Shown: piece after piece, positions 1 through 64,000 of the stretch
Position numbering within the stretch: the first letter of the stretch is position 1
Layout: each line of letters opens with the position of its first letter
NCBI GenBank assembly: GCA_964561085.1
Contig: CAZLNP010000003.1
Coordinates: 72,310-136,309, forward strand
Direction: 5' to 3'
Source: an uncultured Candidatus Saccharibacteria bacterium
GTDB taxonomy: Bacteria; Patescibacteriota; Doudnabacteria; UBA920
Length of the DNA: 64,000 bases
Position numbers and translations under genes: made by a program
The notes under the pieces: model-generated
Seen by the model: the letters and a program-made list of their open reading frames with translations, nothing else
The model's database searches: none
Told to the model about the DNA's origin: nothing

Positions 1-60
1 AAACCAAGAAGGATCTTCTCCTGATCATGCACCATCACTAATGTAAGAGCCTTTTTCATA

Positions 61-570
61 TTAACTTATGTGCCCTGCGATCTGACCAACGACTATACCA
101 ACAGCAATAGCCAAGCCACCCATTAATAGTGTTAAAAGTGCATCTTTCCATACTCGCACTCTAAATATATGCGCGTTTATAGCTCCTAATAAAGCCAGTG
201 CTGCTAAAGTCAAAATAATTGACATCCACACCGCTGCTCGTGAAGTCGAAAATACATATGGCGCTAATGGAATTAGCCCAGCCACAACGTACGATACAAA
301 CATTACTAGTGCAGCAAACCCAGGTTTAGCTAAATTTACTTCTTTCTTCGACTCGTACTCTTCTACTGATTGCTCTGAGAGCAAGCTACCAACACCCATT
401 GAGAATGCTTCAACAAAAATTAATACCACACCTGTTACCACAATGGTTTTAGTATCCACGCCTGCTAAGGCGATACCAGCTAATAAACCAACCGTGGACA
501 CCAAACTGTCTTCTACTCCAAACGTGAAGTTTCGGACAATCATGCTGTATTTTCGAGTACCTTTTCGCAT
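61..570 (-). CDS. VIT1/CCC1-family (DUF125-like) integral membrane protein
   Basis: 169 aa; hydrophobic C-terminal half with Gly/Ala-rich TM helices; overall resemblance to vacuolar iron transporter family. Confidence 0.5.
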   Translation of the reverse strand: MRKGTRKYSMIVRNFTFGVEDSLVSTVGLLAGIALAGVDTKTIVVTGVVLIFVEAFSMGVGSLLSEQSVEEYESKKEVNLAKPGFAALVMFVSYVVAGLIPLAPYVFSTSRAAVWMSIILTLAALALLGAINAHIFRVRVWKDALLTLLMGGLAIAVGIVVGQIAGHIS

Positions 571-896
571 TATCGATCGTCTCCCTGTCCTTTTAGGGTC
601 GAACGTTCTTTACGGGATTGTAATTTCTCTATATTTGCAGCGGCGACATCTTTCAAAGGGATATCAAGTTTTACCGCTAAATAATTAATGTACCAAAGCA
701 CATCACCTAATTCCTTTTTCAAAGTCTCTCGCATTTCGGGAGTGATAATATTATCATCTTCTCTGATCACTCTCTTAAGCTTTCCGGCTACTTCCCCGGC
801 TTCACTCGCCAAACCCAAGCCTCCATAATTAAATGCTTGGTCGCCATACTCTAATGCTGTTTGCATTGCTTTTTGTTCATATTCATCAAATGTCAT
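570..896 (-). CDS. MazG-like nucleoside triphosphate pyrophosphohydrolase (small NTP-PPase)
   Basis: 108 aa; EAGEVAGKLKR and ELGDVLWY motifs typical of MazG/NTP-PPase helices. Confidence 0.6.
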   Translation of the reverse strand: MTFDEYEQKAMQTALEYGDQAFNYGGLGLASEAGEVAGKLKRVIREDDNIITPEMRETLKKELGDVLWYINYLAVKLDIPLKDVAAANIEKLQSRKERSTLKGQGDDR

Positions 897-952
897 AGGT
901 TTGTTTCCTTTATTTTATTATAGCACTTTCACCAAACAGATGGTGGCTATGC

Positions 953-2254
953 TTGCCAGCCAATGATATAATAACTACATCATATTTTATGGAAAACTTT
1001 CTTAAAAGACTACGCAGTCGACCACTACCGGTTGTATTGCTAACCATTTTCGTAGACATGCTTGGCTACGGAATTTTAATTCCAATAGTCCCTCAATTGC
1101 TCGGTGATGAAAATTCAATTTTTTCAGTTCTTACCCCAGGCATGTCGATCGATCAAGGATATATATTACTCGGATTTTTAGTCGGCATATATCCATTCAT
1201 GCAATTTTTTGCCACCCCTATTTTAGGACAGCTTTCCGACAAGTTCGGAAGAAAAAAAGTCTTAGCAGTAGCCTTAACCGGCACGTGTCTTTCTTATATT
1301 GGTTTTGCGATTGGCGTAATCACCAGAAACATCCCCCTACTATTTATTTCCCGCGGAATTGATGGCATAACTGGCGGCAACATTTCGGTAGCGCAAGCAG
1401 CTATTGCGGACGTCTCAACTCCTCTGACTCGAGCCAGAAACTTTGGTTTTATCGGAGCCACTTTCGGGCTAGGGTTAGTTATTGGACCATACTTAGGAGG
1501 AAAACTTTCTGATCCTAATTTAGTATCGTGGTTTACCCCCGCTACACCGTTTTGGTTTGCTGCAGGGTTAAGTTTCATCAATGTGATGTCAGTATTATTC
1601 TTGTTCCCGGAGACATTAGATAAAATGCGCCGAGTGCGCGGTATTCAGTGGCTTCAATCAGTGAAAAATATAATAGCCGCATTCAAATTAAAAGCTTTGC
1701 GAGTCCCCTTTCTTAGTTCATTTATTTTCCAGGCTGGTTTTAGTTTCTTCATCACTTTCTTTAGTGTCTTCTTAATTCGAAAGTTCGACTTCACTCAAGG
1801 AAATGTTGGAGACTTTTTTGCATATGCTGGAGTGTGGATAGTCTTCGGGCAGGTCTTTGTAAATAGTACTATCTCACGAAAATTCAAAGAACATAATATT
1901 TTAAAGTTCGCGTTAATTGGCATGGCTACTTGCATCGCCCTATTCTTTGCCCCAAAAACTGGCTGGGGATTACTATTCATTAGCCCATTCTTCGCAATTT
2001 GTTTTGGATTAGTCCAAGCCAACTTCCTTTCGCTAATTAGCAAATCTGTAGGGCCTGATGAACAAGGCAGGACTCTGGGTGTAAACTCAAGCATTAACAC
2101 TCTTGGCCAGTCATTACCACCTATTCTTTCTGGATACATTGCGGCACTACTATCGCCAAATGCCCCATTGATGATTGCCGCGGCAGCTATTTTCTTTGCA
2201 GGGTTAGTATTTGTTTTACTGTATAAACCGCCACGTGAATCTGTTAGAAAATAA
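953..2254 (+). CDS. MFS transporter (drug:H+ antiporter-like)
   Basis: 433 aa; ~12 predicted TM segments; GxLSDKFGRKK motif between TM2-3 typical of MFS. Confidence 0.7.
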   Translation: MPANDIITTSYFMENFLKRLRSRPLPVVLLTIFVDMLGYGILIPIVPQLLGDENSIFSVLTPGMSIDQGYILLGFLVGIYPFMQFFATPILGQLSDKFGRKKVLAVALTGTCLSYIGFAIGVITRNIPLLFISRGIDGITGGNISVAQAAIADVSTPLTRARNFGFIGATFGLGLVIGPYLGGKLSDPNLVSWFTPATPFWFAAGLSFINVMSVLFLFPETLDKMRRVRGIQWLQSVKNIIAAFKLKALRVPFLSSFIFQAGFSFFITFFSVFLIRKFDFTQGNVGDFFAYAGVWIVFGQVFVNSTISRKFKEHNILKFALIGMATCIALFFAPKTGWGLLFISPFFAICFGLVQANFLSLISKSVGPDEQGRTLGVNSSINTLGQSLPPILSGYIAALLSPNAPLMIAAAAIFFAGLVFVLLYKPPRESVRK

Positions 2255-2299
2255 GAAGGAAAAACAAAAGCGCCTTGCGGCGCTTTTTTAAACTCTAAT

Positions 2300-3529
2300 C
2301 TAAACTACTAAATAATTATTATCGCTAGCCTTTTGTTCAGCTATGCGGTTCATAATCTCTTCCAAGTCTTCATCACTAAAGAAGTCAATCGTAATTTTTC
2401 CCCCACGACCCTGGCGTTGAATTTTAACTTGAGTTTGCAACTTTCCTCTAAGCTCTGTTTCTAGCGCCATCAATTTTGGATCTGGTGTAGCTGCATCCAT
2501 TCTACGCTTCACTGTAATCTCACGAACCTTGGCTTCTACCTGACGCACGTTTAATCCTTGTTCTTGGATTGCTTCATACATCAAAATCATCTTCTCAATT
2601 TCACCTAAACCTAAAATCGCCCGAGCATGGCCTTCTGTAATTTTTCCTTCAATCACACCGCGCTGAATTTCTGCTGGTAAATTTAGAAGTCGTAAAGTAT
2701 TAGCTACTGCACTTCTAGACTTACCAACTTTCTTTGCTACCTGATCTTGAGTTAGATTGAATTCTTTTATCATACGCTCATACCCACGTGCTTCTTCGAT
2801 CGCATTCAAATCTTGACGTTGAGTATTTTCAATCAAAGCGACTTCCAATTTAGTCTGATCATGCAAACTACTTTTTACAATCGCTGGAATTTTAGTCAGC
2901 CCTGCAAGTTGAGAGGCACGAAAACGACGCTCCCCTACAACTATTTCGTAGCCGGTGGGAGTTTTTGTAACTACTAAAGGCTGGATAACACCGTGCTCTT
3001 TAATAGAGTCTGCCAATTCTTGCAAAGCCTCTGGCTTAAACTGTGTACGTGGCTGATACGGATTAGCAACAATTTGCGATATTTCTAATTCTTGGATTGA
3101 GCTATCTGCGTAAGAAACTTTTTCCGTTGGGGCTTCCACTGCAGGGACTTCTGCCTGGGTCTCATTCACAAATGATTCCTCATTAGCAACCACTGGCTCG
3201 TCATATGAAATTGGCGCCGCTATTACAGGCTCCACTGCTAAGGGTAAAGGTTCTTCGTCAGGAGTAGTATCAACAAAATGAATTTCTTCTACAGCAGGAG
3301 CTGAATTTTGAGCATCATTAAAATATGCTTGTGCAGGATCGAAAGATGGAGTTTCAACAATCGGCTCTTTAATCACAGGGGCTTGATATTGCTGAGCAGG
3401 GACAATTTCATCGAACTCTTCCACTGGTTCCTGGACAGGCTCCATGACAGGCTCAGGTTTCACAGGTGGCTGCCAAGGCTGGGACGGCGGTTGACGATGA
3501 GGTTGTTGATGAGGAACAATGCTGTCCAT
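2300..3529 (-). CDS. parB: ParB/Spo0J-family partition protein with ~165-aa N-terminal Pro/Glu/Val-rich disordered extension
   Basis: C-terminal half has ParB box GERRFRAS, then HTH (SRSAVANTLRLL); no parA adjacent. Confidence 0.75.
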   Translation of the reverse strand: MDSIVPHQQPHRQPPSQPWQPPVKPEPVMEPVQEPVEEFDEIVPAQQYQAPVIKEPIVETPSFDPAQAYFNDAQNSAPAVEEIHFVDTTPDEEPLPLAVEPVIAAPISYDEPVVANEESFVNETQAEVPAVEAPTEKVSYADSSIQELEISQIVANPYQPRTQFKPEALQELADSIKEHGVIQPLVVTKTPTGYEIVVGERRFRASQLAGLTKIPAIVKSSLHDQTKLEVALIENTQRQDLNAIEEARGYERMIKEFNLTQDQVAKKVGKSRSAVANTLRLLNLPAEIQRGVIEGKITEGHARAILGLGEIEKMILMYEAIQEQGLNVRQVEAKVREITVKRRMDAATPDPKLMALETELRGKLQTQVKIQRQGRGGKITIDFFSDEDLEEIMNRIAEQKASDNNYLVV

Positions 3530-3531
3530 AA

Positions 3532-4131
3532 TTAAGCTTTAAGGGGTTTTACAATATTTAAAAAATCACGGACATTTTTGGACAGACGGACATGGTATGT
3601 ATACTTGGAATTATATTTGGATTTCGGTTGAAAGTGATATATATTAGGATCGTATCCAAGCCATTTAATCATTTGGTAAACATCCGTTGCAAGATCTTTT
3701 ACTGTGTTAGTGAACATCACCATTGGATATCCACGATCAGTGTAAACTGAACCATCAGTTTCAATCAATCCCTTTAAGCAGGCTGTAATATATTCGTCTT
3801 TGATCCATATCCAATCAGGCACTTTTGCGTTCTGAATGTATTTGCTTCCTTGCCCTGCTTTCCACCCTAATATGGTTTCCCAGTAATTCGAATACGAAGA
3901 AATATCTATACAGTTACTAGGCCTCTTTATAATATCTATTTTGCTTTCCGGCAAAATATAATTGATAGCTGCTATTATCTCAGTAATTAAAAAAGTATAT
4001 TTAAGATCACATGAAACTCTGAATCGAACACATCTACTATTTGGGTTTGATAGATTTCCATCACCCAATCCAATCCCAACAAGATAAGCTAAAACTTCTC
4101 TGTTCCACCTAATTGAATTAGTGTAATACAT
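3532..4131 (-). CDS. LAGLIDADG-family homing endonuclease (double-motif)
   Basis: Two LAGLIDADG motifs: LVGIGLGDGNLS and KGLIETDGSV; start placed at internal Met (MYYTNS) because the longer ORF would overlap tRNA-Leu. Confidence 0.8.
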   Translation of the reverse strand: MYYTNSIRWNREVLAYLVGIGLGDGNLSNPNSRCVRFRVSCDLKYTFLITEIIAAINYILPESKIDIIKRPSNCIDISSYSNYWETILGWKAGQGSKYIQNAKVPDWIWIKDEYITACLKGLIETDGSVYTDRGYPMVMFTNTVKDLATDVYQMIKWLGYDPNIYHFQPKSKYNSKYTYHVRLSKNVRDFLNIVKPLKA

Positions 4132-4137
4132 TTTATT

Positions 4138-4223
4138 TGGTGCCGGTGGTGGGACTCGAACCCACACGCCCAGAGGGCAAAGGTTTTTGAAACCTTCTTG
4201 TATACCAATTTCAACACACCGGC
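4138..4223 (-). tRNA. tRNA-Leu (anticodon CAA), type II long variable arm, CCA encoded
   Basis: Reverse complement folds as cloverleaf: acceptor GCCGGTG/CACCGGC, anticodon loop TTCAAAA, long variable arm, T-loop GGTTCGAGTCC, 3' ACCA. Confidence 0.8.
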
Positions 4224-4257
4224 AAGTTACTAAAATCCCTATTATTTTAGCAATAAA

Positions 4258-4803
4258 TCAGGTCAGCGTAAAGAACAAGGTGTAAGCGAAACAATAGGTC
4301 AAATAGCCCACAACGGAGCCAATAATTGCACCTACAAGGATGTCTGTTGGCCAGTGCCATCCCATTACAACACGCCCAACACCCGCGATAACAGAAGTCG
4401 CTATTAAGATTGATCCTAGAATTGGGTGGAACAGAAACACCACTGACGCAACCGAAAAATATGCAGCAGTATGACGCGATGGAAAAGAGTCGTGGTGATT
4501 ATCCCGGAAAGAAAAAAACTTAGTTTCTTCTGGCTTCGTATTATATCTTTGATATGGCCTAGCCCTCTTTACGAACTGATTAATGAAAGATACAACAAGT
4601 CCACGAGAAAAAACGAAAGATAGAATCGACAAGCCGATAAGCGCTTGCCAATTTTCGTGTAAATCAGGATTTACAAAAATCCAAACTGCCACTAAACCAA
4701 AAATAACGAAAGCGTAGTTCCCCCAAAAAATCCAAAAATATTTATACACCATGCTTTCATTGATTCTCTTTTGAAAATGTTTATACTCTTTTTCAGCGAT
4801 CAT
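4258..4803 (-). CDS. PAP2-family phosphatase (membrane)
   Basis: KxxxxxxRP (KRARPY), PSRH, and HWPTD motifs in a multi-TM protein. Confidence 0.7.
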   Translation of the reverse strand: MIAEKEYKHFQKRINESMVYKYFWIFWGNYAFVIFGLVAVWIFVNPDLHENWQALIGLSILSFVFSRGLVVSFINQFVKRARPYQRYNTKPEETKFFSFRDNHHDSFPSRHTAAYFSVASVVFLFHPILGSILIATSVIAGVGRVVMGWHWPTDILVGAIIGSVVGYLTYCFAYTLFFTLT

Positions 4804-4807
4804 AATT

Positions 4808-5617
4808 TTAGTTTCTTATTAAATAAATAATGACTATCACTGCTGCCAATGCAAATCTGTACCAAGCAAAAATAGCAAAAGACTTGTTTGCAATGTAACG
4901 TAGCATATATTTAATAGCAAGGAATCCAAAAATCATTGCTGAAAAGAATCCAACAATCACTGGGCCTAAATTATCTATTTGTGCAATGTCTGGAATTTTT
5001 AATACACCAGCTCCAAGAATTATCGGCACAGACATTAAAAAGCTAAACTTTGCCGCGGCTTCACGAGTAAGCCCTTGGGCTAGCCCGGCTGTTATTGTTG
5101 CACCGCTTCTTGAAATACCAGGAACGATTGCTGCTGCTTGAGCAAAACCAATTAGAATCGCATTACCCCAAGATGTGTCGTTTAAAGATTTAAGCTTATG
5201 ACCATATTTATCTGCAAGTAATAGAATAAACCCTACTACCGCTAAAGTTACAGCAATTAGAATTGGATTACGAAAAGCTGTTTCGACTTGATTTTCGAAA
5301 ATCTTGCCGATTACCGCCGCTGGGATTGTCGCAGCAATAATTAGCCATGAAAGTTTTTGATAAATATTTTCTTTGAAGTTTCTAGTACTCGGGAGCAGGG
5401 AGTGAAAAAAACCACGCGCTAAATTCCATATATCTTTTCTGAAATATGCGACCACCGCAATTAAGGTACCCCAGTGAAGCGCAATATCGAAAGCTAAACC
5501 TTGATCTGGCCAGTTAAAAAGATATGGCGTAATAATTAAATGAGCTGAAGAAGAGATTGGCAAAAATTCACCAAGCCCTTGAACTGCGCCTAATATAAAT
5601 GCTTGAAATAATTCCAT
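4808..5617 (-). CDS. uppP: Undecaprenyl-diphosphatase UppP/BacA
   Basis: 269 aa; N-terminal GxxQGLGEFLPISSSAHL signature of BacA/UppP. Confidence 0.85.
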   Translation of the reverse strand: MELFQAFILGAVQGLGEFLPISSSAHLIITPYLFNWPDQGLAFDIALHWGTLIAVVAYFRKDIWNLARGFFHSLLPSTRNFKENIYQKLSWLIIAATIPAAVIGKIFENQVETAFRNPILIAVTLAVVGFILLLADKYGHKLKSLNDTSWGNAILIGFAQAAAIVPGISRSGATITAGLAQGLTREAAAKFSFLMSVPIILGAGVLKIPDIAQIDNLGPVIVGFFSAMIFGFLAIKYMLRYIANKSFAIFAWYRFALAAVIVIIYLIRN

Positions 5618-5625
5618 TATAATTT

Positions 5626-6912
5626 TTATTCAATCCCCGGCACAGGAAAACCTAAAGAAAACTCTTTGACTTCCTGTTTAATTTTTTCGTGTAGGCCAGT
5701 GTCTTCAGGGTTTTTCAAAACTTGCACCATCCAATCAGCAACCTTTACCATATCTTCTTCTTTGGCACCGCGCGTTGTGATTGCAGGAGTTCCTAATCGA
5801 ATACCGCTCGGGTCCATCGGGCTACGAGTATCATCTGCTATCATATTCATATTTAAAGTAATTCCAACTGTATCTAACAACTCCTGAGCTTGTTTACCAG
5901 TAACATTCCATGATTTTACAACATCAACAAGAATTAAATGATTACTAGTGCCACCAGTAATTAAATGGCCGCCGCGTGCAATAAGTTCTTCCGCTAACTT
6001 TGAAGCGTTCTTGATTACTTGAGCCGAGTAATCTTGAAACTCGGGTCTAAGCGCTTCGCCAAAAGCCACTGCCTTTGCAGCAATGTTATTCATATGAGGT
6101 CCACCTTGAAGACCAGGGAAAACAGATTTATCAATTTTCTTGCCAAGTTCTTCAGCACGAGGTCCAGCGCACATAATCATTCCGCCGCGTGGACCACGCA
6201 AAGTTTTGTGAGTAGTGGTTGTAATAATATCGAAGCCATCATCAAAAGGATTGCGAAGCTGACCGCCAGCAATTAAACCAGCAATGTGCGCTGCATCCAT
6301 CATAGTAATTGCACCGACTTCATCAGCTATAGATTTCATCTTGGCGTAATCAATTTCTCTTGGGTACGCAGAAAACCCTGCGAGAATTAATTTTGGTTTT
6401 TCTCGCAAAGCAGTTTCACGCAGAGCATCGTAATCAATTTCACCAGTAGTAATATCTTTCATGCCATAGCGGACAAAGTTATACAACTTTGCCATGGCTG
6501 TAACAGGATGTCCGTGAGTTAAATGACCACCATGAGAAAGATCCATTCCAAGCACTGTATCTCCTGGTTGAAGCAAAGCAAAATACACCGCCACATTTGC
6601 AGGTGCACCACTTAACGGTTGTACATTAGCGTAGTCAGCTTTAAAAAGCTGTTTTGCGCGATCTATCGCTAATTGCTCAATTACATCGGTGTTTTCCTGG
6701 CCACCGTAATAACGCTTCCCAGGATAGCCTTCAGAATATTTATTAGTAAAAACTGTCCCCAAAGCTTCCAAAACTGCTGCGGAAACGTAATTTTCTGATG
6801 GAATCATCTCGATTCCCTCTTTCTGACGAAGCATTTCGTTGCGTAAACTGTCGTAAACGGTTTTATCTGACTTTTCTAGATTTTCGTAATTCATATATTT
6901 TAATCTTAACAA
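5626..6912 (-). CDS. glyA: Serine hydroxymethyltransferase
   Basis: 428 aa; LIPSENY, PLP-lysine region TTTTHKTLRGPRGG. Confidence 0.92.
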   Translation of the reverse strand: MLRLKYMNYENLEKSDKTVYDSLRNEMLRQKEGIEMIPSENYVSAAVLEALGTVFTNKYSEGYPGKRYYGGQENTDVIEQLAIDRAKQLFKADYANVQPLSGAPANVAVYFALLQPGDTVLGMDLSHGGHLTHGHPVTAMAKLYNFVRYGMKDITTGEIDYDALRETALREKPKLILAGFSAYPREIDYAKMKSIADEVGAITMMDAAHIAGLIAGGQLRNPFDDGFDIITTTTHKTLRGPRGGMIMCAGPRAEELGKKIDKSVFPGLQGGPHMNNIAAKAVAFGEALRPEFQDYSAQVIKNASKLAEELIARGGHLITGGTSNHLILVDVVKSWNVTGKQAQELLDTVGITLNMNMIADDTRSPMDPSGIRLGTPAITTRGAKEEDMVKVADWMVQVLKNPEDTGLHEKIKQEVKEFSLGFPVPGIE

Positions 6913-6937
6913 ACTCTGGTCGATTTACAAAAGAGCT

Positions 6938-8092
6938 CTATATTAAGAAGTAAAATAGGCTGAAAATTGCAGCGACAATAAACAGGGCAACGAAACTGCC
7001 AGTTGCCACAAAAACTACAATCCCGACTAATGCCGCTAGCATTTTGCCAATTGCTAACATTTGTTCAAACCCAATCACATACGGCAATATGTGGGTTTGT
7101 GCTGCTCTATCATATGTAAGCGCTGATACAGGAATAAATACCAGACTTTTTGTTGTGCGAGACAAAGTATCAGTTATGAAAGCAGCGAAAGGAGAAACCA
7201 CCGGAATTCTTGCCAACCAAGTTAATGCATAAATTACAGTCCCCGCACGGAGCAAAGATTCCTTGCTGTGTCTATCTGTATAAAAACCAATGTACAAAGC
7301 CAAGCCTGTTGCAACTAAAGTAGCTATGGTCACCAATGTTCCAACATCTTGATAGCTAGCAACTATTGTATACATGAAAATTGGCCAAATTGTGTAAACT
7401 AATAGTTCTTCACCGAAGCCGAAGTACCCCAGAAATTTTAACGGATACTTTTTATATAAATCTAGTGTGTCATGGAAACGATATGGCTTTGGAATAAATA
7501 CTTCCTTTGACCAAAGGATAGGAATTGCAGAACAGAAATAGACAATTGATGCGATTACAAACACTACCTCTATTCCGAAATAAGTCGATAAAAATCCACC
7601 AAGCATTGGACCAATGATTTGCATCAAATTCATTATCGCGTACATGAAGCTGAATTCACGACCGCGTTGCTTTTTGTCTGAGAATCTGGCCAAGCTAGCG
7701 TGAAGGGCAGGCCAATACAATGTCTTTTGAATGGCCAAACTAATCGCAGCAGGAATCAACATTAGTACATATTGCTCAGAATATAGAATTAGGAACCAGA
7801 ATATAATCTGGAATGGAATGCTGAAGAATATCGAATGCGCATAGCCAAACTTAGCCATAATTTTCCCACCAAATGGAATAATTAGAGCATACATAGAGTA
7901 AATAGCAGCGGTAAACATCAACACTTCTGGAACCGACAAACCAACTACATGATACAAAAAAATTGGCTCAAACAAGGTGATGATTGCTTGTGCCAAGTTC
8001 CCTATTGCCACCGATTCATACAGGTGTTCAATTTCTTTTTTTATTTTCGAAGCAAAGTAATGCGGTAAATGAAAGTGTTCAGTAAAAGTCAT
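6938..8092 (-). CDS. Multi-pass membrane protein, possibly MFS-type transporter
   Basis: 384 aa, ~11-12 hydrophobic segments; no diagnostic motif recognised. Confidence 0.4.
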   Translation of the reverse strand: MTFTEHFHLPHYFASKIKKEIEHLYESVAIGNLAQAIITLFEPIFLYHVVGLSVPEVLMFTAAIYSMYALIIPFGGKIMAKFGYAHSIFFSIPFQIIFWFLILYSEQYVLMLIPAAISLAIQKTLYWPALHASLARFSDKKQRGREFSFMYAIMNLMQIIGPMLGGFLSTYFGIEVVFVIASIVYFCSAIPILWSKEVFIPKPYRFHDTLDLYKKYPLKFLGYFGFGEELLVYTIWPIFMYTIVASYQDVGTLVTIATLVATGLALYIGFYTDRHSKESLLRAGTVIYALTWLARIPVVSPFAAFITDTLSRTTKSLVFIPVSALTYDRAAQTHILPYVIGFEQMLAIGKMLAALVGIVVFVATGSFVALFIVAAIFSLFYFLI

Positions 8093-8104
8093 TTTATATT
8101 CTTT

Positions 8105-8788
8105 TTATTTTTGTATCGTACTTCTAATTTGTTTCTCTGTGATTGGGCCCTTTCTCAAAACCTCGAATGTTCCATCATCATTAATTTTTATCAACGTTGA
8201 TGGTTTTCGTTTAGCAAGCCTTCCTGCATCAATAATTATATCAGGTTTATGCTTTTGTTTGGAAAATTGTTTGATTATGTCTTCAGCGGAATAGCTATCG
8301 TAGCCACCGGACAAATGCGCGGAAGGGTTGGCGCTAGTTGCAGTGATTGGTCTTTTTAGTGACTTAACTATGTCGAGAGCGATTTGATTTTTAGGCACTC
8401 GAAGACCGAGCGTGCCCGTTCCAGCTGAAAAGGATTTTAGAAAACCATTATGTTTTGATTCAAAAGCCAAAGTGTTAATCGGCAAAACTAAAGATAGTTG
8501 GCCAGGCCAAAACTTGGATGCTACTTTTTGAGCAAACTTATTCCAAACAACATATTTTTTTGCTTGAGCAACTGAAGCCACCACAATGTGCACAGGCTTT
8601 TTTGTAGTGCGCTCTTTAATCTTGTAGAACTTTCTCAACGCAACGGGATTGGTGGGATCTACCGCTAAGCCATACGAGGTGTCTGTCGGGTAAGCAACAA
8701 CTTTCCCATGCTTCAAAGCAAGAGTAACGGCATGAATTATTTTTTGATGGTGTTTCTTTTTGTATTCTAAAGTGATCATTTTTGCCAA
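8105..8788 (-). CDS. tsaC: L-threonylcarbamoyladenylate synthase (YrdC/TsaC/Sua5 family)
   Basis: YPTDTSYGLAVDPTNP and LRVP motifs of YrdC domain. Confidence 0.75.
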   Translation of the reverse strand: MAKMITLEYKKKHHQKIIHAVTLALKHGKVVAYPTDTSYGLAVDPTNPVALRKFYKIKERTTKKPVHIVVASVAQAKKYVVWNKFAQKVASKFWPGQLSLVLPINTLAFESKHNGFLKSFSAGTGTLGLRVPKNQIALDIVKSLKRPITATSANPSAHLSGGYDSYSAEDIIKQFSKQKHKPDIIIDAGRLAKRKPSTLIKINDDGTFEVLRKGPITEKQIRSTIQK

Positions 8789-8795
8789 GCTTATT

Positions 8796-11216
8796 TTAAA
8801 CCACGATGTTTAACAATTTATTTTCAACATAAATAATTCTCTTCGATTCTTTTCCACCCACAGCGGCAATTACCTTCTCCGACCTAATCGCCTCTGATTT
8901 CACTTCCTCTTCTGTTGCTCCAATTGGCAAAATTAACGTCTCCCTTACCTTACCGTTTACTTGAACTACAATTTTTGTAGTTTCTTCGCCAAGAACAGTT
9001 TCATCAACTTTTGGCCACGCGCTAAATTGCAAACTACCATTTTCGTTGGCTTGTAAAATTTCCGCAATTTCTTCAGCAATGTGAGGCGCTATCGGATAAA
9101 GCATTTTGGCAAAAGTTAAAATGGTTTCTTTGGAAACTTCTTTATCTTTTATTTCGTTATGAAGACTCATTAAGCTAGAAACAACTGTATTGAATTTGAA
9201 TGCCTCGATATCTTCAGTAACTTTTTTAACAGTTGTATTAAGTACGCGCAAGACTTCATCGCTATCTTTTTCTGATGGCTTTGTATTATTTACCCAATAC
9301 CAAACTCTATCCAAGAAACGAGCAACACCAATAATTCCTTTGTCGCTCCATGATACACTGGCTTCATGAGGGCCTAAGAACAACTCATACATACGTAGAA
9401 CATCAGCACCAAATTCTTTAACAATACTGTCAGGATTTACAACATTACCCTTACTCTTGCTCATTTTTGTACCATCGGCAGCTAAAATAATTCCGTGAGG
9501 AATACGCTTAGTATATGGCTCACTAACAGGGATTAGTCCTTGATCGTATAGAAATATATTCCAGAAACGTGAGTACAATAAGTGCAAAGTTGTATGTTCC
9601 ATCCCACCAAAATATAAATCAACTGGTAACCAGCTTTTTAATTTATCGGGGTCAGCAAATGCAGATGCATTTTTTGCATCTGTGTAACGCAAGTAGTACC
9701 AAGAACTTCCTGCCCACTGAGGCATGGTATTAGTCTCGCGCTTTGCGGGACCTTCACATTTTGGACAAGTAGTATTCACCCATTCATCCACGACGGCTAA
9801 AGGTGATTCCCCTGTCCCGGTCGGCTCATAATCTTTTACTTCAGGCAAAACCACTGGTAATTGATCTTCTGGTACTGGAACAACTCCATCTTTTTCACAG
9901 TGCACTAGAGGAATTGGTTCACCCCAATAACGTTGGCGAGAAAACACCCAGTCACGTAATCGGTAAGTGGTGTGACGAGCTCCGAATTTATTTTGTTCCA
10001 ACCAATCAATAATTTCATTAATTAATGCAGGTGAAATTTCTTTTCCAGTAAATGGACCTGAATTCAATAGAGTTCCAACATTTTCGTGCGCGTTGAAAGG
10101 AGCATCTTCAACAGAACGCTCAACTACTTCGACTAAAGGAATATTATATTTTTGTGCAAACTCAAAATCCCGTGGGTCATGAGCGCTGCACCTGATTGCG
10201 CCAGTTCCAAAATCCATCAAAGCAAAATTAGCAATCCAAATTGGCATTTTATTACCGCTTAGTGGATCTGTCGCATAACGACCTGTGAATACGCCTTCTT
10301 TTCCTTCAGCACGAGCTTCTGGGTCCATGGCAGAAATGCGGTTCACGAATTCAGTAACTTCAGCCTCCTTCTCTGTCCCTTCTACTAATTTTGATACCAA
10401 TGGATGTTCCGGCGCCAAGACAATAAAAGTATCTGCCCAAATCCAAGCTGGAAAAGCAGTAAACGTTTCCAAATTAATATCTAAATCTGCAACTGTGTGA
10501 TTTATAATCGCGCCTTCTTTTTTACCAATCCAGTTTTCCTGTTGCAACTTCACTGGCTCTGGCCACTCTGGCAAGTTCTTCAAACCTTCCAAAAGTTTAT
10601 CTGCGTACTCAGTGATTTTTAAATACCACTGACGCAACTCTTTCTTTTCTACTTTTGTACCACAACGTTCACATTCTCCAGCAATGACTTCTTCGTTTGC
10701 TAAACCAGTTTTATCTTTTGGACACCAGTTAATTAAACCTGTGGATTCATAAGCTAACCCTGCTTCGTAGAATTTTAAAAATAACCATTGAGTCCATTTA
10801 TAGTACTCTGGGTCTGTAGTATTAATTTCACGATCCCAATCAAAACTATATCCGATGCTCTGGAATTGCTTCTTAATATTTACAATATTACTAGCTGTAG
10901 TATCTTTCGGATCTTTACCATGCTTGATAGCATAATTTTCCGCAGGCAAACCAAAAGCATCCCAACCAATTGGGTACATCACTTCGTGGCCTTGCATTCG
11001 ATAGTATCTGGAAACTACATCACCGGCGGTGTAGCCACGCACATGACCCATGTGCAGACCATCCCCGGATGGATATGGAAATTCCATTAATACAAACTTC
11101 TTGGGCTTACCACTATCATCTTGCGCGGAAAAAACGTTATTGTCTTTCCAATAATCTTGCCATTTCTTTTCAATTTCTTGAGGGTTATATCCTCCGGAAG
11201 CCTTATTATTTTCCAT
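8796..11216 (-). CDS. leuS: Leucyl-tRNA synthetase
   Basis: HMGH and KMSKS class I motifs; ~800 aa; start placed at MENNKAS (ORF track extends to 11270). Confidence 0.92.
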   Translation of the reverse strand: MENNKASGGYNPQEIEKKWQDYWKDNNVFSAQDDSGKPKKFVLMEFPYPSGDGLHMGHVRGYTAGDVVSRYYRMQGHEVMYPIGWDAFGLPAENYAIKHGKDPKDTTASNIVNIKKQFQSIGYSFDWDREINTTDPEYYKWTQWLFLKFYEAGLAYESTGLINWCPKDKTGLANEEVIAGECERCGTKVEKKELRQWYLKITEYADKLLEGLKNLPEWPEPVKLQQENWIGKKEGAIINHTVADLDINLETFTAFPAWIWADTFIVLAPEHPLVSKLVEGTEKEAEVTEFVNRISAMDPEARAEGKEGVFTGRYATDPLSGNKMPIWIANFALMDFGTGAIRCSAHDPRDFEFAQKYNIPLVEVVERSVEDAPFNAHENVGTLLNSGPFTGKEISPALINEIIDWLEQNKFGARHTTYRLRDWVFSRQRYWGEPIPLVHCEKDGVVPVPEDQLPVVLPEVKDYEPTGTGESPLAVVDEWVNTTCPKCEGPAKRETNTMPQWAGSSWYYLRYTDAKNASAFADPDKLKSWLPVDLYFGGMEHTTLHLLYSRFWNIFLYDQGLIPVSEPYTKRIPHGIILAADGTKMSKSKGNVVNPDSIVKEFGADVLRMYELFLGPHEASVSWSDKGIIGVARFLDRVWYWVNNTKPSEKDSDEVLRVLNTTVKKVTEDIEAFKFNTVVSSLMSLHNEIKDKEVSKETILTFAKMLYPIAPHIAEEIAEILQANENGSLQFSAWPKVDETVLGEETTKIVVQVNGKVRETLILPIGATEEEVKSEAIRSEKVIAAVGGKESKRIIYVENKLLNIVV

Positions 11217-11220
11217 AAAT

Positions 11221-11760
11221 TTAGATTTCTTTCTGAAAATGCTGATAATCTTGATATTTTTCCCAATCACCTAGCCACTCCCAACCACGCTCTTTCATAA
11301 ATTCTACCACCGGATGACCGTTAAACAAAGTGCCAGCTTTCTCAATATTATAACTGCCATTAGCTGGCTGAATTGTTTCTCCTTGGACCCATGGATTAAT
11401 CCTGGGGTTTAAATCTATTGCCTTACCTTGAGAATGGAAAGACATAATATCTTGCCCTGCTATTTTCCGATAATTAAACCCTGATGAATTATTTGCAGAC
11501 ATGGAAGCTTCGTCATCCCAGTTGTATTTTACAATTGGCGAAACTTCTTCCAATGGAAATTTTTCTTGCTGCATTAACTCAAATAAATCTACAATATCTT
11601 TCTGAACATCTTGATGAACAACTATTTGTCCTTCATGAATTTTCGAATCAAAGCCCAGAAACTTTACATCTAGTAAAACAAGACTTTCTAAAATATCCCG
11701 CGGACAAGAGGGATCCTTCTCCAACATACTGTCGATGGCTTGTTCGCGAGTATAACTCAT
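11221..11760 (-). CDS. M15-family zinc metallopeptidase (D-Ala-D-Ala carboxypeptidase/VanY-like)
   Basis: HSQGKAIDLNP resembles LAS-fold H-x-x-G-x-A-x-D zinc site; stop 4 nt before leuS start. Confidence 0.5.
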   Translation of the reverse strand: MSYTREQAIDSMLEKDPSCPRDILESLVLLDVKFLGFDSKIHEGQIVVHQDVQKDIVDLFELMQQEKFPLEEVSPIVKYNWDDEASMSANNSSGFNYRKIAGQDIMSFHSQGKAIDLNPRINPWVQGETIQPANGSYNIEKAGTLFNGHPVVEFMKERGWEWLGDWEKYQDYQHFQKEI

Positions 11761-12627
11761 CTATATATTAAATAATTCTCTAGCGTTCATTGTAGTCACC
11801 TCCGCTACTTCCTCAACGGCAACTTCTTTCCACTCAGCAATCTTTTCTGCAACTTCAGGAAGATAGCTCGGCTCATTGCGCTTACCCCGGTTAAGTTTCG
11901 GTGTTAAATACGGCGCGTCTGTTTCCAGAATCATAAACTCAAGAGGCAAACCTTTAACCACTTCTTCGCTTCGTCCAGTTTTATCAAACGTAATAATACC
12001 ATTCAGCCCGATAAATCCACCGAGTTTTGCGAACTCCAACGCTAGCTCTAAATTTCCTGTGTAGCAGTGTACCTCAAATCTAAGTTGAGGATTTTCCATC
12101 TTAACCCGCTTCACAATTTCTAACATGTCTTCATACGCATCTTGAGTTCCCTCAGACGGGCGGCAATGGATGCACAGCGCTTTATTATTTTTTAGCGCAA
12201 AATGAATTTGCTTTTCAAAAGCATCGCGTTCCAAAGACTTAATTTCTTCTGCATCTCGATCTTCTGGCATTCGATAGTAGTCCAAGCCACATTCACCTAT
12301 TCCTACAATTCGTTTTGCATCTTCACCAGCATCATCGAGCAATGCCTGATACAATTCTGCATCAAAACTTTCTTCACGAGTTTTAAATTTTACCTCTTCA
12401 TCGTCTTCGTAATCATGATGGTAAGTATGCGTAGGATGAAGGCCAATTACAGCATAAACATCATTCGGAAATTTTTTAAGCATCTCTACTGCTTCGCGGC
12501 TAGTGTCGATTTGCGTGCCAACATTAACAACAGCAACGCCTGCATCTAAGGCGCGCTGAATTGTTTCTGGAGCATCATCTTTAAATGCTCTCAAATTTAC
12601 ATGAGTATGAGTGTCTATTAATTTCAT
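11761..12627 (-). CDS. tatD: TatD-family metal-dependent DNase/hydrolase
   Basis: MKLIDTHTHVNL start, conserved His/Asp/Glu pattern along TIM barrel. Confidence 0.8.
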   Translation of the reverse strand: MKLIDTHTHVNLRAFKDDAPETIQRALDAGVAVVNVGTQIDTSREAVEMLKKFPNDVYAVIGLHPTHTYHHDYEDDEEVKFKTREESFDAELYQALLDDAGEDAKRIVGIGECGLDYYRMPEDRDAEEIKSLERDAFEKQIHFALKNNKALCIHCRPSEGTQDAYEDMLEIVKRVKMENPQLRFEVHCYTGNLELALEFAKLGGFIGLNGIITFDKTGRSEEVVKGLPLEFMILETDAPYLTPKLNRGKRNEPSYLPEVAEKIAEWKEVAVEEVAEVTTMNARELFNI

Positions 12628-12637
12628 GCAGTTCTAT

Positions 12638-14074
12638 TTATTCGGTTAAACGTGGGAACAACGGTTCCACTTTAGTAATTTTCTCTGCCGTAACAGCATC
12701 TAAAATTTTCTGTGCTGAAGTTGGTATAAATGGCAACAGTTGCTGAGCAACTTCTTCAATAATCACTAGAACTTCTTTAGCAACACGGGCAAATTCATCT
12801 AAATCTGTTTTGCCTAATTCCCAAAGCTTAGTTTCATCAACAATTTTATTTGCACGAGCAACTTCCTTCCAAATTTCAGCTAGTGCTTCATGGAATTTAT
12901 AGCAATCGATTAACTCTGCGATGCTCGCAGGAATGACGGGCTGATCTGGAACCGTGCCACGTGGGATTTCACCATCAAGGAATTTTTCTACCAAAGTAGT
13001 GATGCGGCTGACTAAATTACCTAGTCCATTTGCTAGTTCTCCATCGTAGCGTGCCCGTAGTTTTTCTTCACTAACATCACCATGCGAATCAAAAGATACT
13101 TCACGCATCAAGAAATATCGCACTGCGTCTGCACCATACTTTGCTACCCAATCATTTGGATCAATAATATTCCCAGTGGACTTAGATATTTTTTGATTAT
13201 TTAAAGTCAAGAAACCGTGAACACGAACCGACTTTGGCATTTCCAAACCAGCAGCAAGCAATAGCGCTGGCCAAATAATACAGTGGAACTTCGCAATGTC
13301 AGGTCCCACAACGTGAGCATCTGCCGGCCAATAATTTTTTGCCCCATCTGGACCTACTACATTTGCACCAGTCACATAATTAATCAAGGCATCTACCCAC
13401 ACATAAATGGTTTGAGTGGTATCCCACGGCAATGGAATTCCCCATTTTACATTTGGACGACTCGCTGCAATATCATTGAATCCCTCATTCAACATTGCCA
13501 AAATTTCTTTTTTAGAATGTTCTGGGTAAACTATGAATTCTTCGCTCTCTATTTTCTGCTTAATAATATCTGTGAAAGCAGAAACTTTAAAAAACCAGTT
13601 CTTCTCTTTAATTAGTTCAGGCTTAGTTTTATGATCGGGACAAACCCCATCTACTAAATCTTTTTCAGTCAGAAACGCTTCGTGACCAATACAATACATT
13701 CCTTCGTAGTCTGCTTCGTACAGATAACCGTTATCTTTAATTTTCGTGACCAAATCTTCAACCACTTTAATGTGGTCAGCGTCAGTGGTGCGGATAAACC
13801 GATCGTAAGAAATATTTAAATTATCCCAAGCTAGTTTAAACCCTGCAGCAGTTTGATCGGCAAACTCCCCAATAGAAAGTTCTGAACTTAGTGCATACTC
13901 AGCTATCTTTGCACCGTGCTCATCTGTGCCAGTTAAAAACCTAACGTCATCTCCCTGCGCGCGATGAAAACGAGCCAAAACATCGGCTGCCACTTTTTCA
14001 TAAGAGTGGCCAATATGTGGCTTGCCATTGATATAGTCGATTGCGGTTGTAATGTAGTATTTCTTTTGTTCCAT
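12638..14074 (-). CDS. metG: Methionyl-tRNA synthetase (short form)
   Basis: YYITTAIDYINGKPHIGH (HIGH) and KISKS motifs; start placed at MEQKKYYITT (ORF track extends to 14143). Confidence 0.9.
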   Translation of the reverse strand: MEQKKYYITTAIDYINGKPHIGHSYEKVAADVLARFHRAQGDDVRFLTGTDEHGAKIAEYALSSELSIGEFADQTAAGFKLAWDNLNISYDRFIRTTDADHIKVVEDLVTKIKDNGYLYEADYEGMYCIGHEAFLTEKDLVDGVCPDHKTKPELIKEKNWFFKVSAFTDIIKQKIESEEFIVYPEHSKKEILAMLNEGFNDIAASRPNVKWGIPLPWDTTQTIYVWVDALINYVTGANVVGPDGAKNYWPADAHVVGPDIAKFHCIIWPALLLAAGLEMPKSVRVHGFLTLNNQKISKSTGNIIDPNDWVAKYGADAVRYFLMREVSFDSHGDVSEEKLRARYDGELANGLGNLVSRITTLVEKFLDGEIPRGTVPDQPVIPASIAELIDCYKFHEALAEIWKEVARANKIVDETKLWELGKTDLDEFARVAKEVLVIIEEVAQQLLPFIPTSAQKILDAVTAEKITKVEPLFPRLTE

Positions 14075-14163
14075 AGTCACTATATTATAGCTTTTATTGA
14101 TTTTTCTCTCAAACTGATAAAAAAGAGCGTGCTTCATCAGCACGCTCTAAATCCAAAGCAAAA

Positions 14164-14754
14164 TTATTGTTCAAAATACTTCTGATAAATCGGTTCAAAC
14201 TCAGTTCTCAATAAACCAAACAAGATTTTGTCCCAGTAGCGTCCTTCGCAATAGATGTCTTGCCGAACCACTCCTTCCTGAACATAGCCCTGTTTCTTTA
14301 ATGCGCCAGCACTGCGTTCATTGAACTCAGTGACTGACGAATTAATTTTGAATAAGTTCATCGTGCTAAACGCATGGTTTAGCAAAAGCATTTTGGCATC
14401 AGTTCCATAACCTTTACCCCAATACTCTTTCTCACCAATCAATGAACCCGTTGAACCAATTCGCACAATCGGCCTGATTGAGCTTACACCTACAGTGCCG
14501 ATGAACTTCCGCTCCTCCAATGTCTCTATGGCAAAGCAAACTTCATCAGAGTTTTTCTTGCTGACTCGGTCAAACCATTTCCGTTCTTCTTCCAAGCTCA
14601 CTGGGAGAGTTGCGAGTAAATACCGAGTTACCTCTGGATCATTAATCCATCTCCAACAAGATTCCAAATCGGTTTCTATGTTCAATGGTCGCAAAATAAC
14701 CAACTTCCCTGTGTAGCAAACTGGGTTACTAACTTTACTTATGTTTTCCTGCAT
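14164..14754 (-). CDS. GNAT-family N-acetyltransferase (RimJ/RimL-like)
   Basis: 196 aa; acetyl-CoA binding-like segment IGTVGVS...GYGTDA. Confidence 0.55.
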   Translation of the reverse strand: MQENISKVSNPVCYTGKLVILRPLNIETDLESCWRWINDPEVTRYLLATLPVSLEEERKWFDRVSKKNSDEVCFAIETLEERKFIGTVGVSSIRPIVRIGSTGSLIGEKEYWGKGYGTDAKMLLLNHAFSTMNLFKINSSVTEFNERSAGALKKQGYVQEGVVRQDIYCEGRYWDKILFGLLRTEFEPIYQKYFEQ

Positions 14755-14800
14755 AATTTCTCCTACTAGTTTTTAGTGTACGCCTCAGCGTATTTAGATA

Positions 14801-14828
14801 ACAAAAAATCTCGGTTATCTAACCGAGA
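14801..14828 (-). terminator. Rho-independent terminator downstream of AI-2E transporter gene
   Basis: ATCTCGGTT-atct-AACCGAGAT hairpin, followed on the minus strand by T6. Confidence 0.6.
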
Positions 14829-15013
14829 TCGTGTTGGAGATTAAAATTTGTAAAGAAAACTTACTTCATCTTAGAATAAACACCACCTGAGTTAGACAAC
14901 GAAAAAACACCACCACATAGGGGGGTTTCGTTTCCAGCGATATTCATTTGATGTTTAAAATTTATCATGGAAGTATTATACCGATTATTTAAGCAGTTGT
15001 CAAATTTACCTAT

Positions 15014-16054
15014 TTAAACGTTAGGTTGTATTTCTAAGTCTTTTTCTAATTGAGGCGCTTTTTCCTGGAAAAGCTCATGGATAACCACAGTAATAGCTCC
15101 TGCTAGAGGCACAGCCAGAAGTAGCCCTAAGATGCCCGCCAGCTTAAACCCAACCAGCAGCGCCAGCAATACAACCAACGGTGATGTGCCAACAGTCTTT
15201 TCCATCACTTTTGGAACTAATACATAACCTTCAGTTTTTTGAATAATTATATAAAGAATAATAACTCCAACTACAAGCGCTGGACTTTGGATTAAAGCAA
15301 AGAATACCGCAGGAATCGCAGCAAGGAAAGGACCAACATAAGGCACAATTTCTAATAGCCCAGCGATGAGCGCTAAGAACAATGCATACTTTACTCCAAG
15401 AATTGAAAGTCCAATATAGGTGAGAGTGAAAATAAATACACTCAGAATGAACTGCCCAACTACCCAAAGACCCATCTTGCGTTGAATTTTTTCTATTAAA
15501 TTCATTACCACTCTCTGGTGTGGGGCTGGGACAAGATCACGAATAAAATGCTTCATACCACGATCTGCAGCTACTAAGTAAAAAGAAACTACTAGAACTG
15601 TAATTACTGCAAACAAACCATTAAACAAACCTACTGTTCTACTGAAAATTTCACTAGTTCCCTCTCCTCCAGAGAACAATGAATGAACTATTGCCGTTAA
15701 ATCTGCCCCGCCGAAGAATGATGCAATTGTAGGATATCTTACTTGGAAATCAGCACTGTATTGAGGGAGGTTATCTGAAAGAACACGGAACTGTTCTGTA
15801 GCAAGTGGAGCCATTAATGCAACCAGCCCACCGATGAAAGCGATGACGATTACATAAGCACCAAGCACACTCACTGACCGAGGTATTTTCCAACGATTTA
15901 AATAATCAACCATTGGCTCCATCGCTGACGCTATTACAAGTGAAAGTAAAATTACTACTACGATATCTCGCACTACCCATAAAAACGCCAATGCCAACAA
16001 CACTGCCACGACTCTTAATATAACTTTTGTTGAATAATCTAATTGAAAGTTCAT
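15014..16054 (-). CDS. AI-2E family transporter (PerM/YdiK-like)
   Basis: 346 aa, 8 TM architecture typical of AI-2E family. Confidence 0.7.
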   Translation of the reverse strand: MNFQLDYSTKVILRVVAVLLALAFLWVVRDIVVVILLSLVIASAMEPMVDYLNRWKIPRSVSVLGAYVIVIAFIGGLVALMAPLATEQFRVLSDNLPQYSADFQVRYPTIASFFGGADLTAIVHSLFSGGEGTSEIFSRTVGLFNGLFAVITVLVVSFYLVAADRGMKHFIRDLVPAPHQRVVMNLIEKIQRKMGLWVVGQFILSVFIFTLTYIGLSILGVKYALFLALIAGLLEIVPYVGPFLAAIPAVFFALIQSPALVVGVIILYIIIQKTEGYVLVPKVMEKTVGTSPLVVLLALLVGFKLAGILGLLLAVPLAGAITVVIHELFQEKAPQLEKDLEIQPNV

Positions 16055-16089
16055 AAAATAAGTATACTACTAAAACAAAAATCCAGCCA

Positions 16090-16314
16090 TTAAGCTGGAT
16101 TTTGTTCTTGTTCAGATTGCTCTAAAGCTTCTTTTGCTTCTTCATAAGTAACATCAAGACGTTTTAAACCTTCAAGACAGTATGCTTTAATTTGTTCTCG
16201 TAAGAAGTCGTTTAAACCATCTGCTTGCAAATCGCGAATCAGAATATCTTTAATAGTTTGATCTAAATCAGACGACTGAATTAGATTTACTATTTTTTGA
16301 ATTTTTTCTTCCAT
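16090..16314 (-). CDS. Hypothetical small acidic protein
   Basis: 74 aa ORF tightly packed between neighbours. Confidence 0.3.
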   Translation of the reverse strand: MEEKIQKIVNLIQSSDLDQTIKDILIRDLQADGLNDFLREQIKAYCLEGLKRLDVTYEEAKEALEQSEQEQNPA

Positions 16315-16317
16315 ATA

Positions 16318-16488
16318 TTAACTTTCCTGCCCTTCAAGCTCACGCACAATCGCAGCAATTCTTTTCGCTGGACCCATATTAGTTTCACCTTCAGGGATTC
16401 GAATCAATTCACCTTTGAATTTGGCAGCATTTTCCGCTGCGTTTGATTTCATTGCTTCAGGGTTAACACCCATTTCTATTCCACTCAT
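16318..16488 (-). CDS. Hypothetical small protein (57 aa; not in ORF track)
   Basis: ATG at 16488 to TAA at 16318 on minus strand (MSGIEMGVNPEAMKSNAAEN...); exactly fills the gap between nfo and the 74-aa ORF. Confidence 0.25.
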   Translation of the reverse strand: MSGIEMGVNPEAMKSNAAENAAKFKGELIRIPEGETNMGPAKRIAAIVRELEGQES

Positions 16489-16499
16489 ATTTTGACCTT

Positions 16500-17504
16500 T
16501 TATTTCCAGGCTTTAGCTCGTAAAGCCTTCATTAGCTTGATGTCTGTCTCAACTTTATCATGCTCAGTTTCCAAAATCAAGGGCACGGCCAACTTTTTTT
16601 TCTTTAAGTAGCGCAAAATTGCCTCAAACCCCTTAGATCCAATTTGTCCTTCATTAATATGCTCATGTCGATCTTTATTTGAACCCAAATCCACCTTAGA
16701 ATCGTTAGCATGGAACATTTTTAAGTACTCAAAACCAATAACTTTGTCAAAATTGTCGAAAGTCTTTTTTACTGTAGCTTCATCTCGTAAATCATAGCCA
16801 CTACCGTACGCGTGTTGCGTATCAAAACATACTCCACCAAAACCTTTATGCTTTTTAATTGGCTTCATTAATTCAGCAACTTCTTCAAAATTGTCGCCAA
16901 TTACACTTCCTGCACCTGCAGAAATTTCTATTAGCAACTGTGTTGTACCAGTATAACCTTCGAGAACTTTGACTAAACCTTCCTGGGCTTGTTTCATTCC
17001 TTCTTTTTCCCCAAGATCTTTAAAACTTCCTGGATGGAACATTACATATTTAGCGCCAAGTTGAGTACCGCGCTCTAGATCTGTTCGAACGATGTTGATA
17101 GATCCATGGAAGGTTGATGGTTTAGCAGAACCAAAGTTTAAAATGTACGGCGCGTGAATAACGCAAATTTCAATTCCTGCTTTTTCCATTCCTTCTTTAA
17201 ACTCTTTCGCAACTTCGGGGGTGATAGGTGCCGCGCTTCCACCGTGCGGGCTTCGTGAGAAAATTTGAAATGTTTCGCACTGCAGTAGCGCGGCGCGAGC
17301 AGGTGCTTCTTGCAAACCCCCAGCAATGGAAACATGGCAACCAATTAGTGGCTGACCAGTTAGAGGCTTATCTATTTTTTTAATGCTCGCTTTTTGAGCA
17401 GCCGTTACCACCGCGCTAGAAATTTTGCTTTTTTTAATTGGCGCGGCCTTTTTTGCAACTTTTTTTGCAACGGCTTTTTCTGTTACAACTTTTTTTATAG
17501 CCAT
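16500..17504 (-). CDS. nfo: Endonuclease IV (AP endonuclease family 2) with ~55-aa Lys/Ala-rich histone-H1-like N-terminal tail
   Basis: Core GCHVSIAGG...HAPY...HANDSK matches Nfo; N-terminus AIKKVVTEKAVAKKVAKKAAPIKK. Confidence 0.8.
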   Translation of the reverse strand: MAIKKVVTEKAVAKKVAKKAAPIKKSKISSAVVTAAQKASIKKIDKPLTGQPLIGCHVSIAGGLQEAPARAALLQCETFQIFSRSPHGGSAAPITPEVAKEFKEGMEKAGIEICVIHAPYILNFGSAKPSTFHGSINIVRTDLERGTQLGAKYVMFHPGSFKDLGEKEGMKQAQEGLVKVLEGYTGTTQLLIEISAGAGSVIGDNFEEVAELMKPIKKHKGFGGVCFDTQHAYGSGYDLRDEATVKKTFDNFDKVIGFEYLKMFHANDSKVDLGSNKDRHEHINEGQIGSKGFEAILRYLKKKKLAVPLILETEHDKVETDIKLMKALRAKAWK

Positions 17505-17506
17505 AA

Positions 17507-18778
17507 CTAAATCTTACTAATTATGTTTGTAAATTTCTTGTCGCTTCGGAATGGTCCAATAATTGCCAAAGAAGTTTTAGCAGAGTTAAATAACTCATTC
17601 GCTACTGCTTGGACTTGCTTCGCAGTCACAGCATCAATCTCTTTAAAAGCTTCAGCAGGGCTTTTAGTTTTTTTACTGAATGCAGATTGCTCTAAGTACC
17701 AATCTAACCGCGCCTGGTTGTCTTCTAAATATAGAGTGGTTCTACCTTTTAAGTATGACTTTGCTTTCATTAATTCTTTTTCTGGAACAGGAATGGTCTT
17801 AATGTCTTTGATAACTTCCAATGTGACTTTCAAAGCTTCTTCTATGTTACTAACACGGATGCCCGCGCTAATGTCGAAAACACCAGTGTCTTGGTACTGT
17901 CCATTTCCAGATCGAACATAATACGCCAATCCCCGCTTCTCGCGAATTTCACTAAATAAACGACTGCTCATGCCGCCACCTAAAATCGCGGATAGAACAT
18001 TTGCAGCAGCATTTTTCTTGCTATTCACATCGTAGGCTTTAAATCCAAGATTGAAATGTGCCTGTTTAGTGTCTTTAAATTCTATTTTAACGCGCGGAGC
18101 TCTTTGAGAGTCTTTTACCTTTGGCCATTTTTGCCACTTATTTGCTGGCAATTTAGCCCAGTATTTATTAATTAACCTGTTTAAAGCGACACGGTCGTAC
18201 TTCCCAGAAATCCCTAGGAGCATGTTCCCAGGTTGGTAATTGCGATCCATATAGCTTGAGAACATCTTCTGAGTGAATTTATTCACTACTTCTGGAGTGC
18301 CGGCAATGTCTCTCCCTAGTGGGTCCCCCTGCCACATGGTTTGCTCCAAAACGGTACCCACATTAATTCGAGGGTTATCACGATACATATTAATCTCTTC
18401 TACAATCACACCTTTTTCTCGCTCCAGCTCTTCCTTATTCAAAATTGGGTGCAGAAGCATATCTGTTAGCACTTCGAATATTAAGGGCAAATGCGTATGA
18501 CGGCTTTTGATATAAAATTGAGTGTGTTCCTTGCCAGTATTGGCGTTCATCTCTCCACCGATGCCATCAATTAATTCTGTGATAGCCATTGATGTTGGAT
18601 ATTTTTCAGTGCCTTTAAATAAAAAGTGTTCAAGGAAATGTGAAATCCCATTTTCTTTTGCTGTCTCGCTGCGCGAACCAGTCTTAACAAAAAAGTCGAC
18701 AACAACACTTTCAGCATCATTGCTCGGCACTTCAATAATAGTTAATCCATTCTTTAAAACTTTTTTGTAATACTTCAT
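17507..18778 (-). CDS. M16-family zinc peptidase (insulinase/pitrilysin-like)
   Basis: Inverted zinc motif HFLEHFLF (HxxEH). Confidence 0.75.
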   Translation of the reverse strand: MKYYKKVLKNGLTIIEVPSNDAESVVVDFFVKTGSRSETAKENGISHFLEHFLFKGTEKYPTSMAITELIDGIGGEMNANTGKEHTQFYIKSRHTHLPLIFEVLTDMLLHPILNKEELEREKGVIVEEINMYRDNPRINVGTVLEQTMWQGDPLGRDIAGTPEVVNKFTQKMFSSYMDRNYQPGNMLLGISGKYDRVALNRLINKYWAKLPANKWQKWPKVKDSQRAPRVKIEFKDTKQAHFNLGFKAYDVNSKKNAAANVLSAILGGGMSSRLFSEIREKRGLAYYVRSGNGQYQDTGVFDISAGIRVSNIEEALKVTLEVIKDIKTIPVPEKELMKAKSYLKGRTTLYLEDNQARLDWYLEQSAFSKKTKSPAEAFKEIDAVTAKQVQAVANELFNSAKTSLAIIGPFRSDKKFTNIISKI

Positions 18779-19809
18779 ATAATCATATCTTTTAAATTTG
18801 TTGAAACTTTCTTAAAATACACTGGCTTACCCTTTTCTAAATATACCAAATCCTCGATTCTAACTCCACCAAGTTTCGGAATATATACACCAGGCTCAAT
18901 ACTGAATACCATACCGTTCTCCAAAACATCTTCCGCTCTACCATGCAAAGACGGACTTTCATGAACTTCGATTCCGGTTCCATGGCCTAAACTGTGAATG
19001 AAATATTGTTCTAGATTTTTTTCGGCTAAGTGAGTTCTAGCAATGTCGTCTGCGACTTTACCCTGCATACCACTTCGAACATTCTTTACCGCTAGTTTAT
19101 ATGCGCCCTCAACTGCCACATAAATTTCTTCTAATTTTTTTGGGACAGATTTGATAAAAACAGTTCTACTAAAATCACTGCAATATCCATCTACTTTAAA
19201 ACCAAAATCTAAAATAATGCTTTCGCCTGCTACTAGTTTTTTTGTAGTTGGCACATGGTGAGGCACAGCAGCGTTTGCACCACTTGCCACTATTGTAGGG
19301 AAACTGATGTCATCTGCACCTAATCTTAATCCAGCTAACCTAATGAATTCGGCTAATTGCTTCTCTGTTAGGCTCTTAGACTTACGCAGTTCCTTTTTTA
19401 CTAAGTCAAAAACTTTCGCAGTGATCGAATAGGCTGCTTTCATCTTACTTAGCTCTTGGGCATCTTTGTAGACACGCATCTGAACCAATGGCGAAGAAAT
19501 TGGTTTTAACTTTACTTTAGGTAAATACTTTTCTATGAACCCTAGTTCCCGTAATGAAATATGATTGTCTAACTCAAGAGTTTTCGAGCCAGACATATAC
19601 TTTGAAATGTTACTAAGGAAGTCGTTTTTTACAACACTGACTTGTTCTAAAAAACCACCAAATAGTACAACATGTTTTTTGGAAATAAACAAAAACCCGC
19701 CATCTAGCAAGTGATGTCCGGTAAGATAAAATAAATCATTCGGATTTCTTACTAATAACGGATTTTTTATGCTGCGTTGTAATTTTTTGATTCTCTGGTT
19801 TGGAGTCAT
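18775..19809 (-). CDS. M24-family Xaa-Pro aminopeptidase
   Basis: HSLGHGTGIEVHE metal-binding motif, creatinase/prolidase fold; 4-nt overlap with upstream gene. Confidence 0.75.
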   Translation of the reverse strand: MTPNQRIKKLQRSIKNPLLVRNPNDLFYLTGHHLLDGGFLFISKKHVVLFGGFLEQVSVVKNDFLSNISKYMSGSKTLELDNHISLRELGFIEKYLPKVKLKPISSPLVQMRVYKDAQELSKMKAAYSITAKVFDLVKKELRKSKSLTEKQLAEFIRLAGLRLGADDISFPTIVASGANAAVPHHVPTTKKLVAGESIILDFGFKVDGYCSDFSRTVFIKSVPKKLEEIYVAVEGAYKLAVKNVRSGMQGKVADDIARTHLAEKNLEQYFIHSLGHGTGIEVHESPSLHGRAEDVLENGMVFSIEPGVYIPKLGGVRIEDLVYLEKGKPVYFKKVSTNLKDMII

Positions 19810-19811
19810 TA

Positions 19812-21203
19812 TTACAATCGAGTACTAATGTAATTCACTAAGTCATCAATATTAATACGTACTTGCTGGGCAGTGTCACGGTCGCGAACTGTGACTGTGT
19901 TATCTTCAAGGGTATCGAAGTCAACGGTAATGCCAAACGGTGTACCAATTTCATCTTGGCTGTAATAACGTTTTCCAACGTTACCACGATCATCCCACGC
20001 CACCATAAAATGCTTACTAAGTTCTGCAAAAATACCACGAGCTTTTTCTACAAGCTCTGGCTTGTTCTTTAACAACGGGAAAATGGCTGCTTTGTACGGT
20101 GCGAGTTTTGGAGGAAGTGCTAGCCAAACGCGCTTGCTGTCACCTTCTCCTTCTTCTTTGTAATGGTCAACCAAAACCGCTAAGAAAGAACGGTCCACGC
20201 CCCAAGTTGGTTCAATTACGTGTGGTACATACTTTTCGTTTGTCTGAGGGTCAACATAAGAAAGATCTTGTCCTGATGCTTTAATATGATTTTGTAAATC
20301 AAAATCTCCTCTGTACGCCAAACCATAAAGTTCTTTTCTACCAAATGGGAAATCGTATTCAAAGTCTAAGGTACGTTTGCTGTAGTGAGCGCGGTCTTCG
20401 GCAGGAACTTCAAGTTCATGAACTTGCGTCATGTCTAACTGTAAATCATCACGCATCCATTTAATCATTTCCTCTTTCCAGCTTTCAAAGACATCGTTCC
20501 AGTCAGAATCTTGTTTTGGAACTGGAATAAAGTATTCGATTTCCATTTGTTCAAACTCGCGGGTACGGAACACAAAGTTTCCTGGAGTAATTTCATTACG
20601 GAAAGCTTTCCCCTGCTGAGCAATTCCAAATGGGATTTGTTTGCGAGAGGTTGTCTGCACATTCTTAAATTGCACGAACATTGCCTGCGCTGTTTCGGGA
20701 CGGAAGTATGCAACGTTCGCTGCTTCTTCTGCAGGACCTAAGAAAGTTTTTAGCATTAGGTTAAACTTTTTCGGATCTCCCAATACGTTTCCTTTTGGAC
20801 TTTTCAAATTTAACTCTTTAACCTTTGCTGCCATTTTATCTAGATCCATACCTACGACATCTACACCAGCTTCTTCGAGCAAATGGTCTAAGCGGTAACG
20901 TTCATGAGTAACACTATCTTCAATTAAAGGATCTGAGAAAGTTGCAACGTGCCCACTAGCTTCCCAAACTTTTGGATTCATTACCAAAGCCGCATCGATA
21001 CCGACCATGTCAGGACGCTGTTGCACAAAGCGTTTCCACCAAAGCTGTTTAATATTATTCTTTAATTCAACACCCAAAGGACCGTAATCCCAAGAGTTTG
21101 CTAGCCCACCATAAATTTCCGACCCTGGGTACACGTACCCACGACGCTTGGCTAAACTAACAATTTTATCCATTTTCTCTGGTGCTATATTTTCTTTTGA
21201 CAT
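19812..21203 (-). CDS. glyQS: Glycyl-tRNA synthetase (dimeric class II)
   Basis: 463 aa; N-terminus RRGYVYPGSEIYGGLANSWDYGPLG characteristic of GlyRS. Confidence 0.9.
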   Translation of the reverse strand: MSKENIAPEKMDKIVSLAKRRGYVYPGSEIYGGLANSWDYGPLGVELKNNIKQLWWKRFVQQRPDMVGIDAALVMNPKVWEASGHVATFSDPLIEDSVTHERYRLDHLLEEAGVDVVGMDLDKMAAKVKELNLKSPKGNVLGDPKKFNLMLKTFLGPAEEAANVAYFRPETAQAMFVQFKNVQTTSRKQIPFGIAQQGKAFRNEITPGNFVFRTREFEQMEIEYFIPVPKQDSDWNDVFESWKEEMIKWMRDDLQLDMTQVHELEVPAEDRAHYSKRTLDFEYDFPFGRKELYGLAYRGDFDLQNHIKASGQDLSYVDPQTNEKYVPHVIEPTWGVDRSFLAVLVDHYKEEGEGDSKRVWLALPPKLAPYKAAIFPLLKNKPELVEKARGIFAELSKHFMVAWDDRGNVGKRYYSQDEIGTPFGITVDFDTLEDNTVTVRDRDTAQQVRINIDDLVNYISTRL

Positions 21204-21226
21204 GCATAAATTATAGCAATATCGCT

Positions 21227-22507
21227 CTAATTGAGCCAGTGTAGAATAGTTTCTTTTTGTTTCTTTTTATCTATACTAATTAACTTTTGAGATGTTCGGT
21301 CGAATACCTGCCAAGCATCATCTCTATAGAAGACGATTTGATCTTCACTCGCATCCATTAATGCGAGATAGCGATTTTTAAATGCCATAGGATCGTACGG
21401 ATCAAACAAATAAACTTCCTCTACTTTTTTAGTACCACTAGAAATGTCTAAAATTGCACCTGGAACTACTGCAATAACATTGTTATTATCTTCCCACTTA
21501 TACTCGCCGAAAGTGCGCAAAGCTGATTTGTTCTCATTGTTATCGTAGCGGAGGTTTTGATATATAGGTTTTACTTCTTTAGTACCAAAATCGTACACTC
21601 TTAATTCTTCGCCAGATGTGCATGCTCCATAATTATCCTTTTCACGAGAAGCAACATCTGGTTGTTCGCAATGAGAATAAACCCATTTATTTCCATCGGG
21701 ACTTAAATCACCACGAAGAAAATCCATCTTGTCCTTTTCCACAATAGGATTAACTTTTACTAATTCTCCAGTAGCAATATTTACTTGATAGATATCGCCC
21801 CAGACTGCACCGGCATCCCCGCCTAGACCAGACACAATTAATTCTTTATCACCACTGCGCCAGCCGTTAATAGAAAAACCTTGATACACCCCAAGCTCGG
21901 TCTTCTTAACTATTTCTTTTTGCTCCTTGGTTTCAAAGTTGTATAACCAAATAGAGCCGCCGCTTTTACCATTAGCCTCATTACCTTCGTAGTTGCGCGC
22001 GTAGGCGAGCCATTGTTTATCTTCCGATACTGCGACATCGCGAATTAGAGGATTCTCTGCCAATTCAAATAGCAGGTCTACCTTGCCCTTTGATGCATCT
22101 AATAGAGAAATTTTATTTTCTGAATTAACGATGTATCTGAAGTCACCCATCTCGCCGATAACGCTAAAATTCTTTTCTTTAGTTTCAAAAATTTGCTTAT
22201 CGTCTTCACTTGAATCCTGAGAGTATTGATACAATCTTACAAATTTTTCAACAGAGCTATCGCCTTCACTATCCATGGTTAAGTAAAAACTGGCGCCGGC
22301 TTTTACCTTCACTTCTTCTTCCTGAACTGGTTTTTCTTCTGGAACAACTACTGAGATAGGTTTAGTAAAGTAGTAGTAACCCGCTCCAACACAAGCCAAG
22401 GCGACTAGTAGTATTAAAGGGACTATTAAATATTTCGCAATTCCTCGGCGCTTTGGCAATTCAAATTGTGCTTCTGGCTTTGGTGTTTCAATTTTAATTT
22501 CTGGCAT
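21227..22507 (-). CDS. Membrane-anchored PD40/TolB-like beta-propeller repeat protein
   Basis: N-terminal TM helix; repeated SxDxxWLAY / SPDGNKWVY-type PD40 repeats. Confidence 0.45.
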   Translation of the reverse strand: MPEIKIETPKPEAQFELPKRRGIAKYLIVPLILLVALACVGAGYYYFTKPISVVVPEEKPVQEEEVKVKAGASFYLTMDSEGDSSVEKFVRLYQYSQDSSEDDKQIFETKEKNFSVIGEMGDFRYIVNSENKISLLDASKGKVDLLFELAENPLIRDVAVSEDKQWLAYARNYEGNEANGKSGGSIWLYNFETKEQKEIVKKTELGVYQGFSINGWRSGDKELIVSGLGGDAGAVWGDIYQVNIATGELVKVNPIVEKDKMDFLRGDLSPDGNKWVYSHCEQPDVASREKDNYGACTSGEELRVYDFGTKEVKPIYQNLRYDNNENKSALRTFGEYKWEDNNNVIAVVPGAILDISSGTKKVEEVYLFDPYDPMAFKNRYLALMDASEDQIVFYRDDAWQVFDRTSQKLISIDKKKQKETILHWLN

Positions 22508-22584
22508 AGTATTTATTACCTTTCTTTATTCATTATATCAAACTAACTTAAAATCTATATAAAATCTGACGCAACTAAAAAGCA

Positions 22585-23802
22585 CTAATCATTAGTGCTT
22601 TTTGCCAATCCTTTAGGTGGAGTTAAATCTTTGAAGTCATTTAACATATCATCGAAGTAATCAAACTCAATGGCTTTACGGATTTTATCCATCAAATTCA
22701 AATAAAAACGAAGGTTATGCATAGTTGCCAAGCGAGCACCAAGCATTTCATCACTTTTAATTAAATGGTTAACATAAGCTCGAGTATGATTCAAACACGC
22801 ATAACAATTACAACTTGAGTCAATTGGAGTGAAGTCCTCGGCATACTGTGCATTACGCACATCGATGGTTTCATAAGCTTCTTTGCCGTCTTCTGTACGT
22901 GCAGATATATATAGACGGCCATGACGAGCTTCGCGCATTGGGATGACGCAATCAAAAGTGTCGCAACCTTGCCCCACTGCTTGAACAATATCAAATGGAG
23001 TTCCAACTCCAAGCAAATGTTTAGGTGCTGTTTCAGGCAAATACGGAATTGCGTAACTAACCGCTTTCATCATTTCTTCGTGAGGTTCACCAACAGCGAC
23101 TCCGCCAATAGCAAAACCTTCGAAACCAAGTTCCACCATGTTTTCTGCAGATTGTTTACGCAGATCTTCAAAGCTCGCACCTTGAACAATCCCCCATAAC
23201 TTTTGGCCAGGGTTAATCGGATCGCCATGATCCATAATTCTTTTATGCTCGGCAACAGCGCGTTCAGCCCATCGCTTAGTCAACTCGATAGATTCTTTGC
23301 TGCGTTTATGCTCAAATGGGAAACCAGGAAAATCGTCTAAGATCAAACAGATGTCGCTACCCAAGTTCGCTTGAATGTCGATTGATTTTTCAGGTGAAAG
23401 AATTTCTTGTTTACCGTCCATATCGAATTGGAATAGCACACCCGCTTCTAACACTTTGCGCATCTTAGCTAAAGAGTAAACTTGGAAACCACCAGAGTCA
23501 GTAAAGATCGGTCCTTTCCAGTTCATGAATTTATGTAAACCACCGGCTTTGTAAATTAACGCATCGCCTGGACGCTGCCATAAGTGATACGTATTAGCGA
23601 GCACCATAGTCGCACCCCAGAACTTAATTTCTTCACTGGTTACAGTTTTAATAGTTCCTTTAGTGCCGATAGGTAAAAACTGCGGTGTAGTTACATCGCC
23701 ATGAGCAGTATGAATAATACCCGTGCGTGCACGGGTGCCATCAACTTTTTTAGTTATTTCAAAATATTTTTCTGACTTGTTTTCTAAATTATTTTCTGAC
23801 AT
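22585..23802 (-). CDS. tgt: Queuine/tRNA-guanine transglycosylase
   Basis: 405 aa; FTDSGGFQ, zinc site CxCxxC...H near C-terminus. Confidence 0.9.
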   Translation of the reverse strand: MSENNLENKSEKYFEITKKVDGTRARTGIIHTAHGDVTTPQFLPIGTKGTIKTVTSEEIKFWGATMVLANTYHLWQRPGDALIYKAGGLHKFMNWKGPIFTDSGGFQVYSLAKMRKVLEAGVLFQFDMDGKQEILSPEKSIDIQANLGSDICLILDDFPGFPFEHKRSKESIELTKRWAERAVAEHKRIMDHGDPINPGQKLWGIVQGASFEDLRKQSAENMVELGFEGFAIGGVAVGEPHEEMMKAVSYAIPYLPETAPKHLLGVGTPFDIVQAVGQGCDTFDCVIPMREARHGRLYISARTEDGKEAYETIDVRNAQYAEDFTPIDSSCNCYACLNHTRAYVNHLIKSDEMLGARLATMHNLRFYLNLMDKIRKAIEFDYFDDMLNDFKDLTPPKGLAKSTND

Positions 23803-23897
23803 AGATAGATATTATAGCTTTTATATAGATAAAACAAAAGGTAAGCCGAGGATGACTTACCTGTTGCGCAATATGGAGTGAGGTCGGGGGGGGGTGA

Positions 23898-24119
23898 TTA
23901 GCGAAGCCAACTTGGGTCGTAACCCTTGGCTAAGTCAACTCGGTGCTTTGGATTCCCGCCACCATGACGGGTTGGATTAGTCTGACGACTACTCTTAAAG
24001 AACCTACGCCGGCTTTCTACTTCTTCTGGAGTATACTCCATTAATATCATTTTACCCGTTTCTGGGTCCAATTCCCTATTTTCCGAACCTGTAGTAAGGT
24101 CCAAAATATCAGTTGCCAT
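23898..24119 (-). CDS. Hypothetical small basic protein
   Basis: 73 aa ORF between tgt and pnp; no recognisable family. Confidence 0.3.
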   Translation of the reverse strand: MATDILDLTTGSENRELDPETGKMILMEYTPEEVESRRRFFKSSRQTNPTRHGGGNPKHRVDLAKGYDPSWLR

Positions 24120-24208
24120 TTATATTGCCCTCTCCTTAGAATTAAACTTTAGTAGCATACAGCCTTAAAACTACAAAACTGTTTTCTCAAGATAACACAT
24201 TTTCGCAC

Positions 24209-24245
24209 AAAAATCAAGAGGCGCCCTTTTGGGGCGCCTCTGTTA
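24209..24245 (-). terminator. Rho-independent terminator downstream of pnp
   Basis: Perfect 10-bp GC-rich stem AGAGGCGCCC/GGGCGCCTCT with 5-nt loop, U-run on minus strand. Confidence 0.7.
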
Positions 24246-24265
24246 TTTGCACTATATATTTAGAA

Positions 24266-26587
24266 CTATGATCGGTTTGCCCCAGTTGGGCGTGGGCTGC
24301 GTTGTGGGAATCCAGAACGAGGACGACCACCACCGTGACGATCTCCCCCACCAAATCCACCACGACCGCCGCCTGAGCCACCACTTGGACGTGGACCACG
24401 ATCATTACCACCACCTGTACCAGCAGAAGCTAGTTGTTCAGCAGTTGGTTCTGGAGCGAAAGGTTTGTGAGTTAAGTTAATGCGACCTTGATCATCAATT
24501 TCTTGAACTTGAACTTTCAAAGTATCACCCACTGCCACTACATCTTCTACTTTGTTCACTCGGTAATTTGCAAGTTGAGAAATATGAACCATTCCATCTT
24601 TGCCTGGCAAAATTTGTACAAATGCACCGAAGTCCATTAACTTCACAACTTTGCCTTCGAAGACTTCACCGGCTTGTACTTCGCGGACAATATCTTGGAT
24701 CATCTTCACTGCTTTTTCGCTTGCAGCTGCATCAACAGAAGAAACCATTACTAATCCACTGTCTTCAATATCAATTTTCACACCAGGACATTCAGCAATA
24801 ATTCCATTAATGGTCTTACCACCGCTACCAATAACTTCGCGAATTTGATCAGGCTTGATCATGAAGCTAGTGATACGAGGAGCATATTGAGAAAGTTCTT
24901 TTCGAGGAGCGTCTAAGGCTTCCTTCATTTTAGAAAGGATGTGCATGCGAGCTGGTTTAGCAGCAGCTAAAGCTTGAGCTAAAATATCTGCAGTCAAACC
25001 TTTAACTTTAATATCAAGTTGAAGTGCACTAACGCCCTTTTCAGAACCAGTAACTTTAAAGTCCATGTGACCGTTAAAATCTTCAATTCCAGCAATGTCT
25101 GTTAACACTTTAAAGTTGCTTGGATTTGATTCATCCATAACAAGTCCCATGGCAACTCCACCAATAATATCTGTAATTGGTACACCGGCGTCCATCAAGC
25201 TCAGAGATGAACCACAAGTTGATGCCATTGAAGTAGAACCGTTAGAAGACATAGTTTCAGAAACTAAACGCATTGTGTATGGGAAATCTTCTTGTGCAGG
25301 TAATACAATTTCCACAGCACGTTCAGCTAAAGCACCATGACCAACTTCGCGGCGACCAGCACCACGATTTGGAGATACCTCACCAACTGAATATCCTGGG
25401 AAGTTATAATGGTGGATGTAACGTTTTGCGCGACCTTCGGTTGGATCTTCCATGCCGTCTAGTAACTGCTCATCACCCTTACTACCTAAAGTAGTAACTG
25501 TAAGTACTTGAGTTTCACCACGAGTGAACAAAGCAGAACCATGAGTACGAGGTAATACGCCAACTTCAGCAGTAATTAGACGAGTTTCATCCATTGCACG
25601 GCCATCTACACGACGATCATGTTCAAGAATTTGCTTCTGCATGTACTTCTTTAAAACCGTATCAATTGCTAAGTATGCATCTTTAGAAACGTTAACGCCT
25701 TCAAGCGCTACGTCTGAAGATTCGGCTAAGGCTTCCACAGTTGCAGCAACAATTTCTTTTGTTAACGCTTTGGAGTTGCTTCCTCTCAACTGATGACCAG
25801 TTACATATAGAGCAGCTTCAATTTTTTCTGGAGTAAGCAATTCTTTCACTTTATCCATTACGATGTCAGAAGGTTTGATAACAATATAGTTTTCAGTTTT
25901 TGGCTTCCCAACTTGGGATTTAAATTCATCTTGAATTTCAGCTAATGCCTTCAAAGAAATTTGAGCGACTCTAATTCCTTCTACTATATCTTCTTCAGGA
26001 ACAAGATTAGCACCAGCTTCAACCATAATAATGTGTTCAGCTGTACCACAAACAATTAGATCCATTTCAGAGATAGCGCGTTGTTCGCTGTTTGGGTTAG
26101 CTACAAATTCGCCATTGATTTTACCAACGCGAACTGCACCAACTGGACCATCAAAAGGAATGTCAGAAATATGAAGAGCCATGGAAGCAGCATTAACTGC
26201 AATCATGTCTGGTTCGTTTTCACCATCAATTGAAAGAACGGTGGTAACAACTTGAACGTCATTACGCATTCCATCTGGGAACAGCGGACGAAGAGAACGG
26301 TCGATAACACGTCCAGTTAAAATAGCTTCGTCTGTTGGACGGCCTTCGCGCTTTACCCAACGGCTACCTTTAATTTTTCCTGCAGCGTATAGCTTTTCTT
26401 CGTAATCGACTAATAGAGGGAAGTAGTCGATTCCTTCACGCGGATTACTATTTAGAACTGCTACTGCCAAAACGACAGTATCACCAACGCGAGCAAGAAC
26501 TGCTCCGCTAGCTTGATTCGCTAACTTACCAGTTTCAAACTGCCAGTCAGCTCCTGCAATATTTGCAGAAATTTTCTTTGTATCCAT
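24266..26587 (-). CDS. pnp: Polyribonucleotide nucleotidyltransferase (PNPase) with C-terminal Gly/Arg-rich tail
   Basis: 773 aa; two RNase PH domains, KH and S1 domains; last ~60 aa GGGNDRGPRPSGGSGGGRGGFGGGDRHGGGRPR. Confidence 0.92.
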   Translation of the reverse strand: MDTKKISANIAGADWQFETGKLANQASGAVLARVGDTVVLAVAVLNSNPREGIDYFPLLVDYEEKLYAAGKIKGSRWVKREGRPTDEAILTGRVIDRSLRPLFPDGMRNDVQVVTTVLSIDGENEPDMIAVNAASMALHISDIPFDGPVGAVRVGKINGEFVANPNSEQRAISEMDLIVCGTAEHIIMVEAGANLVPEEDIVEGIRVAQISLKALAEIQDEFKSQVGKPKTENYIVIKPSDIVMDKVKELLTPEKIEAALYVTGHQLRGSNSKALTKEIVAATVEALAESSDVALEGVNVSKDAYLAIDTVLKKYMQKQILEHDRRVDGRAMDETRLITAEVGVLPRTHGSALFTRGETQVLTVTTLGSKGDEQLLDGMEDPTEGRAKRYIHHYNFPGYSVGEVSPNRGAGRREVGHGALAERAVEIVLPAQEDFPYTMRLVSETMSSNGSTSMASTCGSSLSLMDAGVPITDIIGGVAMGLVMDESNPSNFKVLTDIAGIEDFNGHMDFKVTGSEKGVSALQLDIKVKGLTADILAQALAAAKPARMHILSKMKEALDAPRKELSQYAPRITSFMIKPDQIREVIGSGGKTINGIIAECPGVKIDIEDSGLVMVSSVDAAASEKAVKMIQDIVREVQAGEVFEGKVVKLMDFGAFVQILPGKDGMVHISQLANYRVNKVEDVVAVGDTLKVQVQEIDDQGRINLTHKPFAPEPTAEQLASAGTGGGNDRGPRPSGGSGGGRGGFGGGDRHGGGRPRSGFPQRSPRPTGANRS

Positions 26588-26639
26588 TTAGATACCTTTC
26601 GCTTTGCTCCTGATGCAAGCGACCAAAAGTGCAGAGTTT

Positions 26640-26760
26640 GATGTAGAGAGAAATATTATCACGCAGACAGTGCTCACGTCGCTTAACTCGCAAAGCTCGT
26701 GTCGCGACTGCGCTTACCGTGACTGCCTGCTTTGCTAATATTTCTCTCTTTCAAACGCTA
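26640..26760 (-). promoter_or_regulatory. Long imperfect hairpin in pnp 5' leader (candidate RNase III / autoregulatory structure)
   Basis: AGAGAGAAATATTA...CAGACAGTG pairs with CGTGACTGCCTG...TAATATTTCTCTCT about 45 nt away. Confidence 0.4.
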
Positions 26761-26821
26761 TACTCTTGGAACTTGTTTCGGAAGAAAGCTTAATTAATTA
26801 GATTAATGATTAAATTAATAA

Positions 26822-27217
26822 TTACAGATCTGAATTGATATTAAAATCTTTAAGGAATGCATCTGGGTCCGGAGTACTGCCGAATAATAAGTGATGGATG
26901 TTGTCTTCAAACATATTCTGTGGTTTAGGCATTGCTGTTGCTCTTAGCTTATGCCAATGCTGCCAAGCTTTAGAGAACTCTGCATATCCTTCTGAATCTT
27001 CTGGACCAAACTTAGCAAAGATTACATCATATTTAATTTTGTTCACCAATTCGATGAACTGCTCACGATCGTCTAATTCAACATGACCTTGCGCACGAAC
27101 GCGCTGCTTAATCTGTTCAATATCTGGGTTAGCCAAAAGTTGGTTAACAACTTCTTCCATTGCGGCTACCCATTCTTTTTCAAATTCTTCTAAATCCCAG
27201 GATGCTTGTTGTGTCAT
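26822..27217 (-). CDS. Hypothetical protein inserted between rpsO and pnp
   Basis: 131 aa ORF, acidic, no recognisable motif. Confidence 0.4.
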   Translation of the reverse strand: MTQQASWDLEEFEKEWVAAMEEVVNQLLANPDIEQIKQRVRAQGHVELDDREQFIELVNKIKYDVIFAKFGPEDSEGYAEFSKAWQHWHKLRATAMPKPQNMFEDNIHHLLFGSTPDPDAFLKDFNINSDL

Positions 27218-27270
27218 AAAACGATATCAAGCCTCACCAGCCTTTCGGCCAAGATGAGGCTTGTAAGAAA

Positions 27271-27546
27271 TTAATTAGAGTCTCTCTTTAGTTTAAGCTT
27301 GTCAGAAATCTTTTCGTAACGCTTAACATCTTCACCTTTTAAGTAACGAAGTAAACGACGACGATTACCAACCATCTTTAGAAGTCCACGACGAGAATGA
27401 TTATCCTTTTTGTGAACTTGTAAGTGTTCGCTAACCTGCTCGATTTCTTTTGTCAGAACCGCAATTTGAACTTCTGGAGAACCAGTGTCATCTTTGTGAG
27501 TCTGAAACTTACGCATGATTGCGTCTTTTTCTTTCTTGGTCAACAT
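27271..27546 (-). CDS. rpsO: 30S ribosomal protein S15
   Basis: 91 aa; [15 protein letters not shown]...[29 protein letters not shown]. Confidence 0.92.
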
Positions 27547-27624
27547 ATACTTTACCTTTCTTTACCCGACACCAGCAGTATATTCTGGCGCGTACAGTTA
27601 ATTTATGTATGAATTATAACGAAT

Positions 27625-28431
27625 TTATTTAGATTTGGCAAATTCATTTTCTGCCTTCTTTATTAAGGTAAAACGGACCAAACCAGGCAATCTCAACATT
27701 CTTGGATGAGTAGTTTTGAGACCAATCGGCCTATCCAAACCCAAGGGCTCGCTTAATCCTTCATTTAAAACCTTACCCAATGCTACCCAATCAATTTTCG
27801 ACTTTTCAAAAATGAATAAATCTTTTTTATAACTATCTTTTCCATCGAACTTATAGTCTATGTTAATTAGCTCATAATTTTCAGGGTGCTTTAAATAATC
27901 TTCATATTTTTCCTCATCATCCTTCTTATGAAACTCATAGCCATTTTTTAGTAGCCATTCTGTTGTAGTGGGTTGCGAAGAATTAGCAGCAAATTTACTT
28001 ACTGACTCATATTCCAGGTCAGATACTTTGTTCATAAAATTTTCTGCTTGTTGCAAAAATTCGGAACCAGTAATACCAACTTCGCCGGTTTCTACCGTCC
28101 TATGAATTAATTTCCAGTGGGTTGTACTACCTTCTTTCTCAAAAATGATTTCTGCTTTTTTGTTTCCTTCATCATCAATCAATTGAAAATCTACACACCG
28201 ACCCCTCCTGTCTGCTAAATAAGCTTTCAAAGACCAACCTTCAAAATCTCGATTCATCATAAGCTTGCTTCGATACAAAAAGTTTTTCTGCCCCATCACT
28301 GACCATTCTGAATCTATTTCATCATCACTAAAAGGCTTCAGAAATTCTTCTTTAATTCTCTTGTATTTATCCTTCGACATTTCAGACTCATGAGCCTGGT
28401 CAGGATTAATTCCTGTCTCGCTTCTGTTCAT
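27625..28431 (-). CDS. Hypothetical protein, paralog A of tandem pair
   Basis: 268 aa; shares WKLIHRTVETGEVGITGSEFLQQAE and WLLKNGYEF blocks with the adjacent ORF. Confidence 0.5.
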   Translation of the reverse strand: MNRSETGINPDQAHESEMSKDKYKRIKEEFLKPFSDDEIDSEWSVMGQKNFLYRSKLMMNRDFEGWSLKAYLADRRGRCVDFQLIDDEGNKKAEIIFEKEGSTTHWKLIHRTVETGEVGITGSEFLQQAENFMNKVSDLEYESVSKFAANSSQPTTTEWLLKNGYEFHKKDDEEKYEDYLKHPENYELINIDYKFDGKDSYKKDLFIFEKSKIDWVALGKVLNEGLSEPLGLDRPIGLKTTHPRMLRLPGLVRFTLIKKAENEFAKSK

Positions 28432-28453
28432 TTGAAAATTATAATTAACTTAA

Positions 28454-29263
28454 TTACTCAACCTCTGAAAGTATGTCTTTTTTAAGATGAATTCTCAGCA
28501 GCCCCTTAACTTTTAATAGAGACATATTTCCATCTAAAAGCTCTGAATTATCTTCATTTCTAAATTTGTCTAGCTCTGTCCAATCAACCTCATCAGTTTT
28601 AAAAATGACTAATTCTCTGTCGAGTAATTTCTGACCCGAACCATCAGTTACTTTAAAAAACTGGTACTCATCTGGATTATTCAAGTAATGATCGTATATC
28701 TTACTGTCTTCAGCCGAGCTAAACTCATAGCCGTTTTTCAACAGCCAATTGATAACTTTTTCCTGTGAGGCATCTGCTGCAAATTCTTCAGCAATTATAT
28801 TTCTATTATTAGCAACTAACTTAATGTATTCTTCAGCCTTTTGTAAGAATTCGGTACCACTAATGCCCAACTCGTTCGTATTAACTGTTCGATGAGTTAA
28901 TTTCCATACCCCTACATGATCACGATGTTCTTCAAATATTAATTCAGCAACGTTCTGACTAGATTCATTTAATAAGCGAAATTGAATACTTCTGAAATCA
29001 TAAAAAGATAAGCAATCCACTGAATAATTACAACCCTCAAATTCCCGGTTGATTAATTTCTTTGGGTAAGCCATATTGCTGGGAGTGTGATTTTTTATCT
29101 CATCCCATTTATTAGCTATTTCTTCTTTCGTAAACGGCTCAGAAAATTGCTTTCTAATTTTCTCCTGTTTGCCAAGGAGTTCATCAGAATCTATGAAATT
29201 TTCAGGGTTATTATTCATATCAAAATTATACCAAAGAAACGGCGTATTTTCCCCTTGTCGCAC
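28454..29263 (-). CDS. Hypothetical protein, paralog B of tandem pair
   Basis: 269 aa; WKLTHRTVNTNELGISGTEFLQKAE and WLLKNGYEF blocks colinear with paralog A. Confidence 0.5.
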   Translation of the reverse strand: MRQGENTPFLWYNFDMNNNPENFIDSDELLGKQEKIRKQFSEPFTKEEIANKWDEIKNHTPSNMAYPKKLINREFEGCNYSVDCLSFYDFRSIQFRLLNESSQNVAELIFEEHRDHVGVWKLTHRTVNTNELGISGTEFLQKAEEYIKLVANNRNIIAEEFAADASQEKVINWLLKNGYEFSSAEDSKIYDHYLNNPDEYQFFKVTDGSGQKLLDRELVIFKTDEVDWTELDKFRNEDNSELLDGNMSLLKVKGLLRIHLKKDILSEVE

Positions 29264-29326
29264 AATCCAACGTTTTACGTCACGTAATTATGATATAATT
29301 TAGTAAAGGTTAATAAAGGCGCGCAA

Positions 29327-30349
29327 GTGCATAAAGCCATGCCCGAAACCAAAAGCCAAACAAAAACTACCAAAATCCAACGGACTGCGATTGAAAAAAA
29401 TATCCAGGACTTTTTGGAATACTGCGAAATTGAAAAGAATAAAAGCCTTTTAACTATTCGCAACTACGCCCACTATCTCGCCCGCTTTGCCGCCTTCACC
29501 CGCTCTCAAGGCGTTACTCGCCCAGAAGACATTGTACTAGATACCGTCAGAGCTTTTCGTCTATATTTAAACCGTTATGCCGACGAAAACACCGGCAAAG
29601 GATTAAAACCAGTCACCCAAAACTATCATGTGATTGCGGTGAGGGCCTTTCTAAAATATTTAGCACGCCGCGATATTAATTCCCTCTCTGCAGAAAAAAT
29701 AGAATTAGCGAAAAATCCAGCTCGCGAAGTAGAAATTATGGACAATGATGAAGTAGCGCGCATCAAAAAAGCAGTTGCTTCAGAAGACAATGAAGTAGCG
29801 CAGTTGCGAGACGCTGCTATCTTAGAACTTCTCTTCTCCAGCGGAGTTCGTATTTCTGAACTCGTGCAATTAAAACAGAGTCAGCTTAACTTTGAGCGCG
29901 GTGAATTTACTGTACGCGGCAAAGGTGATAAGCTTCGTTTGGTTTTTATGTCGGACGAGGCAGCGAAAATGATTAAGGCATACTTAAAAAAACGGGATGA
30001 TAACTCGCCAGCTCTGTTTGTTAGTCATAGTACTGTGGGCAACACTGTGACCAAGCAAATGGAATCAATTGGCAAAAAATCTGATCAACACAACGCTGCA
30101 GGCCTCACCGCTAGAAGCGTACAGCGTTTAGTAAAAAAGTACGCGGGCCTTGCTGGAATAATGCACAAGGTCACTCCCCACACCTTCCGTCACTCATTTG
30201 CAACAGACTTACTTCAAAATGGGGCAGACATTCGCAGCGTACAAACCCTATTAGGCCACGCCTCTATTACTACAACTCAAATCTACACCCACGTGACTAA
30301 CGATAGACTGCGTGAAGTGCATAAAAAATTCCATAATAATAAAGGTTAA
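29327..30349 (+). CDS. Tyrosine recombinase, XerC/XerD-like (phage-integrase family)
   Basis: N-terminal SAM-like core-binding domain; catalytic R...HxxR...Y (TPHTFRHSFATDLL...GHASITTTQIYTHV). Confidence 0.8.
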   Translation: MHKAMPETKSQTKTTKIQRTAIEKNIQDFLEYCEIEKNKSLLTIRNYAHYLARFAAFTRSQGVTRPEDIVLDTVRAFRLYLNRYADENTGKGLKPVTQNYHVIAVRAFLKYLARRDINSLSAEKIELAKNPAREVEIMDNDEVARIKKAVASEDNEVAQLRDAAILELLFSSGVRISELVQLKQSQLNFERGEFTVRGKGDKLRLVFMSDEAAKMIKAYLKKRDDNSPALFVSHSTVGNTVTKQMESIGKKSDQHNAAGLTARSVQRLVKKYAGLAGIMHKVTPHTFRHSFATDLLQNGADIRSVQTLLGHASITTTQIYTHVTNDRLREVHKKFHNNKG

Positions 30350-30450
30350 CTATCGATAAAATTTTGACCATACACTCCTTGACGGCTGGGTAGCTTAATA
30401 TATAATTAGGCTTTGTAATTGTTCGAAAATCATGCCTTGAGGAGGGCCCT

Positions 30451-31257
30451 ATGTTGAAAAAATTAGTTTGGAAGCTAATAGCGTTAATCGCTATAACTTT
30501 TTCCATTTACGCTGTCGTAGTTAGAGGTCAAACTCAGACTACTCCCCAGTTTCAGATAGATCAGTCGTCTCTACAAAAAGATGACTCGGAGAACAAAAAA
30601 CGACCTGTTAAGGTCAGAAACTACTCGTTTGGGCTAAGTAAGTATGAAAGTCCAAATGGTCAGGCCCTGATCGAGAGAGCATCGTTTGGAAACACGACGG
30701 TCATTACTACCGAGTTCGATACTAAAAAACTCGGCAAGTTTGAGGTTGAATTCACTGGAAACTTCACCGCTCCGGGTGACGGCGAGATTACAGAAATGTA
30801 TTCTAGCCTCGGGGTGAAGGCTACCAAGAAACAGAAAAACTTTGATCTAGCATTCTCTGCCCAATACTTTCGATCCCAGCGATTCTCTTTCGGAATAATG
30901 GGGATTGAGCTAAGTAAAGAGGTGGTGGTAAGAAAGTTCATCAAGCTGACCCCTTTCGGAAACATTAGTTACTACCTCCCGACGGAGTCGAGTAATAATC
31001 GAGTATCCCCTGGTTGGGTGTTACGCAAAGGCGTAAAGACTGATGTCGAACTCGAGGAAATAGTCTTTGAGTTCAATACTCAGATGATCTCTGACTCAGG
31101 GGCGTTGCATCCTGGAAAACGGTTCGGGTTCAATTTCGAAGGAAACTTCTTGTTCAAACTCCCCGGTTTCAAAGCCGGCCCGGTGTTGGGATACACAAGC
31201 TTCCTAAATGGAGAGAGAGGCGGGACTTACGGCTTTGCTCTACAATTTGGGAGATGA
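30451..31257 (+). CDS. Secreted hypothetical protein (signal peptide, beta-rich)
   Basis: N-terminal signal/TM segment; near-consensus promoter TTGACG-N16-TATAAT and GGAGG SD upstream. Confidence 0.45.
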   Translation: MLKKLVWKLIALIAITFSIYAVVVRGQTQTTPQFQIDQSSLQKDDSENKKRPVKVRNYSFGLSKYESPNGQALIERASFGNTTVITTEFDTKKLGKFEVEFTGNFTAPGDGEITEMYSSLGVKATKKQKNFDLAFSAQYFRSQRFSFGIMGIELSKEVVVRKFIKLTPFGNISYYLPTESSNNRVSPGWVLRKGVKTDVELEEIVFEFNTQMISDSGALHPGKRFGFNFEGNFLFKLPGFKAGPVLGYTSFLNGERGGTYGFALQFGR

Positions 31258-31282
31258 AATGAGTTGCGTCAAACTATACATC

Positions 31283-31313
31283 GGCGGCCAGAATTATCGG
31301 CCGCCTTTTTTTT
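31283..31313 (+). terminator. Rho-independent terminator
   Basis: GGCGGCC-gaattatc-GGCCGCC followed by T8. Confidence 0.7.
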
Positions 31314-31341
31314 ATGCCTTTTTTCTACTATAATAACCACT

Positions 31342-32415
31342 ATGACCCAAGAAAAAGGTAATGAATTCTGGAAAAAATTAGCTAAGCCTATTTTTGCGCT
31401 TGCACCAATGCACGACGTCACCGACGCCGCTTTTCGTAATATCATCGCTAAGTACGGCAAACCCGATGTGTTCTACACAGAATTTGTTTCTACCGAAGCT
31501 TTGATGTCTGAAAAAGGTCACGATAAAGTCATACACTACTTAAAATTTTCAGATGTTGAGCATCCAATCGTTGCCCAAGTGTTTGGGTGTAAACCAGAAA
31601 AATTTTACGAAACTACTAAGTTAGTTGCCAGTCAAGGTTTTGATGGAATTGATATTAACATGGGTTGTCCAGAAAAAAATGCCGTTAAGGGTGGTTCGTG
31701 CGCTGGCCTTTTCCACACTCCCGAAATTGCTCAGCAGCTAATACTAGCTTGTAAGCAGGGGGCAAAGGATTACGCAAAAGAACACGGCACTGAAGTAATT
31801 GATGTATCAATTAAAATCCGAATCGGTGACACAAAAGTTGATTGGGAAAATTGGCTCACCGCTCTACTAAAAGCTGAACCTGCAGCAATTGCAATTCACT
31901 TGCGCACAAGAAAAGAAATGTCTAAAGTGCCTGCACATTGGGAAGTTATGCCAGATATTATAAAGTTTATTAATGATCATACTACTCCAGAAAATCGCCC
32001 TGTGATTTTAGGCAATGGTGATGTACCAAATATAACCGAAGCTAAAAATCTTGTACGCGAAACTGGTTGTGACGGCGTGATGCTTGGTCGTGCTATTTTT
32101 GGCAACCCTTGGTTATTCACCAATGCTCATTCGGAAGAACCGTTCACTCCCCCAACTTTAGAAGAACGATTAAAAGTTTTACTTGAGCATACCAAGCTAT
32201 ACGAAAAGTATTTTGATGGCACAAAGCCATTTGATATTATGAAGCGCCACTTTAAAGCATATGTGGCTGGTTTTGATGGTGCCGCAGAACTTCGCGCGCA
32301 AATGTTTGAGACTAAGTCTGCATCAGATTTAGAATTAGTGATAACCAAATTTTTAGCTAAATCAAACCGAACGATTGGGATCTTGCCAAAAATCAAAAAA
32401 TTCCTTAGAATATAA
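31342..32415 (+). CDS. dus: tRNA-dihydrouridine synthase (DusB-like)
   Basis: LAPMHDVTDAAFRNI... FMN-binding TIM-barrel motifs; start at MTQEKG (the ORF-track extension would cross the terminator). Confidence 0.85.
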   Translation: MTQEKGNEFWKKLAKPIFALAPMHDVTDAAFRNIIAKYGKPDVFYTEFVSTEALMSEKGHDKVIHYLKFSDVEHPIVAQVFGCKPEKFYETTKLVASQGFDGIDINMGCPEKNAVKGGSCAGLFHTPEIAQQLILACKQGAKDYAKEHGTEVIDVSIKIRIGDTKVDWENWLTALLKAEPAAIAIHLRTRKEMSKVPAHWEVMPDIIKFINDHTTPENRPVILGNGDVPNITEAKNLVRETGCDGVMLGRAIFGNPWLFTNAHSEEPFTPPTLEERLKVLLEHTKLYEKYFDGTKPFDIMKRHFKAYVAGFDGAAELRAQMFETKSASDLELVITKFLAKSNRTIGILPKIKKFLRI

Positions 32416-32440
32416 AAGTTAATTTGCTAATTAACAGCAT

Positions 32441-32517
32441 GCACCCGTAGCTCAGCTGGATAGAGCGTTCGCTTGCGGAGCGAGAGGTCATAGGTTCAAA
32501 TCCTGTCGGGTGCACCA
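32441..32517 (+). tRNA. tRNA-Arg (anticodon read as GCG), CCA encoded
   Basis: Cloverleaf: acceptor GCACCCG/CGGGTGC, D-arm GCTCAGCTGGATAGAGC, anticodon loop TTGCGGA, T-loop GGTTCAAATCC; architecture close to bacterial tRNA-Arg. Confidence 0.65.
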
Positions 32518-32529
32518 GAAAACACTTAT

Positions 32530-32550
32530 ACGCCACATGGCGTTTTTTGT
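32530..32550 (+). terminator. Hairpin + T-run between the two tRNA genes
   Basis: ACGCCA-ca-TGGCGT followed by T6. Confidence 0.5.
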
Positions 32551-32566
32551 TATACTATATACATCA

Positions 32567-32643
32567 GGCTTCGTAGCTCAGTTGGATAGAGCAGGGGACT
32601 TCTAAGCCCAAGGTCACTGGTTCGATCCCAGTCGAAGCCACCA
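32567..32643 (+). tRNA. tRNA-Arg (anticodon TCT), CCA encoded
   Basis: Acceptor GGCTTCG/CGAAGCC, D-arm GCTCAGTTGGATAGAGC, anticodon loop CTTCTAA, T-arm ACTGG-TTCGATC-CCAGT; anticodon stem has mismatched terminal pairs. Confidence 0.65.
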
Positions 32644-32663
32644 TCAAAAAATAAAACAAAAAA

Positions 32664-34016
32664 ATGTTTAATCCCACTAATATTATATTTAGATCTAGAT
32701 GGTTTTTTATGCTGCTTATTGCAGTTATTTTTATTAGCGGTATTGCGCTGACTATATATGTTTATTCTTTTGTAAATCAAACTAACTTAGGAGCTCTATC
32801 CAGAGGAGCTCAAACTATCGCCTCTTCTATTGATGCAAGCGAAGTAGCGAATCTGAAAGGAACAGAGGAAGACTTAGAAAACCCGTCCTACTTAACTTTG
32901 AAGTCTAAGTTAAAAAAAATTCAGAGCGTAGAAAAAGATGTTCGCTTTGTGTACCTCACAGGCCAAACTGAAGCAGGTGGAATTTTCTTTTATGTTGACT
33001 CTGAGGACCCACTGTCAGCGGACTATTCCCCACCTGGCCAAACTTACGAAGAAGCTGATCAATCATTTGTAGATGCGTTCGCTACTGGAAAACCAAATAT
33101 CACTGGACCGACTTCGGATCGCTGGGGAACTTGGATAACTGCACTCGCACCCATTGTTGACCCTGAAACTAACAAGGTAGTTTCTACTGTTGGTGTCGAC
33201 ATAGATGCATCAGGTCATCAAAGGTATGTTTTAACAAACACGATGATCCCGGCTTTGATTACTTTGCTTTTACTCGCTCTAGCAATTATTGGACAACGAA
33301 TTAGTAGGCATGAGCAACAGATGGTGGAGTTAAAATCTGAATTTGTCTCTATCGCCTCTCATGAATTACGTTCACCGCTTAACGGTATTACTTGGGCGCT
33401 CGACAACATGAGTAAAGCCACAAATCTAACACCGCCCCAAACAAATATGATTGCAGAAATTAAAACCACTGCTAGTAATTTGATGGGTAACATAAACGAT
33501 ATCCTAAATGCTTCTTCCGTGACAGGCAATCGCCAAACAAAACTGATGCTTGAGGAAGTAGATATCGCGCGCCTATTAAAGATAGTGGCAGAACAACAAC
33601 TTCTCGCAGCAAAGGAACGTGGTGTTGAAATAGTTATAGAGAAGTTCCCTATTGGGAGCAATGCCATCAAAGCAGATAAAGAAAAACTGAAGCGTGTCTT
33701 TAGCAACATTCTTTCTAACTCAATTAAATATTCGAGCTCGGGCTCTTCAGTTGAAATAGCTTTTCAAAACGTCGGAGGTGCATATCAAATTAGTTTTACT
33801 GACCATGGCATAGGCATCCCTACAAAAGATCAAGCGAAAATTTTTGGTGGATACTACCGTGCTGCAAATGCTCAAAAATCTGGTGTCACAGGCACTGGAC
33901 TTGGCTTGTATTTTGCCCAAAAGATTGTGGAATTACACGGTGGTAAAATTTGGTTAAAATCTGACGAAGGGCAAGGTACTACAGTCTTTGTTCAACTGCC
34001 AATTCAGAAAAGTTAG
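32664..34016 (+). CDS. Sensor histidine kinase (orphan; no adjacent response regulator)
   Basis: N-terminal TM + periplasmic domain + second TM; H-box SIASHELRSPLN; HATPase N/G1/G2 boxes. Confidence 0.75.
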   Translation: MFNPTNIIFRSRWFFMLLIAVIFISGIALTIYVYSFVNQTNLGALSRGAQTIASSIDASEVANLKGTEEDLENPSYLTLKSKLKKIQSVEKDVRFVYLTGQTEAGGIFFYVDSEDPLSADYSPPGQTYEEADQSFVDAFATGKPNITGPTSDRWGTWITALAPIVDPETNKVVSTVGVDIDASGHQRYVLTNTMIPALITLLLLALAIIGQRISRHEQQMVELKSEFVSIASHELRSPLNGITWALDNMSKATNLTPPQTNMIAEIKTTASNLMGNINDILNASSVTGNRQTKLMLEEVDIARLLKIVAEQQLLAAKERGVEIVIEKFPIGSNAIKADKEKLKRVFSNILSNSIKYSSSGSSVEIAFQNVGGAYQISFTDHGIGIPTKDQAKIFGGYYRAANAQKSGVTGTGLGLYFAQKIVELHGGKIWLKSDEGQGTTVFVQLPIQKS

Positions 34017-34061
34017 TTAAAGCCTGCTAAAATCCTCATAATCTGCTAAGATACCTCATAT

Positions 34062-34751
34062 ATGGCAACTGAACGAGTTCAAAAATTTCTTAGTGAACAA
34101 GGCATAGCTTCTCGCCGAAAGGCCGAGGAGTTTATTAAGTCTGGCCAAGTTTCTATTAATGGCCGCAAAGCTAAACTTGGAGATAAAGTAGATCCGGAAA
34201 CTGATGAAGTGAAAGTTTATGGCAAAGTTGTTAAAACCGCTGGCCATAGAAAAATTTATATTGCCATGAACAAACCTAAAGGTGTTGTGGTAAGCAAATC
34301 TGATACACATGGTCGCAAAACTGTATTCTCCTTACTCCCTGAAGAACTTCGTACCAAAGTACATAATGTTGGTCGCCTAGATTTCGATACTGAGGGATTG
34401 CTTATCCTTACAAATGATGGCGACTTAACTCAACAGCTAGCCCACCCAAGTTATGAGCATGATAAAGAATATGAAGTTGTTCCTGATGCTGAACCTAAAC
34501 CTCAGCAACTTGAAAAGCTTCGCGATGGTGTAGAGCTACCAACTGGAATGACGAGACCTGCTGCAGTCAAACAACGTAGCGGCAAAGTTTACATTATTGT
34601 TCACGAAGGCAAGAAACGCCAAATCCGCCGAATGTTCACAGCGGTAGGATTAGGTGTTGTAAATTTAAAACGCATTCGTATTAATAAATTAAAGCTTCCA
34701 GAAATTCCAGCAGGAAGTTATATTGAAATCAAAAAATCAGATATTCTTTAG
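34062..34751 (+). CDS. rRNA pseudouridine synthase (RsuA/RluB family) with S4 domain
   Basis: S4 RNA-binding N-terminus; catalytic VGRLDFDTEGLLILTNDG. Confidence 0.8.
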   Translation: MATERVQKFLSEQGIASRRKAEEFIKSGQVSINGRKAKLGDKVDPETDEVKVYGKVVKTAGHRKIYIAMNKPKGVVVSKSDTHGRKTVFSLLPEELRTKVHNVGRLDFDTEGLLILTNDGDLTQQLAHPSYEHDKEYEVVPDAEPKPQQLEKLRDGVELPTGMTRPAAVKQRSGKVYIIVHEGKKRQIRRMFTAVGLGVVNLKRIRINKLKLPEIPAGSYIEIKKSDIL

Positions 34752-34773
34752 ATAAATTTGTTATCCTATTAAT

Positions 34774-35550
34774 ATGCTAAGGCCACCTAAAAATTCCGCG
34801 GCTAGGAAAAATTTTATAATTGCTTTTGTTGTACTACTTGTAGTTGGTGCAGCGTATTTGTATATGACGCGAGGAGAAACTGCTGAAGATAGATTAAATG
34901 CAAATTCTCAATCCAACTCTACACCTACTAACACTCAGACAAATTGGGACACCAAACCTACAAATGAGTCTACTACTAAAATCCCTTCAGAGCTTTTTCT
35001 GTCAGTTCCCTTCACCCCACAAGCACCGACAGCTAATTGGGATGAATTACACAATGAAGCCTGCGAAGAAGCTAGTGTAATTATGGCTAATGCTTATTTC
35101 AATGGCATTCATTCCCTACCCCCAGCAGTTGTAGAAAAGCAAATCGAACAGCTAACAAAATGGCAGCAAGATAACCTCGGATACTATTTAAGTATCAATA
35201 CCAAAGAAGTTACTGAGATGATTGAGGCTAACTACGACCTTAATGCAGAAATTGTTGATATTAGCGAAGACACCATTAAGAAAGCTCTATCTGAAAATAA
35301 ACTTGTAATTGTTCCTGCTAACGGGCAAATGCTAGGTAATCCTAACTTTAAGCAACCTGGTCCTATCTATCATATGTTTGTAATCACCGGTTACGATTCG
35401 GATAACTTTATTACTAACGATCCAGGGACACGAAACGGCTTAAACTATAAATACTCTTACTCAACAATTAGAGACGCAGCTGGAAATTGGGAACCAGGCC
35501 CCCACGAAGTTGACTTAAGCAATAAGAAAATTATCATCGTCTCCAAATAA
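34774..35550 (+). CDS. Membrane-anchored protein with C39-like (papain-fold) peptidase domain
   Basis: N-terminal TM; Cys in NEACEEASV and His in HMFVITGYD spaced as in Peptidase_C39_2. Confidence 0.4.
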   Translation: MLRPPKNSAARKNFIIAFVVLLVVGAAYLYMTRGETAEDRLNANSQSNSTPTNTQTNWDTKPTNESTTKIPSELFLSVPFTPQAPTANWDELHNEACEEASVIMANAYFNGIHSLPPAVVEKQIEQLTKWQQDNLGYYLSINTKEVTEMIEANYDLNAEIVDISEDTIKKALSENKLVIVPANGQMLGNPNFKQPGPIYHMFVITGYDSDNFITNDPGTRNGLNYKYSYSTIRDAAGNWEPGPHEVDLSNKKIIIVSK

Positions 35551-35568
35551 AAACCTAACTCGCCTACT

Positions 35569-37314
35569 ATGAAACTACTGTGGAATTATCTAAAAAATTA
35601 TAAAGGACTACTAGGTGGTGCTTTGGCTCTTGCGGCTATTAACCAAATATTCTCTTTATTAGATCCGCACATCTTCCGGATTATTATTGATAGATACGCG
35701 AACCGCTTTGCTGAATTAACAGCACGTGAATACGTTGAAGGAGTTATTCTATTGTTATTCGCGATTATGGGTGTTGCCCTAGTCTCCCGCATTGCGAAAA
35801 GCTTCCAAGACTATTACACCAACGTGATCACTCAACGTCTTGGTGCAAAAATGTACAACGATAGCATTACTCATTCTTTCTCTCTCCCCTACGCAGTCTT
35901 TGAAGATCAACGCTCTGGAGAATTTCTTTCTAAACTACAAGCGGCTCGTAACGATAGCCAAAAATTAGTACAACTTGCAATTAGCATTTTGTTCTTCACT
36001 TTAATAGGAATATTGTTCGTCTTAGTTTACGCCTTCATAGTTCATTGGAGCATTGGAGTTGTATTCGCATCTATGATTCCATTGATTGGAATTGTGACTT
36101 TTGTAATTACACGAAAGATTAAAGATTCTCAAACTGAAATCATTACTGAGACCCAAGCACTTGCTGGTAGCACAACAGAAACTTTGCGCAATGTTGAATT
36201 AGTTAAATCGCTTGGTTTGGAAAATCAAGAGATTAACCGCCTTAACGATACAAACGAAAGAATTTTAGAGCTCGAATTAAGGAAGGTTCGTTTAATTCGT
36301 ACATACAGCTTCATTCAAGGGACTTTCATAAACGGCATGCGCATGGCATTAATGCTACTCATGCTTTGGTTAATTTTCTCTCAAATAATTACTTTAGGGG
36401 AATTCTTTAGCTTACTGCTTTACTCTTTCTTTATTTTTGGGCCGTTAGCGATGCTTGGTGATGTTGCAACTAGCTATCAGGAAACTAAAGCGAGCTTAGA
36501 AAAACTCGAAGAAATCTTGAAACAAAATAAAGAAGAGTACGCGGAAAACCCTAGGCCAATAGAAAATATTAAGGTAGTGAAGTTTGAAGATGTATCTTTT
36601 GGATATCAAACTGGAAATACTGATGCACTACAAAACTTAACGCTAAATATTGAGGCAGGTAAAACCGTTGCTTTCGTGGGACCAAGCGGTAGTGGAAAAT
36701 CAACAACTGTTAAGTTAATTGTAGGACTATACAAGCCCACTAAAGGCCAGGTGAAGTTCAACGACATTTCTGTTGATGAAATCGATTTAGTCGCATTGCG
36801 TAACCGCGTTGGATTAGTGGCTCAAGAAACTCAACTTTTTGCAGGAACAATTCGAGAAAACTTATTGTTCGTTAATCCTAAAGCAACAGATTTAGATTGT
36901 ATAGAAGCTCTACGTGCTGCTAGCGCAGAAAGCTTAGTTGAGCGTGGTGACAAAGGTTTGGAAACTAAGATTGGAGAAGGTGGCTTAAAACTTTCTGGTG
37001 GTGAAAAGCAACGCCTAGCAATTGCTCGTGCTCTTCTACGAAATCCTGATATCCTAATTTTTGATGAAGCTACTTCTAGTCTTGACTCAATTACTGAAGA
37101 GCAGATTACTCACACTATCAAAGATATAGAAAAGAACCGTCCAGAACTGATTCGCATTCTAGTAGCTCATAGACTTTCTACTGTCATGCACGCCGATACT
37201 ATCTATGTTCTAGAAAAGGGAAAGCTGATCGAACAAGGTACTCACGAACAACTGTTAAAAGAAGGTGGTCTATACAACGCGCTATGGAGACAGCAAGTTG
37301 CTAGCGCTGAATAA
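35569..37314 (+). CDS. ABC exporter, fused permease/ATPase (MsbA-like)
   Basis: 6 TM N-terminal; Walker A GPSGSGKST, signature LSGGEKQRLAIARAL, Walker B ILIFDEATS. Confidence 0.85.
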   Translation: MKLLWNYLKNYKGLLGGALALAAINQIFSLLDPHIFRIIIDRYANRFAELTAREYVEGVILLLFAIMGVALVSRIAKSFQDYYTNVITQRLGAKMYNDSITHSFSLPYAVFEDQRSGEFLSKLQAARNDSQKLVQLAISILFFTLIGILFVLVYAFIVHWSIGVVFASMIPLIGIVTFVITRKIKDSQTEIITETQALAGSTTETLRNVELVKSLGLENQEINRLNDTNERILELELRKVRLIRTYSFIQGTFINGMRMALMLLMLWLIFSQIITLGEFFSLLLYSFFIFGPLAMLGDVATSYQETKASLEKLEEILKQNKEEYAENPRPIENIKVVKFEDVSFGYQTGNTDALQNLTLNIEAGKTVAFVGPSGSGKSTTVKLIVGLYKPTKGQVKFNDISVDEIDLVALRNRVGLVAQETQLFAGTIRENLLFVNPKATDLDCIEALRAASAESLVERGDKGLETKIGEGGLKLSGGEKQRLAIARALLRNPDILIFDEATSSLDSITEEQITHTIKDIEKNRPELIRILVAHRLSTVMHADTIYVLEKGKLIEQGTHEQLLKEGGLYNALWRQQVASAE

Positions 37315-37334
37315 ATTAAATTGCAAATAAAAAG

Positions 37335-37366
37335 CCCTGACAAAATGTCAGGGTTCTTTTATTTTT
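37335..37366. terminator. Bidirectional Rho-independent terminator between convergent genes
   Basis: CCCTGACA-aaa-TGTCAGGG flanked by A-run upstream and T-run downstream. Confidence 0.7.
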
Positions 37367-37868
37367 TCTGATCCTTCAAAGCCTGCAAATCTTCCATTAG
37401 TTTTTTCATATCGTCTTGAAGTGAATTCAAAGTTTTCATTGTAGCAGCATCATGTAGATCGTTCTCGTCTTCATCTTTTTCAATTTCATCCACGTCTTCT
37501 TGAATTTCATCAATATCTTTCTCAATACCTTCCACGTCTTCCTGAATTTCATCAATGTCTTTTTCAATACCTTCCACGTCTTCCGCAATTTCTTCGATAT
37601 CCTCTTCTACGTCTGCCAAACTCTTAGTGTTCTTGTTAACTGACATCTGAATGAACAAAGCCAGGTAAATAGCTTCCAAGGAAACAACAGTAGTTAGTGT
37701 AAGCAAAACTGTATCAAGTGGTACACCAAAAAGCACAAACGCAAAAGCAGCGATGAACACGATTGTGTGCACCACTATTGATGTTGTCGAACCAAGCCAA
37801 GAAGTAAACTTTTCTGCGATTACTTCTGCGACAGAGTTACTCTGAATTTTTTCGTGTTTCGGAGCCAT
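37359..37868 (-). CDS. DUF1003-like two-TM membrane protein with acidic repeat C-terminus
   Basis: N-terminus SVAEVIAEKFTSWLGSTTSIVVHTIVFIAAFAFVLFGV resembles DUF1003; C-terminal EDVEGIEKDIDEIQ x2 from 42-bp DNA tandem repeat. Confidence 0.5.
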   Translation of the reverse strand: MAPKHEKIQSNSVAEVIAEKFTSWLGSTTSIVVHTIVFIAAFAFVLFGVPLDTVLLTLTTVVSLEAIYLALFIQMSVNKNTKSLADVEEDIEEIAEDVEGIEKDIDEIQEDVEGIEKDIDEIQEDVDEIEKDEDENDLHDAATMKTLNSLQDDMKKLMEDLQALKDQKK

Positions 37869-38001
37869 GATGTGCCTTTCTTAGCTATTCAAAATTTAGG
37901 CAAACAAAAAATACTTTCCCCTGCCAATTAAAGTATTCGTTTTAATCTAAATTTATTATATCATTTTTTTGAATTTTGTCAATCTCTGATATAATATCTA
38001 T

Positions 38002-39639
38002 ATGGATCTATCATCCCTGAAACAAAATTTTAAAGGTGAAATAACAGAGCAAGAACAAGATATTGAACATTACAGTCGTGATGCCAGTATCTTTCAAATT
38101 GCCCCGCAGGCAATTGTGTTTCCAAAAGATGTAGCCGACGTAGAGTCGCTTGTTAAGTTTGCCGTTGAGCAGAAAGCTACACAGCCTAATATATCTCTAA
38201 CCCCTCGTGGGGGCGGTACTGATATGACCGGTGGAAGTATCAATGACTCAATTATCTTAGACACAACTAAGCACCTTAATGTTATCTCTGAGCAAACAGA
38301 TACGAGTGTGAAAACCGAATCTGGAGTAATGTTCCGAGATTTGGAAGTAAAGCTCACAGCAAAAAACAGAATGATGCCAGCCTACCCTGTATCAAAAGCT
38401 TGGGTATCTGTAGGTGGAATGACCGGCAATAACTGTGGCGGTGAAAAAACTTTCAAATACGGCCAAGCAAAAGACTTCGTTGAAGAACTTGAAGTTGTGT
38501 TAGGAGATGGAAACTCATACATAATCAAGCCATTGAACGAATCTGAATTGCAAACCAAAATGGCTTTGCAAAACTTTGAAGGAAGTTTCTATCGAGAAAT
38601 TTACAGACTAGTGACAGATAACGCGCGCCTATTACACGATGCAAAACCTACTACTTCTAAAAATTCATCAGGTTACTACCTATGGGACATATGGGATGGT
38701 AAAACTTTTGATCTAACTCAATTGTTTGTTGGCTCACAAGGCACCCTTGGAATTATTACAAAAATCAAATGGCGCATCGTTCCAATACAACGCCACACTC
38801 GCCTATTAATTTTCTTCTTAAAGGATTTGAAACAATTAGGTCAAATTGTTACGCATGTAAACGAGCTAAGCCCGGAGAGTTTTGAAATTTTTGATAAGCA
38901 CACTTTCAAACTTGCACTTCGCTACCTGCCAGAGATTGTCAGCAAAATGAAAGGCTCTCGCCTAAAAATGTTCTGGCAGTTCCTACCAGAACTTTGGATG
39001 ACCATTAAAGGTGGCCTACCGGAAGTAGTTCTCCTTGCTGAATTCGTAGGTGATGACGAAGAATCTGTTAGCAAACAAGTAGCGGATGCTGAGCACAATA
39101 TCCGATCCCATTTTAATTTACCTACACACATCTCACGCAGTCACGCTGAATCACAGAAGTACTGGACTATTCGTCGCGAAAGCTATAACTTGCTGCGCCA
39201 ACATAACGCACGCAAAATTTCCGCACCATTCATTGAAGATATTGTCGTGCACCCAGATCAACTTCCTGAATTTATGCCGAGACTAGATGCAATTCTAGCT
39301 AAGTATCCTGACTTCGTTTACACGATTGCCGGCCACGCTGGTGATGCTAATTTCCATATCATTCCCCTTGTTGATGTATCAGAAGAAAAGCATCGCAAGC
39401 AAATCATTACCATGAGCGATGAAGTCTTTAAGTTAGTTAAAGAATATGCTGGATCAATGGCTGGTGAGCACAATGACGGCCTGGTACGCGGGACATTCTT
39501 GCCATTCATGTTCGGCGATAAAGTTTTTGAGCTATTTAAAAGGACCAAACAAATATTTGATCCTTTAAACATCTTCAACCCTCACAAAAAAACTGAGGCA
39601 GATTTAACTTTTTACGCAGAACACGTTAGACATAACTAA
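38002..39639 (+). CDS. FAD-linked oxidase (GlcD/D-lactate dehydrogenase-like, PCMH FAD-binding domain)
   Basis: TPRGGGTDMTGGS FAD-binding motif; 545 aa. Confidence 0.7.
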   Translation: MDLSSLKQNFKGEITEQEQDIEHYSRDASIFQIAPQAIVFPKDVADVESLVKFAVEQKATQPNISLTPRGGGTDMTGGSINDSIILDTTKHLNVISEQTDTSVKTESGVMFRDLEVKLTAKNRMMPAYPVSKAWVSVGGMTGNNCGGEKTFKYGQAKDFVEELEVVLGDGNSYIIKPLNESELQTKMALQNFEGSFYREIYRLVTDNARLLHDAKPTTSKNSSGYYLWDIWDGKTFDLTQLFVGSQGTLGIITKIKWRIVPIQRHTRLLIFFLKDLKQLGQIVTHVNELSPESFEIFDKHTFKLALRYLPEIVSKMKGSRLKMFWQFLPELWMTIKGGLPEVVLLAEFVGDDEESVSKQVADAEHNIRSHFNLPTHISRSHAESQKYWTIRRESYNLLRQHNARKISAPFIEDIVVHPDQLPEFMPRLDAILAKYPDFVYTIAGHAGDANFHIIPLVDVSEEKHRKQIITMSDEVFKLVKEYAGSMAGEHNDGLVRGTFLPFMFGDKVFELFKRTKQIFDPLNIFNPHKKTEADLTFYAEHVRHN

Positions 39640-39646
39640 TTAGGGA

Positions 39647-41173
39647 TTAGAAACTACCGGAGTTGCTTCGACTGCGGCGAGTAGTTTCGCGAGTAGTGGT
39701 AGTAGTTGCGGCAGATCGCAAGCTAGTACGACGACCACCCATACTAGTGATCATAGCGCCACCTTTGAATGCGGCTACATCATAACCACCACGCCACCAA
39801 GACTCAAAGGCCACCAACTTACTGGAAACTTCTGACCCAGTCAGAGAAAACATCTTTACATGTGGGCCACCAGTTGTGGCTGGAGCTACGACAATTTCAC
39901 TGCCAGATTTAGAAGTACTAGAATCTCCTACGCTCACACGAAGACCTACAGTGAAAGTTCCGTCATAGGCAAAAAATTCTTTTTTAAGCGTGCCATTCTT
40001 GTCCCAAACTTTCACGTGTGGGCCGCCGCCTTTACCAGGGACAGTTACAAATCCGCCATCAAAACCCGCGACGTCAAATCCCATCATCACGTTAGCAGGA
40101 TAGGCCATTAACTCTTTCTTTACCGTCGGAGTAGCTCCATCTACTTCCCAAATTTTCACGTGTGGTCCCCCAGCTGAGGCTGGAGCAGTTACAACTTCCC
40201 AGTTGTCATCACTATCGATATCTGAAGTTGAGACTCTAACTCCCCCGTAAAAATTCATGTCGTACGCAAAAAATTCTTTTAACAACGTGCCATCGGCTTT
40301 AAATACTTTAATGTGTGGGCCGCCGCCAGGACCTGTAGAAGTAATAATTTCATCTACACCGTTGTCATCTATATCTCCCACTGCTACATCTACACCACCA
40401 GTAAAGTTAGTTGCGTAAGCATAGAACTGCTTAACTACTTTTCCATCCTTTTCCAAAACTTTTACCAATGGACCGCCGCCAGGGCCAGCCCCAGTTACAT
40501 ACTCAATCGCTGAGTCTTTATCTAAATTACCAGCTGCAACGTTAGCGCCGCCGCCAAAGTCATCGTACGGTAAAATTTCCCCACTTAGTTTTGGATAGTT
40601 GGTTACAGGTGCAGTGATTTTCGTTGCGTTCTGCAAACTTTGATATGGGCTAAAAGGAGTTCCATTCAAACGAATTTCAAAATGCAAGTGAGCCTGAGTT
40701 CCTTCCGCGTTACCACTGTCACCCATGTACCCAATCAACTGACCCTTAACTACTTTATTCCCAGCTTTAATGTCGGGGGCATACGCATTCATACCATCAC
40801 CCTTACCATCATCAGTGCCAGGGTTGTCGTTATTCATGTGTATGTAGTGATATGTGTATCCATCAGCATCACGAATAGTTACTGCCATCCCCCAACTAGC
40901 TTCTGGATAGTTCACGCTAGTGATTGTGCCGTCTACCGCCGCGACTAAAGGCAACATTTTCTTGCCCATTAAATCCTGACCTTCATGAGAACGCGCACCA
41001 CCATCGCGAGCAACTCCAAAGTCATCGTAATAAGTGACCTTACCAATTACCGGGAAAACGATAGATCTAATAGTGGAGACCTGTGCGTTTGCTATGTTTG
41101 TAGGCGTAAATGGGGTAAATACAAGCCCAACTGCCAACGCCAAAAAGAGAATTCTTTTCATATTTTGTTTCAA
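39647..41173 (-). CDS. Secreted M23 peptidase fused to FG-GAP/beta-propeller-like repeats
   Basis: Signal peptide; M23 motifs HEGQD...HLHFE; then ~5 repeats of GPGGGPH(V/I)KV...F(F/Y)AY...GG(V/F)DVA(V/G)GD. Confidence 0.7.
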   Translation of the reverse strand: MKQNMKRILFLALAVGLVFTPFTPTNIANAQVSTIRSIVFPVIGKVTYYDDFGVARDGGARSHEGQDLMGKKMLPLVAAVDGTITSVNYPEASWGMAVTIRDADGYTYHYIHMNNDNPGTDDGKGDGMNAYAPDIKAGNKVVKGQLIGYMGDSGNAEGTQAHLHFEIRLNGTPFSPYQSLQNATKITAPVTNYPKLSGEILPYDDFGGGANVAAGNLDKDSAIEYVTGAGPGGGPLVKVLEKDGKVVKQFYAYATNFTGGVDVAVGDIDDNGVDEIITSTGPGGGPHIKVFKADGTLLKEFFAYDMNFYGGVRVSTSDIDSDDNWEVVTAPASAGGPHVKIWEVDGATPTVKKELMAYPANVMMGFDVAGFDGGFVTVPGKGGGPHVKVWDKNGTLKKEFFAYDGTFTVGLRVSVGDSSTSKSGSEIVVAPATTGGPHVKMFSLTGSEVSSKLVAFESWWRGGYDVAAFKGGAMITSMGGRRTSLRSAATTTTTRETTRRSRSNSGSF

Positions 41174-41287
41174 TTTAATTAACTTTATTATGCATTTAAG
41201 TGTCTATCAATTATACCAGGAAGATATGATTTTTTTGTGTAGAACTCCCCACTTGCCAATTTAATAATTTTGTGTTAAAATAAAAAA

Positions 41288-42985
41288 ATGAAATTACAAG
41301 AATCTAATGAAGAAGTGCCAAGTGCAACTACTTCTGGTGCAAGATTCGAGAATCTAGGTATCGCTCCGAAATTACTTGAAATACTTTCACAACATAAATT
41401 TGTTACGCCCACACCAATTCAAGAAAAATCTATCCCAGCTGCCCTAACAGGTGCTGACCTTATGGGCATCGCCCAAACAGGAACTGGTAAAACTCTTGCT
41501 TTTGGTATTCCTATGATCCAACGCCTAGCCCAAAGTAGCGGCAAGGGTACTGGACTCGTAGTGTTACCTACTCGCGAACTCGCGTTGCAGGTTAACGAAA
41601 CTCTTAAGAAGATTGGAACTCCAATCGGCTTAAAAACTGCTATCTTAATTGGCGGCGAAGCGATCGGCCGTCAACACCAAGCGTTGAAACGCAACCCACA
41701 TATCATCATTGCGACTCCTGGTCGTCTGATTGATCACTTAGACAAAAAGACTGTTGATCTATCTAAGACTCTTGTCTTAGTTCTAGATGAAGCAGATCGT
41801 ATGTTAGACATGGGATTTGCGCCACAGATCACAAAGATCCTGGAAAAAGTTCCAAAAGGACGTCAGACTCTTTTGTTCTCTGCGACAATGCCTACCGCAA
41901 TTGTTAAAATTGCGAACACCTACATGAGTACCCCACTTCGCATTGAAGTAGCTCCTGCAGGAAGTGCTGTTAAATCTGTTACTCAAGAAATTTATTTCCT
42001 TGAACGCGGACAAAAACTTCCATTGCTTAGCACAATTCTTAAGCAATACAATGGTAGCATCTTAGTTTTCTCTCGTACCAAATTTGGTGCTAAGAAAATT
42101 GCACGAGACATTCGCGCTATGGGTGTTACAGCTACAGAAATTCACTCTAACCGATCTTTGAACCAACGCTTAGACGCGTTAAAAGGTTTTAAACTTGGAA
42201 ACTTCCGAGTTCTTGTAGCAACAGACATTGCCGCTCGTGGTATTGATGTTACTGGTATTCAATTAGTTATTAACTATGACTTGCCAGACCAAGCTGAAGA
42301 TTACGTTCACCGTATTGGTCGCACAGGTCGTGCATCTATGACTGGCCACGCCATTTCTTTTGCAACTCATGACCAACGTCGCGATGTAAACATGATTGAA
42401 CGTTTAATTAAAACTCAATTACCAGTAGCAAAACTTCCTGAGACTTTACCGCACGTAGCTAGATCTACTGAACCAGAACGTGATGATCGCGGTCGTGGTG
42501 GTCGTAGCTCTGGCGGACGCCCTTCATCTAGTCGCCCATCTACTGGTCGTTCAAGTGGTGGTCGCCCAGCTTATGGTAGTCGACCAAGCGGTCGTGATAG
42601 TCGCCCATCTTTTGGAGACAGAACAAGCCGCACTACTACTATGACACCTTCATCAAGTCGTCCTGCATCTGCTGGTCGTGGGTATGAAGGTAGCAAGCCA
42701 CGTCCTGGCGCTGCACCAAGAACTAGTGGATACGTACGCGGAGCAAGTGCTTCCGCACCACGTACTAGTGGTTATGTAAGAGGTGCAACTAGTGGTAGAC
42801 CAACAACTGGTCGACCAGATGCGCGCGGCGGCAGACCGTCCTCTACAGGCGGAGCTTCTAAAGGACGCAGAAAATGGTCTGATTACGAACGTGGTCGCAA
42901 ACCAGCACCAGCATCTTTGAAGAAAATCTCTCCAAATGCTAGCGGCTTCTACATTACTCGCAAAGTAAATCCAGAAGACGAATAG
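41288..42985 (+). CDS. DEAD-box ATP-dependent RNA helicase with ~170-aa Arg/Gly/Ser-rich C-terminal tail
   Basis: Q-motif, AQTGTGKT, DEAD, SAT, HRIGRTGR; tail RGRGGRSSGGRPSSSRPS... with a PRTSGYVRGA x2 repeat. Confidence 0.9.
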   Translation: MKLQESNEEVPSATTSGARFENLGIAPKLLEILSQHKFVTPTPIQEKSIPAALTGADLMGIAQTGTGKTLAFGIPMIQRLAQSSGKGTGLVVLPTRELALQVNETLKKIGTPIGLKTAILIGGEAIGRQHQALKRNPHIIIATPGRLIDHLDKKTVDLSKTLVLVLDEADRMLDMGFAPQITKILEKVPKGRQTLLFSATMPTAIVKIANTYMSTPLRIEVAPAGSAVKSVTQEIYFLERGQKLPLLSTILKQYNGSILVFSRTKFGAKKIARDIRAMGVTATEIHSNRSLNQRLDALKGFKLGNFRVLVATDIAARGIDVTGIQLVINYDLPDQAEDYVHRIGRTGRASMTGHAISFATHDQRRDVNMIERLIKTQLPVAKLPETLPHVARSTEPERDDRGRGGRSSGGRPSSSRPSTGRSSGGRPAYGSRPSGRDSRPSFGDRTSRTTTMTPSSSRPASAGRGYEGSKPRPGAAPRTSGYVRGASASAPRTSGYVRGATSGRPTTGRPDARGGRPSSTGGASKGRRKWSDYERGRKPAPASLKKISPNASGFYITRKVNPEDE

Positions 42986-43022
42986 ACTAAACTTTTAAAG
43001 CATAAATAAAGCCCCACTCTAG

Positions 43023-43661
43023 ATGGGGCTTTATTATTTACAAAAGTTTGGTATGATGAATCCAGAAGTAAAAATGATGCTTATGACTAAAATTGAAAGA
43101 GAAATCAGTTTCGACGAAGTGATGCTAAGTTGGTTGGAGGCTGAGATTAAACAAATCGAGGGGCGAGATATTTTGCCTGTTGCCAAAGATAAAGGATTCA
43201 GCTCCATTACAGAATGGCGGTTGGCTACTGCGTTAAGATTAGGCATGGATAAAAAAGTTTGGCACCTTGTAGAAATTGAAGATCCTAATACTGTTCTTCC
43301 TAAAATAATAGTTGGGCCGTATCAAGGCTGGTCACGCTTTTTTGATAATAAAATTGATACTACTTTTGAACAAGCCTTAGAAATTCCAGAATTCTTTGAG
43401 TGGTGCAAAACTCATGATCGAATACAGCCTATTATAAAGAATTATCCTCCATCATCAACTATAATCTTGTATCGCAAGCCGAGTGGTGAGCTAATTCATA
43501 TTGAGGGTGGGCATAGAATTTGCGCAGTGGCGTATCAAGAAAAAATTGGTGAATCAATTAATTTAGATGGTATAAAAATTACTGCCGCAATTGCAGACAT
43601 TGATGAGTCCGAGGTTGCGAAGCTGCAAGAATTTTTGAAGGTTGGAACCTATAAACAATAA
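43023..43661 (+). CDS. Hypothetical protein
   Basis: 212 aa ORF; no family recognised; bidirectional terminator hairpin AAAACGC-ttag-GCGTTTT at 43662..43684. Confidence 0.4.
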   Translation: MGLYYLQKFGMMNPEVKMMLMTKIEREISFDEVMLSWLEAEIKQIEGRDILPVAKDKGFSSITEWRLATALRLGMDKKVWHLVEIEDPNTVLPKIIVGPYQGWSRFFDNKIDTTFEQALEIPEFFEWCKTHDRIQPIIKNYPPSSTIILYRKPSGELIHIEGGHRICAVAYQEKIGESINLDGIKITAAIADIDESEVAKLQEFLKVGTYKQ

Positions 43662-43668
43662 AAAACGC

Positions 43669-44304
43669 TTAGGCGTTTTTTATTTTATCTATCATTTCTG
43701 CATAGGCAGAATTGAGTCGTTCCATTAATTCGTCGTCCTTACTAAATTCAGAGGCTTTATCAGTAACTCTGGTTGCAAGCTCAAACGGTAAGCCAATTTC
43801 CACCAACAGCGGATGGTAGCTCTCGATGCTTAATTCATTAGGATTAGAATAGGAGTTTTGGATTAAAGCATAAAATTTATCAATTAACTCACGACTCTCT
43901 CCATTTTGGAGTTCAGCAAATTTTACGTCTGGCAGAAACTCATTTATTTTAAAATTTGCAATGTCATTTAAGTCTTGCAGTATTTTTACTGCAGTAAGTG
44001 AAACCCAATCATCATCCCCCGTGTGCATGTTGTCATACGAAAATAGTGATGAAAACTTTTCAATGTATATCTGCGATTGGATTTCATCACAAGCCAAATG
44101 AGAGTGCCAACCCTTAGCGAAATCACTTATTGTGTTAATGTCCCATTGATCAAAATCCGAGGGGTGAGTTAGATTTCTCGGAGTTTTTGTGATGTATCGC
44201 GTATCAGGATATACCGCCCCAGCAATATAACTTTGCAGGTTTGAAGGGCTATAGTAGTCCTGAAGATCAATCGCAAATTTAATGTGTGTCCCTTGTAATG
44301 CCAT
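43669..44304 (-). CDS. Hypothetical protein (possible zinc-dependent PLC/P1-nuclease-like fold)
   Basis: N-terminal GTHIKFA...YPDTRY...HSHLACDE His/Asp pattern; weak. Confidence 0.35.
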   Translation of the reverse strand: MALQGTHIKFAIDLQDYYSPSNLQSYIAGAVYPDTRYITKTPRNLTHPSDFDQWDINTISDFAKGWHSHLACDEIQSQIYIEKFSSLFSYDNMHTGDDDWVSLTAVKILQDLNDIANFKINEFLPDVKFAELQNGESRELIDKFYALIQNSYSNPNELSIESYHPLLVEIGLPFELATRVTDKASEFSKDDELMERLNSAYAEMIDKIKNA

Positions 44305-44339
44305 GTAGTAATTATAACAAAATTGAGCAAAGTTGTAGA

Positions 44340-44368
44340 TTGACTATTCCTAGGTTTTTAGCTACAAT
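44340..44368 (+). promoter_or_regulatory. Near-consensus sigma70-type promoter
   Basis: TTGACT - 17 nt - TACAAT. Confidence 0.55.
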
Positions 44369-44374
44369 ACCAAC

Positions 44375-44450
44375 GGATTCAGTAATAGTGAATCTAGCCT
44401 GACACAGCAGGCCAGTTAGTTTTAATCGCTGTGGAAGCGATTTTTTATTT
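44375..44450 (+). ncRNA. Candidate small RNA (three hairpins, last an intrinsic terminator)
   Basis: Downstream of promoter: GATTCA-gtaatag-TGAATC; GCCTG-acacag-CAGGC; AATCGC-tgtggaa-GCGATT + T-run; no ORF. Confidence 0.35.
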
Positions 44451-44506
44451 TAGTACTTTAACAAAACTTTATCTAAATTTTATAAGCTTTAAGGCATAGT
44501 TAGAGT

Positions 44507-44998
44507 ATGCCTAAAGTTAACTGTAAAATTTGCAATTCTCCATTTTATGCCAAACCAAGACATTTAAAAATTGGTTGTGGAAAGTATTGTTCAAAAAAAT
44601 GCCAAAATACTTCTCAAAGAACTGGGTTTTGGACAGAATGCAATAACTGCGGCAAGTCAATATGGAAAACTCCCAGAGATGTTAGAGATTCAAAAAGTGG
44701 AAAATTCTTTTGCAGTAAAAGTTGCCAGACAGTTTGGAGAAACAAGCATTATAGCGAAACCAAACATCCTATGTGGAAAAATGGCATTAACACATACCGT
44801 AACATATTACTTAGAAGTAAGGTTCCTGTGATGTGTTTAAAATGTAAATTGAAAGATAAAAGAATTCTAATTGTTCACCATCTTGACAAAAATAGAACAA
44901 ATAATTCTTTGGGCAATTTAGTTTGGTTATGTGCAAATTGTCATATGTTAATTCATGCTGATAATAAAGAAATGAAAAGTTTTTTAAAGAATATATAA
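44507..44998 (+). CDS. HNH homing-type endonuclease with N-terminal paired zinc ribbons
   Basis: C-terminal HHLDKNRTNN...NLVWLCANCHMLIH HNH motif; duplicated CxxC...YAKP..GKYCSKxCQ N-terminal modules. Confidence 0.8.
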   Translation: MPKVNCKICNSPFYAKPRHLKIGCGKYCSKKCQNTSQRTGFWTECNNCGKSIWKTPRDVRDSKSGKFFCSKSCQTVWRNKHYSETKHPMWKNGINTYRNILLRSKVPVMCLKCKLKDKRILIVHHLDKNRTNNSLGNLVWLCANCHMLIHADNKEMKSFLKNI

Positions 44999-45005
44999 AT
45001 ATTAT

Positions 45006-45080
45006 GGTGGCTGTGGTGTAGTGGTAACACAATTCTCTGTGGCAGAATTATCGGGGGTTCGATTCCCCTCAGTCACCCCA
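45006..45080 (+). tRNA. tRNA-His (anticodon GTG) with encoded G-1 and CCA
   Basis: G-1 + GTGGCTG acceptor pairing with CAGTCAC, discriminator C73; anticodon stem ATTCT/AGAAT, loop CTGTGGC. Confidence 0.85.
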
Positions 45081-45231
45081 TTAAAAATAACGCTTGTTTA
45101 AAGCGTTATTTTTTGTTACCCTTAACAGGAATTGAACTGTGACCAAAAACGTGAAGTATAATTTATAAAATAATAAAGGTTCAATTTAAAATATATTTGT
45201 ATATAATTTTTAATAATTAAAACTTTCCACT

Positions 45232-45801
45232 ATGCAAAACGAATTGGAAGCTAAATTTCTATCAATTGATAAGGAAGAAGTTAGAGTCAAGCTAACTAGT
45301 GCTGGGTACACTCTCTCGACGCCTGAGTATACCATGCGAAGAAAAACTTTTGACTTCTCAAAAGTAGATCCTGGAAAAAATAAATGGGGTCGTGTTAGAC
45401 AAGAATCTGACAAAACAACAATGACTATCAAAGAAGTCAGAGGTGAAGGTGTTAATGATACTTTTGAAGTAGAGCTAGTTGTTAATGATTTTGATATTGC
45501 AGCCAACTTCTTCGAAGCATGTAATATCCACGCAAAAGCCTTTCAAGAAAATATGCGTGAGGTATGGAAAAAAGATAATGTCGAGGTAACCATTGATACC
45601 TGGCCAGGATTAAAGCCATTTATAGAAATTGAAGGTCCTACCGAAGAAAGCCTAAAAGAAGCTAGTGCGGAATTGGAGTTTGATTATGCAATAGCATCAT
45701 TTGGAAGCATCGATATGATTTATGAAAAAGAACTTGGCATCCCTGCTTCAGAAATAATTAAATTGCCAGAAATTACATTCGCGTCAGTACCAACTAAATA
45801 A
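45232..45801 (+). CDS. CYTH-domain protein (CyaB-like triphosphate tunnel metalloenzyme)
   Basis: N-terminal ELEAKF (ExExK) signature; 189 aa beta-barrel-like alternating pattern. Confidence 0.7.
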   Translation: MQNELEAKFLSIDKEEVRVKLTSAGYTLSTPEYTMRRKTFDFSKVDPGKNKWGRVRQESDKTTMTIKEVRGEGVNDTFEVELVVNDFDIAANFFEACNIHAKAFQENMREVWKKDNVEVTIDTWPGLKPFIEIEGPTEESLKEASAELEFDYAIASFGSIDMIYEKELGIPASEIIKLPEITFASVPTK

Positions 45802-45813
45802 TTACCAAAATGA

Positions 45814-45842
45814 AAAGCCGTGGAATTTCTTCTACGGCTTTT
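45814..45842. terminator. Bidirectional terminator between CYTH gene and radical SAM operon
   Basis: AAAGCCGT-12 nt loop-ACGGCTTT with flanking A/T runs. Confidence 0.55.
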
Positions 45843-46845
45843 ATCTTTTAAGTTGAACTAAAGTTGGTTTGATCGGCGGGTATGTGTACTCACCAGGTTC
45901 TTCCATGCACCACCCTTCAGATTGCCCAGGGGTCCTGCAGTTAAAATTACAGCGAGGTACAACCGTCAAGCGAAGCGATGTCTTGGCAAGCAAGTTATCG
46001 ATTTCGATTTCTCCGATCTTGCTTTTTATAGCAGCCTTGAATTGCGCATCGTCGTCATCAAATTCGGGGACTGAGAATCCTATGTCCCTTCTTAGATAGC
46101 AAAAATACATTTCAAGTTTCGGATCAACACGTGCGTAATCACCAAACTTTTCTTCGCAGACAAGTTTGTGATCACAGGAATTACAAGGCTCAACAGATCT
46201 ATCCAACTTATCTCCCAGCTTCACTTCAACCATGCCACCGCCAGAAAGATGAAACCGTAAGCGTTTTCTTCCTAAGTCTTTCTTCACCCGTTGAATGAGA
46301 GAAGTCTTAGAGAGCACTTCCGATTTGATCACTGGTCGCCAGTCCTGATATTGAGACTGATAATTTGAGTCGCTACTTGGAGTCCAAAGCAAAGTGAATA
46401 GTTTCAATCTGCTCTTATAGGTATTTAAGAGAGATAACTGCTCGGGAATGTCTGAGGTAAAACCTTTTAACAATACTCGATTGAAATCAACCTTGATACC
46501 TAAATCCAAAGCCTCGGTAACTCCTGAGATAAACTTTTGGTAATCTCCATAACCACCTGAAATCTCTTTAAAGATTAGTGGGTCTGTAGAATGCCAACTC
46601 GTTCGAATCAGGGATAACCCAGCCGTCTGTAGCTTTTTCGCATAAGCTTTAAGCAATTGCCCGTTTGTGGTCATCGAGGTTATAAAACCCCGATCGACAA
46701 GGGCTTTCACAACATCGTCAATATGATAATTGCCGTCTCGCCATAAAAGTGGTTCTAACGCACCGATCTCGACATTAGGGTTACCCCCAATACTCAACCA
46801 GTTATCAGCCACTTTCATTATATTTTCAAACGAAAGTGGTTTCAT
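45841..46845 (-). CDS. MoaA-like radical SAM protein, apparently circularly permuted (Cys-motif strand at C-terminus)
   Basis: N-terminal part aligns to MoaA from the GGEPLL element onward (GALEPLL, TNGQLL, SWHS); CX2C...C auxiliary-cluster-like region CNSCDHKLVC...RVDPKLEMYFC; C-terminal LRLTVVPRCNFNCRTPGQSEGWCMEEPGE resembles the MoaA N-terminal [21 protein letters not shown]. Confidence 0.6.
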   Translation of the reverse strand: MKPLSFENIMKVADNWLSIGGNPNVEIGALEPLLWRDGNYHIDDVVKALVDRGFITSMTTNGQLLKAYAKKLQTAGLSLIRTSWHSTDPLIFKEISGGYGDYQKFISGVTEALDLGIKVDFNRVLLKGFTSDIPEQLSLLNTYKSRLKLFTLLWTPSSDSNYQSQYQDWRPVIKSEVLSKTSLIQRVKKDLGRKRLRFHLSGGGMVEVKLGDKLDRSVEPCNSCDHKLVCEEKFGDYARVDPKLEMYFCYLRRDIGFSVPEFDDDDAQFKAAIKSKIGEIEIDNLLAKTSLRLTVVPRCNFNCRTPGQSEGWCMEEPGEYTYPPIKPTLVQLKR

Positions 46846-47423
46846 GCGTTTACCCTCCCAGCAATATGCTTTTTGATCAACTCAACAGTTTCTAATGCCG
46901 TCACAACACCCGTGTCAATGTAGATCAAATTAAACGAAAGAAAAACTTCGTTAACTTGATCCAAAAACGGACTATTATTTTCGAGGTTGGCATCAGGAAT
47001 GTTTCGTTTACGTGCTACGATTCGCTTGTCTCGAGTTTCTGAATCGCAGTTTAGATGAAACGCATAATCAGGTAGCAGTAGATGAGTATCAGAATGAATC
47101 AACTTCACTCTTTCATCTAATACATAATGATATGCTGCCGTTGTTGCTACGTAACGATCGGCTACAACTGGTCCTTGTTTCAAAAGATCCGTAATATGCT
47201 GGGTGTCATACTGCACAGCCATCATATAAAAACAATACCTTTCCAAAGGGCTTGCTCTCAGATCAATCTCTTTCCGTAATTCCGCGAACGCACCCGATGG
47301 TGATTTATAATATTGAAATCCCTGCTCAGCCAACAATAAAGCGGCTGTAGTTTTTCCAACACCATCTACGCCATCGAGACTTATAAATACATTTTTTTGC
47401 ATAAAGCCTCCCAGCTCATTCAA
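46842..47423 (-). CDS. tmk: Thymidylate kinase-like P-loop nucleotide kinase
   Basis: ISLDGVDGVGKTT P-loop and VVADRYVATTAAYHY (DRY motif); ATGA overlap with downstream radical SAM gene. Confidence 0.65.
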   Translation of the reverse strand: MNELGGFMQKNVFISLDGVDGVGKTTAALLLAEQGFQYYKSPSGAFAELRKEIDLRASPLERYCFYMMAVQYDTQHITDLLKQGPVVADRYVATTAAYHYVLDERVKLIHSDTHLLLPDYAFHLNCDSETRDKRIVARKRNIPDANLENNSPFLDQVNEVFLSFNLIYIDTGVVTALETVELIKKHIAGRVNA

Positions 47424-47904
47424 TGGATAAAATCAGAAGTTCTCTTTTGGAGTTCTTCAATCTTACCGTAACCTCATCATCTTCATGCTTACCGATTAAA
47501 GCACTTGATATTGGGGTGCCCAATGAAATAACCGTTATAGTTTTTCCATCATCTTCGTGTTCAGTTCCTCCGCCCGCTGGCAAAAGGAAATAATAAAGCC
47601 TTTCTCCTGAATTACAATCTTCCAGCTTGATTAACGCATAGAGTGAGCCATGCTCAATCTTAGGTGGATTGTTTCTCAAGACTTCCAAGGTTCCAAGTTG
47701 TTGCCGAAGTTCTGACAAATTCTTTTCAAAAGCACCGGCTAAATACTGGGCTTCTTCTTTGAACGTGTCATATCGGGACTGCATGGCTCCTTTATGAAAC
47801 CTAGATTCCTTTTCAGCTGTTTTGCGACCGGTTTCGGCTGTTTCAATTGCTGAACGAGTGGTTGCGATTATTTCTTCCAAAATCCGCAATTTTAGTTCTT
47901 GCAT
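47416..47904 (-). CDS. greA: GreA/GreB-family transcript cleavage factor
   Basis: N-terminal coiled-coil + C-terminal FKBP-like VISLGTPISSALIGKHEDDEVTV; 8-nt overlap with tmk-like gene. Confidence 0.7.
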   Translation of the reverse strand: MQELKLRILEEIIATTRSAIETAETGRKTAEKESRFHKGAMQSRYDTFKEEAQYLAGAFEKNLSELRQQLGTLEVLRNNPPKIEHGSLYALIKLEDCNSGERLYYFLLPAGGGTEHEDDGKTITVISLGTPISSALIGKHEDDEVTVRLKNSKRELLILSIE

Positions 47905-48116
47905 AAATTCTCCTTATATATGTAAAAGTAAGCCACTTAAATGTATAAATGACTTACAATTATGGGATATTTTTGTCGAATTGTCAACCGAATACAGAAT
48001 CTGTATTTTACAGTATCATTTCAGGAAAGAACCCATCCCTCTTCCCATATACCTCCCCTTGTAACTTAAATTGACAATGATATAAATACTTCTGTTTCTC
48101 TCGCCACAGTTGCCAC

Positions 48117-48173
48117 GTCTTCCACTATGCGACCCTACAAACAACATCTGTTAATCGCAGGTGTTTTTTGTTA
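48117..48173 (+). repeat. Conserved leader/terminator element copy E1
   Basis: TCCACTATGCGACCC...CATCTG-ttaatcg-CAGGTG + T6, 11 nt before ridA ATG. Confidence 0.6.
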
Positions 48174-48183
48174 AACTTATTTT

Positions 48184-48603
48184 ATGAACGACACTCACAT
48201 CAACTCTTCCAGAGCACCTAAACCCTTGGGCTCATATCCTCATGCAAGGCGCGTTGGCAATCTTTTATTCCTATCTGGTATCGGCCCTCGTGAAATTGAT
48301 TCAAAAAATATTCCTGGAGTACAGCTTAATGACGCTGGAGATATAATATCTTATGATATTGAAACTCAATGTCGATCTGTATTTAAAAATGTTAAGTTAG
48401 TCCTCGAAGATGCAGGATCTTCGTGGGACCAAATAATTGATGTCACTGTGTTTCTAACAAACATGGAAGATGATTTTGAAGTTTACAATCAAGTCTATAA
48501 TGAGTACTTTTCAAAGAATCAGCCATGTCGGACAACTATCGAAGTTAATAAATTACCAACGCCAATAGCTATTGAATTAAAGGTCATTGCAACAGTAAAC
48601 TAA
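48184..48603 (+). CDS. ridA: RidA/YjgF-family reactive-intermediate deaminase
   Basis: 139 aa; RVGNLLFLSGIGP...TTIEV...ELKVIA signature. Confidence 0.85.
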   Translation: MNDTHINSSRAPKPLGSYPHARRVGNLLFLSGIGPREIDSKNIPGVQLNDAGDIISYDIETQCRSVFKNVKLVLEDAGSSWDQIIDVTVFLTNMEDDFEVYNQVYNEYFSKNQPCRTTIEVNKLPTPIAIELKVIATVN

Positions 48604-48621
48604 TAGCACGGTGGTGCAGAC

Positions 48622-48678
48622 ATCCTCCACTATGCGACCCCAGCAAAAAGCATCTCGTAATCCGAGGTGTTTTTTGTT
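48622..48678 (+). repeat. Conserved leader/terminator element copy E2
   Basis: TCCACTATGCGACCC...CATCTCG-taatc-CGAGGTG + T6; near-identical to E1. Confidence 0.6.
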
Positions 48679-48689
48679 ATGCTAATTGT

Positions 48690-49154
48690 ATGATATTAAA
48701 ATTTTCTAACTTAGATACGCTAAGAAATCAGAAAACTGTCTATACAGCCGGCTCTTTTGATTTATTCCATCATGGCCACGTTAAGTATCTAAGAGCGATT
48801 AGAGAAAAATATCCGAACCATAAAGTAGTTCTTGGTTTACTTCCTGATAAAAGAATTGCCGGCAAAAAAGGGAGCTCACGACCAATTATAAAAGAAAAAG
48901 ATAGAATTGCGGTGATCGATTCAATAAAGTACGTGGACTATGTTTTTATCTGCCCTATTTACAAACATGCGGAAGATGCGACATTTATAATTTTAGAGAA
49001 GCTTAAACCAAAATATGTGGTGTTCCCTCAAAAGAAGTATCTTAAACTAAAACATGAATTTGAAAAGACGGGCTCAAAAATAGTCATTTTGAATAGGCAG
49101 TTAAACTCCGAGTCAACCTCTAACATAATTAAGAGGATTCAAAATATCAAATAG
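48690..49154 (+). CDS. Cytidylyltransferase-family nucleotidyltransferase (TagD/RfaE-domain-II-like)
   Basis: GSFDLFHHGHVKYL = G-x-FD-x-x-H-x-GH nucleotidyltransferase motif; 154 aa. Confidence 0.65.
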   Translation: MILKFSNLDTLRNQKTVYTAGSFDLFHHGHVKYLRAIREKYPNHKVVLGLLPDKRIAGKKGSSRPIIKEKDRIAVIDSIKYVDYVFICPIYKHAEDATFIILEKLKPKYVVFPQKKYLKLKHEFEKTGSKIVILNRQLNSESTSNIIKRIQNIK

Positions 49155-49179
49155 CGATGACCTTGCCTTAGTCCTCACT

Positions 49180-49232
49180 TCTTCCGCAATGTGACCCCCA
49201 AAAAACACTAGCATCCGCTAGTGTTTTTTGCT
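49180..49232 (+). repeat. Conserved leader/terminator element copy E3 (diverged)
   Basis: TTCCGCAATGTGACCCCC...CACTAGC-atcc-GCTAGTG + T6. Confidence 0.55.
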
Positions 49233-49260
49233 ACGCTTTAAGTAACTAAAGAAAAACTTA

Positions 49261-49410
49261 TGAAAATCAAAGTTGAACACCACACTTTTCCTGGAGCGCT
49301 TTGGCTAATTGGCTGGCTGTTTACAATTGGCTTTTTAGACCTTCACTTTTGGAAAGGTGTATTGGCTATCATTATCTGGCCATACTACCTAGGCATTTTC
49401 TTCCGCTAAA
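49261..49410 (+). CDS. Small hydrophobic protein (49 aa, two predicted TM; not in ORF track)
   Basis: ATG 49261, MKIKVEHHTFPGALWLIGWLFTIGFLDLHFWKGVLAIIIWPYYLGIFFR, stop 49408-49410. Confidence 0.3.
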
Positions 49411-50245
49411 TTTTTGGTAAAGCTAAAATCCAGAACAAAATTAGACCTAGAATGGCATTAATTGCTGGGAACCACCAGTAAATGGTTTTAATTTTGTGTA
49501 GGTTGATGTAAGTGTAGATCGTTGCGATTGGATACAACAGCACTAACCAAACTAAAATACTGGCGTTGAAGTTTTGGATAACTAGCACGCTAGATATAAT
49601 CCATAATACAAAACAAACTACCAGAGAAAGCTTGTGTCCTAGCACCACGGCTGTAGTAGACAGATTAGCTTTGGCATCACTTTCAATATCTGGGACTGCG
49701 GAATAGATGTGCATGCTAGCAGTCCACGCCCAAGCAGCTAACATTGCCCACACCGGTGGAACATCACCAGTTATAAAACTGTAAGCTAGGAATCCAATCA
49801 CTGCATAATGAACATTGGAAGCCGCGTCGATAACAGGCTTAGCTTTAAAGCGAAACGGATACGCGCTATAACATCCAGCTAAAGCAAGGAACAAAATCCA
49901 TAGCCACATTGTAGTTGAATTTGGCGTAAAGAATGCCAACACAATACCAAGAACAAGCGATGCGACAACCCATATAGTTAGGGCTCTGCGTTCTAACATT
50001 CTTAGACGATGTTCTTTATCGTCTTTTTTAGCGTTGAACTGATCTGTATCATCGTCGAACAAATCATTGATGCCGTAAATATAGATGTTTGCAAAGAAAA
50101 TAAAATAGACTAAATAAACTAACAACAGCGGATTAATTAAGTCAGTTAAAGTTTGCACTCCAGCCACTGCCCCAACTAAAAATGTGCCAGCTGCATAAAG
50201 CCAAAACCGAGGTCTTGAAATTTTGATTAAAGTTTTAAGGTTCAT
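49406..50245 (-). CDS. UbiA-family prenyltransferase (lycopene elongase/cyclase-like, in carotenoid operon)
   Basis: 279 aa, ~8 TM; Asp-rich motif GINDLFDDDTDQFN (NDxxDxxxD). Confidence 0.55.
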   Translation of the reverse strand: MNLKTLIKISRPRFWLYAAGTFLVGAVAGVQTLTDLINPLLLVYLVYFIFFANIYIYGINDLFDDDTDQFNAKKDDKEHRLRMLERRALTIWVVASLVLGIVLAFFTPNSTTMWLWILFLALAGCYSAYPFRFKAKPVIDAASNVHYAVIGFLAYSFITGDVPPVWAMLAAWAWTASMHIYSAVPDIESDAKANLSTTAVVLGHKLSLVVCFVLWIISSVLVIQNFNASILVWLVLLYPIATIYTYINLHKIKTIYWWFPAINAILGLILFWILALPKI

Positions 50246-50254
50246 TTGTTTAGA

Positions 50255-51313
50255 TTATTTTTCTCGTACGGCTAAATAATTTATCAAGTCTTCCATTACT
50301 ACTAATTGATTTTTATCAAAAGGTAGTTTCTTAAGTAGAGTTAATACGTTCTTCTGTTGAGCTTGTAATTCCCTCTCAGCTAACTCAGGAATACGAGCCT
50401 CTTTCATTTTTGAAATTACAAAAGCTTGTTGAGACTTAGTCATCACATTGTGAGAATTAAACAGCGTAGAAATTTTCTTTGCGTCTGATTTACTAACTTT
50501 CTTAAGAAGTCGGAAGTATAGCCAAGTTTTTTTGCGCTCACGAATGTCACCGCCAACTGACTTTCCTGTTTTTACTGTATCGCCAAATACCCCTAAGTAG
50601 TCGTCACGGAGTTGAAATATAATTCCTAAAGATTTTGCCAACTGTTGAACTTTAACTTCCATGCTTTTGGTGTACTTCCCTGCTAGAATAAGTCCTGCTA
50701 AAATTGGCAGTCCAAACGTATATCGGCCAGTCTTTTGTTCATAAATCCTCAGGCAATCTTTTTCACTTGAAGCACTCATAGTACCAGTATTAAGATCATC
50801 CATTTGTCCGAGACCAAGCAAACCCATTTCTAAGCTAAACAGCTCCACTAGTTTTGCTAGCCCTTTGTTTGTTTTAACTTTTCCAAATTCACTCATGGCC
50901 ATAAAGTAAGCAAGGATTCCGACACAGCTTGCCATACCTTCTCCATAATGAACACTCTCGGCTTTACTAGGAAGCTTGCTTAAAGCGGTGTACTGGGCAT
51001 GAATTGTAGGTTTCCCGCGGCGCAAAAGATCACGATCCATAATATCATCATGGACTAAAATACCGGAATGCATTAGCTCTAAAGCCGCACCAATTTTAAT
51101 AGCATCAGATTGAGCCTGCTTCGATTTATTCCCAGTTGCCAATACTACTAAAAGTCCACGAATCATTTTTCCAGAGACTGTAAAATTTTCTAAACGATTT
51201 AAGGCGTCGTTTGACCAAGGATATTCAGACTTTGCATATTGCTTCTGAAGCCTTATAATCTCAGAGATTTCTTTCTGAATCAGACTTTTTTTTGATATAA
51301 AAAACTTGTTCAT
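50255..51313 (-). CDS. Polyprenyl diphosphate synthase (FPP/GGPP synthase type)
   Basis: First Asp-rich motif LVHDDIMDRD (DDxxD), second FQLRDDYLGVFGD. Confidence 0.8.
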   Translation of the reverse strand: MNKFFISKKSLIQKEISEIIRLQKQYAKSEYPWSNDALNRLENFTVSGKMIRGLLVVLATGNKSKQAQSDAIKIGAALELMHSGILVHDDIMDRDLLRRGKPTIHAQYTALSKLPSKAESVHYGEGMASCVGILAYFMAMSEFGKVKTNKGLAKLVELFSLEMGLLGLGQMDDLNTGTMSASSEKDCLRIYEQKTGRYTFGLPILAGLILAGKYTKSMEVKVQQLAKSLGIIFQLRDDYLGVFGDTVKTGKSVGGDIRERKKTWLYFRLLKKVSKSDAKKISTLFNSHNVMTKSQQAFVISKMKEARIPELAERELQAQQKNVLTLLKKLPFDKNQLVVMEDLINYLAVREK

Positions 51314-52155
51314 GTAAATATAAGTTGCTTAATGGCTGTTGTCGCTATCTGTACCTTTGATGGTATTACTTTTCTTTCAAAAATAACTTGTGGGTTTTTA
51401 GAAATTTCTTCAATCGTATCGTCAAACAAATTTAGTGCTATCTTAATGGGTACCAAATAACGTGATGGAATAAAATGGAAACCGCTCTTAGCTTGCTCCC
51501 GCCACTGTTCGTAAATTTTAATTTGAGCATGAATGAATTCATTAAATTGTTCTGGCTTAGCAGTAGCCTCTGCTTTACTGACTTCAAGTAACCCAAACTT
51601 TCTAAACTCTTCTTCTGGCAAATAAATTCTCCCCAAAGAAATGTCATCTGCAACATCACGAATCATATTCATGTACTGAAAAGCTTTTCCTAAAGCCTGG
51701 GATGCTGGAAAACTAGCTTCATCAAGTTTCATAATCTTTGCCATCATCAAACCAATTACTTCAGCCGACCCATGAATGTAATGTTCAGTTTCCTCCAAAG
51801 TTGCGTAAGTAGTTTTAACTAGATCATCTTCCATTGAACCAAAAAAAGATTCAATCCATTTTTGATCAAAATTATATTCTTTTTGAAGCTTCACAAAGCT
51901 CTGGACCACTTCCGTATTTTTTTCTGAACTAAGTGATTGAGTCGCTTCCCCGTTTAGTGTGGCATAATATTCGGTTTTCAGTTGAAAATATTCATCTTTC
52001 TGAGGAGGGACGCAATCAACGAAGTCATCAAAAACTCTAACGAATGCGTATAAATCAAATACAGCCTTCTTTTCTGCAGAAGGAAAAAATAGTGACGCAG
52101 CGAAGAACGTTGTGCTGCCATTTTTAAAAATTTCGTAACTAACTGATTTGCTCAT
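51310..52155 (-). CDS. Phytoene/dehydrosqualene synthase family (CrtB/CrtM-like)
   Basis: YAFVRVFDDFVD and MIRDVADD Asp-rich motifs of squalene/phytoene synthases; 4-nt overlap with downstream gene. Confidence 0.75.
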   Translation of the reverse strand: MSKSVSYEIFKNGSTTFFAASLFFPSAEKKAVFDLYAFVRVFDDFVDCVPPQKDEYFQLKTEYYATLNGEATQSLSSEKNTEVVQSFVKLQKEYNFDQKWIESFFGSMEDDLVKTTYATLEETEHYIHGSAEVIGLMMAKIMKLDEASFPASQALGKAFQYMNMIRDVADDISLGRIYLPEEEFRKFGLLEVSKAEATAKPEQFNEFIHAQIKIYEQWREQAKSGFHFIPSRYLVPIKIALNLFDDTIEEISKNPQVIFERKVIPSKVQIATTAIKQLIFT

Positions 52156-53623
52156 TATCTTTTGTAATATTATCGCGAGTTAGTTGGCCCGAGATTAAAG
52201 TCATGGGCACACCAATTCCTGGTTGAGTAAATTGACCTGAATAGTAAAGGTTTTTAACTTTTTTGCTTTTCATTCGAGGGCGCATCATGGCTGTTTGCCA
52301 TAAAGTGTGACTCAGCCCTAAAGCGGTTCCCTTAAAAGCATTATAATCCTTTGCGAAATCTTCTCCGGTGAAAATTCTTTTTACTTCAATGTTCGGTGTA
52401 ATACTTTCCCCTGTCTCTTCCTCAAAGTGAGAAATAATTTTTTGTGCAAACTCCTCGCGGAACTCTGGAGTCTCTGGTAAGTCACTTGCTATTGGTACTA
52501 GGACAAATAAGTTTTCTTTGCCTTCTGGTGCTGTTGTAGGATCGGTCTGCGATGGCGCACATACATAGTAAGACGGTTCATCAGGCCAAGAAGGCTTGTC
52601 GAAAATAGCATTAAAATGCTTGGTCCAGTCATTGCTTAGAACTAGATTATGATGGCTCAAAGAATTTAACTTTTTATTTAGCCCCAAATAGATAATAAAC
52701 GCAGAAGGTGCCACCGTTCGGTTATTCCAATATCTGTTCGAGTAACTTTGAGAGGACTTTGGTAACAAGCTTGTTTCAATATGATGATAGTCCCCGTTCC
52801 CGACTACTACATCTGCTTCGAACTCATCTGTCTCAGTACTTACTGAAGTGGCAACGCCATTAACGACATTAATTTTTGTGACTGGAGTATTGAATATAAA
52901 TTTTGCGCCATAGCTTTCAGCGAGTTTTTGCATTGCCACGGCCACCGCGTTAAATCCACCTTCCGGATACCATACTCCCAAATTAAAGTCAGCGTGATTA
53001 ATTACTGAATAAAGCGCTGGGGTGTTGCTTGGAGCACCACCAAGAAAAACCATACTGTACTGCAAAATTTTTCGCAAGCGTTCACTCTTAAAAAATCTTT
53101 TTGTAAAAGCGTCTAGGTTTTCAAACACATGAAGCTTGCGGCCCTCTGTTAACATGCGCTTATTAAAGAAGTCAAAAATTGATGTAAAATTTTTGTACAA
53201 GAATTGCTTCATCGAGACATCGTACTGATATTTAGCTTGCTCTAAATACTCTACTAATTTCTCTCCAGCTCCAGGCTCAAGAGACTCAAATAACGCAATA
53301 TTCTTCTGCAAATCTGAGCTAATGTCTAATTTATCTCCAGGACCAAAAAATATTCTGTAAGATGGATCTAAACGAATTAATTTGTACAAGTCTTCAGGCT
53401 TTTTCCCGAAGTTAGCAAAGTAAGTTTCAAAGGCATCCGGCATTAAATACCACGATGGACCCATGTCAAACGAAAAGCCGGCCTCTCGCCAGATGCGAGC
53501 ACGACCGCCTACCATTTCATTTTTTTCTATAATTGTCACTTTATGGCCATCTCTAGCCAAAAGCGCTGCCGCAGCCAAACCACCAAACCCGGCGCCTATA
53601 ACTACGATCTTTTTGCTTTCCAT
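52139..53623 (-). CDS. Phytoene desaturase family (CrtI/CrtN-like FAD oxidoreductase)
   Basis: N-terminal dinucleotide fold VVIGAGFGGLAAAALLARDGHKVTIIEKN; 494 aa; 17-nt overlap with synthase gene. Confidence 0.75.
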   Translation of the reverse strand: MESKKIVVIGAGFGGLAAAALLARDGHKVTIIEKNEMVGGRARIWREAGFSFDMGPSWYLMPDAFETYFANFGKKPEDLYKLIRLDPSYRIFFGPGDKLDISSDLQKNIALFESLEPGAGEKLVEYLEQAKYQYDVSMKQFLYKNFTSIFDFFNKRMLTEGRKLHVFENLDAFTKRFFKSERLRKILQYSMVFLGGAPSNTPALYSVINHADFNLGVWYPEGGFNAVAVAMQKLAESYGAKFIFNTPVTKINVVNGVATSVSTETDEFEADVVVGNGDYHHIETSLLPKSSQSYSNRYWNNRTVAPSAFIIYLGLNKKLNSLSHHNLVLSNDWTKHFNAIFDKPSWPDEPSYYVCAPSQTDPTTAPEGKENLFVLVPIASDLPETPEFREEFAQKIISHFEEETGESITPNIEVKRIFTGEDFAKDYNAFKGTALGLSHTLWQTAMMRPRMKSKKVKNLYYSGQFTQPGIGVPMTLISGQLTRDNITKDNEQIS

Positions 53624-53649
53624 AAGTAACTTAATTGTATCAAAATCTA

Positions 53650-54672
53650 CTATATAATGGTAGGTTCAACCTCCAATTCAATTCCAAACGCCTCTTTTAC
53701 TTTCATTTTAGTGTCATTCACAACCGATTCAAGCTCCGGGAACGTAGCACCACCTCTATTTGTCATTACTAACGCATTATTAAAATAGAACTGTAACTTT
53801 CCAAACTGTTGGCCTTTCAACCCCAAAGTTTCTAGCATCCATCCTGCACCAATCTTATATCCACCACCTTCAATCGGAAAAGCAATTATATTAGGATAGA
53901 CCTGCTTCAACTTTTCATATTGGCTTTCATCAATGAAGGGATTTTTGAAAAACGATCCCACTGAGGCGATTTCTTTTGGATCAGGCAATTTAACATTTCT
54001 TATATCTATGATTGCTTGTCGAATTTGCGAAAGAGTAGGATTAGAAATTCCCTTCTCTTCAAAATATTTTTTAACTCCTGGGTAATCTGGAGCAACGCCA
54101 GGTTCTTTTGAAAGCCTAATTGTAATGGAAGCAATAATATACTTGTCTTTCGCTTTTTGTTTAAATAAGCTGTCTCTATAACTAAACTTGCATTGCTCTC
54201 TAGAAAATTCTCGCATTTCGCCAGTCGCCACTTCATACGCCTCTAAAGAAATTAAAACGTCCGCAATTTCGGTACCATATGCACCAACATTTTGAATCGG
54301 GGTTGCACCAGCAGTTCCAGGAATCCACGACATTGCCTCTATTCCCCACAAACCCATTTCTACAGATCGCTTTACTACATTGTCCCAAATTTCACCAGCA
54401 CCAATTTTTATAATCGCGTCATTTTCGTTTTCTTCAGCAACTTCAAACCCTGGCAATTCAAGTTTTAATACTACGGCATCAAAAACATCCGATTGGCTAA
54501 AAATAATGTTTGACCCTGAACCTAAAATAAATAGAAAAAGATTTTTGCTCTTTGCAAAGTTGCATCCGTACTTCAAGTCTTCCATGTTTTTTGCCACAGC
54601 AAAATAGCGCGCAGTTGGGCCCATGCGGAAAGTTGTATGTTGAGAAATATCTACAAATTCTTCAATTTCCAT
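53650..54672 (-). CDS. murB: UDP-N-acetylenolpyruvoylglucosamine reductase
   Basis: FAD-binding HTTFRMGPTARYF...ILGSGSNIIF; start placed at MEIEEF. Confidence 0.8.
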   Translation of the reverse strand: MEIEEFVDISQHTTFRMGPTARYFAVAKNMEDLKYGCNFAKSKNLFLFILGSGSNIIFSQSDVFDAVVLKLELPGFEVAEENENDAIIKIGAGEIWDNVVKRSVEMGLWGIEAMSWIPGTAGATPIQNVGAYGTEIADVLISLEAYEVATGEMREFSREQCKFSYRDSLFKQKAKDKYIIASITIRLSKEPGVAPDYPGVKKYFEEKGISNPTLSQIRQAIIDIRNVKLPDPKEIASVGSFFKNPFIDESQYEKLKQVYPNIIAFPIEGGGYKIGAGWMLETLGLKGQQFGKLQFYFNNALVMTNRGGATFPELESVVNDTKMKVKEAFGIELEVEPTII

Positions 54673-54681
54673 ATTTGCATG

Positions 54682-54701
54682 ATATATCACATGTGATATA
54701 T
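54682..54701. promoter_or_regulatory. Perfect 20-bp palindrome ATATATCACATGTGATATAT in murB/HTH-murA divergent region (candidate operator)
   Basis: Read directly; lies 10 nt upstream of the HTH-murA start codon and 10 nt from the murB start. Confidence 0.55.
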
Positions 54702-54710
54702 AATCAACCA

Positions 54711-56237
54711 ATGACAAACTCACAATCTAAATCGGATCAAACAAAGATTGGTTCGTTTATTAAGTCCTTACGCGAGCAACGAGGCTTAACCCAAGAAGAC
54801 TTTGCCAAAGCATTGTCTACCTCACAAAGCGCCGTAGCTCGTATGGAAAAAGGTGATCAAAACATGACCTTAGAGCAACTCGCTAAAATTAGCGATGTGC
54901 TTGATCACAAGATCGTTTCGATTTCGGATTCTGTTGATTTTAAAATTCAAGGTGGTCGTAAATTGTCTGGTACTATCCAGACTAATAGCTCGAAGAATGG
55001 TGCGATTGGTTTAATTGCAGCTGCTCTAATTAACAAAAATACTACTGCTCTTAGCGGTATTCCTCAGATCGAGGAAGTGCATCGCATGACCGAAGCTTTG
55101 CAAAGCATTGGCGTAAAGCTACGATGGACCGGTCGAAACACTTTAGAAGTTACCCCTCCCAAAAAATACACATTCAAAAAAATTGATGAAAAAGCTTTTC
55201 GCAAAATTCGCGTCGGGCTATATCTTTTTGGCGCGCTAGGAAAGCAATTAGATACCTTTGCTATCCCCCACTCTGGTGGCTGTAAAATGGGTAAGCGCAC
55301 TATATCTGCTCATGAAGGTGCGCTAAAAGCGTTGGGCTTGAAGATCAAAACTACAGATACTCACTACGAAGTCAGTCATGGCAAACTAGCAGGTGCAGAC
55401 ATTACCATGCTTGAAGCCGGAGATACCAGCGCAATTAACGCTCTACTTCTGGCTGCACAAATTCCCCAAAAGACTATCATCAGATTCGTACCACCAAACT
55501 ACCAAGTACAGGAAGTTTGTTTTTTCCTACAAAAACTTGGCGTACAAATTGAAGGAGTTGGTACAACTACTCTAACAGTTAAAGGCAAAGAAAATTTTAA
55601 CAAAGCAATCTCTTACGAAAACAGTGAAGATCCGATTGAATCAATGATGTTTATTTCTGCGGCAATTATGACTCGCTCTAAATTAACCATCACACGCTGC
55701 CCAATAGATTTTTTGCGTTTGGAACTAGAGAAACTAAAAGGGATGGGTCAAAAGTTTATTATTTCTAAACCTTACTTAGCAAAAAATGGTTTTACAGAAT
55801 TAGTAGACTTGCAAGTTATCCCTTCAAAGCTAAAAGCGCTATCGGACAAAATTCATTCTCTTCCCTATCCAGGGATTAACACTGACAATCTACCGTTCTT
55901 TGTCCCGATTGCTACTCAAGCAGATGGCACTACTTTAATCCATGATTGGATGTGGGAAAATCGTGCAATTTACTTCACAGAGCTAAACAGACTTGGTGCG
56001 AACATCCACTTAGCAGATCCGCATCGTGCTTTCATCGAAGGGCCTACAAAATTAACTGGCGCACAAGTAGTTTGTCCTCCGGCTCTTCGCCCGGCTATGA
56101 TTATCTTAATTGCCATGCTTGGTGCAGAAGGGACATCAACTCTTAGAAACGTTTACTCCATTCGCCGGGGCTACGAAGAAATCGCTGAGCGATTAAACTC
56201 AATCGGTGCTAAGATTACAGTAATCACCAGCGTTTAG
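54711..56237 (+). CDS. murA: UDP-N-acetylglucosamine 1-carboxyvinyltransferase fused to N-terminal XRE-type HTH domain
   Basis: HTH: IGSFIKSLREQRGLTQEDFAKALSTSQSAVARMEKG; MurA: FKIQGGRKLSGTIQTNSSKNGAIGLIAAAL, active-site HSGGCKMGKRT, C-terminal IRRGYEEIAERL; start at MTNSQS (longer ORF would overlap murB). Confidence 0.8.
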   Translation: MTNSQSKSDQTKIGSFIKSLREQRGLTQEDFAKALSTSQSAVARMEKGDQNMTLEQLAKISDVLDHKIVSISDSVDFKIQGGRKLSGTIQTNSSKNGAIGLIAAALINKNTTALSGIPQIEEVHRMTEALQSIGVKLRWTGRNTLEVTPPKKYTFKKIDEKAFRKIRVGLYLFGALGKQLDTFAIPHSGGCKMGKRTISAHEGALKALGLKIKTTDTHYEVSHGKLAGADITMLEAGDTSAINALLLAAQIPQKTIIRFVPPNYQVQEVCFFLQKLGVQIEGVGTTTLTVKGKENFNKAISYENSEDPIESMMFISAAIMTRSKLTITRCPIDFLRLELEKLKGMGQKFIISKPYLAKNGFTELVDLQVIPSKLKALSDKIHSLPYPGINTDNLPFFVPIATQADGTTLIHDWMWENRAIYFTELNRLGANIHLADPHRAFIEGPTKLTGAQVVCPPALRPAMIILIAMLGAEGTSTLRNVYSIRRGYEEIAERLNSIGAKITVITSV

Positions 56238-56260
56238 TATTTAAACGTTTAAGCCACAAT

Positions 56261-56995
56261 ATGAAAATCATTTACGCCCTCATCATAATACTTGCAGTAT
56301 ATTCCATCGGTACATTCATTAGACTCAGATACACCCTATCGGTCGCGAATCTACCTAATATAGTGCAGCAAGATAAAACCTTTGCTAATCAACAAAGTGC
56401 TTCGGACGGAAACAAAACCCTACGATACATCGCCGCTGGCGATAGCACTGCTGCAGGTGAGGGCGCAAGTAGCGTACAGAAAACTTATACCTACAGAGTA
56501 GATGAGTTCCTATCCCAGAGGAACACGGTTGAATACAGGAATGTCGGTGTTCGTGGTGCTCAAACTCAAGACATCCTAGATGATCAATTAGAAAAAATTA
56601 TTGCATTTAACCCCGACGTGATTACACTATCTGTTGGAGCGAATGATGTTACTCATCTTAAGAGTTCAAATAAGGTAGTTACCAACTTCAAGACTATTAT
56701 TGAAACTCTACAGGCTAAAACAAGCGCACAAATTTATATCACAGATGTGCCAATTCTAGATCAAGTTACTCTGCTCCCATATCCATACAAAAAATACTTA
56801 GGTCATCAAATTAAAAAAATAAACCCGCAAATCCTTTTGTTAGAAAATGAGCGGGTTCATATTATAGACATATATAATTTTGGGTGGAACACCTATCCAG
56901 ATGTAAATATCACTTTCGCGAAAGACGGCTTCCATCCGAGCGATGAAGGATATAATAACTGGACCAACGCTTTTCTATCTAGAATCCAAGATTAA
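56261..56995 (+). CDS. SGNH/GDSL-family hydrolase (secreted/membrane-anchored)
   Basis: IAAGDSTAAGEG (GDS block), GANDV, DGFHPS blocks. Confidence 0.7.
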   Translation: MKIIYALIIILAVYSIGTFIRLRYTLSVANLPNIVQQDKTFANQQSASDGNKTLRYIAAGDSTAAGEGASSVQKTYTYRVDEFLSQRNTVEYRNVGVRGAQTQDILDDQLEKIIAFNPDVITLSVGANDVTHLKSSNKVVTNFKTIIETLQAKTSAQIYITDVPILDQVTLLPYPYKKYLGHQIKKINPQILLLENERVHIIDIYNFGWNTYPDVNITFAKDGFHPSDEGYNNWTNAFLSRIQD

Positions 56996-57013
56996 CTTCA
57001 GGAACAAAAAACT

Positions 57014-58231
57014 TTAAAGGCCTAGCGCTAAAACTATCCAAAAGATAAGCGCTAGGTCGTTTTTTAAATATGGGATGTCTATTAGACCATGCACCACCAT
57101 AGCAACAATAAACAACAACATGCCAAACGCTAGTTTACCATTACGACGTTGCACAAATCCCCGCGCCACACTCAACGTTAAAATTCCCATCATACTCACG
57201 AGCCCTAACAATCCTAAATCAACCCAGAAGTTTAAAAATATATTATGTGGGAAATTATAATGCTCTAAACCAGGATCAGTATTATATTTATCCCAATTAT
57301 CGCTGAAACCATTTACGCCTTTGCCTAATACAGGGCTATCTTTAATCATCTTTCCGGCAGTATCCCACAAACTAAAACGAGCCACAGTAGATTTTTCACC
57401 CTGGAAAGGAAGCATTACTCTATATCTCAAGTTTGGCACAGCAGCTATTGCTCCCGCCAAAATTAACACTGCTAAACCAAAACCTAGTATCACTTTTTTA
57501 TTTGCGGTTAATAAAGCGTAAATTGCCGCAGCTGCAAATAATCCCAACCAAGCTCCACGAGACAAAGATAGAAACATTCCTGCAGCACCCAGAACCCACA
57601 AGCCAGGCAAAATTAAGTTAGCTCTATCACGCAATTTTTTGATTGCATCTGGAATTAACCAAGCTAATAGCGGAGTCATAAATAATCCGAAAGCATTAGC
57701 ATGAGCGAAGAAAGCAATGGCGCGCTTTGGCTCATTAGCATTCCCCCACCAAACTGATGGCAAATACATTAAAGTGAAATATTGGACGAGTGCCAAAGCA
57801 CCAGCTAACCCAACAAAAATATAGGCAGCAATTTTAAATCTTTCATTCCATTTCCCTTCTGGATCAAAAAATCTAATCAGAAAGAAAATAGCGATTGGTT
57901 GTGCATACAGAACTAACCACTGCGCTAACTTCTCCATGTTAAGACCAAACACGAACAAAGAAATTAAACTAGCAGCAAAGAACAATCCAATTACAACGCT
58001 CAAGGGTTTCCCTAAATCTGCAAAAACTTTTTTTACCCTTGCTTTAATATCGCCGCTAGATGCGCCTTGCCTAAACACCATAACCACAGCGACTGCGATG
58101 ACTAAGAAATTAACGATCATCAAAAAGTTTGTTGGTAAAGAAATGCCAAAAAAGCTAATCGAAAAGCGCCAAACATAGAGTGGCGCTAGAATAATTAATG
58201 ATGCAAATAAAAATGACATACTACTTGGCAA
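57014..58231 (-). CDS. O-antigen ligase/Wzy_C-family membrane protein
   Basis: Polytopic; LSLSRGAWLGLFAAAAI motif typical of Wzy_C. Confidence 0.55.
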   Translation of the reverse strand: MPSSMSFLFASLIILAPLYVWRFSISFFGISLPTNFLMIVNFLVIAVAVVMVFRQGASSGDIKARVKKVFADLGKPLSVVIGLFFAASLISLFVFGLNMEKLAQWLVLYAQPIAIFFLIRFFDPEGKWNERFKIAAYIFVGLAGALALVQYFTLMYLPSVWWGNANEPKRAIAFFAHANAFGLFMTPLLAWLIPDAIKKLRDRANLILPGLWVLGAAGMFLSLSRGAWLGLFAAAAIYALLTANKKVILGFGLAVLILAGAIAAVPNLRYRVMLPFQGEKSTVARFSLWDTAGKMIKDSPVLGKGVNGFSDNWDKYNTDPGLEHYNFPHNIFLNFWVDLGLLGLVSMMGILTLSVARGFVQRRNGKLAFGMLLFIVAMVVHGLIDIPYLKNDLALIFWIVLALGL

Positions 58232-58240
58232 TACTATTAG

Positions 58241-59278
58241 TTAAGACAAATACTCCTTAAAATCATTACGGTACATATCAACTAAGGCTACGAAAATTGC
58301 TAGGAGAATTGGTCCAATTAAGAAACCAAGTATACCGAAGAATTGTAATCCTCCAATAACAGCTAACAGCACTAATACTGGGTGAAGCTTTGTAGCCTGG
58401 CCAACTAATTTTGGTCCGAGGAAATTGTCTACTAAACCAACAGCAACCGCTCCCCAAATTAGCAAACCAATGGCTTGAGGGGTTTGGCCAGTAACAAATA
58501 AATATATTACAGCTGGTACTAATGAAAGTGCAGTACCAACGTTAGGAACTAATGCCGCCAAGACTGTAAACAAACCCCAAAGGAAAGGTTCTGGAATACC
58601 AAAAATTAAAAATCCAATCGTCGCTATTACACCTTGTGCTAAAGCAATTAAGAATTGACCTTTTACAACCCCATTTACAGCAGCAACGATTTTATCTATT
58701 AGTTTATTTTCATGAGCAGAAGAGATTGGTGAGATATCTTTTAAAACTTCCTTAATCTTAGTGCCATCTTTCAGTAAATAGTAAACGATGAAAAACAGCA
58801 TGAACGCTGAGATCACGAAACTGGCAATATTTGAAACAATACTAGAGAATGATGCGAACGCCTGTGAACTTAAACGACCAATGAAAGCATTGATGTCTGC
58901 GCTTAGGCTTTGAACAGTAGCTTGAGCTTGTTCCGGCAATGAAGAAATTATCTGGCTCTTATCTATTACTAATCCGCCATCTTTATATCTTTCATACAAA
59001 CCGCTGATTTCGTTATAAATTACTTGTCCGAAAAACCAAATCGGTACTGCAATAATCAGCAAAATAAGAACAACTGTTAATACGCTAGCGATGCTTGGAT
59101 ACTTTACTCTAGTTAACAATCTAACGTATATAGGGCGGAACAAAATAGCCAAAATCACACCCAGCGCCATTATGTTTACAAAGGGCTTAAAAATGAAAAG
59201 CACTAAAATAAACACTGCGAAGAATAAGATTAGAAAGCTAATTGTTTGAATGCGTTGTGATTTAGTCGTAGTGGCCAT
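58241..59278 (-). CDS. AI-2E family transporter (second copy in window)
   Basis: 345 aa, topology and conserved C-terminal G-rich TM like the 15014..16054 gene. Confidence 0.7.
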   Translation of the reverse strand: MATTTKSQRIQTISFLILFFAVFILVLFIFKPFVNIMALGVILAILFRPIYVRLLTRVKYPSIASVLTVVLILLIIAVPIWFFGQVIYNEISGLYERYKDGGLVIDKSQIISSLPEQAQATVQSLSADINAFIGRLSSQAFASFSSIVSNIASFVISAFMLFFIVYYLLKDGTKIKEVLKDISPISSAHENKLIDKIVAAVNGVVKGQFLIALAQGVIATIGFLIFGIPEPFLWGLFTVLAALVPNVGTALSLVPAVIYLFVTGQTPQAIGLLIWGAVAVGLVDNFLGPKLVGQATKLHPVLVLLAVIGGLQFFGILGFLIGPILLAIFVALVDMYRNDFKEYLS

Positions 59279-59452
59279 ATTTAAAATTAATTTAAAGTTT
59301 ATCTCACTTCTTTATCTCTCAATATTATAGCAAAAAACAAGCCCTGACGCATCAAGGCAAAGGTTGACTAAATGCTTAATGTTCTGTATACTAATTCAAG
59401 TTCCAGCCCGGTCTGCGGGCATTTTTATTTGCTAATTATAGAGAGCTTCAAA

Positions 59453-61312
59453 ATGAAACGAGATAACATTCGAAACGTAGCGATCATCGCTCACGTTGAC
59501 CATGGCAAAACAACTCTTGTAGACGCCATGTTAAAACAAACTGACACTGTTAAAGACAGTGGCGGTGATTTAATTATGGACAGTGGTGATATTGAACGAG
59601 AACGCGGAATCACCATCACTGCAAAAAATGCCTCTGTTATGTACAAAGGTAATAAGATCAATATTGTAGACACTCCTGGTCACGCTGACTTCGGTGGTGA
59701 AGTTGAACGTACCTTAAAAATGGCTGACGGCGTACTTCTATTAGTAGACGCTAAAGAAGGTCCTATGCCTCAAACGAAGTTCGTTTTGAAGAAAGCTCTT
59801 GAGCTTGGCCATCAGGCTATCGTTGTAATCAACAAAGTTGATAAACCAGAAGCTCAAGTTGAAGATGTAATCAACCGTACATTTGATTTATTTGTAACTC
59901 TTGGTGCAAGTGACAAACAATTAGACTTCCCTATCATTTACGCTTCAGGTATTAATGGCGTGGCTCATACTGAACTTCAACCCGTTCTTGATGCAGTAAA
60001 ATCTAAAGACACAGGAGCAACTCTTCCAAACGATACTCACAATATTATTCCTGTATTCGAAGCAATTATTGAACACATCGAAGGTCCAGAAGTTGCTATT
60101 GATGAACCTTTTGGAATGCTAATCTTGGCTCTACGCTACGATAACTACAAAGGTAAAATCGGTATTGGAAAAATTACTGCTGGCAATGTTAAAAAAGCAG
60201 AAAATGTTACTCACATTAGCCGTGACGGTACACAAGTTAAAGGCAAGATTTCTTCCCTACAAATGTACGATGGTTTACTTCCTGCTGAAGTTGAAGAGGT
60301 AACCGCTGGTGACATTGTTGCTGTTGGTGGTTTTAACAATATCCAAATCGGTGACACTCTTGCCGATGCAACTAACCCAACTCAAATTACTCCTGTAGAA
60401 ATTGAACAGCCTACTATTAAAATGACTTTTGGTGTTAATACTTCCCCATTTGCAGGTCGCGAAGGGACTTTATTAACTTCTCGCCAAATTAAAGATCGTC
60501 TAGACCGTGAATTAGAAACTAACGTTGCTCTTCGCGTAGAACAATCCACTGAATCTGGTGATGCTTTCATGGTTTCTGGTCGTGGTGAACTTCACTTAGG
60601 AGTCCTAATTGAAACAATGCGCCGTGAAGGTTTCGAACTACAAGTTTCTCAGCCTCAAGTTATTTTCCACGAAGAGAACGGTGTAAAAATGGAGCCTTTC
60701 GAAATTCTTACAATCGATGTTCCAGCAGAACACCAAGGTGTAGTTATTGAAGAAGCTGGAAAACGTGGTGGTCAATTACAACAAATGGATACCACTCCTG
60801 GTGGAGAAATTCATGTTGAATATATTATTCCAACTCGTGGTATGATCGGTTTAAAGAACTTACTACTTACTCGTACTAAGGGAACTGCTATCATTAATAA
60901 CTTGTTCGATAGCTTCAAACCAATGCACGACATTGACCTTCGCAGCAACGAACACGGTTCTATTATTGCTTCAGAGTCTGGTTCTGCTCTAGCTTACGGT
61001 ATCAACAACGCTCAAGGCCGCGGTACTATGTTCATCGGTCCTGCAACAGAAGTTTACGAAGGTATGGTTGTTGGAAAAAACGCCTTAGACATGGACCTTG
61101 AAGTTAATGTTACTAAAGGTAAAAAACTTACTAACATGCGTGCGTCTGGTTCTGACTCTAGCATCATCCTTACTCCTCCGAAAGAAGTTACATTGGACTT
61201 TGCTCTTGAATACATAGGCGCTGATGAACTTGCAGAAGTTACTCCAAAGTCTATCCGTATTCGTAAGAAGTACTTAACGCTAAACGAACGCAAAAAGAAT
61301 AAAAACGCTTAG
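59453..61312 (+). CDS. typA: Translational GTPase TypA/BipA
   Basis: AIIAHVDHGKTTL, DTPGHADF, NKVD G-motifs; EF-G-like domains; start at MKRDNIRN. Confidence 0.9.
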   Translation: MKRDNIRNVAIIAHVDHGKTTLVDAMLKQTDTVKDSGGDLIMDSGDIERERGITITAKNASVMYKGNKINIVDTPGHADFGGEVERTLKMADGVLLLVDAKEGPMPQTKFVLKKALELGHQAIVVINKVDKPEAQVEDVINRTFDLFVTLGASDKQLDFPIIYASGINGVAHTELQPVLDAVKSKDTGATLPNDTHNIIPVFEAIIEHIEGPEVAIDEPFGMLILALRYDNYKGKIGIGKITAGNVKKAENVTHISRDGTQVKGKISSLQMYDGLLPAEVEEVTAGDIVAVGGFNNIQIGDTLADATNPTQITPVEIEQPTIKMTFGVNTSPFAGREGTLLTSRQIKDRLDRELETNVALRVEQSTESGDAFMVSGRGELHLGVLIETMRREGFELQVSQPQVIFHEENGVKMEPFEILTIDVPAEHQGVVIEEAGKRGGQLQQMDTTPGGEIHVEYIIPTRGMIGLKNLLLTRTKGTAIINNLFDSFKPMHDIDLRSNEHGSIIASESGSALAYGINNAQGRGTMFIGPATEVYEGMVVGKNALDMDLEVNVTKGKKLTNMRASGSDSSIILTPPKEVTLDFALEYIGADELAEVTPKSIRIRKKYLTLNERKKNKNA

Positions 61313-61336
61313 AGCTAATAAATTTTGACTATTAAA

Positions 61337-61362
61337 AATCCCGCTTATGCGGGATTTTTTTT
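61337..61362. terminator. Bidirectional Rho-independent terminator
   Basis: AATCCCGC-ttat-GCGGGATT + T8. Confidence 0.7.
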
Positions 61363-61370
61363 CAATGAAT

Positions 61371-62333
61371 TTAGTAAATACCAGATTCCGACAGTACACG
61401 AGGCCCAGCCTTAAGACCGCTAATGCTTTTACCTAAACAAAAGTTTAAAGTGTAAGTGCTATTAGAAAGGTACTTGTAAGTGTATGTGTTTTGACTTGCC
61501 TTACATTTCGATCCTGATTTTTTAGGAGCTACTGGCAAAGCACTTAGGTAAGTTGGGACTAAGACATCCAATGAATATGGATAGCCATTGTGATCGTTAT
61601 AATATAACTCTAAAGCTGAGGCCATCTGCCTAACATCCGATAGACGTTTTGCATCACCAGTATTTGGAGTTACTGTAGGGTTACCACCTGGGTTTGTAGG
61701 ATTTGGCTCTCCTTGGAAAAACTGCTCATAAAAATCTTCACAGAGGCTCTTTGATTGTTTTCTAAGATCCTTCCAAATCTTTTCAGAAGATTTAGAATCA
61801 AACTTGAACTGTACTTCTTCTTCCGAATTTGGATAGGTCTTTTTGAATATTCTAGATTGAGAACCTATTTCTTTTAATTGGTTACTTGTGTAAATATCTA
61901 CAACTTGGGAGCAAACCTTAGCTACTCTAGTTTTAGACAATAGTGAGCTCTCTGATTTAAGGCAAGTGATTAAATCGTTTTCAATGACTGAATCCATGCT
62001 ATTACTAGCTCCTTCTACTGTATCTTTTCTCATATTAAATGCTTGCCAGGCAGTGTTTCTCAGAACCTCTTTCGCGTCTTCTTTAGAGACTCCTGCCTTA
62101 ATAGAATCTTTATAAGTTTTCTCGGCAGCTTTCACAGTAGAGTTAAAAGACTTATCACTACTCTTCACTTTAGCATTATAATCTTTCTGTGCTTTAGTGA
62201 TTACACTTTGACATGTTGAGTTATTACTACCAGAGCTTGCATTGGCATAAGATGGTATAAACAATGCTACAAGTAAACATATAGCGATAATTTTTTGCAC
62301 ATGTTTCATATACGAAAAGTTTAATTCTTTCAA
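61371..62333 (-). CDS. Secreted Lys-rich protein with C-terminal pilin/pseudopilin-like globular domain
   Basis: Signal peptide; C-terminal DAKRLSDVRQMASALELYYNDHNGYP resembles the conserved post-helix block of type IV pilin-like proteins. Confidence 0.4.
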   Translation of the reverse strand: MKELNFSYMKHVQKIIAICLLVALFIPSYANASSGSNNSTCQSVITKAQKDYNAKVKSSDKSFNSTVKAAEKTYKDSIKAGVSKEDAKEVLRNTAWQAFNMRKDTVEGASNSMDSVIENDLITCLKSESSLLSKTRVAKVCSQVVDIYTSNQLKEIGSQSRIFKKTYPNSEEEVQFKFDSKSSEKIWKDLRKQSKSLCEDFYEQFFQGEPNPTNPGGNPTVTPNTGDAKRLSDVRQMASALELYYNDHNGYPYSLDVLVPTYLSALPVAPKKSGSKCKASQNTYTYKYLSNSTYTLNFCLGKSISGLKAGPRVLSESGIY

Positions 62334-62350
62334 CTAAAGTATATCACGTA

Positions 62351-63292
62351 CTACATATCCGCAATAATCAAATCCAACACAACATGCGGAGGCATAGTAC
62401 CAGTTTTCATTTCACGGTCTAGATTCTCAAGTTTTAACAAAGCCTGTTTAACTTTCGGCGCTGTAAAGTTGCGCGATAGTTTCTTTAAAACATATAGTCG
62501 CCCACTCTTCCAACCAGTTAGTTTTAAGACGGCATCATCGGGCATGCGACGGTCATCTGCATCTATGACAATTAATAGACTCCGAAACTGATCACTTAAT
62601 AGTGCAACAACCTTAATAGCATTAGTTTTTTCGTCAGCTGTTTCAGTAGCAAAATATGTTTCCAGCATTTCTACTGCCAACTTTTTATTCTTTGTAGCAA
62701 TGGCATTTAGTAATGCGAAGATCCCGGCACCAGTGGAGTTCTCCACCAACAAAGCCACCATATCTTTAGTGACTACTTTACCCGCAGCATACTGCTTTAA
62801 CTTTTCAATTTCATTCTGAGCATCGGAGACATTTAAGGCTGAATCTTCATCCAAAAGTAGGGCGGAAGCTAAAGCAAATGCTGCGGCTTGATCAATCTTA
62901 ATATTATTTTCATTTGCGTATTTAACAATCCAATCAGTTGAACTGCGCGTTCCAATCGGAGCGCTCAGTTCAACGACCGAGACACGTTTGTCATTCAGAA
63001 ATTCTTTATTCGCGTTTATACGCTTGTCTAAAGAATCTTCTACTATATATACCTCAGCGGATTTATTTTCACCCAGCTTCTCCAAGATTTCTTCTAGGTC
63101 TAACTTCTTCCACAAATGGTCAAATACCACAATTTTTGGAGCACCAAAGAGTTGCTGCTCAAACATATGCTCAAGTTTTGGAATAATACTAGATTCAGTG
63201 AAAGTTTCTACTTCAGCCGAGCGTAGTTTTGCAGCTTTCTGTATATGTTGTTTTTTGGCCAAAACATTGGTACCAAGAAGTAAAGTAATCAT
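62351..63292 (-). CDS. holA: DNA polymerase III delta subunit-like
   Basis: 313 aa; overall clamp-loader delta architecture; weak motif support. Confidence 0.45.
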   Translation of the reverse strand: MITLLLGTNVLAKKQHIQKAAKLRSAEVETFTESSIIPKLEHMFEQQLFGAPKIVVFDHLWKKLDLEEILEKLGENKSAEVYIVEDSLDKRINANKEFLNDKRVSVVELSAPIGTRSSTDWIVKYANENNIKIDQAAAFALASALLLDEDSALNVSDAQNEIEKLKQYAAGKVVTKDMVALLVENSTGAGIFALLNAIATKNKKLAVEMLETYFATETADEKTNAIKVVALLSDQFRSLLIVIDADDRRMPDDAVLKLTGWKSGRLYVLKKLSRNFTAPKVKQALLKLENLDREMKTGTMPPHVVLDLIIADM

Positions 63293-63388
63293 ATCTTTTG
63301 TAGTATATCATGGCCTGGCTGCCTGGGAACTTGTCCCCTCTCTAGCCATTGATTTTATTTGCCATATGGCTTAAAATGAGTCAGTTAC

Positions 63389-63465
63389 GCACCCGTAGCT
63401 CAACTGGATAGAGTGTCCGGCTTCGAACCGGGAGGTTGTAGGTTCAAGTCCTGCCGGGTGCACCA
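63389..63465 (+). tRNA. tRNA-Arg (anticodon TCG), CCA encoded
   Basis: Acceptor GCACCCG/CGGGTGC, anticodon stem TCCGG/CCGGG loop CTTCGAA, T-loop GGTTCAAGTCC. Confidence 0.7.
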
Positions 63466-63498
63466 CAACACAATCTTACAGATCCTAATTAGACATAT

Positions 63499-64000
63499 AT
63501 GCAAGCAGTTATTCTTGCCGCAGGTAAAGGCCTGCGTCTCCGCCCGTTTACAGAAAAACACCCGAAGCCGCTCATTCCCATTGCGAATAAACCACTACTC
63601 AAATACACATTAGAAACTCTGCCGGATAGCATCACAGAGATTATTATTGTTATTGGATATCTTGGTCAACAAATTCATGACTACTTAGGCACTGAGTGGA
63701 ACGGCAAACCAATTAAGTATGTAGTGCAAGAAAATCTTGTTGGTACTGGCGACGCTCTTTTGCAAGCCAAAGATTTAGTAGATAAGAATTTCCTCGTAGT
63801 AAATGGTGATGACCTTTACTCTAAAGAAGACCTAACTGAATTACTGAAGTACCCTTACAGTATTCTTGCTTGGGAAAGCACTGTTCCCTATCCGTTTGGC
63901 TTGAGTGTTTTAGAAAATGGCCAACTAGTTGGGTTCGATGAAAATTCATCGTTACTAAATTGCGGTGCATACCATTTAACCAAAGATTTTTTCAAAGACC
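63499..64000 (+). CDS. Sugar-phosphate nucleotidyltransferase (RmlA/GlmU N-terminal-domain-like), 3'-partial at window edge
   Basis: MQAVILAAGKGLRLRPFTEKHPKPLIPIANKPLL = G-x-G-x-R-L nucleotidyltransferase signature; runs off window end so absent from ORF track. Confidence 0.7.
   Translation, partial: MQAVILAAGKGLRLRPFTEKHPKPLIPIANKPLLKYTLETLPDSITEIIIVIGYLGQQIHDYLGTEWNGKPIKYVVQENLVGTGDALLQAKDLVDKNFLVVNGDDLYSKEDLTELLKYPYSILAWESTVPYPFGLSVLENGQLVGFDENSSLLNCGAYHLTKDFFKD

What the first reader, a model, noticed from the sequence alone, without database searches (positions are those of the whole stretch)
54682..56237. MurA fused to an XRE-family HTH domain, with a perfect 20-bp palindromic operator in its own promoter region
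The first committed enzyme of peptidoglycan synthesis carries a ~70-aa N-terminal Cro/C1-type helix-turn-helix. The catalytic Cys (HSGGCKMG) and the rest of the EPT fold are intact. Ten nt upstream of its ATG, in the 38-bp divergent region shared with murB, lies the perfect palindrome ATATATCACATGTGATATAT. That has the size and symmetry of a dimeric HTH operator. This suggests direct transcriptional autoregulation of murA and murB by the enzyme itself, which would be an unusual enzyme/regulator fusion.
Basis: partly seen in the sequence, partly recalled or inferred. Interest (0 to 1): 0.65.

Follow-up and report, generated by a model that had tools for sequence, protein, structure and literature searches.

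The report
MurA enzyme fused to its repressor
In this candidate-phyla-radiation bacterium the first enzyme of cell-wall synthesis carries its own DNA-binding domain, and a palindrome conserved in front of cell-wall genes in at least 65 related genomes suggests that the enzyme represses its own pathway.

Summary
ORF 54711-56237 encodes one 508-aa protein: an XRE/Cro-C1 HTH (res 17-65) fused in frame to a MurA with intact catalytic residues. A perfect 20-bp palindrome (54682-54701) lies in the 38-bp gap shared with divergent murB.

The palindrome alone is weak evidence, since 9% of shuffled windows hold one as long. Conservation is the real evidence.
- All 80 best related genomes (Patescibacteria) have the same fusion.
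- 65 of 76 testable loci carry the 18-bp core TATATCAyATrTGATATA just upstream of the start. The rest of those loci shows about 470-fold fewer matches.
- Both half-sites persist where no divergent gene exists.
- Extra copies sit upstream of murC.
- Operator variants co-vary with substitutions in the recognition helix.
- The same palindrome occurs at Gp49-toxin/XRE-antitoxin modules whose HTH is homologous.
- Catalytically dead HTH-MurA paralogues sit behind the same operator, beside a separate unfused murA and other mur genes.

Best reading: a bifunctional enzyme/repressor that binds as a dimer over the -10 elements of leaderless murA and murB promoters. Binding, repression and any metabolite control are inferred, not shown. 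Seven literature searches found no description. I rate it a new variant of a known kind (BirA/PutA/NadR-like).

The parts
54711..56237 (+). HTH-MurA fusion gene (508 aa plus stop)
   Evidence: Single ORF. Pfam HTH_3 plus EPSP_synthase. NCBIfam MurA subfamily above cutoff. All 120 best homologues share the architecture.
54759..54905 (+). XRE/Cro-C1 helix-turn-helix domain (res 17-65). The whole N-module is res 1-76, 54711-54938.
   Evidence: Pfam HTH_3 E 6e-13. AF2 helices at 9-23, 28-34, 39-47 and 54-64. Nearest solved relatives are C.BclI, C.AhdI and HipB.
54819..54848 (+). Predicted recognition helix TSQSAVARME (res 37-46)
   Evidence: T37, Q39, S40, R44 and E46 are invariant in 22 relatives of 62-88% identity. 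Substitutions here co-vary with operator half-site changes.
54906..54938 (+). Conserved short linker DHKIVSISDSV (res 66-76), a possible dimerisation strand
   Evidence: S74 and D76 are invariant. pLDDT is below 50 at res 70-72 in the monomer model. The stand-alone antitoxin relatives end with a similar alternating hydrophobic stretch. The dimerisation role is inferred.
54939..56225 (+). MurA (enolpyruvyl transferase) body, res 77-505
   Evidence: Sequence match to solved MurA at E 1e-50. Foldseek TM 0.86-0.93 to solved MurA structures.
55281..55283 (+). Catalytic Cys191 codon (equivalent to E. coli Cys115)
   Evidence: The GGCKMGKRT loop aligns with GGCAIGQRP of solved MurA. C191 is invariant. 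232 of 254 full-length family members keep Cys at this position.
54682..54701 (.). Perfect 20-bp palindrome. The conserved 18-bp operator core TATATCACATGTGATATA is 54683-54700.
   Evidence: PWM score 27.6 bits, and it is the only site of at least 8 bits in the 64 kb. The motif is conserved in 73 of 79 related loci and about 470-fold enriched upstream of the gene.
54674..54679 (+). TTGCAT, a -35-like hexamer for the murA promoter (inferred)
   Evidence: Read from the sequence. TTG[AC][AC] lies within 12 nt upstream of the palindrome in 28 of 73 loci. L207 has a perfect TTGACA abutting the operator.
54694..54704 (+). TGATATATAAT, an extended -10-like element that overlaps the right operator arm. 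TATAAT ends 6 nt before the ATG, so the mRNA is probably leaderless (inferred).
   Evidence: other genes of the window show TGnTATAAT 6-8 nt before the ATG and no Shine-Dalgarno sequence. The palindrome-to-ATG distance is 8-12 nt in 50 of 73 loci.
54679..54707 (-). Promoter-like site for murB: TTGATT, 17 nt, TATCAT. Its -10 overlaps the left operator arm and ends 6 nt before the murB ATG.
   Evidence: Consensus scan.
53650..54672 (-). murB (UDP-N-acetylmuramate dehydrogenase), divergent partner that shares the operator
   Evidence: Pfam FAD_binding_4 plus MurB_C. NF000755 scores 334 bits, above its cutoff of 277. murB is divergent and adjacent in about 40 of 80 related loci.
56261..56995 (+). 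GDSL/SGNH hydrolase gene starting 24 nt after the murA stop, possibly co-transcribed (inferred, weak)
   Evidence: Pfam Lipase_GDSL_2 E 8e-24. No promoter or terminator was examined between the two genes.

Best explanation
HTH-MurA is a bifunctional enzyme and transcription repressor.

Enzyme. The C-terminal 430 residues are an active-looking MurA, the first committed step of peptidoglycan precursor synthesis.

DNA-binding module. The N-terminal XRE-type HTH most likely binds as a dimer to the 18-bp dyad TATATCAyATrTGATATA. In the window this dyad fills the space between a -35-like TTGCAT and the start codon. Its two arms coincide with the extended -10 elements of the divergent, apparently leaderless murA and murB promoters. 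A bound dimer should therefore exclude RNA polymerase from both.

Predicted effect. As MurA protein accumulates, transcription of murA and murB falls. In some lineages this also covers murC and a class IV aminotransferase (D-amino-acid aminotransferase-like) gene that lies downstream of murA or carries a site of its own. This is negative feedback on the early cytoplasmic Mur pathway.

Shown here (computationally):
- the fusion and its intact catalytic and HTH residues;
- the conservation, position and specificity of the dyad;
- co-variation between the dyad and the recognition helix;
- the occurrence of the dyad at other mur genes;
- enzyme-dead paralogues.

Inferred:
- actual DNA binding, dimerisation and the sign of regulation;
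- leaderless transcription;
- any modulation of DNA binding by UDP-GlcNAc, PEP or UDP-MurNAc through the MurA fold.
For: (1) Architecture. One ORF carries HTH_3 plus a MurA domain. All 120 best homologues and all 80 best genome loci share the fusion, and at least 584 GTDB species genomes encode relatives.

(2) HTH conservation. The recognition helix is nearly invariant across proteins of 62-88% identity. This implies a conserved target.

(3) Operator conservation. 73 of 79 loci have the dyad (at most 2 of 14 specified positions mismatched) within 150 bp upstream. Information content is about 2 bits at the 18 positions and about 0 in the flanks. With at most 1 mismatch, 65 of 76 loci have it upstream, against 7 hits in the other 618 kb and 0.05 in shuffles.

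(4) Not a generic promoter. It is the only site in the 64-kb window, although many other genes there have TGnTATAAT leaderless-type promoters.

(5) Not merely a bidirectional promoter. Both arms are kept in at least 11 loci whose upstream neighbour is co-directional and close.

(6) Coherent regulon. Of 12 extra sites in 647 kb, 6 lie 3-17 nt upstream of a MurC-like ligase gene, 2 lie at murB starts, and 1 lies upstream of a class IV aminotransferase gene.

(7) Protein-DNA co-variation.
- Helix QSS[IV]PRME occurs in 6 of 6 loci with TATCTCA....TGAGATA, in 6 of 10 with the half variant, and in 0 of 48 canonical loci.
- Helix TTQS goes with ..GCA....TGC.. operators in 4 of 4 fusions. Two of these were looked up afterwards as tests.

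(8) Independent context. An exact-motif scan of metagenomes returned about 30 of 120 sites at HTH-MurA genes. It also returned 12 at Gp49/RelE-type toxin genes, at least three of which are followed by an XRE gene with a similar recognition helix, plus small stand-alone HTH genes.

(9) Enzyme-dead paralogues. P0142, P0165, P0274, P0132 and P0214 keep the HTH helix but have lost the Cys loop and the R120/R397 equivalents. They sit behind the same operator. P0142, P0165 and P0274 lie next to an unfused Cys-containing murA, and all but P0132 lie beside other mur genes (murB, Mur ligases or ddl).

(10) Closest solved HTHs. C-proteins and HipB are dimeric autorepressors that bind palindromes (their biology is from established knowledge).
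Against: - No experiment was done. Binding, oligomeric state and the direction of regulation are all inferred.
- The right arm of the dyad is itself a good extended -10, so part of its conservation could reflect promoter function alone.
- MurA enzymes are generally described as monomers, and the AF2 monomer model says nothing about dimerisation.
- The co-varying loci belong to few clades, so the number of independent events is small and uncounted.
- TTQ-type helices in the antitoxin relatives occur with the canonical operator, so there is no simple recognition code.
- L012 and L017 carry only a displaced or imperfect site, which is included in the 73-of-79 count, and L073's lies about 130 bp upstream with 3 mismatches. 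In L014 and L046 the site lies next to murB, 190-360 bp from the start.
- The TIGR01072 MurA equivalog cutoff is not reached, so enzymatic identity rests on subfamily score, catalytic residues and context.
Confidence: 0.75

Rival explanations
1. The palindrome is only a symmetric, bidirectional extended -10 promoter for two divergent leaderless genes. The fused HTH does something else, such as binding other DNA or mediating a protein contact.
For: Each arm reads TGATATA(A/T)(T), an extended -10. Similar elements precede other genes in the window. murB is divergent in about half of the loci. The fixed 8-12 nt distance to the ATG fits a promoter.
Against: - The full dyad is unique in the 64 kb.
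- Both arms are kept in at least 11 loci with a co-directional upstream gene.
- The TGn base and the central 4 bp, which a promoter does not need, are conserved.
- The variant TGAGATA arms break the extended -10 register yet stay symmetric and track helix substitutions.
- In the toxin-antitoxin context the start codon lies inside the dyad, a different geometry.
Confidence: 0.07
2. A different, unlinked regulator binds the dyad, for example a stand-alone XRE antitoxin of the same subfamily. The HTH of MurA would then be vestigial or would act only as a dimerisation or partner-binding module.
For: Stand-alone HTH proteins with a similar recognition helix are associated with the identical palindrome. 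Cross-talk is conceivable.
Against: - The recognition helix of the fusion is under very strong conservation, and its substitutions track its own upstream operator.
- No such stand-alone gene lies near murA in the window or in the 80 loci.
- Enzyme-dead paralogues retain the HTH, which argues that the HTH is the functional part.
Confidence: 0.06
3. HTH-MurA binds the dyad but works as an activator or a ligand-dependent switch rather than a simple autorepressor.
For: The sign of regulation was not tested. The enzyme-dead paralogues suggest that the MurA fold serves as a sensor. Some XRE/C-proteins activate at one site and repress at another (established knowledge).
Against: The site overlaps the -10 and the region just upstream of the start on both strands. 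That position normally blocks RNA polymerase. No second, upstream activating site was seen in the window.
Confidence: 0.1
4. The palindrome acts at the RNA level, as a hairpin in a 5' leader or as a terminator of the upstream gene.
For: Symmetric compensatory changes in the two arms would also preserve a hairpin.
Against: - The predicted RNA hairpin is weak: -5.9 kcal/mol, z -0.85, and 42 of 200 shuffles fold as well.
- No Rfam family matches.
- The promoter geometry puts most of the dyad upstream of the likely start of transcription.
- The arm changes correlate with protein residues.
Confidence: 0.02

Closest known systems
Bifunctional enzyme/repressors with a fused DNA-binding domain ('trigger enzymes'): BirA (biotin ligase + wHTH), PutA (proline dehydrogenase + RHH), NadR (HTH + NMN adenylyltransferase)
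   Same: One polypeptide combines a pathway enzyme with an N-terminal DNA-binding domain. The operator lies in the promoters of the same pathway, which allows feedback by the enzyme itself. (The properties of BirA, PutA and NadR are from established knowledge.)
   Different: - The enzyme is MurA, an enolpyruvyl transferase, and the pathway is peptidoglycan precursor synthesis.
- The DNA-binding fold is an XRE/Cro-C1 HTH.
- Ligand control of DNA binding, which defines how BirA and PutA work, was not tested here.
- The family also contains enzyme-dead members next to a separate murA.
XRE-family HTH antitoxins of Gp49/RelE(HigB)-type toxin-antitoxin modules (HigA/HipB-like; NCBIfam TIGR03070 Y4mF family)
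   Same: The HTH is homologous (40-49% identity, with the same ..QS..AR.E.G.QN.T helix). The 18-bp palindrome at the promoter is identical. The likely mode is dimeric autorepression.
   Different: No toxin gene is adjacent in the window. The HTH is fused to a 430-aa enzyme rather than being a protein of about 100 aa. The controlled genes are mur genes.
Controller (C) proteins of restriction-modification systems (C.BclI, C.AhdI, C.Esp1396I)
   Same: These are the closest solved structures by sequence for the HTH (E 8e-6 to 2e-4). They are small dimeric XRE HTHs that bind palindromic operators overlapping their own promoter (established knowledge).
   Different: The genetic context is unrelated, they carry no enzyme fusion, and their operator sequences differ.
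XRE-HTH/shikimate kinase fusion (NCBIfam NF006015 / PRK08154, annotated 'anaerobic benzoate catabolism transcriptional regulator')
   Same: An N-terminal XRE HTH is fused to a metabolic enzyme fold. It gave a weak match to the HTH part (E 5e-7).
   Different: The enzyme fold and the pathway differ. The match does not reach the family cutoff (29 against 204 bits).
Canonical MurA and its known controls (ClpCP/ReoM-dependent proteolysis in Firmicutes; UDP-MurNAc feedback inhibition)
   Same: Same enzyme fold and catalytic residues. It serves the same need, to limit flux at the first committed step (established knowledge).
   Different: Control here is proposed to be transcriptional and exerted by the enzyme itself through a fused HTH. 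No solved MurA matched here includes the HTH module: all MurA hits begin at query residue 77 or later.

Membership tests
MurA (UDP-N-acetylglucosamine 1-carboxyvinyltransferase) | Two-domain enolpyruvyl transferase (EPT) fold | tested here: met
   Pfam EPSP_synthase matches profile positions 2-417 of 417, E 4e-43. The AF2 model has pLDDT 87 and TM 0.86-0.93 to solved MurA.
MurA (UDP-N-acetylglucosamine 1-carboxyvinyltransferase) | Catalytic loop Cys (E. coli C115) and R120, together with K22/N23, D305 and R397 equivalents | tested here: met
   C191, R196, K95/N96, D392 and R486 are aligned to solved MurA and invariant in 22 relatives.
MurA (UDP-N-acetylglucosamine 1-carboxyvinyltransferase) | Score above curated family cutoffs | tested here: inconclusive
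   Subfamily NF006873 scores 317, above 297. Equivalogs score below cutoff: TIGR01072 309 against 392.7, and NF009470 233 against 552. This is a divergent lineage-specific MurA.
MurA (UDP-N-acetylglucosamine 1-carboxyvinyltransferase) | Enolpyruvyl transfer from PEP to UDP-GlcNAc | not testable with these tools
   Supported only by the residues and by adjacency to murB.
XRE / Cro-C1 helix-turn-helix DNA-binding domains | HTH_3-type sequence profile and a compact helical bundle | tested here: met
   PF01381 scores 49 bits, above its cutoff of 23. Four helices are predicted at 9-23, 28-34, 39-47 and 54-64, with pLDDT 84-88 over residues 11-50 and lower (about 70) beyond.
XRE / Cro-C1 helix-turn-helix DNA-binding domains | Sequence-specific binding, usually as a dimer, to a dyad-symmetric operator | not testable with these tools
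   Indirect support comes from the conserved dyad and from helix-operator co-variation.
Bifunctional enzyme/repressors (BirA, PutA, NadR type) | Enzyme and DNA-binding domain in one polypeptide | tested here: met
Bifunctional enzyme/repressors (BirA, PutA, NadR type) | Operator in the promoters of its own gene or pathway | tested here: met
   The dyad occurs at murA and murB (window), at murC (6 loci), and at mur clusters of the enzyme-dead paralogues. This is comparative evidence, not biochemical.
Bifunctional enzyme/repressors (BirA, PutA, NadR type) | DNA binding switched by the enzyme's substrate, product or catalytic state | not testable with these tools
   Only suggested by retention of the MurA fold in catalytically dead HTH paralogues.
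Type II toxin-antitoxin antitoxin (HigA/HipB-like) | Adjacent cognate toxin gene in the same operon | tested here: not met
   The neighbours in the window are murB and a GDSL hydrolase. No Gp49/RelE gene is present.
Type II toxin-antitoxin antitoxin (HigA/HipB-like) | Small stand-alone HTH protein that autoregulates through a promoter palindrome | tested here: not met
   The HTH is homologous and the palindrome is identical, but the protein is a 508-aa enzyme fusion. The DNA-binding module works like an antitoxin's, but the protein is not a member of the family.

The most novel reading that the evidence does not exclude
The MurA fold acts as the effector-sensing module of a one-component regulator.
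- Binding of UDP-GlcNAc/PEP, or of the feedback ligand UDP-MurNAc, drives the known open/closed movement of MurA.
- That movement gates dimerisation or DNA binding of the closely tethered HTH.
- Transcription of the early Mur pathway in Patescibacteria would then be set directly by precursor levels.
- The catalytically dead HTH-MurA paralogues would be pure sensors derived from the bifunctional enzyme.
- The HTH-operator pair would have been captured from a Gp49/HigA-type toxin-antitoxin module.
Probability: 0.35. Interest if true: 0.85.

Novelty: new variant of a known kind. Interest (0 to 1): 0.72.

Why it matters
MurA is the first committed step of peptidoglycan synthesis and the target of fosfomycin. 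Its amount is tightly controlled in model bacteria, but by proteolysis and feedback inhibition rather than by a dedicated transcription factor.

If the enzyme represses murA, murB and murC itself, that would give:
- a simple self-contained homeostat for cell-wall precursor supply in ultra-small, regulator-poor candidate-phyla-radiation bacteria;
- a rare predicted regulator-operator pair for organisms that mostly cannot be cultured;
- a natural series from bifunctional enzyme to enzyme-dead regulator, which shows how a catalytic fold becomes a sensor domain.

The helix-operator co-variation makes specific predictions that can be tested by mutation. The proteins are currently annotated only as MurA, so the regulatory half is invisible in databases.

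Tried and rejected
- Palindrome significance alone. A 20-bp perfect palindrome occurs somewhere in 9% of shuffled windows, so I rejected it as sufficient evidence.
- Other copies in the window. A search for the 14-mer core with up to 3 mismatches gave chance-level results. A PWM scan found none. No regulon beyond murA and murB is visible in these 64 kb. The other large genes I checked are housekeeping genes, not mur genes, and there is no murC, dat or second murA in the window.
- RNA explanations. Rfam gave nothing relevant. The hairpin energy is not better than shuffles.
- Generic or bidirectional promoter. Rejected for the reasons given under the rival explanations.
- Strict sigma-70 scan. 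It finds the murB-side promoter but not a plus-strand one, because TTGCAT matches only 3 of 6 and the spacing is 19 nt to TATAAT. The murA promoter assignment therefore rests on the extended -10 and on relatives.
- Literature. Seven full-text searches combined MurA, carboxyvinyltransferase or enolpyruvyl transferase with helix-turn-helix, XRE, HTH, Patescibacteria, CPR, Parcubacteria, trigger enzyme, fusion or autoregulation. None found a description of this fusion.
- A simple recognition code. TTQS goes with ..GCA/TGC.. in the fusions but not in the antitoxin relatives.
- Not done. I did not run an HTH-only homologue search, because hits would be swamped by the fusion itself. Dimer or DNA-complex modelling is not possible with the tools.
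Full report
**1. What is in the window**

The region holds a single ORF, ATG 54711 to the stop at 56237, encoding 508 aa.
- Pfam finds an XRE/Cro-C1 HTH (HTH_3, res 17-65, E 6e-13). It also finds a full-length EPSP_synthase/MurA domain (res 80-495, E 4e-43).
- NCBIfam places the body in the MurA subfamily NF006873 (317 bits, cutoff 297). The stricter equivalog TIGR01072 is not reached (309 against 392.7).
- Alignment to solved MurA structures shows the catalytic loop GGC191KMGKR196 and K95/N96, D392, R418 and R486 in the expected places. All are invariant in relatives.
- An AlphaFold model (pLDDT 87) gives a four-helix N-module, a short low-confidence linker at res 65-75, and a MurA body that superposes on solved MurA with TM about 0.9.
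- Every solved MurA that matched aligns only from query residue 77 onward, so none covers the HTH module.
- murB lies divergently at 53650-54672. The shared intergenic region is 38 bp.
- That region contains the perfect 20-bp palindrome ATATATCACATGTGATATAT at 54682-54701.

**2. Is the palindrome more than chance?**

By itself, barely. It is the longest perfect palindrome in the 64 kb, but 26 of 300 Markov-1 shuffles of the window contain one at least as long. The argument has to come from relatives.

**3. The fusion is a conserved family**

- The 120 best database homologues (62-98% identity) all carry HTH plus EPSP_synthase domains. Where sources name them, they are called only 'UDP-N-acetylglucosamine 1-carboxyvinyltransferase'. 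They come from Patescibacteria: Paceibacterota, Zambryski-, Jorgensen-, Nomura-, Uhr-, Lipton-, Taylor-, Colwell- and Doudnabacteria.
- A scan of one genome per GTDB species found at least 584 genomes with relatives. The 80 best loci all cover the query from about residue 1-13 to 505-508.
- In most of them the frame opens only a few codons upstream of the start, so the HTH cannot be a separate gene.
- The recognition helix TSQSAVARME is almost invariant across these proteins.

**4. The palindrome is a conserved, discrete, specific element**

- In 73 of 79 loci an 18-bp dyad TATATCAyATrTGATATA lies within 150 bp upstream of the gene.
- The 18 positions carry 1.1-2 bits of information each (most about 2), and the flanks carry about 0.
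- With at most one mismatch in the 14 specified positions it occurs upstream in 65 of 76 loci. It occurs 7 times in the remaining 618 kb, about 470-fold less often per base. Shuffled upstream regions give 0.05 hits.
- Its end lies 8-12 nt from the start codon in 50 of 73 loci.

**5. Relation to the promoter**

- The right arm plus two bases reads TGATATAAT or a close variant, an extended -10.
- A TTG[AC][AC] -35-like element precedes the dyad in 28 of 73 loci. In L207 a perfect TTGACA abuts it.
- In the window only 11 of 42 genes have a Shine-Dalgarno-like sequence. Several show TGnTATAAT 6-8 nt before the ATG. Leaderless transcripts therefore seem common in this organism.
- The murA ATG lies 6 nt after TATAAT.
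- On the other strand a consensus scan finds TTGATT, 17 nt, TATCAT, ending 6 nt before the murB ATG.
- The dyad therefore overlaps the -10 elements of both divergent promoters, the classic position of a repressor.

**6. Why it is not just a symmetric promoter**

- The full dyad is unique in the window, although TGnTATAAT promoters are common there.
- Both arms are conserved in at least 11 loci whose upstream neighbour is a large co-directional gene ending less than 150 bp away. No leftward promoter is needed there.
- murB is the divergent neighbour in only about half of the loci.
- Positions that a promoter does not need, such as the base after TG and the central four bases, are conserved.
- In a second genetic context the start codon lies inside the dyad (section 9).

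**7. Regulon**

A position weight matrix found 12 further sites in 647 kb of related loci.
- Six lie 3-17 nt upstream of a 421-476-aa Mur ligase gene with the MurC-type N-domain.
- Two lie at murB starts.
- One lies upstream of a class IV (D-amino-acid-type) aminotransferase gene.
- The remaining three were not explained.

In L020 murC follows murB in the operator-controlled operon. In L015 and L034 the aminotransferase gene directly follows murA. The element is thus specific to early peptidoglycan precursor genes.

**8. Protein-DNA co-variation**

- All six loci with the symmetric variant TATCTCA....TGAGATA have the helix QSS[IV]PRME. So do six of ten loci with the half variant. None of 48 canonical loci does.
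- Two loci with TATAGCA....TGCTATA have TTQS instead of TSQS.
- I then looked up two further TTQS proteins as a test. P0076 has TATAGCGTATGTGCTATA. P0387 has TATTGCATATATGCTATA.
- A TSQP variant (P0085) keeps the canonical site.

These correlations involve few clades, and I have not counted independent events. Even so, they are what direct recognition by this helix predicts.

**9. Independent context: toxin-antitoxin modules**

- About 30 have it directly upstream of an HTH-MurA gene. Seven of these also have divergent murB.
- The next largest class is 12 Gp49/RelE-type toxin genes (PF05973). In most of them the ATG lies inside the dyad.
- At least three of those toxin genes are followed by an XRE HTH gene that is 36-45% identical to the MurA HTH over the aligned stretch. 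Its helix has the same ..Q.....R.E.G..N pattern.
- Small stand-alone HTH genes also occur next to the dyad, one with an identical TSQSAVARME helix.

The same HTH subfamily therefore goes with the same palindrome in an unrelated setting, one where autorepression by the HTH is the established mechanism. The closest solved HTHs by sequence are controller proteins and HipB, which are dimeric palindrome-binding autorepressors.

**10. Enzyme-dead paralogues**

A full HMMER search with residues 1-135 recovered more distant fusions.
- Several (P0131, P0132, P0142, P0165, P0177, P0194, P0214 and P0271-P0275) keep TSQSA[VI][AN]R[IM]E.G.QNL. They have lost the Cys loop and the R120/R397 equivalents.
- P0142 and P0165 sit divergently from operons that contain an unfused 438-aa MurA with a normal GGC loop, together with Mur ligases or murB. 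Downstream of them lie ddl (P0165) and Mur ligase genes.
- P0274 heads a cluster murD-ligase-ligase-murA-murB, with a murC-like gene downstream.
- P0214 follows murB and a relA/spoT gene.
- P0132 ends a NUDIX-nucleotidyltransferase operon.
- In each case the same dyad lies at the promoter.

A family member that has given up catalysis but kept the HTH, the operator and, in most cases, the mur neighbourhood argues strongly that regulation is a real function. It also suggests that the MurA fold serves as a sensor.

**11. Mechanism proposed**

HTH-MurA binds as a dimer to the dyad and blocks RNA polymerase at the leaderless murA and murB promoters. This gives negative autoregulation of the first steps of the pathway. 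Some lineages extend it to murC and the aminotransferase gene.
- Dimerisation may use the conserved KIVSIS strand after the last helix. Similar strands end the stand-alone relatives. From memory, HipB dimerises through such a strand. This step is inferred.
- Whether UDP-GlcNAc, PEP or UDP-MurNAc modulate binding is unknown. It is the most interesting open point.

**12. Novelty**

Enzyme-repressor fusions (BirA, PutA, NadR) and XRE autorepressors are both well known, so the principle is not new. A MurA-HTH fusion, its operator, its small Mur regulon and its enzyme-dead derivatives were not found in seven full-text literature searches. Databases name the proteins simply MurA. I rate it a new variant of a known kind, of real interest to cell-wall and CPR biologists. 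All functional claims still need biochemical tests.

Noticed in passing
window: upstream of 19812-21203(-), 22585-23802(-), 38002-39639(+), 43669-44304(-), 62351-63292(-) and others: Many genes have TGnTATAAT-like elements 6-8 nt before the ATG and no Shine-Dalgarno sequence. Only 11 of 42 genes have an SD-like motif. Leaderless mRNAs may be the norm in this organism.
   Followed up: partly
L206, L207-L209, L210, L211, L212 (proteins P0142, P0165, P0214, P0274, P0132): Catalytically dead HTH-MurA paralogues sit behind the same operator. In L206, L207-L209 and L211 they lie beside an unfused, Cys-containing murA and other mur genes. This looks like an enzyme-to-regulator series.
   Followed up: partly
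L106, L107, L133, L167, L169, L170, L189, L192 and others: Gp49/RelE-type toxin genes have their start codon inside the identical palindrome TATATCATATATGATATA. Where it was detected (L106, L167, L180), an XRE antitoxin gene homologous to the MurA HTH lies downstream. This is a possible evolutionary source of the HTH-operator pair.
   Followed up: partly
P0121 (1002 aa), P0129 (703 aa), P0163 (1923 aa), P0240 (5640 aa): These are large proteins with 6-11 tandem copies of an HTH similar to the MurA N-domain. Their function is unknown.
   Followed up: no
L207:6493-8082: A D-Ala-D-Ala ligase is fused to a peptidase C39-like domain, directly downstream of the enzyme-dead HTH-MurA paralogue.
   Followed up: no
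L210:3562-4983: A RelA/SpoT-family gene lies between murB and an enzyme-dead HTH-MurA gene. The operator overlaps the 3' end of the RelA/SpoT gene.
   Followed up: no
L115 (sites at 6129, 8485, 13370) and L121, same contig BNJT01002008.1; L109 and L157 (two sites 28 and 85 bp apart): These contigs carry several exact copies of the palindrome with no ORF of at least 60 aa starting nearby. They may be a repeat element or chance matches in AT-rich DNA.
   Followed up: no
window 56261-56995 (+): A GDSL/SGNH hydrolase gene starts 24 nt after the murA stop and may be co-transcribed. In other lineages this position is occupied by a class IV aminotransferase gene.
   Followed up: partly
window 15014-16054 (-) and 58241-59278 (-): Two AI-2E family transporter paralogues lie in the same 64 kb.
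   Followed up: no
window 20411-20426: The second-longest perfect palindrome, CAAGTTCATGAACTTG (16 bp), lies inside the class II tRNA synthetase gene. It is within the chance range.
   Followed up: no
family-wide: All 232 family members with an intact catalytic loop have Cys, never Asp, at the fosfomycin-reactive position. These Patescibacteria MurA enzymes are therefore predicted to be fosfomycin-sensitive.
   Followed up: no
L001-L080 record titles: Many TPA metagenome-assembled genomes that carry this Paceibacteria-type gene are titled 'Candidatus Saccharibacteria' or even 'Gammaproteobacteria'. These are probably coarse or wrong taxonomic labels.
   Followed up: no
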